Source: Verrucomicrobiota bacterium
GTDB taxonomy: Bacteria > Verrucomicrobiota > Verrucomicrobiia > Verrucomicrobiales > DEV007
Reading direction: 5' to 3'
Length of the DNA: 64,000 bases
Assembly: GCA_045046875.1 (NCBI GenBank)
Contig: JASFYY010000049.1
Location: forward strand, 1 to 64,000
Below the pieces are notes generated by a model. The model saw nothing but the letters and a program-made list of their open reading frames with translations, was not told where the DNA came from and searched no databases. Below are positions 1-64,000 of this stretch, one piece after another (positions within the stretch are counted from its first letter, which is position 1; every line of letters starts with the position of its first letter). The translations under genes were made by a program, and so were the position numbers.

Positions 1-70
1 TATAGCCTTAAAAGATAGAGATTAGGCTTTCTTCTTGTAAGAGGCGGAAGGCGAGGCAAGGTTACCTATA

Positions 71-1894
71 GTGAAGTGGAGAAGAACCAGGCTGATTGCG
101 AGGAACGCGCTGCATGCCTTGATGTCATTTGTCAGGGACAATGATTTGGATCCCTTGCCGATTCGCAAGGACTTTGGAGATTATTCATTAGCAGGGTTTC
201 GAGCGGACGCACGCTCGGGGTTTAACGTGGCTTTGTTAACCTTTACGACAGGCATGGCTTATGCAGTGATTGCCGAGTTGCCTATTTATTATGGTATTGT
301 GACGGGTGCGGTGGCGGCAATTGTGGCGCCTTTGTTTTCGGGATCCCGGCATACGGTGTTAGGGCCGACCAACGCTACCGCGTTTATGCTGTTCAGTTAT
401 TTTGCGGTTTACCCACATCCTTACATGTTGGCTTTAATGCCGCTGTTGGTATTTATGGTGGGGGCGATGTTGGTGATTGGGGCTTATTTACGGGTAGCGG
501 ACTTGATTCAATTCATTAGCCGAAGTGTGGTGGTAGGTTATATCACGGCCGCGGCGGTGTTGATTATAGTGAATCAACTGAAGCACGTGATGGGGGTGGA
601 CTTACAGGTGGTGGCAGGTGAAGGAGGGGCGCGGACTTTTGTGAGTATTCTAAAAGCGACGGTGGAAGCTATTCCCCGATTGAATTGGGATGCCGTTATG
701 TTGGGTTTTTTGACTTTGCTTATCTGGTATGTTTTGACGCGGTTGTTTAAAACCCTGCCGGTTTTTGCGATCACTCTTTTGTTGGTAACGGTGCTTTCAA
801 TTTTATTGAAGCTGTATGCAGGATTCGACTTCAAGACTTTTGCTGCCTTTAGTATTTCTGATTTGAAACCATCGATCCCGAGGTTTTCGGATGCGGGAAT
901 GATCAGTGATGTGAGCCGTCTATTGGGGGTAGCGTTTTCGATAGCTTTTTTGGCGGCCCTGGAAAATTCGTTGATGTCAAAAACCCTGGCAAGCCGGGTT
1001 GGTGACCGGCCTGATATGAATCAGGATATGCTGAGTGTGGGTATTTCCAATCTGGCGTGTTCAATGACCGGCGGTATGCCTGCATCAGGTTCTTTGACTC
1101 GGTCTTCACTGAATTTCACCAGTGGTGCGGTGAGTCGTTTGTCGAGTATCATCAGTGGAGTATTGGTTGCGTTGGGAGCGATTGCATTAGGGCCTTTTAT
1201 GGTGCATGTGCCCAAAACAGCACTGGCGGTTCTGGTTATTTGTGTGGCGGGATCGTTGATCAACCGGCGTCATATTCGCGTGGCTTTGTTATCAACGCGG
1301 TCGGATGCGATTGTTTTGGTGGCGACTTTTGTTACGGCTTTGATAGCGCCGTTGAACGTGGCAATTTTCATAGGAGTGGGTATCTCCATTGTATTGTATT
1401 TGCGAAAAGCCAGTCGGCCTCACTTGACTGAATACGAGTTTATGGAGGATGGGCAACTGGCCGAGGCGGGCGGAAAAAAAGCTCGACCCAATCCTTCGAT
1501 CTCCATCGTGCATGTTGAAGGAGAGTTGTTTTTTGGGGCGGCGGAACTGTTTCGCTCACAGATTCAAAAAACCTGCATGGATCCAAATTTGCGGATTGTG
1601 ATATTACGCTTAAAAAACGCCAGGCATTTGGATGCCACCAGTGTGATGGCTTTGGAGGAACTGATCTTCTTTTTGCGATCCAGCGGGCGTGATTTGATTA
1701 TCAGTGGAGCGACTAAAGAGGTTTACCGTGTATTAAGGGGATCAGGGTTGGTAGAGGTGGTGGGTAGGGGTAATATTTTCATGAACTCGCCGCGCCGCCC
1801 AAACCTTTCTACTCGCAATGCTCTGCTGCGAGCGCAAGAGTTGCTCGGCACGACCGAAGCGGAAGTGAAGATATTCTTCGACCCTTCAAAATAG
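71..1894 (+). CDS. SulP family inorganic anion (sulfate) transporter with C-terminal STAS domain
   Basis: Many TM segments; SulP motifs GMAYAVIAELP, GSRHTVLGPT, PASGSLTRS; STAS-like tail (VEGELFFG, HLDATSVMALEE). True start may be the ATG at 122. Confidence 0.9.
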   Translation: MKWRRTRLIARNALHALMSFVRDNDLDPLPIRKDFGDYSLAGFRADARSGFNVALLTFTTGMAYAVIAELPIYYGIVTGAVAAIVAPLFSGSRHTVLGPTNATAFMLFSYFAVYPHPYMLALMPLLVFMVGAMLVIGAYLRVADLIQFISRSVVVGYITAAAVLIIVNQLKHVMGVDLQVVAGEGGARTFVSILKATVEAIPRLNWDAVMLGFLTLLIWYVLTRLFKTLPVFAITLLLVTVLSILLKLYAGFDFKTFAAFSISDLKPSIPRFSDAGMISDVSRLLGVAFSIAFLAALENSLMSKTLASRVGDRPDMNQDMLSVGISNLACSMTGGMPASGSLTRSSLNFTSGAVSRLSSIISGVLVALGAIALGPFMVHVPKTALAVLVICVAGSLINRRHIRVALLSTRSDAIVLVATFVTALIAPLNVAIFIGVGISIVLYLRKASRPHLTEYEFMEDGQLAEAGGKKARPNPSISIVHVEGELFFGAAELFRSQIQKTCMDPNLRIVILRLKNARHLDATSVMALEELIFFLRSSGRDLIISGATKEVYRVLRGSGLVEVVGRGNIFMNSPRRPNLSTRNALLRAQELLGTTEAEVKIFFDPSK

Positions 1895-1941
1895 AGGCAG
1901 CCGCCAGCTTTTTTACTGGGATAAGCGGCCTCAGCTCGTTC

Positions 1942-3021
1942 TTAATTCGCAGGTGTTGCAGGGGCTGGTTTTTTCTCAGCCTTTGCGGGAGAGGTATCAT
2001 CTTTTGCTTTTTCTACCGCTTCTTTCTTAGCCTCAGCAGGAGCTTTTTTATCAGCTTTAGGGGCTGGTGGGGTATCGGCCTTTTTAGCGGAGGGTTTGCT
2101 GGCAGGAGCAGTGCTTGTTTTAGCCGCGTCTTTAGCTGGCTTGGTAGCTGCTTTCTTCTGTGCAGGTTTAGCTGCGGCGTTCACTTTAGGTTTTTGTGGT
2201 GCCGGTTTAGCCGGTTTCGCAGCTGCTTTCGCCTTGGGTTCAGGTGCTTTTTTAGCGGCGGGCTTAGGCGTCGCTTTAGCAGCTGGTTTTGGTGTAATCT
2301 TAGGAGTTATTTTAGGGGTAACCGCTGGTTTGATAACCGGCTTTTTCGGTGCTTCTACCACAGCTAATTTTTCGACCTTCAGTAATTTGAGTTTTTCTTC
2401 AATGCGGTCGAAAAACTTGGTGCCGCGATAGGCGGGCATGATGGACTCGTATTTCTGGCGGGCTTCGTCGGTTTTGCCGGATGCCAACAGCAGGTCGCCT
2501 TGACGAATCATGGCAAAAGGCGCCAAATCGGATTTCGGATCCTCGGAGAGAACTTTTTCGTAATATTTGGCGGCGTTCTCATTGTCGCCAGCTACCTGGT
2601 AGAGGTTGCCCATGGCAAAGAGCCCCTGGGTGTGGCGCGGGTGGCTTGTGAATTTTTCAACAAAAGAGAGCAGGGCAATTCGTGCGTCCTCGGATTTTCC
2701 AGAAGTCAGTTGCAGTTCGGCTTTGGTCAGCAAAGCATTGCCAGCCGCGATAGAGTTTGGGAAATCAGCGATCACCTTGTCCAGTTCCTCTACTTTACGT
2801 GAACCGGCGGCTTGTGAGTAAGCTTCGGCACCATCGAGGTGCTTTTGGCTGGTGACTCCGCGGAAAACAATCACCACACTGAGAACTATAGCAGCCCCTA
2901 TAATAGCAACCAATACGGTTACTTTGTGTGTTTCGAGTTTGGAAATGACATCAGATATTTCCTCTGTGGTTTCTGCCACGGGTACTGGTGTGGATTCGGG
3001 ATGTTCTTTTTTTTCCGTCAT
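1942..3021 (-). CDS. Membrane-anchored tetratricopeptide-repeat protein (YfgM-like) with a Lys/Ala/Pro-rich low-complexity tail
   Basis: Single N-terminal TM (VLVAIIGAAIVLSVVIVF), TPR-like helices (ALLTKAEL, GLFAMGNLY, AMIRQGDLL), then about 140 aa of PAAK/PAK repeats. Confidence 0.75.
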   Translation of the reverse strand: MTEKKEHPESTPVPVAETTEEISDVISKLETHKVTVLVAIIGAAIVLSVVIVFRGVTSQKHLDGAEAYSQAAGSRKVEELDKVIADFPNSIAAGNALLTKAELQLTSGKSEDARIALLSFVEKFTSHPRHTQGLFAMGNLYQVAGDNENAAKYYEKVLSEDPKSDLAPFAMIRQGDLLLASGKTDEARQKYESIMPAYRGTKFFDRIEEKLKLLKVEKLAVVEAPKKPVIKPAVTPKITPKITPKPAAKATPKPAAKKAPEPKAKAAAKPAKPAPQKPKVNAAAKPAQKKAATKPAKDAAKTSTAPASKPSAKKADTPPAPKADKKAPAEAKKEAVEKAKDDTSPAKAEKKPAPATPAN

Positions 3022-3158
3022 GGGTTCCTTAGATACACCAATAAATACAAAAATCGAATGAGAATATCATTCCAGTGTAATTCATCGGTGAGGCTGAAAA
3101 TCAAACAGGGTACCTCGCGTTTGGCGAGATACCCTGTAAAAAATGTTCTGATACGCGA

Positions 3159-4145
3159 TTAAGCTCCAACTGCAGCACGAGCTTCGTCGGCGAGCGGGGT
3201 GCTCAAGTAGCGTTCACCAGTGGAACAAGCTACGGTTACGATCAGTTTGCCTTTGTTTTCAGGGCGTTTGGCGAGCTCAATTGCGGCGCAAACATTGGCT
3301 CCGGAGCTGATGCCTACCAGCAGACCTTCTTCTTTGGCCAGTCGGCGCGCCATGGTGAAGGCGTCATCGTTGGATACTTTCAAACATTCAGAAATCAGCG
3401 AATCGCCGTCAGCAGTGTTGAGATGCAGGTTTTCTGGGATGAAACCTGCTCCGGTGCCCTGGATTTTATGTGGTCCGGGGGTCAGCTCCTCGCCGCTCAA
3501 AGTCTGCGAAATAACTGGAGAATCCTGGGGTTCGACCACGACGACCTGGAGGCTTTCTTTGCGAGGCTTCAAGGCTTCGGCGCAACCGGTAGCGGTTCCT
3601 CCTGTGCCTACGGCAGATACAATGATGTCAACGGCACCATCGGTGTCGTTCCAGATTTCTTCGGCGGTGGTACTGCTGTGAATAGCTGGGTTGGCCGGAT
3701 TGGTGAACTGGGAAGGGATCCACGAGTTCGGAGTGGAAGCGGCGATTTCCTCGGCTTTTTCGATACAGCCTTTCATTCCTTTGGGTCCGGGAGTCAGCAC
3801 CAATTCTGCGCCGAGCAAGGACAACAGGGTGCGGCGCTCAAGACTCATGGTCTCGGGCATGGTGAGGATCAGTTTGTAACCACGGGCAGCGCAGACAAAA
3901 GCGAGGGCGATACCGGTATTGCCGCTGGTGGGCTCGACGATGACGGTGTCTTTGGTGACCAGGCCTTGTTCTTCGCCAGCGTTGATCATGGCCATGCCGA
4001 TCCGGTCTTTCACTGAACCAAGCGGATTAAAGTATTCACATTTGACGGCGATGGTGGCTTCGAGGCCTTCGCTGACATGATTGAGTTTGACCAAAGGGGT
4101 GTCGCCGACGGTTTCGACGATGTTGTTGTAAATTTTTCCGCGCAT
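3159..4145 (-). CDS. cysK: Cysteine synthase A (O-acetylserine sulfhydrylase)
   Basis: PLP-lysine motif [34 protein letters not shown]. Confidence 0.95.
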
Positions 4146-4400
4146 AGCTATTTGATTGGTTCCGGGATAATAATCAGACTTGTTGTTTTTATTGAGGGGA
4201 GTCAGGGTTGGCGCTTCAATTTCAGCGCGCCCTAACGACTTTTAGGAAATTAGCTTTTATAGGTTGATCGAGGGCAGTGCAAGGTGAATTTTCAGGAAAT
4301 TGTCACCATAGGATAAGATGGGGCTTGCGCTTGTCATGACCTGTGCGTAAAGGAAGGCAGTTTTTAAACTGAAGAATTTAGAAAAAATAAAGGAGTTACG

Positions 4401-4685
4401 ATGTCAGAATTGATTAGTGAAGAAGAGATCGATGCTTGGATGAAAAGGGTGCCTGAATGGGAAGCCCATCCAGGCAATATCAGCCGGGTGGCTGAATATG
4501 ACGAGTTCATGGATGCGATTGATTTTGTGAATGGAGTGGCTGAAATCGCCGAAGAGGCGCAGCACTACCCCGAAATCAACGTGGTGGGCAGCGTCGTGAC
4601 TTTGCGTCTGTCGACGGATGATCAAGGCGGGGTGACTTCGCTCGATTTTGAACTTGCCGGGCGGATTGATAACCTGCTCGACTGA
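4401..4685 (+). CDS. Pterin-4-alpha-carbinolamine dehydratase (PCD/PhhB)-like protein with degenerate catalytic motif
   Basis: 94 aa with the family pattern FMDAIDFVNGVAEIAEEAQHYPEI...LSTDDQGGVTSLDFELA; strong RBS aaggag upstream. Confidence 0.85.
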   Translation: MSELISEEEIDAWMKRVPEWEAHPGNISRVAEYDEFMDAIDFVNGVAEIAEEAQHYPEINVVGSVVTLRLSTDDQGGVTSLDFELAGRIDNLLD

Positions 4686-4698
4686 GTTAGCTCTTGAT

Positions 4699-5961
4699 TT
4701 AGAGCGATTCGGGTTGTTGCAGTAATTCGGAGATTCTCCCTAACAAACGTCCGGCGGCTCCTCCATCGAGGATTCGGTGGTCGAAACTGAGCGTCATGAC
4801 CGCCTCTGTGGCTGGCAGAAATTTTTCCTGCTGCTCATCCCATACCGGCCATTTGATACCGCGTCCAAGACCGAGTACTAGATTTTGCTCGGGCAGCGGA
4901 ATCGGGGTGGCCCAGACAATGCCGAATACACCAAAATTGGTGACGGTGGCGATACCGGGTCCCCGTTTGTTATTGTCAGCGGGTAAGCGTCTTTGACGAG
5001 CTTGTTCGACCAAGGCACTGTATTCGCCAATAAGTTCGTTGATGGGTTTTTTGTCCACATCACGAATGACAGGAACCAAAACCCCGTCGTCCACTTCCAC
5101 TGCAAAACCGATGTCGATGGCATCAGGGTGAATGATTTGTTTACCGACCAGACGTCCGGCAACGGCGGTGTTTTCTGCGAGGGCAATAGCGAGGGCACGG
5201 ATAATATAAAGAGTGGGGCCGGGTTTTGGTTGTACCGTTTTCCGGTGTTCGAGCAGGGTGTCCAGACGCACGGGTGAACCAACGGTTGCCAGGGGGCGGG
5301 TCCAGGAGCGGCGCATGGAGTCGGCTACGGCGATGCGCATCGGTGAGGCATCGGTGCGGTGTTTTGCATCGAGATCGGAAATGAAGCGTTCAAAGTCGTC
5401 AATGGTCACTCGTCCGGCGGCACCGCTGCCGGCGATGCCGGAGAGGTCGGCGGCGTGTAGGCCGAGCTCCTCCATGCGTGCTTTCATGCGAGGGGAGAGG
5501 TAAGTGGCTCCGGTGGCGGTGGCGGGAACCGGCAGGCCTTCGATCGTCGGCTGCACGGTGAGTGGGCGCTCGGGTTCGGTGACTGCTGGATTTTCGTCAG
5601 CGGTTGAAGCGGGCTGGTTTGGGGAGCGGTCGGAGACGGGCGGGGTTTGCCGAGTGGTGGCAGGGCTTTCGTTTTGCTCCTTCGAGTCGTCGAGCAGGCC
5701 GAGTTGTTTGGCGTTTTCTTCGGAAATCTCTAACCAACCCAAGGTGGCTCCCACTAGATAACTTTCATCAATGAGCACTTCGATCTTGTTGATCTTTCCT
5801 TCCACTGGTGTGGTGACGCCCATGATGGCTTTGTTGGTTTCTACTTGAAAAACCTCCTGATCAGCGGTCACTTCCTGACCGATTTTGATGTCGATTTCGA
5901 CAATCACCGCCTCGGCGATCGATTCACCGAGTTGGGGCATTTGAATGGGAATAAGAGCCAT
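4699..5961 (-). CDS. 2-oxoacid dehydrogenase E2 (dihydrolipoamide acyltransferase)
   Basis: Lipoyl domain MPQLGES...ETNKA, peripheral subunit-binding motif GSGAAGRVT, catalytic SFDHRILDG. Confidence 0.92.
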   Translation of the reverse strand: MALIPIQMPQLGESIAEAVIVEIDIKIGQEVTADQEVFQVETNKAIMGVTTPVEGKINKIEVLIDESYLVGATLGWLEISEENAKQLGLLDDSKEQNESPATTRQTPPVSDRSPNQPASTADENPAVTEPERPLTVQPTIEGLPVPATATGATYLSPRMKARMEELGLHAADLSGIAGSGAAGRVTIDDFERFISDLDAKHRTDASPMRIAVADSMRRSWTRPLATVGSPVRLDTLLEHRKTVQPKPGPTLYIIRALAIALAENTAVAGRLVGKQIIHPDAIDIGFAVEVDDGVLVPVIRDVDKKPINELIGEYSALVEQARQRRLPADNNKRGPGIATVTNFGVFGIVWATPIPLPEQNLVLGLGRGIKWPVWDEQQEKFLPATEAVMTLSFDHRILDGGAAGRLLGRISELLQQPESL

Positions 5962-6009
5962 GGGAATGAAGGTGCTAAGGGTGCTTGTGCTTGTGCTTAT
6001 TCTATTTAT

Positions 6010-6975
6010 TTAATAACGCAATAAATCACGTAAAGAAGCGGCGATGGATTGAGAAGCCGGGCGGTGGGTTTTCCACAAATCGGGATGGAAGGGGATGGGA
6101 GTGTCTTTTGCGTTCAAGCGTTTGGGAGGGGCGTCGAGCAGATGGAATCCTTCGCTGGTGACTCGTGAAATCACTTCAGCGTTCACTCCTCCCCAAGGGA
6201 AAGCTTCACTGACACACAACAGACGTCCGGTTCGGGCGACCGAAGCGAGAATGGTATCGGTGTCGATGGGTTTGACCGAGCGCAGATCCACAATCTCGAT
6301 ATCCCAGCCTTCTTCCGCGAGTTCATCGGCGGCGCGCAGGGCTTCGTGAACCATGGCGCTGTAGGTGACGACGGTGGCGTGTTTGCCGGCTCGCGCGATG
6401 CGCGCTTTGCCGACTGGCAGATTTTGACCTGGCAACTGGTCGGCCTTCAGATGGTAGTAGAGGTATTTGTGCTCACAAAATACCACCGGGTCGTCGATGG
6501 CGATGGCTTCGAGCAGCATCGAATAAGCGTCCTCCACCGTGGCCGGCGTCAGCACGATCAATCCGGGATATTGGGCATAGATGGCCTCCATGCTTTGGGA
6601 GTGAAAAGGTCCACCGCCTTCGGTGCCGCCGGAAGGCAGGCGCACGGTGATCGGGCAGGGGATGCCGGTGCGCCAGAACTGGGTGGCGGCTTGATTACAA
6701 ATCTGGTTGATGGCGATAGTCGAGAAATCAGCGAACTGCATTTCCAGTACCGGCCGCATGCCTTCGGCGGTGGCGCCGACGGCACTGCCGACCATGGCGT
6801 CCTCACTGATGGGGGCGTCGATGACGCGCCCTGGGTATTTAGCTGCCAGGTTTTTGGTGGCCTTGAAAGCCCCTCCAAAAGAGCCGACATCCTGGCCATA
6901 AATATAGACGGATTCGTCTTCACCGAGAGCCCGGTCCTGGGCTGCCTGAATGGCTTCGAGGTAAGTGATGCTCAT
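6010..6975 (-). CDS. 2-oxoacid dehydrogenase E1 beta subunit
   Basis: GQDVGSFGGAF, DAPISE, EMQFADF, GGPFHSQ, DLRSVKP. Start moved to MSITYLEA (ATG 6975), which overlaps the E1 alpha stop. Confidence 0.93.
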   Translation of the reverse strand: MSITYLEAIQAAQDRALGEDESVYIYGQDVGSFGGAFKATKNLAAKYPGRVIDAPISEDAMVGSAVGATAEGMRPVLEMQFADFSTIAINQICNQAATQFWRTGIPCPITVRLPSGGTEGGGPFHSQSMEAIYAQYPGLIVLTPATVEDAYSMLLEAIAIDDPVVFCEHKYLYYHLKADQLPGQNLPVGKARIARAGKHATVVTYSAMVHEALRAADELAEEGWDIEIVDLRSVKPIDTDTILASVARTGRLLCVSEAFPWGGVNAEVISRVTSEGFHLLDAPPKRLNAKDTPIPFHPDLWKTHRPASQSIAASLRDLLRY

Positions 6976-8021
6976 TGCCCGGGGCTCCCTTCTATTAATC
7001 CTTCGGCCAAGCGGGTTGTGGCGAGTGCTTGCCAGGTTTCTTGAAAGGGATCCGGTCCCGATTCCCGCTGGGCACAGAGAGTGGCTTCTTCGACTTGCTG
7101 TTGGATCTCGGTGGTCCACTGTTCGATTTCATCGGGTGTGGACCAGCCTGAATCGATCAGATGTTGGCGTGCCACTTCGATGCAGTCGCGTCCAAAAGGG
7201 GCTTGTTTTTTTTCTTCGGAAATGTAGGCGGCGTCATCGTGTTCACCGTGCCCGCATAATCGCAGTAAGTGGCCGACGACCAGTTGGGGGCCATGGCCAG
7301 CCCGTGCTCTGGCGGTGGCTTTGGCGAAGGTCTCCAGGCAAAGGCTGAGATCCGTGCCGTCCACACTGTGGCCTTCGATGCCATAACCGACTGCTCGATC
7401 AACCAGATCGGCGCAGGCGAATTGACGTTCGCTGGGAGTGGAATAGGCAAATTGATTATCTGCCACGGCGATCACCAGCGGAAGTTTTTCGATGGCCGCT
7501 TGATTGAGCGCTTCGTGAAAAGCTCCGGTGGAGGTGGCTCCGTCCCCGAGGCAGACTCCGCCGACGACATCTTTTTGGCCGCGGAAGCGTTTGCCGATCA
7601 AGCGACCGCTGACGACCGAAATGTGACTGCCCAGATGACTGATCATCGGGATCATGCCTTTGAGGATGTCACCGCGGTGGACGTTGCCGTCGCGGGCACG
7701 CATCGGACCTTCGACCGAGCCCAGATAGGTCCTGGCGGCATCGATGAGAGCTTCGCCAAAAGCCAGGCGGCCGGCCTGATCGCGAATCAATGGGCCGTAA
7801 ACATCACCCCTACTTTGATCCAAAGCCAATGCAAGCCCGACGCTGAAAGCTTCCTGCCCTTTGCCCATGAAAACTCCACCGACGATTTTTCCTGCCCGGT
7901 AGAGGCTGGCAGTGCGTTCCTCAAAAATCCGAGCCAGCAGCATGTAACGAAAAGCCGCTTGATAGTGGCTTTCGGATTCGCAAAGTGGTTCTTTACCTTC
8001 TTTAATGTTGGCCTCTGCCAT
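6972..8021 (-). CDS. 2-oxoacid dehydrogenase E1 alpha subunit (TPP-dependent)
   Basis: GKGQEA, TPP motif GDGATSTGAFHEALN...DNQFAYS, RLCGHGEHD. Start moved to MAEANIK (ATG 8021). Confidence 0.93.
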   Translation of the reverse strand: MAEANIKEGKEPLCESESHYQAAFRYMLLARIFEERTASLYRAGKIVGGVFMGKGQEAFSVGLALALDQSRGDVYGPLIRDQAGRLAFGEALIDAARTYLGSVEGPMRARDGNVHRGDILKGMIPMISHLGSHISVVSGRLIGKRFRGQKDVVGGVCLGDGATSTGAFHEALNQAAIEKLPLVIAVADNQFAYSTPSERQFACADLVDRAVGYGIEGHSVDGTDLSLCLETFAKATARARAGHGPQLVVGHLLRLCGHGEHDDAAYISEEKKQAPFGRDCIEVARQHLIDSGWSTPDEIEQWTTEIQQQVEEATLCAQRESGPDPFQETWQALATTRLAEGLIEGSPGQ

Positions 8022-8118
8022 GCTGCTTGTTTTGACCTGCGAACTTAAACGTGGGCAGCCTGTTGAATCAACGGAATTTTCAGCAAAGCGGTTCCTTTTT
8101 TTTGTCGCTATTTGCTGT

Positions 8119-11100
8119 TCACACAGTGGCTTCTTCTTTTGTGCGATCCTTTTGCTCCTTCTCTTTGGAAGATTTGAATTGCATGCCCAGCGTTTTGGAT
8201 ACGCCGAACTCTTCCATCGAGACGCCATACATCACATCGGCGCGGCTCATGGTGCGTTTGCTGTGGGTGACGATGATGAACTGGCTGCTGCCGATGAAAC
8301 GGTCGAGCACTTTGAGGAAACGGCTGATGTTCGATTCATCCAGTGGAGCGTCCAGCTCGTCAAGCACACAGAAAGGCGAAGGTTTGACCATGTAGATGGC
8401 GAATAACAAAGCCACCGCAGTCATCGAGCGTTCTCCCCCGGACAACAGGGAGATGGTCTGGAGTTTTTTGCCCGGCGGTTTGGCGATGATGTCGATGCCA
8501 CTTTCCAGCGGGTCGCCTTCATCGGCGAGGATCAGGTCGGCCTTGGCGGTTTTGCCAAAAAGCTCGATGAACATTTCGCCGAAGTTTTTGCGGATTTGCT
8601 CGAAGGTATCGGCAAACATCTTTTTGGTGTCGCGGTTGATCTTGGCGATCACCGTCAGCAGTTCTTCCTTGGCGTTGATCAGGTCGTCGTGTTGTTCCTG
8701 GAGGAAATTGTGGCGTTCCTGTAATTCGTCAAATTCATCAATGGCGTCCAGGTTGACCGGGCCGATGGATTCGAGTTTTCCGCGCAGGAAGATCACTACT
8801 TCTTCGACAAAATCCCAGTCGGGCTCGGAAGCATCAGGCACTTCTACGGAGTCGGTGTCGATATCCGCATCAATATCGACGTCGATTTCGACCTCAGTGT
8901 CAGCGATGACTTCGTTTTCGTCGTTATTTTCCCCGTCGGTTTCGCCCGCAGCAGCGGTGCTGCGTTTGGCGTTGCGGTTCATCGCTTTGCGTTGGTCTTC
9001 GATCGCATTGAGCAGCGCATGGCTGTCGGGTTCAAAATGTTCGATTTCGATTTGGTAACGCTCACGAGTGGTCTGTTCCAGATTTTCGATGCGCAGATCG
9101 ATCTGGGTCGAGGAGATTTCTTCCTTGCTGCGCTGCTCGTTCATCTGATGCGCTTGTTTGCGCTTTTCAGTGAGGGTTTCTTCGTTTTTATCAATGGCCG
9201 CGCGTTTCTCAGAACGGTCGTTGCGGATGGTTTCGAGCGAGACAGTCAGGCGTTGAGCCTCTTCGGTGGCATTTTTGATTTTGTCTTGCAGGCCGTCATT
9301 GTCACTGGTGGCGGTTTTGATGCGATTGCTGTATCCGCTGATTTCGTTTTTGCGTCGGTCGAGCAATTCGCGCAGCTCGTTCAAGCGGCTGGTCATCGGT
9401 GAGCGTTGATTCTCCACCGCTTCGCGTGCCCGTTTTTCAACAGCAAGTCCGGTGCGGACTTCGTTGAGCGATTCTGCGGCATCCGTTTCGCGGGTCTCGG
9501 CTAGTTGCAGGCGGTTTTTCAGGTCGTCGAGTTCAGTTGCGAAGTTAGCGAGTTTTTCCGCAGTGTCTTCTTTTTCCTTGGTGGAATTCTGCAGTTCCTC
9601 GTCGATTTCATCCTGGCGCTGAGCGACTTCGGTTTGCTCCCATTTCAGTGCCTGTAATTTGTTCTCTACCTGCTGCTGCTCCCGCTGCATCATGGTCAGT
9701 TGTCCTTCGAGGGTGGAAAACTGAACCTGTTTTTGTTGCAGTTTTTCCCGTGCGCTTTGCACGCTGATTTCGAGGTTGGAGACGTTTTGGGTCAGGGTGG
9801 AAACTTGTGCTTCAGCATTGGTCAGTTCTTTTTCCAATTGCTTGGTGACGGTGCTGAGCTCACGGATATCCGTTTCCCTTCGCAGCAGCGAGCTGCCTTC
9901 TTCCGAGCCGGAACCACCGGTGATGATGCCTTCGCAAGTGATGAATTCCCCTGTTAAGGTAGCAAAAGAGGTGTTTTCGCCCATTTCATCCCGCAGGCGC
10001 AGGGCGGTCGCCAGGTCGGGCACGATCAGCACGTCGCTAAGCAGTCGATCCACCAGTCCGCTGATTTTGCCGTCGCATTTGATCCGGTCGAGAGCCCAGG
10101 CGGTGGCGCCGTCGGGCAGTGAAAGGATCTGGCGGTCGTCGGCTGACGATGATGCGTTTTCCGCGACCAGTGAGGCTTGCCCCAGTTGGCCTTTTTTGAG
10201 CGACTCGATCATGCTCTCGGCGACCAGGGTGTCGGCGACGATGATGGTCTGCAGATGATTGCCCAGTGCGGCTTCGAGAGCCGGGATGTATTCGGAGTCG
10301 ACTTCGAAAAATGAAGCCAGCGCTCCGCGCACTGATGATTGGAAAAGCTCGGGTTGATCCAGACCTTTGAGCACCGCCTGGGTGCCTTTGGCGAGACCTT
10401 CTCCTTCGGCGACCAGTTGGCGCAGCACTTCCAGTCGGGATACTTTTTCCGAATGAACACGGTGCAGGTCGGCCAGTTGTTGGCGCAGCTCTTCGAGTTC
10501 GCTGCGTGACTTCTGGTAGTCGCGGTCGGCGCTCTGGCGTTGCTGGTCGAGTTCCTCGATGGCGTTTTTGTGTTCGGTCACCCCGCTGGTGAGGGTTTCG
10601 ATTTCGGCGCTTTTGCTTTGCTCTTCTTTTTGCAGGCGTTGGATCTCTTCGTCCAACTGGATAAAACGTTGCTGATCGGCTGCCAGATGACGGGTATTGT
10701 TTTCGATCCGGGCTTCGAGGGAAGCCAGTTTGCTTTCCAGGGAATTGCGCGTGTCGCGGGTTTTGGAAAGCGTTTCGGAAAGGGTGTGTCGTTCGGTGCG
10801 GGCTTGATTGGCGGTCTGCTGGTATTCGGTTAATTGAAGCTCTTGTTTGGCGATTTTTTCATCGATCGCTTCGAGCATGCTGTTGGTATCCTCCAAGTCC
10901 AGCTCCTGCTGGCTTAGCTTGTCGGTGGTGTTTTCTATATCAGCGGTATTTTGTTCGATCAGGGTGCTGAGTTCCTTGGCTCGTTCGGCATTGAACTCGA
11001 TTCGGCTCTGTGCCGAATGCACGGCATTTTCCTGTTCGGCGACCGATCTCTGGGTTTCGCCGATTTTGGATTCGATGCTTTGGTATTCGTCGCGGGCTGA

Positions 11101-11910
11101 GGTGAGTCCCTCCTGCCCTTGCTCGATTTCGGTCTCGAGGGTTGTTTGCGCTTCGCGCAGCGAGCGGATGGAGTTGTCGAGTTCGGAACGCTCGGCCTGG
11201 TGCTCACGCCAGGTGCGGTGACTGTAATGCAGGTCGAGCACCTTGAGGTCGGTGTGCAGGGTTTTGAAGCGGCGGGCTTTGCCGGCCTGACGTTGCAGCG
11301 AGCGCATTTGGCGTTCGACCTCGCCGATGATGTCGGCGAGACGAACCAGATTGGCTTCGGTGTAGTCGAGTTTGCGCAGCGCTTCTTTTTTCTGTGCTTT
11401 GAATTTGGTGATGCCTGCGGCTTCTTCAAAAACCGCCCGGCGGTCTTCGGGTTTGGAACTCAGCAGCATGTCGATTTTGCCCTGCTCCATGATCGAGTAG
11501 GAGGTGCGGCCGATACCGGTGTCCATCAGCAACTCGCTGATGTCTTTCAGACGACAGGGGCGTTTGTTGAGCAGGTATTCGCTTTTGCCATCGCGGAAAA
11601 CGCGGCGGCCGATCGAAACTTCGTCGAAGCCGGTGGATAACTGCTTTTCGCATCCTGAGAGGGTGAGGAAAACCTCAGCCATGCCGACCGGCTGGCGTTT
11701 TTCGGTGCCATTAAAGATAACGTCCGCCATCTCTCCGCCGCGCAGGGCTTTGGCCGAAGTCTCACCTAACACCCAGCGGATCGCATCAACGATGTTCGAT
11801 TTGCCACAGCCGTTGGGTCCGACGATGCCGGTCACCCCTTCGTGGAATTCGAGTTTGGTTTTGTCGGCAAAGGATTTGAAGCCGTGAATGTCGAGAGATT
11901 TGAGGATCAT
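8119..11910 (-). CDS. smc: Chromosome segregation protein SMC
   Basis: GFKSF, Walker A GPNGCGKSN, long coiled coils around a hinge, signature LLSGGE, Walker B LDELDAPLD. Confidence 0.97.
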   Translation of the reverse strand: MILKSLDIHGFKSFADKTKLEFHEGVTGIVGPNGCGKSNIVDAIRWVLGETSAKALRGGEMADVIFNGTEKRQPVGMAEVFLTLSGCEKQLSTGFDEVSIGRRVFRDGKSEYLLNKRPCRLKDISELLMDTGIGRTSYSIMEQGKIDMLLSSKPEDRRAVFEEAAGITKFKAQKKEALRKLDYTEANLVRLADIIGEVERQMRSLQRQAGKARRFKTLHTDLKVLDLHYSHRTWREHQAERSELDNSIRSLREAQTTLETEIEQGQEGLTSARDEYQSIESKIGETQRSVAEQENAVHSAQSRIEFNAERAKELSTLIEQNTADIENTTDKLSQQELDLEDTNSMLEAIDEKIAKQELQLTEYQQTANQARTERHTLSETLSKTRDTRNSLESKLASLEARIENNTRHLAADQQRFIQLDEEIQRLQKEEQSKSAEIETLTSGVTEHKNAIEELDQQRQSADRDYQKSRSELEELRQQLADLHRVHSEKVSRLEVLRQLVAEGEGLAKGTQAVLKGLDQPELFQSSVRGALASFFEVDSEYIPALEAALGNHLQTIIVADTLVAESMIESLKKGQLGQASLVAENASSSADDRQILSLPDGATAWALDRIKCDGKISGLVDRLLSDVLIVPDLATALRLRDEMGENTSFATLTGEFITCEGIITGGSGSEEGSSLLRRETDIRELSTVTKQLEKELTNAEAQVSTLTQNVSNLEISVQSAREKLQQKQVQFSTLEGQLTMMQREQQQVENKLQALKWEQTEVAQRQDEIDEELQNSTKEKEDTAEKLANFATELDDLKNRLQLAETRETDAAESLNEVRTGLAVEKRAREAVENQRSPMTSRLNELRELLDRRKNEISGYSNRIKTATSDNDGLQDKIKNATEEAQRLTVSLETIRNDRSEKRAAIDKNEETLTEKRKQAHQMNEQRSKEEISSTQIDLRIENLEQTTRERYQIEIEHFEPDSHALLNAIEDQRKAMNRNAKRSTAAAGETDGENNDENEVIADTEVEIDVDIDADIDTDSVEVPDASEPDWDFVEEVVIFLRGKLESIGPVNLDAIDEFDELQERHNFLQEQHDDLINAKEELLTVIAKINRDTKKMFADTFEQIRKNFGEMFIELFGKTAKADLILADEGDPLESGIDIIAKPPGKKLQTISLLSGGERSMTAVALLFAIYMVKPSPFCVLDELDAPLDESNISRFLKVLDRFIGSSQFIIVTHSKRTMSRADVMYGVSMEEFGVSKTLGMQFKSSKEKEQKDRTKEEATV

Positions 11911-12022
11911 AGTGATTTAAAAGGCAGTTTGGAGAGTGGCAGCAAGCTTTAAAACGCGATTATCGGAGAGTTTTTAAACTATCACAAGCGATAATCCATC
12001 GCACTGCTGAGACTCGTCGGTG

Positions 12023-12051
12023 AGAATGGCCACAAGATGTAGTGGTGTCAA
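12023..12051 (-). promoter_or_regulatory. Predicted sigma70 promoter of smc (-35 TTGACA at 12051-12046, 17-bp spacer, -10 CATTCT at 12028-12023)
   Basis: Perfect -35 hexamer with canonical spacing, about 110 bp upstream of the smc ATG. Confidence 0.65.
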
Positions 12052-12077
12052 TATTAAAATGCCACAAGATGTAGTTT
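12030..12077. promoter_or_regulatory. Tandem NrdR-box-like operators (CCACAAGATGTAGTGG 12030-12045; CCACAAGATGTAGTTT 12062-12077)
   Basis: Exact 15-bp direct repeat GCCACAAGATGTAGT at 12029 and 12061 (32-bp period); each copy resembles the NrdR consensus acaCwAtATaTwGtg. Confidence 0.75.
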
Positions 12078-12193
12078 TTTGGCGGTTTTTCATCAAGCTT
12101 GCCTTCATCCCTACTTGCCAAAACAAATAGAATCCGCCAAGGTCTGGACGGGGGCTGAATTTAGGTCGAGTGGAGTTTTAACTGTAGAATTTT

Positions 12194-13282
12194 ATGGCTG
12201 AAAAAATTGTGATTGCTTGTGGCGGAACCGGGGGGCATTTGTTTCCTGGCATTGCGGTGGCGGAGGTCTGTCAGCGACGTGGGCATGAGATTCTGTTGTT
12301 GATTTCGGAGAAGAAGATCGACTCGCTGGCGGTGGAGGGGTACGAGCATCTGAATTTTGAGCGGGTGCGTTCGGTGCCGATGCCGAAGCTGTTGTCTCTG
12401 GCAATGGTGCCTTTTGCTTTCCGCTCTTTGGCGGGTTTGTGGCGATGTCGGGGGATTTTGAAAAGATTCGATGCAAGCGTGGTGATGGGGATGGGTGGTT
12501 TCACTTCGACGATTCCGTTGATGGCGGGCCGGCTGCGTTCTTGCCGGACTTTGGTGCATGAGTCGAATGCGATTCCGGGTCGGGCTAATCGGCTCAATGC
12601 TAAGTTCAGCGATTTGGTGTTGCTGGGTTTAGAAGCTTGCGCGGATCATTTTGATGAGGGCAAAACCCAAGTGGTGGGCACGCCTTTACGTCCTGAGTTG
12701 CACCAGCATCCGCAGCGAGCCCAGGCGCGCCAGCATTTTGCTTTGGAGAAGGATAAAAAAACGGTGCTGGTGATGGGCGGCAGTCAGGGCGCGCGCGGGA
12801 TCAATATGATGGTCAGTCAGGCTTTGCCGCAGTATGTCAAGGCAGGGGTGCAGTTGCTGCATATTGCAGGGGTGGACGATGTGGAGATGGTGGAGGAGGC
12901 GTATGCTGAGGTGGATGGAGCGGGTTGTGTGGTGAAGTTTTGTTCTGAGATGGGCTTGGCGTATGCGGCGGCGGATGTGGCGCTGTGCCGTTCGGGGGCA
13001 TCGAGTTTGGCGGAGTTGGCGGCGTTTGGGCTACCTTCGGTGTTGATTCCCTATCCTTATGCGGCGGAGGATCATCAGACGAAAAATGCGCAGATTTATG
13101 AAAGAGGGGGTGCGGCTTTGTTGTATCAACAGGGGGATCTGGATGCGGGGAAACTGGCGCAGGTGCTGATAGATTTGCTTGATGATGACGAAAGGCTTGC
13201 GAAGATGGCAGATAAGATGAATAGCTTTGCGATGATGGATGCTGCAGAGAGGGTGGCTGATGCGGTGGAAGGGGGAGATTGA
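12194..13282 (+). CDS. murG: Undecaprenyl-PP-MurNAc-pentapeptide N-acetylglucosaminyltransferase
   Basis: GGTGGHLFP, HESNAIPG, GGSQGA, RSGASSLAE, DHQTKNA. Confidence 0.96.
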   Translation: MAEKIVIACGGTGGHLFPGIAVAEVCQRRGHEILLLISEKKIDSLAVEGYEHLNFERVRSVPMPKLLSLAMVPFAFRSLAGLWRCRGILKRFDASVVMGMGGFTSTIPLMAGRLRSCRTLVHESNAIPGRANRLNAKFSDLVLLGLEACADHFDEGKTQVVGTPLRPELHQHPQRAQARQHFALEKDKKTVLVMGGSQGARGINMMVSQALPQYVKAGVQLLHIAGVDDVEMVEEAYAEVDGAGCVVKFCSEMGLAYAAADVALCRSGASSLAELAAFGLPSVLIPYPYAAEDHQTKNAQIYERGGAALLYQQGDLDAGKLAQVLIDLLDDDERLAKMADKMNSFAMMDAAERVADAVEGGD

Positions 13283-13314
13283 AAATTTAGTTGGAAGGGT
13301 TATTTAATTTGAAG

Positions 13315-15615
13315 ATGGATTGGTCAGAGGCATTTGCGCAGGGGAAGGATGAGCCTTTGAGGGTTCATTTGATTGGGGTGGCGGGTTCGGGTATGAGCGG
13401 GCTGGCTTCTTTGTTCATGGCTTTGGGGCATCGGGTGAGTGGCTCGGACCGGGTGTCGTCGGTGGAGACGCAGCGTTTGCAGGGGGCGGGTTTGATTTTT
13501 TCCTGTCCACATACGGAGGAGGTGATCGAGGGGGTGGATGTGGTGGTGCGTTCGTCGGCGATTCGGGCGGGCAATGCGGCTTATGATGCGACTTTGGCGG
13601 CGGGTCTGCCGATGTTGAAGCGGGCCGAGGCGCTGGCGGCGATCATGAATGGGAGCAAGGGCATTGTGGTGGCGGGGACTCATGGCAAGACGACGACTTC
13701 GGCGATGTTGTCGCACCTTTTGCGGGTGGGAGGGCTGCGGCCTTCGCATTATGTGGGGGCGGAGATTCCGATTTTGGGAACCAATGCGTATTGGGAGCCG
13801 GAGAGTGAGTGGTTTGTGGCGGAGGGGGATGAGAGTGATGGTACGTTGGTGAATTTTTTCCCAGCCTGCTCGATTTTGCTCAATGTGGAGGAGGAGCATT
13901 TGGATTTTTATGATGGCATTGAGGCCATATTGGCGGTTTTTAGGCAGTTGCTGGATCAGACTTCGCAGTGTGTGGTGTACTGTGCGGAGGATGCGCATGC
14001 GACGGCTTTGTGTGAGGGGCGTGAGCGGGTGGTGAGTTATGGTTGGGGGAGGTCTTGTGATTATTCAGCCGAAAACCTGAGGGTCTCAGGTGGGGGGACG
14101 GCTTTTGATTGGTATCGTGGGGGGGAGTTGGTGGGGGAGCTGCGTTTGAATATTCCCGGCAAGCACAACGTTTTGAATGCCTTGGCGGCAGCGGCTCAGG
14201 CGAGTGAACTGGGGGTGTCGTTTTCGGCGGTGGCCGAGGCTTTGCAGACTTTCCAGGGAGCGCGGCGGCGTTTTGAAGTGAAACATGAATCGTCGGATTT
14301 TGTGGTGGTGGATGATTATGGCCATCATCCGACGGAGATCGCGGCGACGATTGCGGCGGCGAGGGAGCGGGTGCGTGGGCGTTTGGTGTGTGTGTTCCAG
14401 CCGCACCGTTATTCGCGTACCCAGTTGCTGCGGGATGAGTTTGGCAAGGCTTTTGATGGGGTGGATGTGCTGTGTGTGGCGGATATTTATCCTGCCAGTG
14501 AACGTCCGATCGAGGGCGTCAGTGGCGAGACGATTGTTGAGGCGGTGAGGGAGTTGGGGCAGGTGGATACGGTGATTTCCTGTCCGGATTTGAAAAATAT
14601 CCATCAGGTGGTGGGCGGGGATTTGATCGAGGGGGATTTGATTTTGAGTCTGGGGGCGGGAGATGTGCATGAAGTCACCAGCCGTTTGAGTGAGGATATT
14701 CAAATTTTGGAGACTTTGCGTGGGGTTTTGGATGAAGCGGAAGGGCGGGTGAAGCTGTATGAATCGATGAGTCGTCATACCACGATTAAAATCGGCGGGC
14801 CGGCGCAGTTCTGGGTGGAGCCGACTTCGGTGGAGGGGTTTGCTCGCATTGTGGCGTATTGTCATGAGCAGGAATTGCCGCTGACGGTGGTGGGGCGCGG
14901 ATCTAATTTATTGGTGGGTGACGGGGGGATTGTTGGGGTGGTGATGCATCCGGTGACCGGGGTGTTCGCAAAGCTCGAGGTGAAGGGGGATGAAATTCAT
15001 GCAGGGGTGGGGATTCGGCTCAAAAGGTTAACCGCGGCGGCGCAATCGGCGGGCCTGGGTGGTTTGGAGTGGATGGAGGGCATTCCGGGAAATGTGGGTG
15101 GGGCGATTCGCATGAATGCGGGAGCGATGGGGGCAGAAACTTTCGACCGGGTGGTCTGCGTGAGCTATGTGGATCAGCAGGGCGAGATACGTAAAAAGAC
15201 GGTGCAAGAGATTGAACATCAATATCGTAATGTGCCCGAGTTCTCGCAGAACTATGTGGTGTCGGTGATTTTCCGGGGCCAGCCGGAAGATACGGTATTA
15301 GTGGCTGAAAAAATCGAGCTGTCGAAGCAAAAGCGTAAGGATGGTCAACCGGTGGCGGCGAGTGCGGGCTGTATTTTTAAAAATACCGACGAGGTGCCGG
15401 CGGGCAAGCTGGTCGATGAGCTGGGTTACAAAAACCGACGAGTGGGGCAGGCCAGGGTTTCGGAGGTGCATGGCAATTTTATTGTTAATGATGGCGGTGC
15501 GAAAGCGGCGGATGTGTTGCAGTTGATCGAGCAGATTCAATTGGCGGCTAGGGAGCAGCGCGGTATTGAGTTGGAAACCGAGGTTCAGATCCTCGGCCAG
15601 CAGGAACCGGTTTGA
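13315..15615 (+). CDS. murC-murB: Fused UDP-N-acetylmuramate--L-alanine ligase (MurC) / UDP-N-acetylenolpyruvoylglucosamine reductase (MurB)
   Basis: MurC: IGVAGSGMSGLA, GTHGKTTT, EGDESDG, DDYGHHPTE, FQPHRYSR. MurB: HTTIKIGG, GRGSNLL, GIPGNVGGAIRMNAG, SAGCIFKN, HGNFIVN. One open frame; alternative TTG start at 13291. Confidence 0.95.
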   Translation: MDWSEAFAQGKDEPLRVHLIGVAGSGMSGLASLFMALGHRVSGSDRVSSVETQRLQGAGLIFSCPHTEEVIEGVDVVVRSSAIRAGNAAYDATLAAGLPMLKRAEALAAIMNGSKGIVVAGTHGKTTTSAMLSHLLRVGGLRPSHYVGAEIPILGTNAYWEPESEWFVAEGDESDGTLVNFFPACSILLNVEEEHLDFYDGIEAILAVFRQLLDQTSQCVVYCAEDAHATALCEGRERVVSYGWGRSCDYSAENLRVSGGGTAFDWYRGGELVGELRLNIPGKHNVLNALAAAAQASELGVSFSAVAEALQTFQGARRRFEVKHESSDFVVVDDYGHHPTEIAATIAAARERVRGRLVCVFQPHRYSRTQLLRDEFGKAFDGVDVLCVADIYPASERPIEGVSGETIVEAVRELGQVDTVISCPDLKNIHQVVGGDLIEGDLILSLGAGDVHEVTSRLSEDIQILETLRGVLDEAEGRVKLYESMSRHTTIKIGGPAQFWVEPTSVEGFARIVAYCHEQELPLTVVGRGSNLLVGDGGIVGVVMHPVTGVFAKLEVKGDEIHAGVGIRLKRLTAAAQSAGLGGLEWMEGIPGNVGGAIRMNAGAMGAETFDRVVCVSYVDQQGEIRKKTVQEIEHQYRNVPEFSQNYVVSVIFRGQPEDTVLVAEKIELSKQKRKDGQPVAASAGCIFKNTDEVPAGKLVDELGYKNRRVGQARVSEVHGNFIVNDGGAKAADVLQLIEQIQLAAREQRGIELETEVQILGQQEPV

Positions 15616-15622
15616 GGGAAGT

Positions 15623-15657
15623 ATTTGAGATTTTTAATTTAAGATTTGAGATTTGTG
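15623..15657 (+). repeat. Degenerate heptamer tandem repeat (ATTTGAG-like x5)
   Basis: ATTTGAG ATTTTTA ATTTAAG ATTTGAG ATTTGTG directly before the ddl ATG. Confidence 0.7.
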
Positions 15658-16581
15658 ATGAATATGAAAACGTTAAAGGTGGCGGTTCTCGGTGGTGGGC
15701 CGGGATCGGAGCGGGAGGTGTCGCTGGCTTCGGCGGCGGCGGTGGTGAAGGCGCTGGAGGGGGAGGTTGCGGAGGTGACTCTGGTAGATGTAGCGGGGCC
15801 GGATTTTGTTTTGCCGCAGGCAGTGGATATTGCCTTTAATGTGATTCACGGGACTTACGGGGAGGACGGCGACTTACAGGCTGAGCTGGAACGCCGGGGT
15901 GTGGCTTATACGGGGGCGCGGGAGTTGAGCAGTCGATTGGCTTTTGACAAGGTTAAAAGCAAACAAGTCTTTGTTGATAAAAACGTAAAAACTCCCATGG
16001 GTCGAACTTTAACAGCGTCTTGTGAAAAGCCGGAAGAGTTCCAATATCCTTGTGTGGTCAAGCCGCCGAGTGAGGGGTCAAGCGTGGGGGTGCATATCGT
16101 GCAGGGTGAGGATGAGTGGGTGGCGGCGCTGGCGGATGCGGCTAAGTATGGAGCGAGTGTTTTGCTGGAAGAGTATATTCGAGGCAAGGAGTTGACGGTA
16201 GGGGTGGTGGGTGACGAGGTTTTGCCAGTGATTCACATTGAACCTCGCTCGGGTTTTTATGATATGAAAAACAAATATCCGTGGCTGCTGGATGATGGTG
16301 GCACGGACTATCATTGCCCGGCGGATTTGCCCAAAGAGGTCACGGAAGCGGTTCAGAGCCTGGCTTTGCAGGCTCACAGGGCTTTGGGGGTGGAGGTTTA
16401 TTCACGAGTAGATTTGCTACTCGACGATAAAAACCAATCCTATGTCCTTGAGCTTAATACAATTCCGGGAATGACCGAAAGCAGCCTGTTGCCCAAGGCG
16501 GCAAAAGAGGCGGGTTACACTTTTTCAGCTATATGCTTGAAAATTATTGAGTTTTCCTTAATAATACACAAAGACGTATGA
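15658..16581 (+). CDS. ddl: D-alanine--D-alanine ligase
   Basis: GGPGSEREVSL, HGTYGEDG, VVKPPSEGSSVG, ELNTIPGMTESSLLP. Confidence 0.95.
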   Translation: MNMKTLKVAVLGGGPGSEREVSLASAAAVVKALEGEVAEVTLVDVAGPDFVLPQAVDIAFNVIHGTYGEDGDLQAELERRGVAYTGARELSSRLAFDKVKSKQVFVDKNVKTPMGRTLTASCEKPEEFQYPCVVKPPSEGSSVGVHIVQGEDEWVAALADAAKYGASVLLEEYIRGKELTVGVVGDEVLPVIHIEPRSGFYDMKNKYPWLLDDGGTDYHCPADLPKEVTEAVQSLALQAHRALGVEVYSRVDLLLDDKNQSYVLELNTIPGMTESSLLPKAAKEAGYTFSAICLKIIEFSLIIHKDV

Positions 16582-17612
16582 AATCCCAATCGTCATCACC
16601 CAAAGCTAGACGGAAAGCGGATCCGTTTGATTTGTCTCGACGGCGGGTGGTGGAATCGTTGCACGTGATGGATGTGATGGATACGAATCATCCGATTCAT
16701 CAACTGGAGGCGCGTACGGGCGACCGCAAAAAGCGCAAGTTGAGACGTTCGCGTTGGGGCTTGCGTTTTTTAAAGGTGGCAGCGGTGGTGGTGTCGTTGA
16801 TCAGTTTGACGGCTTTTGGGCAATGGGCTTACCAGCGGGCATTTTTTGAGAACCCTGATTTTTGTTTGAAGACGGTTGAGCTGGCCGTTCCTGAAGGTTT
16901 TTCTGCTACCAAGGTATTGGAGGTGGCCGGGGTAGAGCAGGGGATGAAGATGATGGGGATTGATCTGAAAGGCATGCGTGATCGTTTGAGCGAAATTCCG
17001 CTGGTTTCCAAAGTGGAGGTATCGCGTGAATTCCCTGATAAGTTGATGATTGTCATCGAGGAGGCTCGCCCGATAGCTTGGTTGGCTTGTCCGGCTCAAG
17101 GGATTGAGCCCTATAAAGAGGGAAATGGATGGTTGATTGGTGAAAAGGGAGACTTGGTCAAGTGCGAGGCGGTGACGGCCCGGTTGGCGAGTTTGCCGGT
17201 GATCCAGGTGAATGATGTGTATGTGTCCGAGCAGGGCACGATGACTGATTCGCCAATTATCAGAGCGGCGCTCGAGTTGATGGAGGTGAGTAGTTTGTTA
17301 TTGAAGGGTGAGGGCTTGGAGATAGTGGAGGTGGTGGCTACTAATTCGTATTCATTGCAGGCTCGTTATAGCAATCGCATGGAAGTGGTGTTTGGGTTGT
17401 CGGATATGCAGGAGGCCTTGATGGACTTGCGCACTATTTTGGAGCGTACCCGGGCTGATGGAAAACTGTTGGCTACGGTGAATTTGCGGGTGAGAAGAAA
17501 TATTCCGGTGACCTATTACCAGCCTCCGGTTGCCAAACCGGTAGAGTTGGAAGGGGAGAGCGAGAGTGATGGAGAGGAAAAAACGAGCAAAAAGGAAGTA
17601 AAGAGAAGTTGA
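16578..17612 (+). CDS. ftsQ: Cell division protein FtsQ/DivIB
   Basis: Basic N-terminus, one TM, POTRA-like region (VSKVEVSREFPDKLMIVIEE); lies between ddl and ftsA. Confidence 0.85.
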   Translation: MKSQSSSPKARRKADPFDLSRRRVVESLHVMDVMDTNHPIHQLEARTGDRKKRKLRRSRWGLRFLKVAAVVVSLISLTAFGQWAYQRAFFENPDFCLKTVELAVPEGFSATKVLEVAGVEQGMKMMGIDLKGMRDRLSEIPLVSKVEVSREFPDKLMIVIEEARPIAWLACPAQGIEPYKEGNGWLIGEKGDLVKCEAVTARLASLPVIQVNDVYVSEQGTMTDSPIIRAALELMEVSSLLLKGEGLEIVEVVATNSYSLQARYSNRMEVVFGLSDMQEALMDLRTILERTRADGKLLATVNLRVRRNIPVTYYQPPVAKPVELEGESESDGEEKTSKKEVKRS

Positions 17613-17674
17613 AGTATTGATACTTGCGCTGATCCGGTTATCGTCCCGTAATTAGGGTATGGCTGAGTAAGAGT

Positions 17675-18895
17675 ATGGCAAAGTCGAATATTTACGTTGG
17701 GCTCGAAATCGGGACTTCCAAGATCTGTGTGGTCGTGGGAGAAGTGCGCGGTGATGGCGCGATCAAAATTCTTGGAGTGGGGCAACACCCGTCGTCGGGG
17801 GTTCGCAAAGGAGAGATTGTCGACTTTGCCGCAGCTCAAACCTGCCTGCACGATGCTTTGGTGAATGCCGAGGATCGTAGTGACATGATGGTGGACGGGG
17901 TCTGTCTGGCAGTGACCGGATCACATATCGAGAGTCTGAGCAATTGTGGTTGTATTCGGGTGGCGGATGAGAACAGTGAGATCTCCAGTGTGGATTTGGA
18001 GGAAGTGAAAGAAATCGCGCGTGATGTTGCCATACCGGATAAAAATGCGGTGGTGCATACCATCGTGCAGCATTATTACGTGGATGATCAAGACAAGGTG
18101 CTCAATCCCGTGGGCATGCTGGGGCAAAAACTGCAAGCGGATTATCATATCATCCACGGAGTGAAAAACCGCATTCAGAATACGATTCGTTGTGTGCGTG
18201 AGATACCGATGGAGGTGGAGGATATTGTATTTTCCCCCTTGGCAGCAGCGCAGGTGGTGCTCAACCGTGAGGCCAAACAACAGGGGGCGGTGTTGATTGA
18301 CATCGGTGGTGGCACTGCGGATTATATTTTGTATCTCGACGGGGCGGTGATGGCCTCGGGAAGTCTGGGATTGGGAGGGGATCACATCACCAATGATTTG
18401 TCGGTGGTATTAAAAGTGCCGATGTCCAAAGCGGAAAAGTTGAAACTGGAGGAAGGCAGTGTCGGGCATGGATCTGCGGAAGTCGAAGGGGTGGTGGATC
18501 TGGAGGCAGGCAGTCATTATGCCGGGGGCGAGGTTGAGAAGTCTTTGGTGAATCAAGTGATCACCATGCGCTTGAAGGAAATTTTGGAACTTATTTACAA
18601 ACGACTGGGCAGCACAGGTTTTCTGCCGCGAGTGGGCAAAGGCATTTATTTGACTGGTGGCACCAGTTTGATGGATGGGATTGAAGAACTGACCGAGGAT
18701 GTTTTCGGACTTCCAGTGCAAAGAGGCAGTGCGGCGAAGATGACAGGACCGGCGGCTATTTTTGAAAATCCCCAATACGCCACGCCGGTTGGCTTGGTTC
18801 GTTATGCGCAATTATTGGATGAACAACGGCCGCATAAGGGCAAAATCAGGGCATTGGGGCATACTTTGGCAGGAATATTTGGAGGGGGGCGTTGA
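17675..18895 (+). CDS. ftsA: Cell division protein FtsA
   Basis: GLEIGTSKI, LIDIGGGT, GGDHITNDL, LTGGTS, YATPVGL, C-terminal amphipathic helix. Confidence 0.95.
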   Translation: MAKSNIYVGLEIGTSKICVVVGEVRGDGAIKILGVGQHPSSGVRKGEIVDFAAAQTCLHDALVNAEDRSDMMVDGVCLAVTGSHIESLSNCGCIRVADENSEISSVDLEEVKEIARDVAIPDKNAVVHTIVQHYYVDDQDKVLNPVGMLGQKLQADYHIIHGVKNRIQNTIRCVREIPMEVEDIVFSPLAAAQVVLNREAKQQGAVLIDIGGGTADYILYLDGAVMASGSLGLGGDHITNDLSVVLKVPMSKAEKLKLEEGSVGHGSAEVEGVVDLEAGSHYAGGEVEKSLVNQVITMRLKEILELIYKRLGSTGFLPRVGKGIYLTGGTSLMDGIEELTEDVFGLPVQRGSAAKMTGPAAIFENPQYATPVGLVRYAQLLDEQRPHKGKIRALGHTLAGIFGGGR

Positions 18896-19002
18896 ATAAG
18901 TCATTTGGGGAATTTTTTCTAATTGTGTAAAAAGGATAAAAAAGATTTGATCTATGGGCCAAGGCTCTGTTTGATTTGTGACGCAGAAAGGTAAAACGAT
19001 TT

Positions 19003-21786
19003 ATGATAGAATATAACGTGAGTGAACAAACGGAGATTCCAGAGGCTAACGGCTTCTCCGTCAAAATAATCGGAGTGGGTGGATCCGGGGCCAATGTGCT
19101 GGATCGAATGGCTCTCGAAGGCAGTGAGGCCGGAGATCTGCTGACGATCAACACCGATGTTCGGGCACTCTCGACTTCTGTATCGAGCAATAAAATTCAA
19201 CTGGGTAAAGAATTGCTGATGGGAATGGGCGCTGGTGGTGATCCTGAGCTGGGACGTGAGGCATCCTTGGAAGCTGAAGGTGAGATCCGCGATGCGGTGC
19301 GCGGCTACAGCATGGTTTTTGTTTGTGTCGGACTAGGCGGGGGAACGGGATCGGGTGCTGCGCCCGAGGTTTGCCGTATCGCCCGTGAAGAAGGCGCTTT
19401 TCTGGTGGCCTTCACTTCCTTGCCTTTTGGTTTTGAGGGAAAACGACGCATGGAGCAGGCGACCGACGCGCTCAAGGGGATCGGCGAATATGCCAATGCG
19501 GTGGTGACTTTTGAAAATGACCGCATGGGTGAGTTGCTGGTGGCCAAGGAGGGCATTCAGCAGGCTTTTGCCGCTGCGGATAAACTGATCAGTCAGAGTA
19601 TTCTTGCGACAACCAACATGGTGACTCAGCCGGGTATCATCCGTCTGGGCATGGATGACTTGCTGACGGCATTGCGCAACCGCGATTCCCGTTGTCTGTT
19701 TGGCTTCGGTTTGGCTAAAGGTGATAACCGCGCACAGGAAGCTCTGGCGCAGGCCTTGAAGAGTCCGTTGATTGATAAAACTTACTTGATGGATTCGGCT
19801 GAGAATGTGTTGATTCACATTTCCGGAGGCGATTCGTTGACGCTTTATGAAGTGGAGATCCTTATGGGCGAACTGGCCAAACATGTCAGTGATCAGGCTC
19901 AGATTCTATTCGGGGTGGGCACTGATAAAAAGCTAGGCAACAGTTTGGCGGTGACTTTGATCTCTTCGGTGTCGAGTGAAAAAATCGGCCCGAGCGGGAG
20001 CAGAAGAAAAAAGGAAGAGGATAAAAAAAAAGCCCTGACGAAGGATGATTCGGGCAGTGATGACGATGGAGGCGATGATGATGGAGGAGGGGGAGGTTCG
20101 GCAAAGCCGGGAAAGTCATCAGCTAAGGTAGAGACAAAGGGGAGCGCTGGCGCCGCCCCGCCTCCGCCGGATGATTTGGAGTTGAATGCGGAGCCTGGAG
20201 CAGAGCTTCAGGTGGAGGACGATACCGATGGGGCGGAAGAATTAACGGACTCGGGTGTATCTGAAGAAATAGAAAAAACTGAAACAGTTGTCGGCGACGA
20301 CGAAGAATCAGCAGAAATCTCATCAGCGGCTACTGCGGAAGCCGCTGATGAGATTTCTGCTGAGGAAGAGGTCGCTGAGGAAGAGGTCGCTGAGGAAGAG
20401 GTCGCTGAGGAAGAGGTCGCTGAGGAAGAGGAGCCTGGCCAGGACGAGGAGGAGATCGACGAAATTGATCCAGAGCCTGAATTGGAACAAGAGGTGTCGG
20501 CAGATCAGGAGTCGTTCAACGATGCCAACGATGAGCAAGAGGATGAAATCATCGCAGAAGAAGCTGAAGAGGTCGTCGAAGAGGAAGAAGTGGAGAGTGG
20601 GGTTGAACTTAAGGTGGATGCGGAGGACTTGCCATCTGGGTTGGAGGAAGAAATTTCGGAAATTGAAGCAGAACTCAAGAGCATCAATCAGCAAATTGAA
20701 GAATTTGATGAGGCGGAAGAGTCGGCTGCGGAGACCATTGTTGAATCCGCGCAGGATTTGGATGATGAGCCAGAAGCGGCAGCGCCTGAGCCCGAGCCTG
20801 AAACTGATCCAGTTGATGAGGTAGAAGCGCCTGATTTGATCGAGGAAGAAAGCGAGGATTCAGTTTCGGCGATAGAAGAAATTGATGAAGTCGAAGAGGA
20901 ACCTGCGGTGGATGAGGTGCCGGAAGAAGCGGTGCCTGGTCAAGGCATGGCCAGCCTGTTAGGTTTGACTCCAGTGAATGTGGACGAAGGCTCCGATGAG
21001 GTTGCCTTGCCGACGGATGAACCGCTTGATGAGCAAGAAGACCTCGAACCTGAGGTTGAAGCGGACGTTGAACCTGAAGAAGCTGCAGCGGAGGTATCGC
21101 CATTTGAAATAGATGACGAAGAAGAGGATGACGAGGGGGCGGCAGAAGTAGCGGAGGAGCTTGCTGTTTCGATTGAAAAGGAGCAGCAGGTTGATGAACC
21201 GGAGGAGGAAGTTCCAGCGCAACAAGAGCAGAAGAAGCCGTCCTTGCCTATGTCAATTCGCGATTTGGCGAAAAAGAGCATGCAAGATCAGCAAGCGGGT
21301 CAGGCTGAGGATGAGTTGATCGTGCACGCTTTGGATGAGGTTGATGGCGATGACGAGGCGGATGAAGATGAGGAGGCGAGCATTTTTGATGTGGGTGATG
21401 AGGAAGAAGGAGATGAGGAAAAGGTGAACGTGGCCGATGTGATTCTTTCTGCGGCAGCAGGTGACGATGGGGATCAAGAGATCACCCTGAGTCGGGTGGA
21501 TGCGCCCGAAGACGAAGACGACGATGAGGAGGAGCTTGAAGAAGAGCTTGCGGATTCTGCTGAAGAGCAGACCGATGAAGATATTTCCCAATCCGATCCG
21601 GAGGATTTCCCCGATTTGGGAAAGGGTGAAAGCGGTGATGAAAAACCAGGTAAAAGCGGCCCTCGGAAACAAGGGGTGTTGGAGCTTGAACCGACGGCAA
21701 AAGGTCGTTTTGCTAAAACCGATCCGACGATCGTGGAAGGGCAGGATTTGGATGTGCCCACTTTTTTGCGTGCTCGTAGGGACTAA
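19003..21786 (+). CDS. ftsZ: Cell division protein FtsZ with a very long acidic linker (927 aa)
   Basis: GVGGSGAN, INTD, GAGGDPELG, tubulin motif GGGTGSG, PFGFEG; C-terminal core peptide DLDVPTFLR. Confidence 0.95.
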   Translation: MIEYNVSEQTEIPEANGFSVKIIGVGGSGANVLDRMALEGSEAGDLLTINTDVRALSTSVSSNKIQLGKELLMGMGAGGDPELGREASLEAEGEIRDAVRGYSMVFVCVGLGGGTGSGAAPEVCRIAREEGAFLVAFTSLPFGFEGKRRMEQATDALKGIGEYANAVVTFENDRMGELLVAKEGIQQAFAAADKLISQSILATTNMVTQPGIIRLGMDDLLTALRNRDSRCLFGFGLAKGDNRAQEALAQALKSPLIDKTYLMDSAENVLIHISGGDSLTLYEVEILMGELAKHVSDQAQILFGVGTDKKLGNSLAVTLISSVSSEKIGPSGSRRKKEEDKKKALTKDDSGSDDDGGDDDGGGGGSAKPGKSSAKVETKGSAGAAPPPPDDLELNAEPGAELQVEDDTDGAEELTDSGVSEEIEKTETVVGDDEESAEISSAATAEAADEISAEEEVAEEEVAEEEVAEEEVAEEEEPGQDEEEIDEIDPEPELEQEVSADQESFNDANDEQEDEIIAEEAEEVVEEEEVESGVELKVDAEDLPSGLEEEISEIEAELKSINQQIEEFDEAEESAAETIVESAQDLDDEPEAAAPEPEPETDPVDEVEAPDLIEEESEDSVSAIEEIDEVEEEPAVDEVPEEAVPGQGMASLLGLTPVNVDEGSDEVALPTDEPLDEQEDLEPEVEADVEPEEAAAEVSPFEIDDEEEDDEGAAEVAEELAVSIEKEQQVDEPEEEVPAQQEQKKPSLPMSIRDLAKKSMQDQQAGQAEDELIVHALDEVDGDDEADEDEEASIFDVGDEEEGDEEKVNVADVILSAAAGDDGDQEITLSRVDAPEDEDDDEEELEEELADSAEEQTDEDISQSDPEDFPDLGKGESGDEKPGKSGPRKQGVLELEPTAKGRFAKTDPTIVEGQDLDVPTFLRARRD
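20359..20431 (+). repeat. In-frame 15-bp tandem repeat GCTGAGGAAGAGGTC (4 perfect copies plus 13 nt) encoding AEEEV repeats
   Basis: Read directly from the ftsZ linker sequence. Confidence 0.95.
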
Positions 21787-21944
21787 GCTGATATGTGAAG
21801 GCTGGGATGGATAAATAGAGTGTATGCATGGGTTGGTCGCTGGCACTATAAGATGAAAAATTATAAACACTGATTTCACTGATAGTGAAAAAATATCCTC
21901 AATTTAGAAATGCCCTGTAGTGTGAAATCTTCGATAGAATTGAT

Positions 21945-23267
21945 ATGAAAAAATTACTCAAAACTTCCCATGTGCTCGTCGCTGCAAGTCTGGCGCTTAC
22001 TTTCACGGCTGCCGCTGAGAATTGGCCGAATTGGCGTGGTCCTAACAATAACGGTTCGACCAGTGAAAAAGGATTTCCCGATAAGTTTTCTAAGACTGAA
22101 AATCTGTTATGGGAAGTTGATTTGCCGGGTGACGGGGCATCGGCACCGATTGTGTGGCAGGATGGCATTTATCTGACATCGATCGACGAATCGGTGGATG
22201 GAGTGGTGGCGATGAAGTTGGATCGCAAGACGGGCAAAGTGCTTTGGAAAAAACCTTTTGGCAAAGGCATGCGTCAGGATGACCGCAGCACTTACGCGGC
22301 TCCTTCGGCAGTGACCGATGGCAAGACGGTGTTCTTTTTCTCCGGCACGGGGGATTTGGTTGCTTATGATTTGGATGGCAAGGAAATCTGGGCTCGTAAC
22401 ATTCAGAAGGACTATGGCACCTTTGCTTTTGGGTGGACTTTCTCGACCAGCCCGGTGTTGTGGGATGGCACTTTGTATCTCCAGGTTTTGCAGCGCGATG
22501 TGGCGGTGGATGACAAAGGTTTTAAGGATCGCATCAACGAGTCCTACCTTCTGGCGATGGATCCGGCAACGGGTAAGGAAAAATGGCGGCACATCCGCCA
22601 GACTCCGGCTTTGATGGAATCACGCGAAGCCTTTTCGACTCCGGTGCCCAGTGAGCATAACGGACGCAAGGAATTGTTGGTGGTGGGGGGCGATTACCTG
22701 ACCAGTCATGATCCGCAGACCGGTAAAGAGTTGTGGCGTTGGGGCACCTGGAATCCGGATAAGGAAAAATATTGGCGCTTGGTGCCTTCGCCGGTTTATG
22801 GTGATGGCACGGTTTTGGTTTGTGGACCTAAAAGTGCACAGGCCTATGGGATCAAGGCAGGGGGATCGGGCACTTTGGGAGACGACGCGATTGCTTGGAA
22901 AAGCGAGGGTAAGTTGGTGGCGGCGGATGTGCCGACTCCTTTATATTATCAGGGACGTTTTTATCTGCTCAACGGGCGTAAAAAAGTGATCAGCTGTATC
23001 GAACCCAAAAGCGGCAAAGTGCTGTGGAGTGAGAAGTTGAATGCCAAAGTGAAACTGGAAGCTTCGCCGACTGGTGCGGATGGGAAAATCTATATCATCA
23101 GTCATTTGGGTGAGGTGTTTGTGGTGAAAGCGGGTGACCAGTTTGAGTTGATCAGCGAGTCGAACATGGGCGTGGCTCAGAGCACTTACATCCGTTCGCC
23201 GATTGTGGCAGCGCAGGGAAATTTGTTTATCCGCGCTAATAACAAACTGTTTTGCGTGGGCAAGTGA
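21945..23267 (+). CDS. Secreted PQQ-binding-like beta-propeller protein
   Basis: Signal peptide, NWPNWRGP, repeated 'A.D..TGK.LW' blades. Confidence 0.85.
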   Translation: MKKLLKTSHVLVAASLALTFTAAAENWPNWRGPNNNGSTSEKGFPDKFSKTENLLWEVDLPGDGASAPIVWQDGIYLTSIDESVDGVVAMKLDRKTGKVLWKKPFGKGMRQDDRSTYAAPSAVTDGKTVFFFSGTGDLVAYDLDGKEIWARNIQKDYGTFAFGWTFSTSPVLWDGTLYLQVLQRDVAVDDKGFKDRINESYLLAMDPATGKEKWRHIRQTPALMESREAFSTPVPSEHNGRKELLVVGGDYLTSHDPQTGKELWRWGTWNPDKEKYWRLVPSPVYGDGTVLVCGPKSAQAYGIKAGGSGTLGDDAIAWKSEGKLVAADVPTPLYYQGRFYLLNGRKKVISCIEPKSGKVLWSEKLNAKVKLEASPTGADGKIYIISHLGEVFVVKAGDQFELISESNMGVAQSTYIRSPIVAAQGNLFIRANNKLFCVGK

Positions 23268-24031
23268 TGAGCTTTGGGCGAGCGTTCCAAGCGGTGGTCC
23301 TAGTGGCTGCCGCTTATGTGATTTGCTCTGGTTCGGCTTTTGCTCAAGCAGCGGAGGGACAGGCGGACGTCTATGCGGGCAAGGTCATAAAGGATTTTAA
23401 ATTTGGTCAGGGATTGATTCTGGACCGGATGAAAAATGCGCCCCGACTGGGCGAGGTCGCTCCGGATTTTATTCTCAAGGATGCGACGAGTGGCAAGATC
23501 CTGCAGTTGAGCCAACTGTGCAAGAACAAGCCGGTGGTGCTGATGTTCGGCAGTTCAACCTGCAATGAAACCGGACGATCGATTGAGCCGATATCCAGAT
23601 TATCGGAAAAGTTTAAAAATAAAGTGCAATTTGTTTTGGTTTATATCCGGGAGGCCCATGCCCAGGACGGCTTGAACTTTGGCATGACGGGTAACATCGA
23701 TGATCCGAAAACATATGCCGAGCGATCGTCAGTGGCTGCTGCTTGGAAAAAAAACAAACAGATCCCATTTCCCGTGCTGGTTGATGGTATAGGTGACCCT
23801 ATGGCGGTGCGTTGGGCGGGGTGGCCGGTGCGTTTGTATGTGATCGATCAACAACAGAAGATCGTTTATGCCGGTCAGCAGGGGCCGTGGTTTTATAATC
23901 CTGGCAAGTGGTATGAGCATAGCGGCAAGGTGAATATTGTCTCCGATGCTGATCGGATTGGATTGAGTAAGGGCAGTTTGGAGGAGTTTTTGGAGGGTTT
24001 TGAAGCGGTGGGCGATAGCTCGAAGAAATGA
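23267..24031 (+). CDS. Secreted thioredoxin-fold iodothyronine-deiodinase-like protein (Cys form)
   Basis: APDFIL, PVVLMFGSSTC, LVYIREAHAQDG, WPVRLYVI...GPW; ATG overlaps the upstream TGA. Confidence 0.75.
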   Translation: MSFGRAFQAVVLVAAAYVICSGSAFAQAAEGQADVYAGKVIKDFKFGQGLILDRMKNAPRLGEVAPDFILKDATSGKILQLSQLCKNKPVVLMFGSSTCNETGRSIEPISRLSEKFKNKVQFVLVYIREAHAQDGLNFGMTGNIDDPKTYAERSSVAAAWKKNKQIPFPVLVDGIGDPMAVRWAGWPVRLYVIDQQQKIVYAGQQGPWFYNPGKWYEHSGKVNIVSDADRIGLSKGSLEEFLEGFEAVGDSSKK

Positions 24032-24052
24032 GCGGGTAGGCGATCAAGCTTG

Positions 24053-25657
24053 TCAGGGCTTGGGTGAGGCGTAACTGAGTTGTTTTGCTTGGCGATTAAA
24101 GCCGGGAAGTGAGTGCAGAGCGGCCCAGTGACGGTATTGCCAGGATCTCCAGTCCTTGTTTTCCATTTGTTTTTGTTCGTCACGGCTGACTTTGAGTATT
24201 TGTTTCCGGGCTTGTCTGGCGGCGGCACCAAAATGCTTTTGATTGTTGGCGATGAGCTGCAGGGTGGGCCAGGCGGGTGGGCCGAGCTTGGTCAGGTAGG
24301 GGATATCGATCCGGTGGTTTTGTTTGTCAGCTTGCAGGGCTTGTTGATAGTTGTAGCGCGCGACAAAAGCATGATCATCTGGGCCTTGCACAATAAAGAA
24401 CAACAGGAAAACAGCGAACAGGTTGGCGTTCACCAGCCAGGAAAATTTGCGTTGTTGGTGGATTTTGATGGCCAGCAAGACAAAACCTACGACGACGAGA
24501 ATCAGGAAAAAGGCGACGTAGAGTCGCAGTAGGGAGAGGTGGTAGGTGTCGACGTAGAGTTTCAGTCTGAGCAGCACACTGCTGACGAGCAGGAAGTTCT
24601 GTGCGATCCAAATGTGGGCGAGAATTTTTTGGCCCGGCGCATTGGTGACTTGTTTGTCCTGCTGGAAAATGATGAGCAATACGCTGGCGGCTAGGGCGAC
24701 ACAGGCAATTAGATTGTAAACACCTTGATGCACATACTCACTGAAGTTGACGTCACTTGGCAATGCAGTTTCCATCCAAAGGTAAAAAACGTCGAGGGTG
24801 TTGGCGGAGAAAAAGATCACATTAACGGCGATGAGCAAAAGTCGGCTGCTCCAAATACTGGCGTTCAGGTCGTTTGGGCTGGCCCATGTTAAGGGCAGTT
24901 TTTTTCTCAAGCGAATGAGGTCGAGGGAGAGCGGGGAGCGGCTCAATAACGAGAGCAATAAAAAGCCACTGCCGATCCAGAAAAGAATGCGCAGGATGGA
25001 GGGGAATTGAAAGGTGCCGATCCAAGAGAACAAGGTTGTGAATAGGTTTTTGATTCCATCTCCCATGATGGCGTTTCCGTTGGAGAATAGAATGAGAAAA
25101 ATGAGGGTGAGCAAGCTGGTAGGTAAAACGATTTTCGCCCAGCGACGGGTTTTTTTCAGGTTATTATTAAAAGTGGAAGTCCGGGTTGAGTGGGCAGTTT
25201 CCTGCATGATGCGTTTGAGGTGATAGCAGGTCAGATAAATATCGAACAGCCCGAATAAACCTTCCAATGCACGTCGCCAGTAGGGAGCGATCTGACGGTG
25301 GAGGAAATGACCGGAGGCGTAGATGGTGAGTATAAATATAACCAGCCAGTTAGAGAATGAACTTTCAATGGAGGCTTGGATGGCAGTTGCTGCCATCAAA
25401 AAATAGAGCAACAGGTCTTTCCAATCGGTAGGACGGGCGGGGCGATTGATGCGTAGGGCAAACCAGATGAGACCACAAAGCAGAGTGACTCCTGCCCCAA
25501 GAGTGATGCCAAAGGTGAGGAAATCCGCAGCCAGAATCAGTAGAAAAATGGAGAGCCGAAGTTTGACCTGCGAGTTTAATGCCTGTGGCGTTTTTTGTGG
25601 ATGCGGATCAGTGGTAGCTGACGCAGGTAGTTTCGAAGGGTAAAGTGGTGAGTCCAT
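24053..25657 (-). CDS. Multi-pass membrane protein, DUF4173/DUF4153-like
   Basis: About 12 TM segments; FSEYVHQG, RLKLYVDTYHLSLLRL, IDIPYL. Confidence 0.75.
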   Translation of the reverse strand: MDSPLYPSKLPASATTDPHPQKTPQALNSQVKLRLSIFLLILAADFLTFGITLGAGVTLLCGLIWFALRINRPARPTDWKDLLLYFLMAATAIQASIESSFSNWLVIFILTIYASGHFLHRQIAPYWRRALEGLFGLFDIYLTCYHLKRIMQETAHSTRTSTFNNNLKKTRRWAKIVLPTSLLTLIFLILFSNGNAIMGDGIKNLFTTLFSWIGTFQFPSILRILFWIGSGFLLLSLLSRSPLSLDLIRLRKKLPLTWASPNDLNASIWSSRLLLIAVNVIFFSANTLDVFYLWMETALPSDVNFSEYVHQGVYNLIACVALAASVLLIIFQQDKQVTNAPGQKILAHIWIAQNFLLVSSVLLRLKLYVDTYHLSLLRLYVAFFLILVVVGFVLLAIKIHQQRKFSWLVNANLFAVFLLFFIVQGPDDHAFVARYNYQQALQADKQNHRIDIPYLTKLGPPAWPTLQLIANNQKHFGAAARQARKQILKVSRDEQKQMENKDWRSWQYRHWAALHSLPGFNRQAKQLSYASPKP

Positions 25658-25678
25658 GTTCCTACCTTGGGCGACTGA

Positions 25679-25706
25679 TGTGAAAGTGGTGTGAAGTTTG
25701 TGTGAA
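25679..25706 (-). promoter_or_regulatory. Triple direct repeat TTCAC-N6-TTCAC-N6-TTCAC (cre-tag-like response regulator site)
   Basis: Minus strand reads TTCACacaaacTTCACaccactTTCACa, 11-bp period, 22-49 nt upstream of the ATG at 25657. Confidence 0.7.
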
Positions 25707-25773
25707 AAAGAGATGAAAAGGCAGCGGTTAACGATGGGCTTGTTTTTAAAATAGGAGAGGTTAGTATAGCTCC

Positions 25774-26985
25774 ATGAAATTAAACTCCCTTCTTTTTATT
25801 GGCATGGCTTTTGCCGTTATTGGAAATCTACAGCCGCTTGCCGAGGCGGCGCCAAAGGTCAAATTGCAGCGTGTTTATGAGAGCCTGGCAGTGGAGCGTC
25901 CGGTGTCTATAGTGATCCCCCCTGATGGCAGCAAACGGCAGTTTTTGGTCGAGCAGACGGGTAAGGTGAAAATCATGCCGAGCGATGACAAAGGTAATGA
26001 GTCCAAGGTGTTCCTCGACTTGTCTGATCGTAAGATGGCGGAGAAGGATTTTGAAGAAGGTCTGCTGGGCTTGGCTTTCCATTCGAAATTTGCGGAGAAC
26101 GGCAAGTTTTATGTGAGTTATTCGCAGCAGGGTCCGAAGCGCACCCGGATCAGTGAATTCAAGAGCGCCGATGGTCAGACGGTAGATTTGTCGAGTGAAC
26201 GTATTCTGATGGAGATTCAGCAACCGGAGTGGAACCACAATTCGGGTAATTTGTTGTTCAATCCGAAAGACGGTTTTTTATATATTTGTGTTGGTGACGG
26301 GGGACTCAAAAACGGGGTTTTCATGCTGCCGCAGAAGTTGACCCGTTGGAATGGCAAAGTGTTGAGAATTGATGTTGATGGGAAATCACCAGGACGTGAG
26401 TATGCTATTCCCAAGGATAATCCGTTTGTGGATGTGCCTAACGCCTGTCCGGAGATTTATGCTTTTGGTTTCCGCAATCCCTGGGGATCGTGGATCGATC
26501 CCGAGACCGGTATTTTCTGGCTGGCTGATGTGGGGCAGGATCTGTGGGAGGAAATTGATTGGGTTGAAAAAGGAGGCAACTACGGTTGGGAGTATATGGA
26601 GGGAACGCACCCACAAGTGTTCCGTAAGGAGTTGATGAAACTGTTGATGCGCAAAGCGAATCCTCCGCGCGGTACGCAGTTCATTGATCCAGTGTATGAA
26701 TATTCGCATGCGGATGGATTGAGCATCACTGGTGGTTTTGTCTATCGAGGTGAGAAGATCCCGGCGCTGCAAGGCTATTACGTTTATGGTGACTGGAAGC
26801 TGGGAACGGTCTGGGCATTGAAGATTGATGAAAAGAGCAAGAAGGTGATCGACCATGTGGTGCTGTTCAAAGCGAAGGACAATGCCGAGGAGAAATTCAA
26901 CTGGACGGCTTTTGCTGCTGATAAGGATGGTGAAGTGTTATTGCTGAACTGGGACGGACGGATTTTCAGGATGGTGGGGGAGTGA
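25774..26985 (+). CDS. Secreted glucose/sorbosone dehydrogenase-family (PQQ-dependent sugar dehydrogenase) protein
   Basis: EEGLLGLAFH, NHNSG, GDGG, GKVLRID, GFRNPW, DVGQ...EEI, GGNYGW, SITGGFVYRG. Confidence 0.88.
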   Translation: MKLNSLLFIGMAFAVIGNLQPLAEAAPKVKLQRVYESLAVERPVSIVIPPDGSKRQFLVEQTGKVKIMPSDDKGNESKVFLDLSDRKMAEKDFEEGLLGLAFHSKFAENGKFYVSYSQQGPKRTRISEFKSADGQTVDLSSERILMEIQQPEWNHNSGNLLFNPKDGFLYICVGDGGLKNGVFMLPQKLTRWNGKVLRIDVDGKSPGREYAIPKDNPFVDVPNACPEIYAFGFRNPWGSWIDPETGIFWLADVGQDLWEEIDWVEKGGNYGWEYMEGTHPQVFRKELMKLLMRKANPPRGTQFIDPVYEYSHADGLSITGGFVYRGEKIPALQGYYVYGDWKLGTVWALKIDEKSKKVIDHVVLFKAKDNAEEKFNWTAFAADKDGEVLLLNWDGRIFRMVGE

Positions 26986-27046
26986 GCGGTGATGGGGATG
27001 ATCTGGAATACTTGGTGAGATCGTCTTTGGATGAAGAAATTTTTAG

Positions 27047-27073
27047 ACCACGGATGTCACGGATAGCGCGGAT
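27047..27073 (+). repeat. CGGAT nonamer triplet (ACCACGGAT GTCACGGAT AGCGCGGAT)
   Basis: Intergenic; the same motif recurs at 30708-30735 (minus) and 42482-42648. Confidence 0.75.
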
Positions 27074-27085
27074 GGGAGAAGAGTT

Positions 27086-28528
27086 TTGAGAATAAGAGGG
27101 GGATCACGAAGAAGTATAAAACTGCTTTTTTTTGCAGCATGTTTGGCGGTGGTGTTTTTGAATAAGCTTGCTCCGGGATGTTTTGCTAGGGAAGCGGGTA
27201 AGTTGAATGTGCTGTTCATCGCGGTTGATGACCTGAACTGTCGCTTGGGATGTTATGGTTTTAAGCATATCAAGTCTCCGAATATCGATCGACTGGCGAA
27301 GCAGGGATTGCGTTTTGACCGTGCTTATTGTCAGTTTCCTTCCTGCGGTCCGAGTCGGGCTTCGGTATTAACCGGGCTGAGGCCGAACAGCACAGGGGTT
27401 CTTCATAACCGGATTCGTTTCCGCGATGTCAGTCCGGATGTGATCACTTTGCCGCAACTGTTTCGACAGAATGATTATCATGTGGCGCGGGTGGGGAAAA
27501 TTTTCCACCAATCCGTGCCCACGGACATCGGAACCAGTGGGCCGGATGATGAACGGTCCTGGGATGAAGTGGTGAACCCTCGTGGGCGTGATAAGGAGGA
27601 AGAACATCTGCTCACCGTTTATACTCCGGATTTGCCTTTGCCTGATCAGATGTGTTATCTCAAGGCTGAGGGCAGTGATTTGGAGCAAACCGATGGTAAG
27701 GGCATCAGTGAGGCGATCCGCTTGCTTGAAGCGAATCAGCAGCGTCCGTTTTTCATCGCGGTGGGTTTATACCGTCCACATATTCCCTACATCGCACCGA
27801 AGAAATATTTTGATCTGTATGATTTTAATAAAACGGTGCTCCCTGTATTACCTGTGAATTATCGTGATCGCGTTCCGCAAGCAGCCTTGGCTTCCACTCC
27901 GGTGTGGCCTAATTTTGGCACCACGGATAGAGAAGCCCGCGAATGTGTTCTTGCTTACGACGCCTGTGTTTCTTTTGTGGATGCACAGGTGGGGCGTCTG
28001 CTCACAGCGCTGGATCGGTTGAAATTGCGCGAACGGACTTTGATTGTCCTGTGGGGTGATCATGGTTACCACTTGGGCGAACACGGTTTGTGGAGAAAAA
28101 ATTCACTTTATGAAGAGTCGGCGCGGGCACCGCTTATTTTTGCCGGAGCAGGGATCAAGGCAAATGCCGAGGGATGTTCGCGGCGAGTGGAGTTCGTTGA
28201 TATTTACCCAACGATTGCCGACTTGGCCGGGTTGAAAGCTCCTGATAACTTGGAGGGAGTCAGTTTGCGCCCTTTGTTGGATAACCCGTCAGCAGAATGG
28301 AAACGACCCGCTTATACTCAAGTGCAGTTTCGTGAGACTCCGGGTTATGCGGTGCGCTCCGGGCCTTGGAATTATGTTGAATGGGGAGAGGGCGGTCGTG
28401 CGGGGCGGGAACTGTATGATCAAGTCAATGATCCCCGGGAATTGAAAAATCTGATCGATAACCCTGAGCATGCACAGGTTCAGGTGCAATTGAAATTATT
28501 GCTGAGGAAGAAGTTCGGCGGTGAGTGA
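27086..28528 (+). CDS. Sulfatase (Cys-type S1, iduronate-2-sulfatase-like)
   Basis: NVLFIAVDDL, CGPSRASVLTG, GKIFH, RPHIPY, GDHGYHLGEH. Start uncertain (TTG). Confidence 0.92.
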   Translation: MRIRGGSRRSIKLLFFAACLAVVFLNKLAPGCFAREAGKLNVLFIAVDDLNCRLGCYGFKHIKSPNIDRLAKQGLRFDRAYCQFPSCGPSRASVLTGLRPNSTGVLHNRIRFRDVSPDVITLPQLFRQNDYHVARVGKIFHQSVPTDIGTSGPDDERSWDEVVNPRGRDKEEEHLLTVYTPDLPLPDQMCYLKAEGSDLEQTDGKGISEAIRLLEANQQRPFFIAVGLYRPHIPYIAPKKYFDLYDFNKTVLPVLPVNYRDRVPQAALASTPVWPNFGTTDREARECVLAYDACVSFVDAQVGRLLTALDRLKLRERTLIVLWGDHGYHLGEHGLWRKNSLYEESARAPLIFAGAGIKANAEGCSRRVEFVDIYPTIADLAGLKAPDNLEGVSLRPLLDNPSAEWKRPAYTQVQFRETPGYAVRSGPWNYVEWGEGGRAGRELYDQVNDPRELKNLIDNPEHAQVQVQLKLLLRKKFGGE

Positions 28529-28602
28529 GGGTATTTTTTTTGGGAGAAAGTTGTCCTACATTATTACTGCAACTTTTACAGCGCACATCTGTTTCATTGA
28601 TT

Positions 28603-29670
28603 ATGAAAATACCCCTTAATGCTTTGTTGGCCAGTTTATTGCTGTTTGCTCTGTTGCCGGCCGCCTACGCTCAGAACCAGGGGGGTGATGAGCGCTTGCG
28701 GCAGGTTTTGAAAAGATTCCCAGAAGCGGATCTTAATAAGGATGGCAAGCTCGAGCGTGAGGAGTTGGAGCAGTATAAAAAAAAGAGGCAGGGAACCCGG
28801 ACGGGGGAACGAAACAATGCTTCAGCGCAGTTGGCACCCACTCATCAGGATGTGAAATACGGGAAACATGAAAAGCAGGATTTTGATATCTGGTTGGCCA
28901 AATCGAAAGACGGCAAAAAAACGCCTTTGGTGATATATATTCATGGTGGAGGATTCCGGGGCGGCGACAAAAAGAGGGTGAATGCTACTTGGGTGAAATC
29001 TTATTTGGAGCAGGGTATTTCCTTTGCTTCGATGAATTACCGTCTCAGCGATGTGGGGGCTTATCCGATGATGATGAATGACGCAGCGCGGGGTTTGCAG
29101 TTGATTCGCTCAAAAGAGGACGAGTGGAATTTGGACTCAAAACGCATCGCTTGTTTCGGGGGCTCGGCGGGAGCGGGGATTTCCCTGTGGCTGGCTTTTC
29201 ACGATGATCTGGTAGACGAAAAAAGTGAGGATCCGGTGGCTCGTCAATCGACCCGGATTGTCGCTGCCGCTACGTTGAGTGGTCAGTCTACTTACGACTT
29301 GAGAACCTTCAGGGAATGGTTTGAGGTTCCGAATTTGAAACCGCACCCGGCGATGGATGCCTTTTATGGGTTGAGGGATCAGGAGGACTGGAAATCCGAT
29401 CGGGTGATAAAGCTGATGGAGGATGCTTCAGCGATCACTCATTTGGACAAAGATGACGTGCCGGTTTTCATGACTTACGGCAAAGGGGATTCGCCGGTTG
29501 ATGAAAATACCAATCCGAGCGTGTGGGTGCATCATGTGCGCCTGGGGATGAAGCTCAAGCAGGCGATGGATAAATTGGGAGTGGAAAACCACTTAAGCTG
29601 GCGGGATCACCCGAGTAAAGAATACAAAGATCTGCACGCTTTTTTGAGTGAAAAGGTGCTAGCCGATTGA
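28603..29670 (+). CDS. Secreted alpha/beta hydrolase (esterase/lipase) with an N-terminal EF-hand-like motif
   Basis: Signal peptide, DLNKDGKLEREE, HGGGF, nucleophile elbow GGSAG. Confidence 0.85.
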   Translation: MKIPLNALLASLLLFALLPAAYAQNQGGDERLRQVLKRFPEADLNKDGKLEREELEQYKKKRQGTRTGERNNASAQLAPTHQDVKYGKHEKQDFDIWLAKSKDGKKTPLVIYIHGGGFRGGDKKRVNATWVKSYLEQGISFASMNYRLSDVGAYPMMMNDAARGLQLIRSKEDEWNLDSKRIACFGGSAGAGISLWLAFHDDLVDEKSEDPVARQSTRIVAAATLSGQSTYDLRTFREWFEVPNLKPHPAMDAFYGLRDQEDWKSDRVIKLMEDASAITHLDKDDVPVFMTYGKGDSPVDENTNPSVWVHHVRLGMKLKQAMDKLGVENHLSWRDHPSKEYKDLHAFLSEKVLAD

Positions 29671-29684
29671 TGGGCACATTTTTA

Positions 29685-30575
29685 TTAAGCCAGTTCCGCT
29701 TCAAGCAAGCCATATAGCCGGTCGACTTCGGCAGCGGTTTCTGGATCGAGGTGAAAGCTGACCGGGCCACGGGTGAGGGTGTTTTTGAAGATGCCTTGTT
29801 TTTTGAGTAGGTATTTTTCCACCGCAAGGAATCCGTCGAGACTGGTTTGCAGGGAGATGAGCGAGGCGATGGGGGTGGATAGTCGGTAGGCACTTGCGTC
29901 ATCTCCGGCTTCGAGCGCATTCCACAACGCGACTTGGGCTTTGATGATTTCTGCGCCGGGCATGGTGCCGGCGATGCCGCGGCGATAACTATCGACCAGG
30001 CAGATGCCGCCCGAGCCTTCGAAGATGACAGCTTGTCCATCGGTGGCGTCACGTAGGGCTGAGAGGTTGGGGCCGATGGGGGTGGCTTCGGGTTTGAAAA
30101 ATACCCGATCGGCACCGAAGTCCTTGAGCAGCTGGGCTTGGGTTTGAATGGGCAGGGGTTTTCCTACATAACCACTGGCGTCTTGAACGATCAGGGGAAT
30201 GGAAATCGCTTCGATGATGGAGGTGAAGTAGGCGACTACTTCGGCATTGCTGAGTGCGGTGGCGATCGGTGGAATGACCATGACGGCAGCAGCTCCAGCG
30301 GCTTCCGCATGGCGGGCGTGGCGGACGGCGGTGTGGGTGGATTCGGCACCGACGCTGATGACGGCTCCGCCGCGGTCGCCGGTGAATTCACAAGCCTTGC
30401 TGGCGAGCTCGTCGCGTTCTTCGCTGGAGAGACGCAGGGTTTCCGAAACCATCGCCATGGTGATGCCTTGCGCACCGTTTTCAAACAGCCAGTCGATTTC
30501 ACTAGAGAGAGTATCAAAGTCGATCGACAGATCGTTGTGGTAAGGAGTTTGGAAAACGGGGTAGAGACCTTTCAT
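29685..30575 (-). CDS. DapA/NAL (dihydrodipicolinate synthase) family class I aldolase or dehydratase, probably not a true DapA
   Basis: TPY...IDFD, LSSEER, Schiff-base Lys region FFKPEA, GTMPG; GTTGE is replaced by AMVSE. Confidence 0.85.
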   Translation of the reverse strand: MKGLYPVFQTPYHNDLSIDFDTLSSEIDWLFENGAQGITMAMVSETLRLSSEERDELASKACEFTGDRGGAVISVGAESTHTAVRHARHAEAAGAAAVMVIPPIATALSNAEVVAYFTSIIEAISIPLIVQDASGYVGKPLPIQTQAQLLKDFGADRVFFKPEATPIGPNLSALRDATDGQAVIFEGSGGICLVDSYRRGIAGTMPGAEIIKAQVALWNALEAGDDASAYRLSTPIASLISLQTSLDGFLAVEKYLLKKQGIFKNTLTRGPVSFHLDPETAAEVDRLYGLLEAELA

Positions 30576-30707
30576 GGGTGGAGGGGTAGGGGGTAAAGCG
30601 GAATTATGAAGCAGTTTTGACAGGGATGCAAATGAGACTTTTGAGGAGAAGGTGAATGTAGGGTTATGTTGGGTTTAAAGTGCGAGCGTAGCTAATTACT
30701 TTTTCAT

Positions 30708-30735
30708 ATCCACGTGATCCGTGTCATCCTCGGTT
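30708..30735 (-). repeat. CGGAT nonamer triplet, reverse orientation (AACCGAGGAT GACACGGAT CACGTGGAT)
   Basis: Intergenic between the dapA-like gene and the ECF sigma gene. Confidence 0.7.
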
Positions 30736-30872
30736 AAATTTTTAATTGTTTTTCCTGCCGTGGATCGTGTTGGGAGTGGGGGTAAGAGCTTTTTTTGATG
30801 GTTATTTACATTTTTTTCAAAATATGCCCTGATGGATTGGGAGTTTTGGCTATTACCTTGTGAAGAGCGTTT

Positions 30873-31415
30873 ATGTCTGAAGAAAAAAACAGTGCCTGTG
30901 AGGAGGAGTTTGTGATGTTGATCACTCGGCATCAGGCAGCTTTGACGGGTTTTTTGTGTAGTTTGCTGGGTAACCGCACGGCGGGGGACGAGGTGTTGCA
31001 GGAGACTAATCTGGTATTGTGGAAAAAGAGGGAGAATTTCGAACTGGGCACTAATTTTAAGGCCTGGGCCTTTAAGATCGCGCGTTTCCAGAGTTTGGCT
31101 TTTTTGAAACGGGAAAAACGACGTCCGGAATTTACTTTTGATGAAGAGGTGATCGCTAAGTTGGCGGTGGAGGCGGAAGTTACTTTTGCGCTTAATGATG
31201 AGCGGGAGCAAGCTTTGGACACTTGTTTGGAAAAGCTGCCGGATGAGGACCGGGCATTGATTCGTGATCACTACTACAGTGGTCTGTCGATGAACGATCA
31301 CGCTGCGCAGGCGGGGCGGACGGTGGGGGCTTTGCGACAGGTGTTGTACCGGATCCGCAATTCGCTGCGGCTTTGCATTGGACAGAACATAGTGAGCGGG
31401 GAGGTGGAAGCATGA
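30873..31415 (+). CDS. ECF RNA polymerase sigma-70 factor (Rhodopirellula/Verrucomicrobium type)
   Basis: DEVLQETNLVLW, GTNFKAWAFKIA, ALDTCLEKL, LYRIRNSLRLCI. Confidence 0.92.
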   Translation: MSEEKNSACEEEFVMLITRHQAALTGFLCSLLGNRTAGDEVLQETNLVLWKKRENFELGTNFKAWAFKIARFQSLAFLKREKRRPEFTFDEEVIAKLAVEAEVTFALNDEREQALDTCLEKLPDEDRALIRDHYYSGLSMNDHAAQAGRTVGALRQVLYRIRNSLRLCIGQNIVSGEVEA

Positions 31416-32965
31416 CGACGGTGGACCGGGAAGAAGTGGTTGTTTTGACTGAAGCTTTGATCGACGGGACGATCAGCGTTGAGGAATTTGCCTGCCTTGA
31501 GAGCTGGTTGAAAAATGACCCTACCGCCAGAGACCTGTATTTGCAGCACCGTTCGCTGGATGCCAGTTTGCGTTGGCGCTGGCAGTCGGAGACGAGTGCG
31601 CTGAAGGTGAGCGGTGATCAGGATGATGAAACGCAGAAGGTAGTGTTTTTTCCGGCGTGGAAGAGTGTGGGGCGGGTGGCTCTGGCTGTGGCAGCGGTTG
31701 TGGCAATGTTGTTGACGGCGGTGATGTTTTTGTCTGATGAGGGTGGCGAGGGGGGAAGCTTTGCTACAGTGAGTGCAGAGCAAGGGAGTCAGTGGCGAGT
31801 GGTAAGCGGTGAGGGTGATTCGAAAGGGGCACAGACTTTGCTGGTAACAGAAGGTTCGCTTGAAGTGGTTTTTGCCAGTGGCGCGCAGGCGACGGTGACG
31901 GGGCCTTCTTTGTTTGAGATTCGTGGGGCGAATGAGGCGGTTATGGAATGGGGCAAGGGGAAATTTTATGTTCCCGAGCAGGCAGTGGGTTATTCGGTGG
32001 ACACTCCCTGGGGCAAGGTGATTGATTTGGGGACGGCGTTTGATTTGAATGTGAGCAATGATGGTTTGGCTGAGGTTTCGGTGACAGAGGGCCGGGTCAG
32101 GCTTTTATCCAATGGAGAGCAGCGGGATTTGAAAATGGGAGAAAGCCTGGTAATGAGTCGAACGGGGCTGGGTGATGGAAAAAACCGGCACACTGCAGCA
32201 AGGCGACAGCAAAGCGTTTACAGTGAAATGATCCGTGCGTCGCAGCCGGTCGCCTATTGGCCTTTTGATGGTAAGGTGGGGGATTCTATTTCAGAGAAAG
32301 GGATTGTGAAATTGGTAGAGGGTCCGCGTCCGCCGTTTTCCCCTTTATTTGCTAAAACGAATACGGCAGCGTTTTTTGGAGATCAGGGAATTTTGAGAAA
32401 ACAGGATCTCGGAGCGCAGAGTGGTTTCGATTTTGATAACGGAGACGAGATCAGCATTGAGGCCTGGGTGAATCCAGCAGGGCAGATGAAAGAGGGCGGA
32501 ATCGTTTATATTGTGGGTAAGGGGCGAACCAATAACCTGAGTTTCATTAAGGATAATCAGAATTTTTCACTGCGCTTGTGGAATAAGCAGGGGCAAATGA
32601 AAGTGAGCTTTTTGTTCCGCAGTGCCCCTGACGGAGATTGGGAAGGGGACTACCATCGTTGGACGGCGTTGAGCGGATTTGTTGCGGGTGATGGCTGGCA
32701 TCACATCGCAGTGACTTACCGTTATGGGGATCCAGATAGTATTCGCACTTATCAGGACGGCGCTCCGGTGACTGGAGAGTGGGATATGGGAGGTGCTACC
32801 ACGCGGCGTCCAGTGGTGGATGATGATGAGCTTTGGTTAGGATCTGCCAGAGGTGGTGGAAGGGGTAATAAGTTCACCGGCATGGTGGATGAGGTGGCTA
32901 TTTATCGTCAGGTGCTGACCGCGGAGCAAGTCAGCAGGCGGGTGAAACGAGGGCAGCAGAAATAG
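31412..32965 (+). CDS. FecR-type anti-sigma factor with a C-terminal LamG-like jellyroll domain
   Basis: N-terminal anti-sigma domain (LESWLKNDPTARDLY), one TM, FecR motif VDTPWGKVIDLGTAF...VTEGRV, LamG (IEAWVNP, WHHIAVTY, GMVDEVAIY); start overlaps the sigma stop. Confidence 0.88.
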   Translation: MTTVDREEVVVLTEALIDGTISVEEFACLESWLKNDPTARDLYLQHRSLDASLRWRWQSETSALKVSGDQDDETQKVVFFPAWKSVGRVALAVAAVVAMLLTAVMFLSDEGGEGGSFATVSAEQGSQWRVVSGEGDSKGAQTLLVTEGSLEVVFASGAQATVTGPSLFEIRGANEAVMEWGKGKFYVPEQAVGYSVDTPWGKVIDLGTAFDLNVSNDGLAEVSVTEGRVRLLSNGEQRDLKMGESLVMSRTGLGDGKNRHTAARRQQSVYSEMIRASQPVAYWPFDGKVGDSISEKGIVKLVEGPRPPFSPLFAKTNTAAFFGDQGILRKQDLGAQSGFDFDNGDEISIEAWVNPAGQMKEGGIVYIVGKGRTNNLSFIKDNQNFSLRLWNKQGQMKVSFLFRSAPDGDWEGDYHRWTALSGFVAGDGWHHIAVTYRYGDPDSIRTYQDGAPVTGEWDMGGATTRRPVVDDDELWLGSARGGGRGNKFTGMVDEVAIYRQVLTAEQVSRRVKRGQQK

Positions 32966-32995
32966 AATAATTTTAACAGAAAATAAAAAATCCTT

Positions 32996-35900
32996 ATGAA
33001 AATACAGAGCATCCTTATCCTGGGTCTGAGCATTGGTTTGTCCCATGCGGCTGAAAAAAAGGCGGTGACTTATCACCAGCAAGTGCGTAGCGAGCTGCCG
33101 GTGGCGCATTGGACTTTTGATGGAGGGCGTGTTGATCTGGGAACGATGAAGGGGAAAGTGAAATTGGGGCAGGCGGGGCCGGGGAAAAAGGATTCCAAGA
33201 TGCTGCATGAGGGCAACCTGGCAGCGAAGCTGGAGGCCAGCAAGGGCGGTAGTTATGTGAAAGTGCAGGATCCGGGGCCGGGCAGTCAGTTTGATTTTGA
33301 CAACGGGGATCCGATCACGATCGAAGCCTGGGTCAAACCTGAAAAAAGCGGTGGAGCGATGGTGATTTTGAGCAAGGGGCGTACGGGTAATCCGGGCGTG
33401 GCAGGTAGTAATCAGAACTACGCTTTCAGGGTGGTTGGTGGAGGCAAGAGTTATCACCTGGGATTTTTGTTTCGTAGTCGCAAGGATAAGGAAAAAGCGG
33501 AGGGCTGGCATCGTTGGACTTCGAGCGGGGATTTGATCGCCGACGGACGTTGGCACCATGTGGCCTTGAGCTATACTTTTGGTAATCCCAAAAGCATCGT
33601 GGGATTCATCGATGGCGAAGCGACGCAGGGCAAGTGGGACATGGATGGGGCCACTACCCGGCCACCGGTGGTGGATGATGATGAATTATGGCTGGGATCA
33701 GCGCAAAAGGGAGCGGAGAGCGCTAGTTACAAAGGTCTGCTCGACGAGGTGGCCTTGTATCGCCGGACTTTTACCGAAGAGCAGTTGGCCTCACGTTATT
33801 CGGTGGAGCCTTATCAGCCCAAGGTGGATCGTTCTACCTTGAAAGCTGGAAAAGTGAAGGTGGAATTAGTTGAGAGTTTGAGCAAGGGCAATAGTTGGCC
33901 ACGTTTTTTTCCGAAAGCTTCGATGGTCTATGACGAAGAGGCTTTTGCCTTTTTTCAGATCCCGCACAAATACAATCAACAGGGATTGCGGGGGGATTGG
34001 AAGACTCCTTTGCTGTTTCGCGCAACAGCCGAGATTGTGCTGAAACCGGGAGACAATCGCATTTTGTTGAGAACACGGGGAGCGGGGCGTTTGTGGATGG
34101 ATGGCAAAAAAATTGCTGAAACGGCTTTTGCTAAAACCGGTGGAGGGGCACACAACGAAGTGATGGAGATGCCCAAAGCGGTGTCCGCCAATTTGCGTCG
34201 CATGGCGATGGGGGATCGTCAAAACCTGGTCACTATCAAGGGGGATGGCAAGCCGCATTTGTTTGTATTGGAGATGATCATGGGCAGTGGAGGGCGTCGA
34301 CCCACCACTGGTGAGACGACGGTGAGTATTTCCCATGGCAATAAAAACCTGACGCTGATGAGTCCGGAGACGAAGATTCAGATGGAGCTGGGGGATGCGG
34401 GTTGGAAGTCATTCCGTCGCGACCGGGAGGAATACTACCGTTACCTGGATACCCGAAATCGTCAGGCCCAGAAGGGTAATGACCAGGTTTACTGGAAACG
34501 CCGTCATGATCTGGCCAAGCAGGTGATCACTAAAAAGAAAAGTGCCGGGCCAGGCGATAAAGTGGGCAAGTTTCCTATCAACAATGATATCGATCGCTTT
34601 TTGGCGGTGAAGTGGACCAAGCAGATGGAGGGCGCAAAGAAAAAGGTGTCGGCGGATGCGGTGAATTATACCAAGGATGTGAAGCCTATCCTAGCGGATC
34701 AATGTTTTCGTTGTCATGCCAAAAAGACCAAAGGGGGATTGCGTTTGGATGACCGGGTGGCGGCGCTGAAAGGTGGCGATTCGGAATACCCTGCTTTTGT
34801 GCCGGGCAAACCGGAGAAAAGTTATCTACTGGAATTGATCGATCCGAAAATCGCCGAGGATGACATCATGCCGCCCAAGGGAGAGCCTTTGACAGAGCAG
34901 CAGCGTGGTGTGCTGAAAAAGTGGATCGCCCAGGGAGCGGATTATTCATCGGGCAGTGGCAAGGTTGAATTGAGTGAGGATACCAGTGACCTTGAGTTTT
35001 TGCGTCGGGTCAGTCTGGATACGATTGGCTTGATTCCTTCAGCGGATGAAATCAGTGCTTTTCTGAAAGTGCCATCATCCGAGCGTAGAGCCCAGGTGAT
35101 AGATCGCTTGTTGGCCGATGAACGTTGGGCGGATCATTGGGTTTCTTACTGGCAGGATGTGCTGGCAGAGAATCCGAACATTCTCAAGGGGAAATTGAAT
35201 AATACCGGGGCTTTCCGCTATTGGATTCATGAAGCACTGCAGGACAATCTGCCGATGGATCGTTTTGTGACCGAGTTGGTGATGATGGAAGGTAGTCTGA
35301 TGGAAGGTGGGCCGGCAGGGTTTGCCATGGCTTCGCAGAATGATTCTCCGATGGCAGCCAAGACCCACGTTTTAGGCACCGCTTTCCTGGGAATCGAAAT
35401 GAAGTGTGCGCGTTGTCACGACGCTCCGTATCATGAGACCAAACAGATGCAGCTGTTCGAGATGGCGGCGATGTTGAACCGGGGCACGCTGACCCTACCA
35501 AAAACATCGACGGTGCCGGCTTCCACTTTTGCCGGGCGCAAACCTTTGATCGTATCGGCAATGAAACCGGGTGATAAAATTGATCCGGCCTGGTCTTTTT
35601 CGGACGTGATAAAAGAGAAAAGTCTCGCCGATTGGGTGGTGGCGGATGGCAAGGACTCGAGGGCTCGTTTGGCTGCTTTGATCACTTCTCCACATAACGA
35701 GCGTTTTGCCCAGGTCATGGTGAACCGGATGTGGAAAAGTTTGATGGGCGCCGGTTTTGTGGAGCCTGTGGATGACTGGGAGGCAACGCCGCCGGTGTAC
35801 CCCGAGCTGTTGAGCTGGTTGGCTGATGGGTTTGTTAGCAGTGGTTATGACTTGAAGGCACTGACACGCCTGATTTTAAACTCCAAGGCTTACCAACGAA

Positions 35901-36679
35901 AAGCACGCGCTTTGGAGACGGGTGAGTCGCCTAATTTTGCAGCTCCGGTGCAGCGACGGATGGAAGCGGAACAGGTGGTCGATTCACTGTTGGTCGCGGC
36001 GGGCAAGGAGATGGATACGGAAGAACTCACGTTTGATGCGGATGGCACCCAGCAGGCAAAAGTCATGATCAGTCTGGGGTATCCACGTCGGGCTTGGGAA
36101 TTTGCTTCTCTTTCCAATGAACGTGATCGTCCGAGTCTGGCTTTGCCTAAGGCGCAAGGGGTGGTGGACGTATTGAAAAACTTCGGTTGGACCGGAGCGC
36201 GTCAGGGACCTCATTCGGTCAGGGATCAGGAAGCTAATGTTCGTCAGCCAGCTATTCTAGCTAATGGGTCGTTGGGGAAACGCGCAACCACCTTGAGTGA
36301 GAACAGCGCGGTGACTGATCTGGTGGTGAAAGAGGGAATGAGTGTGGCTGAGGTGGTGGATGCGGTGTTCTTGCGGGTATTGACACGCAAACCTTCGGCT
36401 GAAGAGAAAAAACTCTACGTGACTTTGTTGAACGAAGGGTTTGAGCAGCGGGTGATTCCTGCCAAGCAGAGAAAAACCCCATTGGTGCGCAAGGCTCTGG
36501 GTCGAGTGTCATGGTCGAATCATTTATCGGCTGAAGCTAACAGTATTATGCTGGAGATGGAGAAACGAGCCAAGGAAGGGGATCCGCCGACGGTGAAACT
36601 TCGGCCTGAGTGGCGTGAGAGAATGGAGGACATGCTGTGGGCGATGATGAATTCGCCTGAGTTCATCTACCTGCCATAA
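32996..36679 (+). CDS. Secreted LamG + planctomycete cytochrome c + DUF1549/DUF1553 (PSD1-type) protein
   Basis: Signal peptide; LamG; VKPILADQCFRCH...GGLRLD; FLRRVSLDTIGLIP; CARCHD; FAQVMVNRMW; LWAMMNSPEF. Confidence 0.88.
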   Translation: MKIQSILILGLSIGLSHAAEKKAVTYHQQVRSELPVAHWTFDGGRVDLGTMKGKVKLGQAGPGKKDSKMLHEGNLAAKLEASKGGSYVKVQDPGPGSQFDFDNGDPITIEAWVKPEKSGGAMVILSKGRTGNPGVAGSNQNYAFRVVGGGKSYHLGFLFRSRKDKEKAEGWHRWTSSGDLIADGRWHHVALSYTFGNPKSIVGFIDGEATQGKWDMDGATTRPPVVDDDELWLGSAQKGAESASYKGLLDEVALYRRTFTEEQLASRYSVEPYQPKVDRSTLKAGKVKVELVESLSKGNSWPRFFPKASMVYDEEAFAFFQIPHKYNQQGLRGDWKTPLLFRATAEIVLKPGDNRILLRTRGAGRLWMDGKKIAETAFAKTGGGAHNEVMEMPKAVSANLRRMAMGDRQNLVTIKGDGKPHLFVLEMIMGSGGRRPTTGETTVSISHGNKNLTLMSPETKIQMELGDAGWKSFRRDREEYYRYLDTRNRQAQKGNDQVYWKRRHDLAKQVITKKKSAGPGDKVGKFPINNDIDRFLAVKWTKQMEGAKKKVSADAVNYTKDVKPILADQCFRCHAKKTKGGLRLDDRVAALKGGDSEYPAFVPGKPEKSYLLELIDPKIAEDDIMPPKGEPLTEQQRGVLKKWIAQGADYSSGSGKVELSEDTSDLEFLRRVSLDTIGLIPSADEISAFLKVPSSERRAQVIDRLLADERWADHWVSYWQDVLAENPNILKGKLNNTGAFRYWIHEALQDNLPMDRFVTELVMMEGSLMEGGPAGFAMASQNDSPMAAKTHVLGTAFLGIEMKCARCHDAPYHETKQMQLFEMAAMLNRGTLTLPKTSTVPASTFAGRKPLIVSAMKPGDKIDPAWSFSDVIKEKSLADWVVADGKDSRARLAALITSPHNERFAQVMVNRMWKSLMGAGFVEPVDDWEATPPVYPELLSWLADGFVSSGYDLKALTRLILNSKAYQRKARALETGESPNFAAPVQRRMEAEQVVDSLLVAAGKEMDTEELTFDADGTQQAKVMISLGYPRRAWEFASLSNERDRPSLALPKAQGVVDVLKNFGWTGARQGPHSVRDQEANVRQPAILANGSLGKRATTLSENSAVTDLVVKEGMSVAEVVDAVFLRVLTRKPSAEEKKLYVTLLNEGFEQRVIPAKQRKTPLVRKALGRVSWSNHLSAEANSIMLEMEKRAKEGDPPTVKLRPEWRERMEDMLWAMMNSPEFIYLP

Positions 36680-36734
36680 CAAGTTGGATAGAGTTTTAAA
36701 AATAGTGGATTAACATATTACGAAAGATAGAATC

Positions 36735-38045
36735 ATGAATAGAAGAGACTTTTTCAGAACAGCGGGGATGGGTGGCGTAGCGGGAACGGTGGCGGCGAGC
36801 ATGCCACAAATATTGAATGCTGAAGGGGGATCGTCGATCCCAGTTACTTTTCCGAAGGGCAAGGTTGAGCATTGCATTCATATTTGGCTGGGCGGCGGTG
36901 CGGCTCATATTGACACCTGGGATCCTAAAGCGATGGGTGATGCCAAGGCGACCAAGAAAAAAGCGGGCTCGTATTACAAGTCGATCGATACGGCGGTGCC
37001 AGGGGTGAAAGTTTGTGAACATCTGGGACGCTGTGCTGGTTTGATGGATCGCATGACCGCAGTTAGAACAGTGAATCATGATGTGATCGATGAACACGCG
37101 GCGGCGGTGAATCGTATGCACACCGGTCGTCCAGTGAGCGGCACGACGGTGTATCCATCCCTGGGTTCGGTGGTTGCGCATGAGAGAGGGGCAGTGGCCG
37201 AGGATGTGCCCGCCTATGTGGTGATCGGCTATCCGAGTTCGTCGCGGGCGCCGGGTTTTCTGGGATCCAAAGCGGGCTTTTTGTATTTGTTGGATACCGA
37301 TTCGGGGCCGGAGGGGTTCAAGCGCCCTGATGGCATCACTTTGAATCGTCACATGAGACGTAGCGATTTACTGCGCAGGATGCGCGAGGGTGCAGCCGCG
37401 CAACGCGGCAAGGCGGTGGTGGGAGAATACGATGCAGCGATCGAGGAAAGTTTGCGCCTGTCGGGGGAAAAGTTTATGAAGGTGTTCGACCTGAAAGAAG
37501 AAGGTGCCAATTTGCGCGAATCCTTTGGTGGTGAATTTGGTCAGCGTTGTCTGTTGGCACGCCGTTTGATTCAACGCGGGGTGAGGTTCATCGAAGTGGC
37601 GCATAACTTGAATTTTGTCAACGGCACCGGGTGGGACACTCATAACCAGGGGCAGTTGAACCAACATGTTTTGATCGAAGAACTGGATCGCGCTTTATCG
37701 ACGATGATTCTGGATTTGGAGAAACATAAGTTGTTGGATAAAACTCTGATTGTGGTGAATACGGAGTTCGGTCGCCCGGCTGCTTTTGATGGAGGAGGGG
37801 GGCGTGGACATCAGAGCACGGCCTTTTCGGTTTTGCTGGCTGGCGGTGGGTTGAACCACAAGGGCGCTTATGGAGTGACGGATGATTTGGCCAAAAAAGT
37901 GGTCGAGAATCCAGTGAGCGTGCCCGATTTGTTCGCCACCATTCATGCGTCGATGGGGATCAATCCTGCCAAGGAATTGTCAGATGGCGACCGGCCGGTT
38001 CCAATCACGGATATGGGCAAGCCAATTGAGGCTTTGTTGACTTAA
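36735..38045 (+). CDS. DUF1501 family Tat-exported protein
   Basis: MNRRDFF Tat motif, [45 protein letters not shown]. Confidence 0.9.
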
Positions 38046-38054
38046 TGAAGGATC

Positions 38055-39533
38055 GTGGGAACACTGTCCTACGTGTGGTGGGAATATCTCTCAGATAAGA
38101 TTGCTTTTGGTGCAATCATAGTCATCGTCGCCGAGGTATTGGCGGTGATCAGTATCGCGCATGCCATCATGCGGGTGCGCACGGCGCAGGGTACTTGGGC
38201 ATGGGCCTTTGCTTTGATTGGTCTGCCTATGCTTGCGGTGCCACTTTACTGGATTTTCGGACGGCGGACTTTTAATGGTTACAAACAGGCTTTAAAAAAA
38301 GCAGAGCAGGAGCATAGGGAAATTTTGGAACAAGCCATTGAGGGGGTGAGTGCCCATCGTTCTCCCCTGGTGAGTGAAAAACACGAATATGGAACGGTGC
38401 TGGAAAAACTCAGTCGTTACCGTTTCACCAAAGATAACCAGGTGGACCTTTTGGTGGATGGAGAGGCTACTTTTGGTGCTATTTTTTCAGCAATCGAGGC
38501 AGCTGAAAATTATGTGCTGGTGCAGTTTTTTATTATCAAGGATGATGAACTGGGCAGAGAGTTGAAAGCGCTCTTATTAAGAAAGGCGGCGCAAGGATTG
38601 CGCATTTATGTGCTGTATGATGAGGTGGGTAGTCATAAGCTGAAACACCGACAGTATAAAAAAGAATTGCGTGAGGGAGGCATCCAGGTAACTGAATTTC
38701 AGACCACCCGAGGCAAGAGCAATCGTTTTCAAGTGAACTTTCGTAATCACCGCAAGGTGGTGGTGGTTGATGGCAAAACGGCTTTTGTCGGCGGGCACAA
38801 CGTGGGGAACGAATACATGGGGCGAAGTGAGCGTTTTGGTCGCTGGCGGGACACCCATGTGAGAATCAACGGGCCAGCAGCCCTGGTTTCTCAGTTGGTG
38901 TTTTTATCCGACTGGTACTGGGCGGTGCGCGAGGTGCCGGATTTGAATTGGACGATAGAAAATGATGTACAGCAAGAAGGTGAGGGGATGATGGTATTGC
39001 CTTTGCCGACCGGGCCGATTGACAAAGTTGAAGGGGGGACCCTGTTTTTTCTCAATACGATCAATCGGGCAAAAGAACGACTGTGGATCGCCAGTCCCTA
39101 TTTTGTCCCGGATGAGTCGGTGGGCAACGCTTTGCGCTTGGCGGCGATGCGAGGGGTGGATGTGCGTATCATGATTCCGCAAAAACCGGATCATAAAATG
39201 GTCTATCTGGCTGGCTTCTCTTATCTCGAAGCGATGTCAAAAGCGGGGGTGAAAATGTTTCGTTATGACGATGGTTTTTTGCATCAAAAAGTGATGCTGG
39301 CGGACCATCAATTGGCTTCTGTTGGCACCATGAATATCGATAACCGTTCGCTGCGCTTGAATTTTGAAATCAGTGTGGTGGTGCTTGATGCGGGATTCTG
39401 TAAAGAGGTGGAGAAAATGCTGCAAGAGGATTTTCGTCATTGCCATGCGGTTGATGGATGTGACTACACCTGCCGCAGTCTGCCGTTTCGCGCGGCGGTG
39501 AGAGTGGCGAGGATGTTTGCGCCTGTATTGTGA
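38055..39533 (+). CDS. cls: Cardiolipin synthase
   Basis: Two N-terminal TMs and two HKD motifs (RNHRKVVVVD; LHQKVMLAD). Confidence 0.93.
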   Translation: MGTLSYVWWEYLSDKIAFGAIIVIVAEVLAVISIAHAIMRVRTAQGTWAWAFALIGLPMLAVPLYWIFGRRTFNGYKQALKKAEQEHREILEQAIEGVSAHRSPLVSEKHEYGTVLEKLSRYRFTKDNQVDLLVDGEATFGAIFSAIEAAENYVLVQFFIIKDDELGRELKALLLRKAAQGLRIYVLYDEVGSHKLKHRQYKKELREGGIQVTEFQTTRGKSNRFQVNFRNHRKVVVVDGKTAFVGGHNVGNEYMGRSERFGRWRDTHVRINGPAALVSQLVFLSDWYWAVREVPDLNWTIENDVQQEGEGMMVLPLPTGPIDKVEGGTLFFLNTINRAKERLWIASPYFVPDESVGNALRLAAMRGVDVRIMIPQKPDHKMVYLAGFSYLEAMSKAGVKMFRYDDGFLHQKVMLADHQLASVGTMNIDNRSLRLNFEISVVVLDAGFCKEVEKMLQEDFRHCHAVDGCDYTCRSLPFRAAVRVARMFAPVL

Positions 39534-39652
39534 GGAAGACTGTAGCGGTTTAGAGGATTAGCTTTTTAGGGCATCACGGTTCATTTGCTATAGCTCGACA
39601 TTACGGAGACGTTTGAATAGTTTTTTAGGCCTAGAAAGCTAAATGTTTTCGC

Positions 39653-40378
39653 CTACCAAATGCCTTGTTCGATCAGTTGGCGTTCTGCGGCTTGGCTCCA
39701 ACCGCGGTTGGCGGCGGGACTAGCGGGGCTGGGGTGCAGGACCTTGCCGATTTTGACTGATAGCGATTTTTCTTTGTCGAGGCGCTGCAGGCATTGTTGG
39801 GCAAAACCTCCGATGCCGACTGCCCATTCGGGTTGTAGGATTTTCAAAGCTTGGCGCAGATGTTGGTCGCAGGCGGCAAAAAGAGGGGCTTTTTCTGTGG
39901 CTTTTAATTTATCAGGAGTGACGTTTTTACCGCCTTCTTCCATGAAAACCAGGGGGCAGTAGTTTAGCACAAAGTGTTCCTTAAAGAAGTTTTCTGCGGT
40001 GTCAAAACGTTCCTCCATCAGACCCCAAAGGCGACGACCGCTCACTTCGGAGCGGGTGCAGGCAAAACCGCTGATCGGGCGTTTGGGATTCTCCAGGGTG
40101 GGGCGGTCAACCGGGCTTTCGATTTTCATCCAATCGCGGACGGCGGCGATTTCGCCAAAAGGCACTCCGGTTTGTGCCATGCCGTAAGGGCCGGGATTCA
40201 TGCCGAGGAAAACGACTCGTTTGTGATCATTGGCGTAGCGTTTGATAAATTGTTTGTGGGAACGAAGAGCGTAGTTGAGCGGGTTATAAACATGTGTCAC
40301 CGGCGGGGAGAAAGAAAGCTCATCCACCACGTGTGAAAGTTCACTGGAGGCCTTGAGAAGGGATTGGCTGAGGTTCAT
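39653..40378 (-). CDS. SMUG1-family uracil-DNA glycosylase
   Basis: GMNPGPYGMAQTGVPFG, SEVSGRRLW, LNYCPL, HPSPASP. Confidence 0.93.
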   Translation of the reverse strand: MNLSQSLLKASSELSHVVDELSFSPPVTHVYNPLNYALRSHKQFIKRYANDHKRVVFLGMNPGPYGMAQTGVPFGEIAAVRDWMKIESPVDRPTLENPKRPISGFACTRSEVSGRRLWGLMEERFDTAENFFKEHFVLNYCPLVFMEEGGKNVTPDKLKATEKAPLFAACDQHLRQALKILQPEWAVGIGGFAQQCLQRLDKEKSLSVKIGKVLHPSPASPAANRGWSQAAERQLIEQGIW

Positions 40379-40525
40379 GGGGATTGGCTAAGCCCGCGAC
40401 AGGCTTTCGTCAATTATTTGCTTGGGAGATTTTGTTTGGATGATGAAACCGGGCTACGCGTTTATTGCGATTTCCTTACGCAAAGTCTTGTATAGAGAGG
40501 CATGGCTATGGTAGATTGACAGCAG

Positions 40526-40642
40526 ATGAAAGAAGGAAAAAAATCTCTGTGGGACTACTTTCACCATCGTCACACGCATGTGGGGTTGTTGATTGTTCTG
40601 GTGATTGCTCTGTTATGGTTTTTGTCGAAATTGGCGACTTGA
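40526..40642 (+). CDS. Putative 38-aa single-TM small protein (MKEGKKSLWDYFHHRHTHVGLLIVLVIALLWFLSKLAT)
   Basis: Translated by hand; fills the gap upstream of the usp gene in the same orientation; basic/His-rich N-terminus followed by a clean hydrophobic helix. Confidence 0.55.
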   Translation: MKEGKKSLWDYFHHRHTHVGLLIVLVIALLWFLSKLAT

Positions 40643-40676
40643 TTCGCCTGGTCTCGCAATTGATTGGAAACAGATC

Positions 40677-41513
40677 ATGATTAAACGAATATTGACCCCA
40701 TTGGACGTTTCGCCTTACACCACTGCAGCGGTAGCGCGGGCTTGTGCCTTGGCCGAGTTGGCGGAGGCTGAGATCACCGGGATGGTGGTGCTGGATACTC
40801 CGGGCATAGAAAAAAGTGTGCAATTGCCCTTCAGGGCTGACCTTCGTGATTACTCGGAGGAGGCGATCATTGAATGTGAACTGGAGGCGGCAGCGAAGTT
40901 GCAAGCCGTGGTGAAAGGCTTTGAAAAAACGCTTGAGCGGAGCGGCCTTCGCTCAAGGTTGTCCAAATCCGAGGGGCGTCCCAGTCAGCAGATTCTGGCG
41001 GCTTCCTGTTTCCATGATTTGTTGATCATGGGCTTGCAGAGTTTTTATCATTTTGAAACTAAACGAGGGCCGGGAGATACGCTCGACAAGGTTCTGAAAA
41101 GCGCAGTGATTCCAGTGATGGCAGTTCCAGCGAGAGAGCCAGATTCTATTAAGTCAGCTTTGATTCTTTTTGATGGTTCGCCGGCATCTGCGCGGGCTCT
41201 ACACGTTTTTGCTGAGCTGTGGCCCTATGAACGTCCCGCCGTCCGTTTGTTGGCAGCAGATGTTTCACAGGATTTTGGGGATAATTTATTGAAAGAGGCT
41301 GCGTTGTTTTTGCAAGCCCACGGGGTCGAATCGGTAGAGCAGGTGGTTGAAGGCGGTGGTGTTATCCGCGCGGTGGAGGATCATCATTTGGAATGGTCGG
41401 ATTTGATTGTGTTGGGCGTGCATTCGAGGCATTCGGTGAAAGATCTGATCGTGGGTTCGGTGGCCCGTCATTTGATCGGACACGGACACCGGACTTTACT
41501 TTTTTCCCAGTGA
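40677..41513 (+). CDS. Universal stress protein (tandem Usp domains)
   Basis: MIKRILTPLDVS, DLLIMG, LILFDGSPASARAL, DLIVLG...GSVARHL. Confidence 0.9.
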   Translation: MIKRILTPLDVSPYTTAAVARACALAELAEAEITGMVVLDTPGIEKSVQLPFRADLRDYSEEAIIECELEAAAKLQAVVKGFEKTLERSGLRSRLSKSEGRPSQQILAASCFHDLLIMGLQSFYHFETKRGPGDTLDKVLKSAVIPVMAVPAREPDSIKSALILFDGSPASARALHVFAELWPYERPAVRLLAADVSQDFGDNLLKEAALFLQAHGVESVEQVVEGGGVIRAVEDHHLEWSDLIVLGVHSRHSVKDLIVGSVARHLIGHGHRTLLFSQ

Positions 41514-41523
41514 GCTTGAGATG

Positions 41524-41742
41524 TTAAGCGTTTTTGGAGTGGGAGAAGTGCCAACATAATCCGCTTAACAAACCTGAAAATCCGCTGCCTATGGAGAGGC
41601 TCAATCCGAGCGGTGGGGACAGATTCAAGTATAACAAGAAGCCGATCACTCCACCGCTGATGATGGGCAGGCAGAGTCGCCATGAGAATATAAAATTTCC
41701 AAATTCACCCAGAGCACTGATTAGATCCAATAAGTCGTCCAT
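41524..41742 (-). CDS. Small hypothetical membrane protein (2 TM)
   Basis: 72 aa, two hydrophobic Gly-rich helices; fits the intergenic gap. Confidence 0.55.
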   Translation of the reverse strand: MDDLLDLISALGEFGNFIFSWRLCLPIISGGVIGFLLYLNLSPPLGLSLSIGSGFSGLLSGLCWHFSHSKNA

Positions 41743-41811
41743 GCAGGAAGGTAGGGCAATGGAACCCGGCAGCCGATTATAAAATGCGGTGCATTTTGCA
41801 ATGGCTGAGCA

Positions 41812-42351
41812 TCAGTCTTTTAAAATAGACCAATGCTTTGTTAGTTTTCTTCCGCTTCGCCAGTTTTTCTTAAATATTTTCAAGGCATCAGATTCATTGC
41901 CGGAATGATAGGCTATGACGGTGTGTTTCACTGGGAACCCGCTTCCCCACCAGAAAAATGCAACTTTATGACCGGTTTCTGTATTATTGTAGGACACGGG
42001 AATGTCGTTCCAATAGATGCGATCCTTAGATTTTTCCTCGGGCAAGCCTTTTACAAATTCAGTCAACTCGGGAAGATAATGGTGAAAATACATTTCTCTA
42101 ACTTTGTGGCCGACGAATGGTCCACTGAAAAATGCCAGAATAGGAAGGATCACAGCGATATAGTTTTGCAATTTAAAGAACGCTTTCTGACAAATTATAA
42201 TTGTTAGAACAGCGATAGTGGTGAAGCATGATATGAAAAAAAATCCGATTGATAATAGCTGAAGTAGAGGGGTTTCTCTGAAGGCGAAAAGGGCGAATGC
42301 TAGAAAGGAGCTTGTGGCTACAATATAAGCTATGATGTTAGTTTTTCGCAT
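41812..42351 (-). CDS. Hypothetical membrane protein (3 TM plus soluble domain), AT-rich
   Basis: 179-aa ORF, visibly more AT-rich than its neighbours; no family recognised. Confidence 0.65.
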   Translation of the reverse strand: MRKTNIIAYIVATSSFLAFALFAFRETPLLQLLSIGFFFISCFTTIAVLTIIICQKAFFKLQNYIAVILPILAFFSGPFVGHKVREMYFHHYLPELTEFVKGLPEEKSKDRIYWNDIPVSYNNTETGHKVAFFWWGSGFPVKHTVIAYHSGNESDALKIFKKNWRSGRKLTKHWSILKD

Positions 42352-42481
42352 ACTGTTTGTTAGTGTGCCCTTAATTTACTATACTATTGAGTTTTTGCCA
42401 GATAGGACTGCCCCCCCCCTTCCTCTATGCCTCTAAATTTATTGTTTTATTGTGAATATTCAGGTCTATTTAAAAGAAACT

Positions 42482-42648
42482 AACCGCGGATTGCGCGGAT
42501 GGACGCGGATAAGAAAATAAAAAATAATGCAGATTTAGAAACAACTCCTCACATCCCATTGATTCTTAAGACTTAAAACAAACCAGCTATACAAAGTATC
42601 CCATCCGCGTTAATCCGCGCTATTTGCCTTCGGATAGTATGCTGCGGT
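42482..42648. repeat. Inverted pair of CGGAT repeat triplets flanking an AT-rich spacer of about 90 bp (MITE/REP-like)
   Basis: Left AACCGCGGAT TGCGCGGAT GGACGCGGAT (42482-42510); right ATCCGCGTTA ATCCGCGCT (42603-42621), then ...CTGCGGT (to 42648). Confidence 0.7.
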
Positions 42649-42700
42649 CTATTCTAATTTTTTTTTGAGGCAGTCTGAAGAACACCTGAATGGTTGCGTT

Positions 42701-43924
42701 TTATTTATCCCATCCCACCGGTTGGGTCCAGGCTTGTTTTTTTTGTCCTTGGTAGGAGGGGTTTTGGTGATCTGCGCTGGAGGTGATGGTGATGCGGGCG
42801 TAGAGCACGTTGTCAGGGACAGCAAATGTGATGGACTTTCCTTTTTTGCTGGCGAGGATTTCGCCGATGCCGGTTTTGCCTTTTTCTGCGTTGGCTTGAT
42901 AGTTTTTACGGGTGCCAATCAGTTCAGCGGTGAATGTGCTGTCACTGTCGGCTTGAATTTCCAGAGTGATTTTCCGGGTTTTTTTGTTCCATGAAATCTG
43001 ATTGAGATAGACGCCTGAGCTAGCGTAGAAATCGCCTTTTCTCATTGAGGTGATTAGTGATTTGGGGTCGAGGCGTTTGGCGCGAACCATGACCCAGCCA
43101 CGGCCCGGGGTGTTGGGACCGCCGTGATAGTTGTGGGAGTCATCGGTGGCCACTCCCATCAAGGGAGCTTGTTTGAGTTCGGCGATGCGGATGGTATTGG
43201 CGATGTCCCAGATTTCTTCATCGCCAGGACGGGTGTCATCACCGTGGTGATTGATGCCGGGGTGGCCGTTGTAAACTTCGAAGAATTTTTCCTCAATCAC
43301 ATGCGCCAGATCCTCGGCGGTGATCGACCAACGGAAGTTGGGGTGGTTGAGGTGGGCAAGGATGGGTTCGCCACTGGATTTTTCCTGTTCGGCAACTGCC
43401 TGCAGGTTGTTGCTCATGACTTGGCGAAGAGAGTCACCTTTACGTGGCGTGATCAGTTGCTGGATGTTGACCGCATTGATGTGGACAGCTTTTTTTTCGA
43501 AGCTGGTGGTGATTTCTTCTGCTTTGATGATTAGGAATTCGCCGCGTTTCTCAAGTAGCGAGCGGTATTCGGCTAGTTTTTTGAGTCGCACTTCTTTAAT
43601 GCCATTGTTGTCACGGGTTTCGATCCAATCGGTACCCGCGTAACGTTTGAGGTATTTTTCCATTGCCGAGGGTCCCTGGCCTTTTTGGCGCTTTTTGATG
43701 GTGTCGAGTGACACCCATTTCTCGTTGTCGGCGAGGATATTGTGATCGCTTAAAGCCATGAAGTCGTATCCATTGCGCAGATACCATTCGGTGATCATTT
43801 CCGGGAAGTCGTTGCCGTCACTCCAGAGGGAGTGGGTGTGGGTATTGCCTCGATACCAGGTTTGAGCGTTGGCATTGGAGATGGCAAAGAGAAACAGCAG
43901 AAAGGATAGAAGTGAATTTTTCAT
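42701..43924 (-). CDS. Secreted PHP-domain metallohydrolase (CehA/McbA-like)
   Basis: Signal peptide, RGNTHTHSLWSDG, LSDHN, HLNHPN, EVYNGH, ATDDSH. Confidence 0.82.
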   Translation of the reverse strand: MKNSLLSFLLFLFAISNANAQTWYRGNTHTHSLWSDGNDFPEMITEWYLRNGYDFMALSDHNILADNEKWVSLDTIKKRQKGQGPSAMEKYLKRYAGTDWIETRDNNGIKEVRLKKLAEYRSLLEKRGEFLIIKAEEITTSFEKKAVHINAVNIQQLITPRKGDSLRQVMSNNLQAVAEQEKSSGEPILAHLNHPNFRWSITAEDLAHVIEEKFFEVYNGHPGINHHGDDTRPGDEEIWDIANTIRIAELKQAPLMGVATDDSHNYHGGPNTPGRGWVMVRAKRLDPKSLITSMRKGDFYASSGVYLNQISWNKKTRKITLEIQADSDSTFTAELIGTRKNYQANAEKGKTGIGEILASKKGKSITFAVPDNVLYARITITSSADHQNPSYQGQKKQAWTQPVGWDK

Positions 43925-43946
43925 AAATGGGTGAGTAGGAAGGTCG

Positions 43947-46900
43947 TTATTTATCTGTTTTTTGAGGGGATAGGGCGATGATGGCAAAAGCACGCGAGGG
44001 AAGGGTTATTTTAAATCCCTGTTCGGTGGGGGTGATGGGTGATTTCACGTATTCTGAAGTCAGGGCATTTTGTGAGGCTTGACCCAAATTGATGAGAGCC
44101 GTTTGTTGTTTTTTTGATACGTTACCGACAATGATCAGTTTTTGCTCATTCTGGCAAGTGTAATAACTGATTTTGACGGCACGATTGTCGCTGACCATTT
44201 CTTTTTGTTGATCATGAAAATGCATCTCGGCGTTATCGAGATCGTATTTAAGCGCGATGCCCCACCAACGGTCGATCACAGCACCATCGCAGTAGGCCAT
44301 CGACACAGGAATGTCGTTGAGCAGGAGTTTGGTCAGCATGGCTTCGGTTTGTTCGGTGGTGCCGTAGCTTTTGTCGGCACGGCTTAAATTGGGCAGGAAG
44401 AGGATACCGCTGCCGTGGGCATGCATGTTGAGTTCACTTCGAAAAACGGCATCGGGGATGTCGTCGGAATAGATGTAAGGGCTGTTTTTTCTCAGTAGAG
44501 CAGAGGCGTACTGCTCGCCGGGGTACCAGTAGTCGGCGAAGCTGTGGCATACAGGATTGTAGTAGGAGTGGGCGTGGTAAATGGTGTTGCGTCCTCGGTC
44601 GTGACTGTACTGCATCGTGCGGCGCAGGTGTTGGCGCAGACCGAGAAGTATCATTCGTTGAATGGGACGCTCGAATCGGTCTTTGAACGCGCAGCCGTGA
44701 AGAGCATTCGAGCAGGAGGTGTTGCCTGATAGATCATAATAGATCGCGCTGACTCGTTGTTTGGGGTGATCAAACAGAAGGCGAATGTTGTTGAGGATGT
44801 AATCACTGTAAGCGGTGTGCGGGCAGGTATTGGTTTGCAGGCATTTGATCTCGTGGTGTTTGCGCTTGTCGTGAAAGGGCACAATAGGACCGCCGGGCAG
44901 TTCCCAGTAACGGGCAAAATATTTGCCTTCAGGTTCGTAGTTATTCAAGGCGGTGGCGCCGCCATAGATGGCGAGGTGGTCCATGGTGGCGAGGGGATTG
45001 GGTAGCCATTTTCTCGCAGCGAGCTTGTCCATGTAGTCGCCAAAATCCTTGTCGGGTTTGAAGGTGAATACAGAGGTTAAACCTGCGCCTTGATGGGAGA
45101 CCAGGGCGACATCGAGGTTTTTGTATTTCACGCCGCCGCCACTACCGAGGCGATAGGTGCGTGAGCGTTTGGGCAGGGGGCGAGAAGGAGTGGCAATGAA
45201 GAGAGCATGATAGGGGACGTCGTCCGGGAGTTGAGTGCTGTGGGAAATCATTTCGACTTCACAGTGTCCTTGTTTTGTTTTTGGATCGATGGTGACCCGC
45301 AGGGGGCGATCGGTTTTGTTGTAGATCCAGTTGGCGTCGTGTTCGAGTGTCCAGCAGAAGCCTTTTTTATCCGAGGTCAGCCATAGTTGGGAAACATTGC
45401 GGCGATCATTCAAATTGAGGGGGAAGGTGAATTTTCCATCATCGCTGGTTTTCAGCAGTGGGCTGAGTAGGTATTTAGAATACGGGGGGGCGACATCCCA
45501 GACAAGTTTCATCGATTCGATGAGGGGTTTGCCTTTGACGACAAAATCGTAACGGATCAGGCCATCGAATTCGATTCGGGTTGTGCAATCAAGGGTGAAG
45601 TTTGCTGATTCAGCTGTTCCCTTGATATCAATAAAAGTATTTTTTTTAGTGATCGATTTGCGGGTGTATTTGATGAGGGCTTCACCTGCGGGAGTTCGGA
45701 TGATAAGTTTGGGGCCTGAAACAAGCAACGAGTCTCCGTGGTGGAGGATTTTTTCAGGTAGTGGCGAATTTCCGAAATGGTATTCACGTCCCCACATTTT
45801 GATAATGTTCTTTTTGTCGATGGAAAGAGGGGTCCATGGCGCAGGCACCCGGTCTTCCAAGCCCAGGGTATTGTCGTGCCATTGGGTAGTTGGGCGTTGG
45901 AATTCCCGCTTGAGTTTTTTCTGTTCACCTGCGGAATTGGTGAGCGTGAGTTCGAGGTGATGTTTCCCGGCTTGGGTGATGTTATTGAAAATTCGATGGG
46001 TTTGCAACTTTGTCAGTTTCCAATCACCACTCTGTTGGGAGGAGTCGGGCAGGGTGAGTTGGTAGTTGAGTTTGAGTTTTTTTTGTTCGAGCTCTTTGCG
46101 CCAGTTTTGTGGTAAGGATGCGAAGTCCAGGGAAACATCGAGGCGATCAAGCGGGCCTTGAGCGTCGTCCACCCCGTCGATGCTCAGATCAAAAGGAGGC
46201 AGCTCCACGGTGGTTATAGAATCAACCAGAGCATGGTATTGACGTTTGATTTCCAGTGCGGTGAGTGGGCGCCGATAAATAGCCATGTCATCGATAGCTG
46301 TTTTGCCTGATTCCTCAGCTCCTGTCCACATCATTTGGCGGATGCCTAACCAGGAGCGTTTGGCTTCAGGAATGAGCTCTTGGGTTTCGGCGACCACTGC
46401 GGGTAAAGGCACTGTCGATTGGATTTCACCATTGAGATATACTTTTATTTTTTTCTCATCCCAAGTGGCGGCCAGTTGAAACCATTGCCCGGCTTTGATT
46501 CCGGTGAGTGGCGCCGAAGCAATGGTAAGGACGCCCTTCTCCGTCTCGGAACTTTGCCAGTAAAAATTCGCAGTGGGACTGGTGAAATATTGATAGAAAA
46601 AAAGGGTCACCCATTTTTTGCCCTGATAGAATCGGGCGAAAACATAGGGTTTGTGTGTCTTGATTGGATCACTGACACTGACCGCTTCTGGGTCATAGTC
46701 CTGGGCCATAACCCAGAAAGTCATCGTGCCTTGACGGTGGTCTATATTGCCGTCAACCGGGTAGTGGAGCTTTTCTTCATCATTTCTGCTGAAGGCATTT
46801 TGTCCGTCAAAGCCGGGAACGATGCGGAACTCCAAATTGCCGTCTCCAAAGGTGGAGCTGTCCGGATTGCCAAGAGCCCGGTCAGCCGCGACGGATTTCC

Positions 46901-47072
46901 CATCAAATGTGAGCAAAAAAGAAAGGTCGGGGTGCTTTGCTTTTTCCGCAGTCGGGATCTGTTTATAAAGTGTCTGTTGGTCCTGTGCGTAAGATTCTGC
47001 AAGGGGAGTCGTAAGCAGCAGTAGCAGCGTAAAATAATAAAGTTGCTGAAAAAGTCGAATGGGCGGTGCCAT
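43947..47072 (-). CDS. Secreted LamG-domain protein with a putative glycoside-hydrolase TIM barrel (DUF6067-like)
   Basis: Signal peptide; LamG (QGTMTFWV, WFQLAATWD, IDDMAIYRRPLT); VPAPWTPL, RIEFDG, ATPSRP, IYYD, C..ALHGC. Confidence 0.6.
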   Translation of the reverse strand: MAPPIRLFQQLYYFTLLLLLTTPLAESYAQDQQTLYKQIPTAEKAKHPDLSFLLTFDGKSVAADRALGNPDSSTFGDGNLEFRIVPGFDGQNAFSRNDEEKLHYPVDGNIDHRQGTMTFWVMAQDYDPEAVSVSDPIKTHKPYVFARFYQGKKWVTLFFYQYFTSPTANFYWQSSETEKGVLTIASAPLTGIKAGQWFQLAATWDEKKIKVYLNGEIQSTVPLPAVVAETQELIPEAKRSWLGIRQMMWTGAEESGKTAIDDMAIYRRPLTALEIKRQYHALVDSITTVELPPFDLSIDGVDDAQGPLDRLDVSLDFASLPQNWRKELEQKKLKLNYQLTLPDSSQQSGDWKLTKLQTHRIFNNITQAGKHHLELTLTNSAGEQKKLKREFQRPTTQWHDNTLGLEDRVPAPWTPLSIDKKNIIKMWGREYHFGNSPLPEKILHHGDSLLVSGPKLIIRTPAGEALIKYTRKSITKKNTFIDIKGTAESANFTLDCTTRIEFDGLIRYDFVVKGKPLIESMKLVWDVAPPYSKYLLSPLLKTSDDGKFTFPLNLNDRRNVSQLWLTSDKKGFCWTLEHDANWIYNKTDRPLRVTIDPKTKQGHCEVEMISHSTQLPDDVPYHALFIATPSRPLPKRSRTYRLGSGGGVKYKNLDVALVSHQGAGLTSVFTFKPDKDFGDYMDKLAARKWLPNPLATMDHLAIYGGATALNNYEPEGKYFARYWELPGGPIVPFHDKRKHHEIKCLQTNTCPHTAYSDYILNNIRLLFDHPKQRVSAIYYDLSGNTSCSNALHGCAFKDRFERPIQRMILLGLRQHLRRTMQYSHDRGRNTIYHAHSYYNPVCHSFADYWYPGEQYASALLRKNSPYIYSDDIPDAVFRSELNMHAHGSGILFLPNLSRADKSYGTTEQTEAMLTKLLLNDIPVSMAYCDGAVIDRWWGIALKYDLDNAEMHFHDQQKEMVSDNRAVKISYYTCQNEQKLIIVGNVSKKQQTALINLGQASQNALTSEYVKSPITPTEQGFKITLPSRAFAIIALSPQKTDK

Positions 47073-47109
47073 GTCAAAATGGGGTCAGGCAACAAATCTT
47101 GACAAACTG

Positions 47110-48489
47110 TTACTTGGCGGTTTTTTCGGCCTTCCAGATTGGGGCGTCACGCGGGATGCGTGAGGGGAAATCGCCGAGTCCTGCCCAGATGTGAGGGGTG
47201 GTGAGATCGACTTCGCTGACGATGACTTGTCCCTGGTGATCGGCGGTTTCGATGCGGCGTCCTTCACGATCCCAGATGGCGGTTTTGATCCATTTGTGTT
47301 TGGGGTCGGTGTAGGTGGAGGAGACGATGTAAACGCCGTTTTCTGCGCAGCGGGCTGTGACCAGTTCGGGGTTGCAGCCCCACACGGGCAGGGCGATGAT
47401 CTCGGCTCCGTTGAGGGCGAGGCGGCGGGCGACTTCGGGAAAAAATGCGTCGTAACAAACCATCATGCCAAGTTTGCCAAATTTGGTGTCAAAGACAGGA
47501 TAGGAATCGCCAGGCACCATACCGCTGATATTTTCACCGCGTGGCAGGGAGGTCTTGCGATATTTGCCCGCCACTTTGCCATCGGGATCGATCAACACGG
47601 CGACGTTGTAAACAAGATTGGTTTTGGCTTCTTTTTCCATCAGGCCGACAACGATGTAGAGGTCGTGTTTTTTTGCCAAGGTGCCGAAATAGTCGGTCGA
47701 GGGCCCTGGGATGGCTTCGGCGACTTCGGGGTAAGATCGGCGGGGTTTGATGCCGGCAACGGTGATGGTTTCTCCTAATACCACTAGGTCGGCTTTTTTC
47801 TCTGCTGCTTCGGCTACAAAAGGGGCAAATTGTTTGCATACCTCCAAGGCGGTCGATGCACCTTTGGGGTAGTAATGCACTGCCGCGAGCCGGACCTTGC
47901 GAGGTGCGGGTGGGTCACTGGCCGCAAAGGAAACCTTGCGCCAGCTAAGTGTGCCTTCCGGAGCCCAGCGGAAACGCAGGGTGACGATGGCTTGGGTGGC
48001 TTTGTCGGGAGCGAGGTAACTGTCGTTGACGCTGGTCCAGCCGTCGTTGCTGGTTTCCTTGTCCCTTGGGTAGTCAGGGCGGGCGCGCGAAGTGGTTTCG
48101 CCGAAGTATTCCGGATTGACCGCATGGGGGGAGGTGACGGAGCTGCCTTTGTCGTTCTGCCATTCGATTTCCACCACGGTGCTGCGGCGTGGATAAGGCA
48201 CGTTCTGGGTGTGGCGTTCGGCCTCGAAATGGTAATACTCGCCACCTTTGACAGGGAAGGTTTTTCTCCAAAAACCGTGCACGCCTTTGCTTTTTCCTGC
48301 CTGGCTACTGAATTGTTTTTTGTCTTTATCGTAGGAGAAGCTTGGAGCAAGGTCGGGCAGGGGGGCCCCGGTAGTCCAACCGTCGGGGGTGTTGGCCGGA
48401 GGGGGGAGCAAAGTGTCCTTCTGAGGGCCGGCAGAAAGTTGCAGCAGCGACAGGCTGAAAAGAACGAGGGTGATGACTAGAGGTTTCAT
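47110..48489 (-). CDS. Secreted carbon-nitrogen hydrolase (nitrilase superfamily) with an extra N-terminal beta-sandwich-like domain
   Basis: Signal peptide; Glu-Lys-Cys triad regions LVVLGE, KYRKTSL, MVCYDAFFPE. Confidence 0.87.
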   Translation of the reverse strand: MKPLVITLVLFSLSLLQLSAGPQKDTLLPPPANTPDGWTTGAPLPDLAPSFSYDKDKKQFSSQAGKSKGVHGFWRKTFPVKGGEYYHFEAERHTQNVPYPRRSTVVEIEWQNDKGSSVTSPHAVNPEYFGETTSRARPDYPRDKETSNDGWTSVNDSYLAPDKATQAIVTLRFRWAPEGTLSWRKVSFAASDPPAPRKVRLAAVHYYPKGASTALEVCKQFAPFVAEAAEKKADLVVLGETITVAGIKPRRSYPEVAEAIPGPSTDYFGTLAKKHDLYIVVGLMEKEAKTNLVYNVAVLIDPDGKVAGKYRKTSLPRGENISGMVPGDSYPVFDTKFGKLGMMVCYDAFFPEVARRLALNGAEIIALPVWGCNPELVTARCAENGVYIVSSTYTDPKHKWIKTAIWDREGRRIETADHQGQVIVSEVDLTTPHIWAGLGDFPSRIPRDAPIWKAEKTAK

Positions 48490-48595
48490 GAGGGGAATGT
48501 CAGGGACATCGGTGGGTTTGGCAATAATTGGTTTCCGTAAGTGCCACAAGGTAAAAGGAACTTGTTTGGGCTTTGAATTTTGGTATGATTTACGC

Positions 48596-49378
48596 ATGAC
48601 GGGCGAGGAGGATTACCGAGAGTTTCAGCAGGATTTTTTTGACCGGATGGGAGAGGCGCGGAGTTTGGCCAGTTTGTTTGACTTTGTACCGGATGTTTAT
48701 TTTTATCTAAAGGATGAGCAGAGTCGATTCATCAAAGTGAATGAGCCGATGCTCAGGACGCATGGTTTGAAGCATGAGTCGGAGATGCTGGGTAAAAATG
48801 ATTTTGATTTCCATCTGCCGTTGTTGGCGGCTCAGTATATTGATGAAGACCGGCGGGTGAGGGAGAGTGGCAAAGCTTTGCCGAATCAAGTGTGGCTGGT
48901 TCCCAACTCATCGGGTATGTTGTTTTGGTATTTATCCAGCAAGGTGCCGGTTTTTGACAAAACGGGCAAGGTGATTGGCATTGCGGGCGCGATGGTGCGG
49001 ATGGATCAGGTGGGGTCGGTGGTCGAACCTTACCGGGAAATGACCCCATCGGTGGCTTATGTGATGAATCACTATGCGGAGCGTATTTCGATCCGTGGAC
49101 TGGCGGAGATGACGGGTTTGTCTTTGAGTCAGTTTGACCGTCGTTTCAAGGATTTGTTTCAGATGACCCCTTCGGATTATATCCATCGGGTGCGGGTGAA
49201 CGCGGCACGCAGTTTGTTGGAGAAATCAGGTGACAGTATCGGAGAGATCGCTATCGATTGTGGTTTTTACGATCAGAGCCATTTCACCAAACGGTTCAAG
49301 CGGGTGCTTGGGATGAGTCCGAGTGCGTATCGGAAGCGTTATGCTAAGAAGGGCTTCGCGGGGGGTGGGGAATGTTGA
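48596..49378 (+). CDS. AraC-family transcriptional regulator with an N-terminal PAS domain
   Basis: FYLKDEQSRF..VN, GKNDFDF, SSKVPVFD; AraC HTH IAIDCGFYDQSHFTKRFK. Confidence 0.92.
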   Translation: MTGEEDYREFQQDFFDRMGEARSLASLFDFVPDVYFYLKDEQSRFIKVNEPMLRTHGLKHESEMLGKNDFDFHLPLLAAQYIDEDRRVRESGKALPNQVWLVPNSSGMLFWYLSSKVPVFDKTGKVIGIAGAMVRMDQVGSVVEPYREMTPSVAYVMNHYAERISIRGLAEMTGLSLSQFDRRFKDLFQMTPSDYIHRVRVNAARSLLEKSGDSIGEIAIDCGFYDQSHFTKRFKRVLGMSPSAYRKRYAKKGFAGGGEC

Positions 49379-49477
49379 GCCGAGTTTGCGAGACAGCTGG
49401 AGGATGCCCCCGAAAGCAGTATTGAACAAGGAACAGGGGAATGATGAAGTGAAGAGGGAGGGATTGTTCTTCAATCC

Positions 49478-50875
49478 CTACTTTTTCTTTGGTTTTACCG
49501 TGCGGGATTTCATTTTGAAAATCAGAGGTAGACCGATCAACGGAATTTCGGCACGGATTTTTTTCTCTAGATAACGCTCGTAGGTGCGGGTGAGCAGGTT
49601 GGCGTAGTTGACAAAGAGGATGTATTCCGGGCTGGGGATAAGCATGGGTTGATCGTGACGGCGCTGGGTGCAGTAGAGTAATTTGAGGCGTTTGCCACCT
49701 TTGCGAGGTGGCGGGGTGGCCTCGATGGCTTCGCGTAGCAGTCGATTGAGATTGCCGGTGCCGATCGGTTTGCTGGCAGTTTTTTTGATCCGGCGGATCG
49801 ATTTAAAAATCTGATTGAGGAATTCGCCTTCTAAGGCCGATACGGCGATCAGCGGAGCGTAGTCGAGAAAAAACAGATCTTGGCGGATCGATTCTTCGAG
49901 GTTTTCAATACGGTCGCGGAATTTGCCTTCAGGGTGGTAGAGGTCAAATTTGTTGAGCACGATGATGCAGGGTTTTTCGGTCTCCATGATCATGCGTGCG
50001 ATGCGTCGATCCTGGGCGACAACGCCTTTGGCGCAGTCGATGGTGAGCAGGCAGATGTCGGCACGGCGAATGCTGCGTTCGGCGCGCATGGCGCTGAAGA
50101 CCTCGACCGAGCTGTCACGGCGGGTTTTTCTGCGCATGCCAGCGGTATCGATTAGTAGGTAGGGATCGTCACCTCGGGTATAAGGCACGTCGATGGCATC
50201 GCGGGTGGTGCCGGCCACGTCACTGACGATGGTGCGTTCGTCTTTGAGGATGGCATTGATGAGAGAGGATTTGCCGACGTTGGGACGACCGACGATGGCG
50301 ACTTTGACCGGTTCTTCTTTTTTCTCATCTTCGGCTTCGGCTTCGGCGGTGATCGGGGAAAAGCCCAGGGCGTCCAAGTGTTGGTCGACGGTTTGTATGA
50401 GTTGGTCAAAATGGCGTCCGTGGGCGGCACTGACAGAAATGGCCTGATCAAATCCAAGGGCAGAAAAAACGGCTGCGTTGTTGTCCACTTTGACATCGTC
50501 GATTTTATTGACGATCAGCAGCACGGGGGTATTGGAACGGTGCAAGTGCTGGGCCAGGTCGTGGTCGATCGGGGTGAGATCTTCACGTCCATCGACGACA
50601 AAGAGGATGAGATCCGAGGATTCCATGGCGATATCGGCCTCAGTGCGGATCTGGGCGGAAAAGGCGTCATCCAAAAAGGCGCCAATACCGCCGGTGTCCG
50701 TGACTTCGAAGGTGATGTCGCCTTGTTTGCACTCGGCGGCGATGCGGTCGCGGGTGATGCCAGGTTCGTCGTGCACAATAGAGATTCTCCGTCCGGCGAG
50801 ACGGTTGAATAAGGCTGATTTTCCGACATTAGGTCTGCCGACGATAGCCACACGGGCTTGGTGCAAAGTTTTCAA
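49478..50875 (-). CDS. der: Ribosome biogenesis GTPase Der (EngA)
   Basis: Two GTPase domains (GRPNVGKS twice, DTGG/DTAG, NKID/NKFD) and a KH-like tail with YERYLE; TTG start. Confidence 0.96.
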   Translation of the reverse strand: MKTLHQARVAIVGRPNVGKSALFNRLAGRRISIVHDEPGITRDRIAAECKQGDITFEVTDTGGIGAFLDDAFSAQIRTEADIAMESSDLILFVVDGREDLTPIDHDLAQHLHRSNTPVLLIVNKIDDVKVDNNAAVFSALGFDQAISVSAAHGRHFDQLIQTVDQHLDALGFSPITAEAEAEDEKKEEPVKVAIVGRPNVGKSSLINAILKDERTIVSDVAGTTRDAIDVPYTRGDDPYLLIDTAGMRRKTRRDSSVEVFSAMRAERSIRRADICLLTIDCAKGVVAQDRRIARMIMETEKPCIIVLNKFDLYHPEGKFRDRIENLEESIRQDLFFLDYAPLIAVSALEGEFLNQIFKSIRRIKKTASKPIGTGNLNRLLREAIEATPPPRKGGKRLKLLYCTQRRHDQPMLIPSPEYILFVNYANLLTRTYERYLEKKIRAEIPLIGLPLIFKMKSRTVKPKKK

Positions 50876-50971
50876 AATAACTGGATGTCCCTAGTGAATA
50901 ATAAGGGGGCGAAGTGCGGAGAGTGTTTCCCATAGCACTTATTTGGGAGCTTTCAAGTGAATGGGCTTGAA

Positions 50972-51044
50972 ATTAGGGATTTGAGATTTGAGCCGGAGCG
51001 AAGTCCAGACAGCCGGAAGGATACGGCTCGAAGGCCAATTTGAG
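50972..51044 (+). repeat. ATTTGAG heptamer repeats enclosing a GAGCCG...CGGCTC hairpin-like insert
   Basis: ATTAGGG ATTTGAG ATTTGAG, a GC-rich segment with inverted ends, then ATTTGAG again. Confidence 0.5.
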
Positions 51045-51058
51045 AGGATTTTCGGCGG

Positions 51059-52051
51059 TCACATGAAGTCATCGATGTAGGTATCAATGATTTGCATCAG
51101 GGTCGATGGCGGTGGGACGCCGATTTTGAGGGCTCGGGCACCGTCGGTGGCGGTGGGCCAGGTGGCGACGATACGGCGAATGGTTTCATCCGGGCTGTCA
51201 ATAATGGGGCCGAGGGTGATGTTGCGGCTGGCAGCAGCTTCTTCGAGGTTCTCGATCATCTCGGCCACGCTGTGTTGGATGCTTGGCAGGCCGTAGGCTC
51301 GGTCGTCACCAAGGACATCCGGCTTGGCTTCGTGCAGGGCGATGAAGGAATCGATCACATCACGGTAACCTAACACAGGCATCAGTTGAGCGCGGTCGAC
51401 GGGCAGTTCACAGGTTTGACCGGCGAGGGGCTCGCGCAAAACACCGCTGGCAAAACTGGAGGCGGCGGTATTGGGTTTGCCTGGCCGGATGATGATGGTC
51501 GGCAGGCGGGCGGAGCGACCGTCGATGAAACCTTTGCGGCTGTAGTCGTTGATCAAAAGTTCGCCAATCACTTTGGTCATTCCGTAAGTGGTTTGTGGGG
51601 TGCGTTTGGTGCTGTCAGACACAGTCTCCGGCATGACTTCGCCTCCAAAGGCGGCGATGCTGCTGGTGAAAACCAAACGCGGGGTGCTGATGCGGGCGCG
51701 ACAGGCTTCCAGTAGATGGCGTTGACCGTCGAGGTTGATGTTGATGGCGTCATCGAAGCGGACTTCGCATTCACCACTGACCATCGAAGCGAGGTGGAAG
51801 ACCGAAATGTCATCGCGATCGATGAGGGAGCTTACCTGGTCCCGGTCTGAAATATCACCGGTGACCCAGCTCATTTGTGGATGATCCTCGAGGCCGCTTT
51901 TGGCGGCATCGGAAAGGTGGGTATCAAACAGCAGGATTTCGTCGATCACTGTGGCTTGCCCTGACGGCGCGGTTAACTCACCACGTTTGATGAGTTGACG
52001 GGCGAGTTGATTGCCGAGGAAACCTCCTCCTCCTGTGATAACAACTTTCAT
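51059..52051 (-). CDS. NAD-dependent epimerase/dehydrogenase, D-erythronate dehydrogenase (DenD)-like
   Basis: TGGGGFLG, FHLASMVSGECE, FTSSIAAFG, YGMTK, DYSRKGFIDGRSARLPT, RPGKPNTAASSF. Confidence 0.85.
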   Translation of the reverse strand: MKVVITGGGGFLGNQLARQLIKRGELTAPSGQATVIDEILLFDTHLSDAAKSGLEDHPQMSWVTGDISDRDQVSSLIDRDDISVFHLASMVSGECEVRFDDAININLDGQRHLLEACRARISTPRLVFTSSIAAFGGEVMPETVSDSTKRTPQTTYGMTKVIGELLINDYSRKGFIDGRSARLPTIIIRPGKPNTAASSFASGVLREPLAGQTCELPVDRAQLMPVLGYRDVIDSFIALHEAKPDVLGDDRAYGLPSIQHSVAEMIENLEEAAASRNITLGPIIDSPDETIRRIVATWPTATDGARALKIGVPPPSTLMQIIDTYIDDFM

Positions 52052-52126
52052 GAACGTGGATCTAATGCCTGTTGGGCTATGGTCGACATGAAAATAAGGT
52101 AACAGCTTTGAAGGTTGAATCAAGCA

Positions 52127-53668
52127 TTAGGACTCGGCGTGTTTATGGTCAGAGCGCGACAGCAGGTAACTCACGGCCAGGCCTACGATGAGGTTGACGA
52201 GTAGGGCGGCGGGGCCGGTCCATTGAAAGCTGATGGGGTCGTAACCGGTTTTTGGGTTCACTCCAAAGATCGAGCCAGAGAAGGCGATCAGGATGGCGGT
52301 GATCAGGCCACAGATCCAGCCTGCCCAGACGCCTGCGGGTTTGGAAAATTTCACAAACAGGGCGAAGAAAAACAGACAGAAGATGAGCGGGACAAAGAGG
52401 TTGACGGTTCTCTGGGTCATTCCGGTGATGTTGCCCGGGATTTTACTCATGAAGGGACTGGCGGCGATGAGGACAATGATTGCACCTACGCTGAAAGCAA
52501 TAATTCTCGCCATTCGAACATGACCTTTTTCGTCTTTCGGGCTGCGTCCAAATCGATCAAGGAGGTCGGTGGTGACGACAGCGGTGATGGAATTGACTCC
52601 GGAATCAACGCTGGACATTGCCGCAGCAAACATGGCCGCGATGACGATCCCTGATACACCCGGAGGAAGATGGTAAGCGATGAATTGAGGAAAGATTTCA
52701 TCCGCATTTTTTTTGAGATTCATTCCCTCGGGCAAGGCTTCGGGATTGGTTTGAAAATAACCGAGCAGGGCAACGCCGACAAAGCCAAGAGTGATACCAA
52801 CGAGGGCACCTACAATCAGCTGGGTGGCAAAGGCCTTGCGTGCTGCTTTGACGTCGGTGGTTGCCATGAAGCGTTGGATCGAAACCTGGTCGCCGCCAGA
52901 GGTGCAGACGTACCAGACAAAAACACTGAGCACTGTTCCGAAGACTGTCACCCTTTCGGAAGGATCCCAGCTGAACAAGGGCTGTTGATCCCAATTTGAA
53001 TGCCATTCAGTGGGAATCCAGCCGAAACCTCCAAAGTCAATGGTGACCATGATGATGACCAGTAAAGCTCCTCCAAAAAGTAGTATAGTCTGGATGAGGT
53101 CGGTGACAACGACAGCTCTCAGGCCTCCTAGTGTGGTGTAGGTAACTGAGACAATGCCTGTAAAGAGTATGATGTAGGGAATCCAATCATCATTGCCCCC
53201 GATCATGACAATCATGGCTTTGGATGCGAGAAAAATGAGCAAAGACATCCAGATCAGGCGTAGGGCAAGGAACATGGTGACGCCAAGCAAACGAATACTG
53301 AGTCCTAATTTTTCTTCTAGAAGTTCGTAAGCACTGGTGACCCGATGTTTCATGTAAACGGGCAGTAATACAAATGCGACTACCACAAAGATGAATGGAT
53401 ATGCGAGCATGGCCGTTATGTAAATGGGGCCTTTTCCGATTACTTCGCCAGGAGTAGACAAATAGCTGATGGTGCTGAGTAGGGTAGCAAAGAGCGAGAC
53501 ACCGATCAGCATCCAGTTCATATTGCCACTGCCAGTGAAATACTCCTTGGTGCTTTCCTGTTTGCGTCCAAACCACCAACCAAGCACAATGGTGGAGGTA
53601 GCGTAAATCGCGACGATCACCCAGTCGATGATGGCGAGACCGGAGGAAGCGGGGGTAGTGGCTAACAT
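52127..53668 (-). CDS. Sodium:solute symporter (SSS; sugar/sialic-acid-like subfamily)
   Basis: GVSLFATLLSTISYL, SAYELLE, YTTLGGLRAVVVTDLIQ, AAMSSVDSGVNS. Confidence 0.92.
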   Translation of the reverse strand: MLATTPASSGLAIIDWVIVAIYATSTIVLGWWFGRKQESTKEYFTGSGNMNWMLIGVSLFATLLSTISYLSTPGEVIGKGPIYITAMLAYPFIFVVVAFVLLPVYMKHRVTSAYELLEEKLGLSIRLLGVTMFLALRLIWMSLLIFLASKAMIVMIGGNDDWIPYIILFTGIVSVTYTTLGGLRAVVVTDLIQTILLFGGALLVIIMVTIDFGGFGWIPTEWHSNWDQQPLFSWDPSERVTVFGTVLSVFVWYVCTSGGDQVSIQRFMATTDVKAARKAFATQLIVGALVGITLGFVGVALLGYFQTNPEALPEGMNLKKNADEIFPQFIAYHLPPGVSGIVIAAMFAAAMSSVDSGVNSITAVVTTDLLDRFGRSPKDEKGHVRMARIIAFSVGAIIVLIAASPFMSKIPGNITGMTQRTVNLFVPLIFCLFFFALFVKFSKPAGVWAGWICGLITAILIAFSGSIFGVNPKTGYDPISFQWTGPAALLVNLIVGLAVSYLLSRSDHKHAES

Positions 53669-53691
53669 GGTTGTAGGATAGGGGTAGGAGT

Positions 53692-55647
53692 TTATTGGTA
53701 AAATGCAGCGATGGGCAGGGAGCGGAAACGGGAGGAGATTTGTTTGTTTTTTTCGTCGCGCACGTAGTAGCTCATGATGGCGCGGCCATGCATGAAGGTC
53801 AGGCTGATGTAGGAGTAGGTGTGCTGTTTGCTGGTTTCGAGATTGATTTTGTTGTGCCACGTTTTGCCTTCGTCGGATGAAATGGCGGCGGTAAGAGGGC
53901 TGCGTTTGCCGCTGTGCCCGGCTCCCTTTTCATAGTTGTCATTCCAGATCAACAACAGGTCACCGGTGGAGGGGATGCGGCGGATGGTGGCCGGAGCTTC
54001 GGGTGAACGCACGTTCCAGGACGCTGGTTTGGACCAGGTTTCACCACGGTCTTTGCTGTAGCTGATAGCGATGTGCCCGGACTGGGTGCGGATCAGCATG
54101 CCGATGCTGCCATCCTTGAATTCGATGAATTCGGGTTCCATCGCGCCGCGTTTGGAGTAGTCCACGATCTGCTGGCTTTTTTTCCAGCTTTTGCCCTGGT
54201 CATCAGAAAACAGGCAGTAGGATTTGATGTGGCTGATTTTTTTGATGTCCGGGCTGAACCACATAGGGGCTAACAGTCGTCCGTCACGCAGGCGGGTGAT
54301 GCGGTCATTATTCATTCCCTGGTATCCGGCTTCATCGGTGAGGCTGTGTTGTTCGCCAAATTTCAGTGGCTCTTTAGCGGACGAGGTCCGCATATAGGGA
54401 TGCATGTCGTTGAGAGAGTTTTTTCTTAGATAGAAAAATCCGATCCGGGTATCTTCGCCCAGTGGAGAAGTCAGATAACGCAGGGTGACCGACATGATGT
54501 TTTTGTCTTTTTCCGGGCTTTGCAGAACGATGGTATCACCCCAACTGCGTCCTGCGTTGGGTGAAGTCCGAGCGATGATGCGGGCTTCAGCATGATCGGA
54601 ACCGCTGCCGACAAATTCGGTGGTGGCGTAGAGTAGGCTGCCGTCCGGCATGGGCAGAATAGAGCCCTCGCTGTAACGCGGGTTTTTCTTGGTGGCGGGG
54701 AAAACTTCGCGGGAAATGTTTTCGTTGCTGTCAGGCGGCACGTCTTGGGAAAGCACAAACAGTGCTTGCGCGGCTCTCACCCGGACGTCAATATTTTCAT
54801 CATCGAGCAAGGGGATCAGGCGATCCTTGGCGGAGGTGATGCGCGCCTCGCCAGCGAAGGTGGCGGAGTAAGTTCTGATAGCGGGATCGTCGGAGCGAAG
54901 GTTGCGCAGTACCGCAGTTATGCCGCGAGGGTCACCGAGCAGGGCAAGGGAGTTCTCGAAGTAGGCGCGAATCAGGGGATCTTTTTGTTTGCTCAGACCT
55001 GCCCGCAGTCCGGGTAGATCAGTACGGGCATCGCCAATACGGCCGAGCACCCAGGCGACAATGCGCACAATGTCCTGATCTTCATCGTCGAGATGATCAC
55101 GTAAGAACTTCATCGCCTGAGGGTTGCCTTGGCGACCGAGGGCAGCGGCGGCCATCAGCGCTTGTTTGATGTTTTTGCTTTTGAGCGCGGCGCGCATCAG
55201 TTGACCGTCGGCGATCTCGTTGACCTTGTAGAGGCTTTCGCAGGCGTGCACATGGCCGTGGGGATCTTTTCCTGCGAGGATGTCGAACATGATAGCCGCC
55301 TTGCTGCGGTCGCCGGCACGAACCAGTTCGCGCGCCAGGCCGACCCGGTGTTGATCGTCTTTTTCTGTTTTGAGTTTGGGGGTGAGGAATTTGGTGACTT
55401 CATTCCCGTGACCAGCCAGTGTCAGAGCTTCGCAAGCATGGATCGATGGCCAGAAATTGTCCGGGCCTTGTGCTCGAATACCGTCACGCAGAATTTTCAA
55501 GCCTTTGGCGCTGGTCTTGGCATCCAGATGGATCGTGCCGGGTGCAGGAGGCGTCGAGTCTGCCGCCTGGATTTGCGCGTTGGGGATCAGTAGGGCGAGC
55601 GCTGCGCCAAGTGCGTAGCGAAACATGAAGGGGGGATTTTTTGTCAT
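53692..55647 (-). CDS. Secreted HEAT-repeat + BNR/Asp-box exo-sialidase-like fusion protein
   Basis: Signal peptide; HEAT repeats (VRIVAWVLG, IRTYSA, VRVRAAQAL); Asp boxes SPNAGRSW, SDDQGKSW, SKDRGETW, SSDEGKTW; MEP, RTQ, RSPL, YSY. Start 55647 or 55626. Confidence 0.82.
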   Translation of the reverse strand: MTKNPPFMFRYALGAALALLIPNAQIQAADSTPPAPGTIHLDAKTSAKGLKILRDGIRAQGPDNFWPSIHACEALTLAGHGNEVTKFLTPKLKTEKDDQHRVGLARELVRAGDRSKAAIMFDILAGKDPHGHVHACESLYKVNEIADGQLMRAALKSKNIKQALMAAAALGRQGNPQAMKFLRDHLDDEDQDIVRIVAWVLGRIGDARTDLPGLRAGLSKQKDPLIRAYFENSLALLGDPRGITAVLRNLRSDDPAIRTYSATFAGEARITSAKDRLIPLLDDENIDVRVRAAQALFVLSQDVPPDSNENISREVFPATKKNPRYSEGSILPMPDGSLLYATTEFVGSGSDHAEARIIARTSPNAGRSWGDTIVLQSPEKDKNIMSVTLRYLTSPLGEDTRIGFFYLRKNSLNDMHPYMRTSSAKEPLKFGEQHSLTDEAGYQGMNNDRITRLRDGRLLAPMWFSPDIKKISHIKSYCLFSDDQGKSWKKSQQIVDYSKRGAMEPEFIEFKDGSIGMLIRTQSGHIAISYSKDRGETWSKPASWNVRSPEAPATIRRIPSTGDLLLIWNDNYEKGAGHSGKRSPLTAAISSDEGKTWHNKINLETSKQHTYSYISLTFMHGRAIMSYYVRDEKNKQISSRFRSLPIAAFYQ

Positions 55648-55803
55648 CACAATTTTGAAAGGGGTAATATCAGCATTAGCAGGGTGAATATGCAAGGATT
55701 GTGTTTGATTCGGTTGAGAATGAGCCGGGCAGCCGTCTTGTGTTATTTTATAAAACAATGATGGGATATTATAAGTATCTCTTGTTATAATGAATTTGAG
55801 CAA

Positions 55804-58800
55804 ATGAAAAAATCCCCCGTATTTTTAAAACCCTTGCTGCTGCTTGCCTTGTGCAGCGCTGCGGCAAAGCAGAGTCAGGCGCAATCGACGCCCAAGGAGC
55901 GACGCATCACACATCGTGAGCAGTCGCTCAAATCCTACAATCCGTTCACTGCGGATGAGATGTGGAAACATATCAAGATACCGCCCGCTCCACCTCTGAC
56001 CCCTGAACAAGCTTTGGCTTCTTTTAAAATGGCGCCGGGATTTAAGGTGGAGTGTGTGGCGTCCGAGCCTCTGGTGGTGGACCCGGTGATGTTCGAATTT
56101 GATCCTGATGGTCGGATCTGGGTGGTGGAGATGCGCGGTTGGATGCGTGACCTCGAAGGTTCGGGTGAGGGCGATCCGATTGGCAAGGTGGTGGTGCTCG
56201 AGGATACGGACGGGGATACGATCATGGACAAGTCGACGGTTTTTCTTGATCAACTGGTGATGCCACGCACGGTTGCTTTTGTGCAGGGTGGGGTGTTGAT
56301 CGCTGAGCCGCCTTTTTTGTGGTTTTGCGAAGATACCGATGGTGACCTGAAGTGTGATCGTAAAACCAAAGTGGCTGACTGGGGACGGGCGGGCAATCCC
56401 GAGCACACCGAGAACGGTCTGATGCACGCGATTGATAACTGGATGTATAATGCCAAGTCCACCGAGCGGCACAAGTTCATCGATGGAAAACTGATTGCAG
56501 AAAAAACGATCTTTCGCGGTCAGTGGGGAGTGACCCAGGATGACTACGGGCGTTTGTTTTACAATTATGAAAACTCATCGCTGCATGCGGATTTGTTGCC
56601 GGCGGAGTATGTGTTGCGCAATCGTCACACCGGTGGACGTTCGTCTTACGGGTTGAATGTCAAAGTCGCTGCCAAGGCGCAGGAGGTGTTTCCGGTTCGG
56701 GTGACGCCGGGCATTACTCTGGGAGGAACCGAATTGCGCAAGGATGGCACTTTGCGCACTTTTACGATTGCCTGTGGCCCGTCTATTTATCGAGGCACTC
56801 AGTTTCCGGCTAAATTTAATGGTTATGCGGTGATCCCGGAGGCGGCGGGGAACTTGGTGAGACTGGACCGGGTGTTTGGGGACGGGGCGGAGTTGGAAAC
56901 GCAGAATGCTTTTGATCAGCGCGAGTTGCTGGCTTCGACTGATGAGCGATTCCGGCCTGTCTGTAGTCGCACCGGACCGGATGGCGCGCTCTACATTGGT
57001 GATCTCTACCGCGGTATTATTGAGCATGTGATTTTCATGATGCCTTATTTGAAAAACCAAATTCAGTCACGCGGGCTCGATAAACCGGTGGGCTTAGGGC
57101 GGATTTACCGGATCACTCATGAGGGCAAAACTTTGGAGAAAGTGCCACGCATGTCCGGGCAGAGTTCAGCAGAACTGGTCGCGTATCTTTCGCATGCCAA
57201 TGGTTGGTGGCGCGATACGGCGCAACGATTGTTGGTCGAGCGCAAAGCGGTGGAGGTGGCGGATCAGCTTAAAGAGTTGGTGACGGGTGGAGAGAATGCT
57301 CTCGCCCGTTTGCATGCTTTGTGGACTTTGCAGGGTATCGGTAAGTTGGACTGGAAAATTGTGAATGAGGGAATGGGGGATGAAGATCAGATGGTCAGAG
57401 CGACGGCGATTCGGCTGAGTGAAGCATTTATCGGAACTAAGCGGGAGCGGGAGCAAGTGTTCGAGGATTTGAGTGGTGTTTTTAAAATCGACCAACCGAT
57501 GGTTCAATTGCAACTGCAGTTGACCCTGGGGAACATAAAGACAAGTGCCGCTGAAGCACAAATGGTTCAGATTTTGAATCGGAATCCCAGCCGGCTCTTT
57601 GCCACGGCTACGATCAGCGGGCTTGCTGGACGTGAATTGGAATTCATCACTCGTTTGTTAGAGGGGGGAGAGTGGTCGAGGGAAAAAGAAAATCATAGTC
57701 TTGTTTTGAAAACCCTGGCCAGTGCGGTGGTGAATGAAGGGACGGGCGAGCGAGTAGGCAGCTTGCTTGAACTGGCAGCCGTGCAAGATGGAGAGCAGGA
57801 ATGGAGAGGGCGCTCTATATTAACTGGAATATTAGAATCTAATCGAGCCAAAGAGAAATGGCCGACCCCTTTTGAGTTAACAGTCAAACCGCAGATTCTG
57901 GATAAACTTGGAGCATCGTCGAAATTTGACCGGGCAAAAATGTTGCCTGCGCTGCAACGGATCGTGACCTGGCCGGGCGATGAATTTTCCCACCCGGAAC
58001 GGCCGGTTCCCAAAGCGCTGACGGAGGTCCAGGAGCAACGGCGTATTGCTGGAGAAGCGGTATACAATGCTACCTGTTTTGCTTGTCATAAAGGTAATGG
58101 ACGGGGCTTGATCGGGCAGGCGCCGCAGCTGGCAGATTCAGGCTGGGTGAACGGTCCGGCGGATAGGATCGTGCGCATTGCGTTGAACGGGGTGCAGGGG
58201 CCGATTGAGGTGAATGGAACGGTATGGAATCATACCATGCCGGGTCTGGGCAGCAGTCCGATTTTGAATGACGAACGCCTGGCGGCGGTATTGACCTATA
58301 TCCGCCGGGCCTGGGGGAATTACGGAGATGCGGTGGAGCCCGAGTTGGTTGCTGCGATCAGAAAGGAGTCGGCTGGCCGGAGTATTCCCTGGCTGGTGGA
58401 AGAACTGTTGGATCCGGCAGTGAGAGCCAAGTCGCAGCCAGCGGCACCGCTTGACCCTTTGGCAAAATATCGTGATGTTTTGAAAAACGGCGATGCCGAT
58501 CGTGGCAAAGAGATTTTCCACACTAACCTTTTTTTGCGTTGCAACGCTTGCCATAAGGTGGGGAAATCCGGCGGTGGTTTTATTGGTCCGGATTTGAGTG
58601 ATGTGGGTGGTCGGGCGAGCAGCAATGAATACTTGTTGGAATCGCTGATCGTGCCGAACGCGAAGATTGTGGAAGGTTATCAGACGATGGTGATCACCAC
58701 CAGGGACGGCAAATTCCAAGCGGGGACTTTGGTGTCGGAGGATGAAAAAAATGTTATATTAGCCCAAATGACTGGCGGGGAGATCCGTGTGCCGGTGGCT

Positions 58801-58923
58801 GATATCAAGGAGCGGGTGCTGTCTCCGATTTCGACGATGCCGCCGGTGGGGGCGATTTTTTCTGTTCAAGAAATTGCAGACCTGGTTGCCTATTTGAGTT
58901 CGCTGAAGGTGGCTGGAAAATAA
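55804..58923 (+). CDS. PVC-type heme-binding dehydrogenase-like protein (beta-propeller, HEAT repeats, two cytochrome c domains)
   Basis: ASEPLVVDPV, LEDTDGD, RFRPV...GPDGALYI, WWRDTAQRLL, heme motifs CFACH and CNACH, YLLESLIVPN. Confidence 0.87.
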   Translation: MKKSPVFLKPLLLLALCSAAAKQSQAQSTPKERRITHREQSLKSYNPFTADEMWKHIKIPPAPPLTPEQALASFKMAPGFKVECVASEPLVVDPVMFEFDPDGRIWVVEMRGWMRDLEGSGEGDPIGKVVVLEDTDGDTIMDKSTVFLDQLVMPRTVAFVQGGVLIAEPPFLWFCEDTDGDLKCDRKTKVADWGRAGNPEHTENGLMHAIDNWMYNAKSTERHKFIDGKLIAEKTIFRGQWGVTQDDYGRLFYNYENSSLHADLLPAEYVLRNRHTGGRSSYGLNVKVAAKAQEVFPVRVTPGITLGGTELRKDGTLRTFTIACGPSIYRGTQFPAKFNGYAVIPEAAGNLVRLDRVFGDGAELETQNAFDQRELLASTDERFRPVCSRTGPDGALYIGDLYRGIIEHVIFMMPYLKNQIQSRGLDKPVGLGRIYRITHEGKTLEKVPRMSGQSSAELVAYLSHANGWWRDTAQRLLVERKAVEVADQLKELVTGGENALARLHALWTLQGIGKLDWKIVNEGMGDEDQMVRATAIRLSEAFIGTKREREQVFEDLSGVFKIDQPMVQLQLQLTLGNIKTSAAEAQMVQILNRNPSRLFATATISGLAGRELEFITRLLEGGEWSREKENHSLVLKTLASAVVNEGTGERVGSLLELAAVQDGEQEWRGRSILTGILESNRAKEKWPTPFELTVKPQILDKLGASSKFDRAKMLPALQRIVTWPGDEFSHPERPVPKALTEVQEQRRIAGEAVYNATCFACHKGNGRGLIGQAPQLADSGWVNGPADRIVRIALNGVQGPIEVNGTVWNHTMPGLGSSPILNDERLAAVLTYIRRAWGNYGDAVEPELVAAIRKESAGRSIPWLVEELLDPAVRAKSQPAAPLDPLAKYRDVLKNGDADRGKEIFHTNLFLRCNACHKVGKSGGGFIGPDLSDVGGRASSNEYLLESLIVPNAKIVEGYQTMVITTRDGKFQAGTLVSEDEKNVILAQMTGGEIRVPVADIKERVLSPISTMPPVGAIFSVQEIADLVAYLSSLKVAGK

Positions 58924-58943
58924 ATGCACATTGATAATCCCAC

Positions 58944-60422
58944 ATGAAACGAATTTTTACAGGCTTGATCCCGGTGTTGCTTGCATTGTCAGGCTCGCTA
59001 CTGGGGGGAGAAAAAACGGATCGGCGACCGAATGTGGTTATCATTCTTGCTGATGATATGGCTTGGGCGGATGTGGCTTGTTACGGGGCGAAATTTCACG
59101 AAACTCCGAGCCTTGACCGGTTGGCTGCCGAGGGCATGCGTTTCACTAACGGCTACGCGGCGCACATGAGTTGTTCGCCGTCGCGGGCAGCCCTGTTGAC
59201 CGGACGTTATCCGGCGCGGTTAAAAATCACCGCTTATATTCCCGGTCCGAAATTGAGTGGCAAATACCTGCCGGCGGAAATGCGGATGCAGTTGCCTTTT
59301 GAAGAAGTGACGCTGGCCGAGGTACTGAAGGAGGAGGGCTACTCGACTCTGTTTGTGGGTAAGTGGCATTTGGGTGACAAACCTTATCTGCCTGAAAAAC
59401 AGGGTTTTGATGTGAACATCGGCGGCAATCGTTCCGGTGCGCCCGGAAGTTATTTCTGGCCATATGGACGGGATAAAAAAAGAAGGGGCTATCATGGCAC
59501 CGAAGTTCCTGGTTTGGCCGAAGCAGGAAAAAAGGGCGAGCACTTAGGGGATCGATTGACGAGTGAAGCGCTCAAGTTGATCGAAGCCCACAAGGACAAA
59601 CCGTTTTTTCTCTACCTGCCTTTTTATGATGTGCATACCCCGATTCAGGCCAAGGCGGACTTGGTCGAAAAGTACCGTAAAAAAGCAAAACTGATAGGAT
59701 TGCCGGAAGAAAAAAAGGCGCAATTCAAACAGGACGGAACAGTGGCGAGAGGAACCCGGGCCGGGCTTAAACAGAACAGGGCTCGGCAGGAACAGAATCA
59801 TCCGGCTTATGCGGCGATGGTGGAAACTTTGGATGCGAATGTGGGGCGCATTCTTGACGGATTGAAAACAATGGGGCTTGAAGAGAATACCATCGTGATT
59901 TTCACTTCCGATAATGGGGGTTACCCTCCTATAGCCAGTAATCTGCCTTTTCGTGGAGGCAAGGGCTGGGCGTATGAGGGAGGGGTTCGTGAACCTTGGT
60001 TGGTGAAATGGCCGGGAGTGACCCAGGCGGGAAGTGTGTGTGATGTGCCGGTGATTTTCACCGATATTTTCCCTACGGTTTTGGATATGGTCGGCTTGCC
60101 ACTTCGTCCTGAGCTGCATTTGGATGGAACCAGTATCACTTCACTCTTAAAAGGGAAAGGGGAGCCTGTGCATGATGCTTTGTTCTGGCATTACCCTCAT
60201 TATGCCAGTTATGGCTGCGGGCCCTACAGCGCAATTCGCGAGGGGGATTGGACCTTGATTGAGTGGCTTGAGGATGAATCGGTGGATTTGTTTAATCTGG
60301 CGGAGGATGTCGGGCAACAAAACAATCTTGCCAGCGCTTACCCGGACAAGGTGAATCGGTTACGAAAAAAACTCCATCAGTGGAGGAAAGATGTGGATGC
60401 CAATATGCCGCGGGCAAAATGA
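58944..60422 (+). CDS. Sulfatase (Cys-type S1, arylsulfatase/GalNAc-sulfatase-like)
   Basis: PNVVIILADD, CSPSRAALLTG, GKWHLG, FTSDNGG, YEGGVREP. Confidence 0.93.
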   Translation: MKRIFTGLIPVLLALSGSLLGGEKTDRRPNVVIILADDMAWADVACYGAKFHETPSLDRLAAEGMRFTNGYAAHMSCSPSRAALLTGRYPARLKITAYIPGPKLSGKYLPAEMRMQLPFEEVTLAEVLKEEGYSTLFVGKWHLGDKPYLPEKQGFDVNIGGNRSGAPGSYFWPYGRDKKRRGYHGTEVPGLAEAGKKGEHLGDRLTSEALKLIEAHKDKPFFLYLPFYDVHTPIQAKADLVEKYRKKAKLIGLPEEKKAQFKQDGTVARGTRAGLKQNRARQEQNHPAYAAMVETLDANVGRILDGLKTMGLEENTIVIFTSDNGGYPPIASNLPFRGGKGWAYEGGVREPWLVKWPGVTQAGSVCDVPVIFTDIFPTVLDMVGLPLRPELHLDGTSITSLLKGKGEPVHDALFWHYPHYASYGCGPYSAIREGDWTLIEWLEDESVDLFNLAEDVGQQNNLASAYPDKVNRLRKKLHQWRKDVDANMPRAK

Positions 60423-61303
60423 GAATACTTTTAAAAAACAGAATGATGAAACGATACACACTGATTGCTTTGGGATGGATAGGTTGCTGCTGCCTCCAGA
60501 TGGCTTTGCCGGAGGTTTGGTGCGCGGATAATAAACCGATAGAAAAACAGGCCTTGGTTTTTGTGATCACCGGAGAGAGCAATTCGGGAGGGGTGGGTAG
60601 GAACTCCAATGCGTCGCCGAAGGAAATGGCGCCTAGGCCCGCTGTTCAGATCATGAATTTGACAGATGGCAAGTTTGGCTTTGAGGCTCTGCAGCTGGGG
60701 GTGAATAATTTGCGGGATCATTTCGGTTTACAGAATCGTTATGAAGACCGGCATGGTTTTGAAAATGAATTGGCGAACGCGGTTGAGCGGGGTGGTTTCT
60801 CTGGGCGGAAACAGGTGCATTTGATTAAAACGGGCCATGGGGGTTCGATGATTGGTCAGTGGAGCGAGGTTAATGCCTCGGGTTATTGGAAGAAGTTTCT
60901 CCAGCGTATCGAGGCAGGAAAAAAACAGGTGCCTGCGAATGCGCAGTGGGTGGTGTGGTTCAGCTTGGGCATCAATGATGCCATTGATAAAACCCCGATT
61001 GAGCTGTGGGAGAAAGAAACCCGGGCGCATATCAAAAAAATTCAGGCGACGCTGCCGGGTGCCATTGTGGTTATGACTCAGTTTCAAGCGATGGGAACTG
61101 ACAAAAAGAAAGGTATTTATCCGCAAACCGATGCGGCGATCGCTCGAATCGCTGCAGATGAAAAAGGGGTTTATGCGGTGGATTCAACAGGGGCGAAGTT
61201 GGTGGATAAAAATCACTGGAGTTACGAAGGCTTGAAAACGGTGGTGCAGCGGATGGTGAAGATCACTCAACAAGCGATTCTCAGACATCCTTTACTAGAT
61301 TGA
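60419..61303 (+). CDS. SGNH/SASA-like (sialate O-acetylesterase family) carbohydrate esterase
   Basis: VFVITGESNS (variant of GQSN), KTGHGGS, GIND, C-terminal DKNH; start 60419 or 60443. Confidence 0.72.
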   Translation: MRILLKNRMMKRYTLIALGWIGCCCLQMALPEVWCADNKPIEKQALVFVITGESNSGGVGRNSNASPKEMAPRPAVQIMNLTDGKFGFEALQLGVNNLRDHFGLQNRYEDRHGFENELANAVERGGFSGRKQVHLIKTGHGGSMIGQWSEVNASGYWKKFLQRIEAGKKQVPANAQWVVWFSLGINDAIDKTPIELWEKETRAHIKKIQATLPGAIVVMTQFQAMGTDKKKGIYPQTDAAIARIAADEKGVYAVDSTGAKLVDKNHWSYEGLKTVVQRMVKITQQAILRHPLLD

Positions 61304-61315
61304 GCGAATGTCGTT

Positions 61316-62977
61316 TTAGGGTTTGGCTTTGGTAAGCAGGATGCTATGTGGACGAATTTGCATTTCGTAGTTGGCAGTTTGCGCCGTGATCAATAACACT
61401 TCACCGAGTGATATATTGCGTAGGTTCAAGGTTATTTTTTTATCGTCTTTGGATTTTTTGAGAACCAGGTTTATCCCTTTTTGATTGACGGGGGATTGGC
61501 TGTCCAGGTCTACGGAGCGTTGCTGTAAGTAGGCGAGAGCATCATTTATTGGAGTGCCTTTGAACTCAACAGAAGGTAGGATGATGTTTTTTAATTTGTT
61601 TTGAATAGCGGATGATTCTTTTTCTTTGACCACAGAGGTGTGAAAATTCTGTGGAACCAAGGCGATGGCATGGGGCATTTTTTTCAAGTCGGCGTCTGCC
61701 AAGTCGGCGATTACTCGGAGAGCTTCCCCGAGAGGGATGTTCGATAGCCTTAGAGTAAGCTTCACATCAGACAAGGCTTGGTATGAGATAATGTTGACGC
61801 CTTTGTCAGCGGGGTTCTTCTCGGAGGTGTCGAGCTCTCTGCTTCGATGAACTATGAAGTTGATAGCATCTGGCAAAGAGGTATCCGCAAATTCGATCAA
61901 TGGGATTATGATGGACTCGAGTTTATCTTCATGCAGTTGTGCAAGTTGATCCTTTCCGCTGTTTTGTTTGGCAATAGCGAGAGTGCTGACAAAGAGGGCG
62001 AGCGCGCTAAATAAGACGGTGATACTTGTGTTGTAGAGACGGGTAGGTAGGTTTTTTTCCGGAGTTTTCATGATGTTTTTGATTCGGGTTTCCAGGGTGT
62101 GGGTTTTTGAGATAGCGAGTGAAAAGGTTCGGTCAGGGAGATCAGGGCGAGCCATGCGAACTAGAAATTCGGCGTATTGAACTGGACATGACCCGGCATG
62201 TAAAACCAACTGGTCACAGGCTTCTTCGCACAGCGTATCGAGTTTGCGGCAAAGTGCCCAGGCGATAGGGTTGAACCAGTGGATCGAAAGTAGAATTTTA
62301 CTTAGAAATAGTGATAGAATATCGTGGCGAGATACATGAGCTAGTTCATGGAGTAAAACGAGACGTAGCTGTTCTGGGCTCCACTGGATAGAGTTGTGGG
62401 GTAATACGATGGCCGGGCGTAGAAAGCCACCTGTAAATGGAGTGTTTATTCCAGAAGCTAGAACGAGAGAAATTTTTTGTGAATGATGATTTTGGAGAAG
62501 TAACTGTTCGAAGGTTTTTTTGAAGGCAGTGGGTGCAGGTTTGGATTTTTTTGTTAAACGAGCAAACAGTAGAATGCCTGCCGCATAGTATGTAAGATAA
62601 GAAAGCGCACCTAGTAGCCAGATTGTTAGAACGATTGTATAGGCAGGGATGGTGATTAATGGGGGAGAAAAATGGTCAGGGTTTGGAATGTTCTCAGAGA
62701 GGCTGGTAAAGGACGATGAGTGGTGAGGGGCTGGGGTAATTAAAGAAGGGGGTGTTTGATTTGATAGAGAGGCGTACTGGGGAAGTATTTCCCATTGCAA
62801 GTGGGGATGTTGAAGTATGGGCATGAGGAGAATAAAGAGGATGGCTATCATGCCGAGCTTATGAGAAAAGTTGGGACTTAGAGAAAGTTTCCGAGCTGCT
62901 ATCATAAAGATCAGGCTGATCAACAGCAGCAAGCTACTCCGTAGCGCGTATTCAGTGATGAAGTCGATTGCGGTCAT
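61316..62977 (-). CDS. BlaR1/MecR1-type M56 metallopeptidase with a tandem-duplicated C-terminal domain
   Basis: TM helices, TPFTGGFLRPAIVLP, HELAH, HWFNP, EEACD, LETRI; adjacent to blaI. Confidence 0.9.
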   Translation of the reverse strand: MTAIDFITEYALRSSLLLLISLIFMIAARKLSLSPNFSHKLGMIAILFILLMPILQHPHLQWEILPQYASLSNQTPPSLITPAPHHSSSFTSLSENIPNPDHFSPPLITIPAYTIVLTIWLLGALSYLTYYAAGILLFARLTKKSKPAPTAFKKTFEQLLLQNHHSQKISLVLASGINTPFTGGFLRPAIVLPHNSIQWSPEQLRLVLLHELAHVSRHDILSLFLSKILLSIHWFNPIAWALCRKLDTLCEEACDQLVLHAGSCPVQYAEFLVRMARPDLPDRTFSLAISKTHTLETRIKNIMKTPEKNLPTRLYNTSITVLFSALALFVSTLAIAKQNSGKDQLAQLHEDKLESIIIPLIEFADTSLPDAINFIVHRSRELDTSEKNPADKGVNIISYQALSDVKLTLRLSNIPLGEALRVIADLADADLKKMPHAIALVPQNFHTSVVKEKESSAIQNKLKNIILPSVEFKGTPINDALAYLQQRSVDLDSQSPVNQKGINLVLKKSKDDKKITLNLRNISLGEVLLITAQTANYEMQIRPHSILLTKAKP

Positions 62978-62981
62978 GGTA

Positions 62982-63368
62982 TTAATTTTGAGGGTCTTGT
63001 TTGGCTTCGGCAATCAGGTTTTCTATACGTTGCAGCTGTTCATCACTGAGAGGAAGCTTCGAGTGCCCCAATAGACCAGAGATGGCTTGTTCGATGGAAC
63101 CTTGGAAAAAAGTGTTTACCAAGTGTATCATCATTGTGTCACCGGCTTTTTGTCGGGACAATACGGGTTGATAAATCAAAGCAGCGCCGTGTTTTTTTTG
63201 TTTCACTACTTTTTTGTCGACCAAAATGCTAAGGAGTTTTCGAATAGTCGAGTAACTGCAATCTTCGCCAAGATCCCGCCATACGTCTCGTGCCGTGGCT
63301 TGTTCGCGACGGAATAAGATGTCTAAGATTTGGCGCTCGCGGCGACTGGGGTGATGATTACTTGCCAT
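62982..63368 (-). CDS. BlaI/MecI/CopY family transcriptional repressor
   Basis: SRRERQILDILF, YSTIRKLLSIL, LVNTFFQGS. Confidence 0.92.
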   Translation of the reverse strand: MASNHHPSRRERQILDILFRREQATARDVWRDLGEDCSYSTIRKLLSILVDKKVVKQKKHGAALIYQPVLSRQKAGDTMMIHLVNTFFQGSIEQAISGLLGHSKLPLSDEQLQRIENLIAEAKQDPQN

Positions 63369-63369
63369 G

Positions 63370-63430
63370 TGCGAATTTTTTAGCATTACGACAAAAGAGT
63401 CAAGCTTTAAGTGCGATTTTTTTCGCACTT
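63370..63430. promoter_or_regulatory. Two palindromic candidate BlaI-family operators: TGCGA-N6-TAGCA (63370-63385) and AAGTGCGA-N6-TCGCACTT (63409-63430)
   Basis: 42-bp spacing; they flank a minus-strand TTGACT (63403-63398) just upstream of the blaI ATG. Confidence 0.65.
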
Positions 63431-63511
63431 GGTGGGATTACTGCAGGGAAAGGTTATCTGGGATTGCGTTTTACGGTTTGATTAGACCATAGCATGCGGC
63501 ATGTTCTGGAT

Positions 63512-64000
63512 ATGAAATTCACATGGATCACGATGGCTTGTTTGGCGAGCTTTGCTTGGGTGGGGGGTGTTGCTGCAGCGGAAAATGAATTGCCCAAGAG
63601 TGTGGAAGTCACTCCTGGTAGGATCAACTCGGTCAGAATCGAACGTAAAGGCAAAGAGCTGCTGGTTTATGGTTCGGATGCAAGTGGCAAAAAAGCGGAA
63701 TGGGTTTTGTTGACTCATGGTCGTCGCCAGTTGCTTGATTTTGCTGCCGATTCGGCTGGAGCTGGAGCCAAGGTGGTGGCACCTGCCGGGGTGCAGGAAT
63801 TGGTCGAACAGCCGCAGAAATTTTGGGATGATTTTTGGACGGCGCGTTTTGACTATTATCAACAACAAGTGACCAAGGTGCCGGTCACGGCTTTGCCGGT
63901 GGCTAAGGCGGTGAAGGGTGGTGAGTCGCTGGAGTGGGGCGGCTTGAAGTTCGAGGTCATTGATACTCCTGGATACACTCGGGATGGGGTGAGCTATTTG
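63512..64000 (+). CDS. Secreted metallo-beta-lactamase-fold protein, truncated by the window end
   Basis: Hand translation MKFTWITMACLASFAWVGG...VLLTHGRRQLL...FEVIDTPGYTRDGVSYL; open to the window end; metal motif degenerate. Confidence 0.7.
   Translation, partial: MKFTWITMACLASFAWVGGVAAAENELPKSVEVTPGRINSVRIERKGKELLVYGSDASGKKAEWVLLTHGRRQLLDFAADSAGAGAKVVAPAGVQELVEQPQKFWDDFWTARFDYYQQQVTKVPVTALPVAKAVKGGESLEWGGLKFEVIDTPGYTRDGVSYL

Follow-up and report, generated by a model that had tools for sequence, protein, structure and literature searches.

We consider it probable that smc in this Verrucomicrobiota genome is controlled by a paired NrdR-type operator lying over its predicted promoter, that this promoter is a likely captured copy of the promoter of nrdR, and that NrdR loaded with dATP and ATP would repress smc together with the ribonucleotide reductases. 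The window is the whole 64-kb stretch of DNA that was analysed, and it is part of a genome of 5.6 Mb (G000). The genes and promoter elements concerned are the following.

8119..11910, minus strand: smc, the predicted regulated gene, 1263 aa, SMC_prok_B (TIGR02168, 1033.5 bits against a cut-off of 567.35)
11959..11987, minus strand: second weak promoter-like site in the smc leader, outside the operator (9/12; 1 found against 0.6 expected, which is chance level)
12023..12028, minus strand: predicted -10 hexamer CATTCT, 3/6 to consensus with A2 and T6 kept, in line with aligned nrdR promoters
12030..12045, no strand: promoter-proximal NrdR box filling the -35/-10 spacer, 0 core mismatches, 22.7 bits (matrix built without smc boxes)
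12046..12051, minus strand: predicted -35 hexamer TTGACA, abutting the proximal box
12062..12077, no strand: promoter-distal NrdR box, which precedes the -35 on the smc strand, 0 core mismatches, 19.8 bits with the same matrix
12194..13282, plus strand: murG, first gene of murG-murC/B-ddl-ftsQ-like-ftsA-ftsZ, the divergent neighbour and probably not the target

The first-pass annotation had described an exact 15-bp direct repeat with a period of 32, one box inside the spacer of a minus-strand TTGACA/CATTCT promoter, a second box upstream of the -35, and about 120 bp from the boxes to both start codons. All of this was recovered from the sequence. The repeat occupies 12029-12043 and 12061-12075, and the bases beyond it differ at both ends. 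In 1000 dinucleotide shuffles of the 283-bp smc/murG intergenic region the longest direct repeat was 11 bp. Both 16-bp boxes are near-palindromic, are separated by 16 bp and match 8 of 8 core positions of the NrdR box consensus given as acaCwAtATaTwGtg (PMC4009431). Read along the smc strand, the distal box is followed after 10 nt by TTGACA, which abuts the proximal box; CATTCT comes 1 nt after that box, with 17 nt between the hexamers. The box pair overlaps the predicted -35/-10 elements, where a generic promoter scanner made no call, the -10 being below its threshold. From the boxes it is 119 nt to the smc start codon and 116 nt to that of murG. Elsewhere within the 64-kb window there was no paired site of comparable strength, and an Rfam scan for small RNAs gave no match at E up to 1.

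The 400 bp upstream of smc were then compared in an order-level set (50 genomes out of 53 whose smc match was strong, leaving out G009, G020 and G038) and in a phylum set (40 of 82 smc matches, spread over families). Since kin are not independent, the counts are descriptive. Box pairs precede smc in 28/50 order-level genomes and in 47/80 named loci, two sets that overlap, and in 0/1300 shuffles; the period was 31-33 in 71 of 75 boxed smc regions. In the phylum sample, pairs were detected in 1/19 other-order genomes, in 7/20 other-class genomes belonging to six families, and in the one genome of the same order. The pair was absent before smc in 22/50 order-level, 18/19 other-order and 13/20 other-class genomes. 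In several negatives smc stands directly behind another ORF, and for this reason some promoters perhaps lie beyond the 400 bp. The gene nrdR was found in 60/61 relatives (the one miss is 73% complete) and in 40/40 phylum genomes, which rules out loss of nrdR as the cause of box loss. Because the pair is often missing although all 40 genomes of the phylum sample encode NrdR, the NrdR-smc link appears dispensable. Conservation before smc orthologues, which the first reading had named as a check, is present but patchy: it is seen in the order and in other classes, with a single positive among the other orders. The predicted NrdR-smc link is old, widespread and often lost. Of 30 relatives, 28 have a box pair before nrdB. 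Among named smc loci, the closest belong to Verrucomicrobiales genomes. In genus g31, which has small genomes (G037, G044, G048, G056, G059 and others), the query used detected no smc in 14/14 genomes, although NrdR is encoded in the 6/6 that were tested.

At most other boxed smc promoters the boxes are placed differently. A -35-like TTG follows box 2 by 16 nt in 38 of 73 unique loci and by 17 nt in 7 more (45/73 together), and a -10-like hexamer lies 16-18 nt past the TTG in 26 plus 6 of 75. A minor TTG peak occurs one turn closer, and weaker peaks at -37, -32 and on the opposite strand lie inside boxes. In this common layout the operator is wholly upstream; the boxes would centre near -60 and -92, box 2 ending near -52. 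This arrangement is unlike that of the nrdB and nrdR operators. The nrdB operators overlap the promoter, with a -35-like element 8-9 nt before box 1 in 25/28 and the promoter downstream in only 1/28.

Class I activators typically bind fixed-phase upstream sites near -61 and -92. NrdR might therefore act on smc with a lineage-dependent sign, activating it in the common layout and, after promoter capture, repressing it here. The fixed spacing past box 2 and the contrast with nrdB fit such a reading, as does the activation of topA by NrdR reported for Pseudomonas aeruginosa (PMC4409342). We regard it as unlikely. Upstream NrdR boxes have a precedent in a reductase operon, S. pneumoniae nrdHEF (PMC12051234), the topA effect was absent by RNA-seq in the account of bioRxiv 2025.03.28.645925, and a change of sign is less parsimonious. 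With box 2 ending in the alpha-CTD zone, occlusion or bending can explain the spacing. For the common layout, repression through the alpha-CTD zone is plausible, but the fixed phase would also be compatible with activation.

The origin of the smc promoter in the present genome was analysed by comparison with nrdR, and three further features were located on the smc strand.

11971..12004, minus strand: part of the smc leader that is likely what remains, in decayed form, of the first ~11 codons of nrdR (anchored alignment score 29, 0/150 shuffles)
11997..12079, minus strand: tract with homology to the promoter and first codons of nrdR (blastn against G000:C37:69261-69344)
12007..12027, minus strand: nrdR-leader motif of the type TCTCA-N4-YGAGTCKCA, present upstream of nrdR in 10 genomes, whereas at smc only G000, G001, G003 and G005 have it

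The tract is 82% identical to the nrdR promoter over 84 bp (E 3.8e-16), into the nrdR start codon, and this is the only significant second match to it in the genome. A TTGAC-type hexamer abuts the proximal box, at the same position as here, in 29 of 40 boxed nrdR promoters. At smc the layout occurs in 4 of 37 boxed promoters from the G-genomes (the same four genomes) and, among 47 named loci, in one, L083, which is almost the same as G005; the remaining 79 of the 84 boxed smc rows lack it. Over the 22 nt after the proximal box, 17 positions are identical to four nrdR promoters, against at most 9 for smc promoters outside the four-genome clade. Alignment of the nrdR coding start over the next 40 nt was equalled in 0/150 shuffles for G000 and G005 and in 3-13/150 for G001, and was not significant for G003. 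A scan of 134 family genomes gave 36 that match the tract and only four, again G000, G001, G003 and G005, with two matches; of 26 other tract loci that were checked, 25 lie before nrdR and one ends at a contig edge. In a tree of five proteins from 21 genomes the four two-copy genomes form a clade (support 98/99), with the congeners G002 and G004, whose smc genes have no boxes, outside it. The boxes are nearly invariant across the four clade species despite diverged leaders.

These comparisons suggest that the smc promoter is likely a captured copy of the own promoter of nrdR. Copying would have gone from nrdR to smc, judging by the wider spread of the TTGAC-abutting layout at nrdR. Much of the identity falls within functional elements (boxes, hexamers and leader motif), and a comparable scaffold is seen at the box-less smc promoters of G002 and G004, where another palindrome is paired around the -35. 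The resemblance could also have arisen convergently or by gene conversion, with NrdR and the protein binding the TCTCA motif as the two regulators in common, or through an accidental and neutral event. This is improbable, because the identity reaches the asymmetric start of box 1, the leader and, in G000 and G005, the nrdR start codons, and because the layout is typical of nrdR and missing from nearly all other boxed smc promoters. Neutrality is disfavoured by the near-invariance of the boxes.

The box-less smc promoters (L085-L102, G002/L007, G004/L008, G006/L016 and G035/L014) carry a different conserved palindrome, WTWTCA-N4-TGAKAW, here called X. It is located just downstream of the -10, and in G002 and G004 it occurs as a pair around the -35. 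The alternation of X and NrdR boxes likely reflects a regulator swap. In the smc leader of the window there is one weak match:

11977..11996, no strand: X match of 16.1 bits, rank 14 of 40 genome matches

A genome scan with X gave no coherent regulon, and the exact X pattern outside smc in five genomes matched at or inside unrelated genes. Of 30 family genomes, 14 have an X-like site of at least 13 bits ~200-214 nt before a conserved MarR-like regulator gene (G000:C21:8703, L306; orthologues L339-L368). This gene was detected in 60/61 relatives, and its product is a candidate X-binding protein. The tree is compatible with replacement of either a box-less or an older boxed promoter; the box-less congeners and the residual X-like motif in the leader favour a regain, in which promoter capture in this clade likely re-made NrdR control. 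A broader reading, to which we give an even chance, is that SMC supply is coupled throughout Verrucomicrobiota to NrdR as dNTP sensor, under selection strong enough for the link to be rebuilt, with an upstream operator at a fixed helical phase in most lineages that was lost or replaced here and regained through the nrdR promoter copy.

The genes around the operator were considered as possible targets. The products of murG, murC-murB, ddl and ftsA pass their NCBIfam cut-offs, and that of ftsZ is slightly below its own. A single 774-aa ORF (13291-15615) encodes a MurC-MurB fusion, and in FtsZ (19003-21786; 927 aa) the GTPase domain is followed by a C-terminal extension of ~580 aa that is acidic and of low complexity. 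The first-pass annotation had suggested that the operator also gates the divergent murG-ftsZ operon. The murG start is only 116 nt from the site, and NrdR is described as bending DNA sharply (PMC12051234). The suggestion was not borne out, and we now hold it to be very unlikely. A pair precedes murG in 2 of 30 genomes, in both of which smc is the divergent neighbour, and of 157 smc loci, 3 have murG as the gene next upstream (G000, G005 and L083), all from this species pair. The close congeners G001 and G003 retain the boxes at smc, where murG is not adjacent. Moreover, the best murG promoter candidate found by eye (12115-12143) begins 37 nt beyond the distal box.

Among 81 boxed smc loci with a callable upstream neighbour, the neighbours fell into 49 protein clusters, on either strand. 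The genes 3' of smc, taken from 20 loci with the smc end located in 18, are 2-oxoacid dehydrogenase-like in part of the family and variable elsewhere; inspected by eye, the downstream genes of these 20 loci included no recognised nrd or reductase gene. With 49 neighbour clusters and variable genes downstream in these loci, the idea that a conserved gene on either side of the operator, and not smc, is the real target is rejected. On these counts, the predicted operator travels with smc and the link to division is incidental synteny. Genes of the 2-oxoacid dehydrogenase E1-alpha, E1-beta and E2-like type (4702-8228) are located close behind smc in the window, and likewise in G001, G003, G017, G027 and G030. 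They may share the smc transcript. The unit under the operator is smc followed by these genes and contains no reductase, the reductases being on other contigs. In flanks of 1.2-2.5 kb, no nrdR adjoined smc at any of the Verrucomicrobiota smc loci examined.

The genome encodes an intact NrdR (TIGR00244, 190 bits), whose CxxC, RRRR and ATP-cone align with solved NrdR; its absence would have counted against the first reading. The genes nrdB, nrdA, nrdD and nrdG were also identified. A scan of the 5.6 Mb with the literature core gave eight pairs with at most one mismatch, and the only two with none are at nrdR and smc. A third such pair is found before nrdDG, and a further pair before nrdB-nrdA. 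A position matrix was trained on 30 boxes from the upstream regions of nrdR, nrdD and nrdB, none of them from smc, and pairs were called at a summed score of 14 bits and a period of 29-35. Six of 2394 long-ORF upstream regions passed: those of nrdB, nrdD, smc, murG, the gene divergent to nrdR, and one marginal case at 14.7. The murG pass is the smc site and the pass of the divergent gene is the nrdR site. The passes come down to four sites and the marginal one, and the smc pair has its only counterparts before nrdR, nrdDG and nrdBA. The assignment to NrdR comes from sequence, and sites of another protein or chance repeats are an explanation that we practically discount, as the motif is the genome's own reductase-operator motif at the canonical period. 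With nrdR in the genome, the same pair at nrdR, nrdDG and nrdBA, and conservation at smc whatever the neighbour, the earlier proposal of an NrdR-type operator for smc is supported at the level of prediction.

The class I reductase operon (L304, G000:C8:30099-34560) is ordered nrdB then nrdA, and NrdA (~1100 aa) has an N-terminal extension ahead of the matched region. The gene nrdR has its own box pair (L001, G000:C37:69263-69311) and a very short leader, and such pairs are common in the order. Among genomes with both regions, 39/78 keep the pair before nrdR, a count that is partly circular as nrdR boxes trained the matrix. The nrdR pairs of G110 (L228) and G113 (L230) have a period of 29 rather than 31-33. 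The gene scpA is on another contig, on which no pair was detected.

The operator resembles those of E. coli nrdAB, nrdHIEF and nrdDG and of P. aeruginosa, Listeria and Streptococcus in its 16-bp boxes, its 16-bp spacer (three turns), its predicted overlap with the core promoter and the presence of an encoded NrdR. It differs from these reductase operators in its target, smc. From E. coli and P. aeruginosa data, in which pairs were seen at reductase operons only, it was proposed that the paired-box mechanism is limited to reductases, while dnaA and topA were assigned single boxes (bioRxiv 2025.03.28.645925). The sites before topA (Pseudomonas) and dnaA (Shewanella) likewise precede genes of chromosome metabolism, but they are single boxes with disputed regulation, whereas smc has a full pair conserved across classes. 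Motif matches can mislead, as at the predicted P. aeruginosa topA box, where a reporter effect (PMC4409342) stands against no RNA-seq change. In S. coelicolor nrdR is co-transcribed with nrdJ (PMC4409342), and the nrdRJ boxes (PMC12051234) form a pair over the promoter driving nrdR, as at nrdR here; unlike that case, nrdR is here apart from the nrd genes and still has a pair. For Proteobacteria, PMC5343134 describes NrdR as never found autoregulated. Promoter reuse, including a citation of the E. coli citT capture, is described in PMC3575422, where a regulated promoter is likewise duplicated before an unrelated gene. In the present case the donor is the regulator's own promoter, and relatives of the recipient already carry sites of that regulator in another layout. 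The 20-row NrdR ChIP list given for Waddlia (PMC4989314) contains no smc, but also no nrd gene, and its top Z is 1.4; it is too weak to count against smc. Literature on NrdR with smc, segregation, Verrucomicrobia, Planctomycetes or Akkermansia gave no report of NrdR-smc control, with the 2005 NrdR-box paper and the RegPrecise tables outside its coverage.

In other species, according to PMC12051234, a tetramer of NrdR carrying both dATP and ATP binds paired boxes when the spacer is 15-17 bp and kinks the DNA; with ATP alone NrdR binds poorly. When DNA precursors are plentiful, a dATP/ATP-loaded NrdR tetramer would thus occupy the box pair and repress smc, RNA polymerase being excluded by NrdR bound at the proximal box in the -35/-10 spacer. 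As replication drains dATP, smc would be released together with nrdBA, nrdDG and nrdR, and the purpose may be to match SMC supply to replication. The smc start site, the binding of NrdR in this organism and the direction of copying from nrdR to smc are steps that we infer. Repression of smc may be partial, given the weak -10 and the second, weak promoter-like site situated downstream of the operator. Raising Smc-ScpAB four- to fivefold in B. subtilis is described as hampering chromosome organisation (PMC8357415), and harm from excess SMC is, by analogy, a possible reason to meter it.

NrdR control by paired boxes has so far been described only for ribonucleotide reductase operons, and smc would be a new kind of target and a counterexample to the view that such pairs control reductases only. 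Likely new as well, from the comparisons above, are an smc promoter copied from that of nrdR and a separate upstream operator geometry elsewhere at smc. The operator would give bacterial SMC an input at the level of transcription; in B. subtilis, the amount of SMC matters for how the chromosome is folded (PMC8357415). The likely regain by promoter capture would be evolutionary evidence that the coupling of NrdR and smc is useful, and the two smc layouts allow one to ask directly whether NrdR can act from a site upstream of a promoter, and whether it then represses or activates. If true, NrdR would be a replication-phase regulator of chromosome organisation, beyond the reductases.
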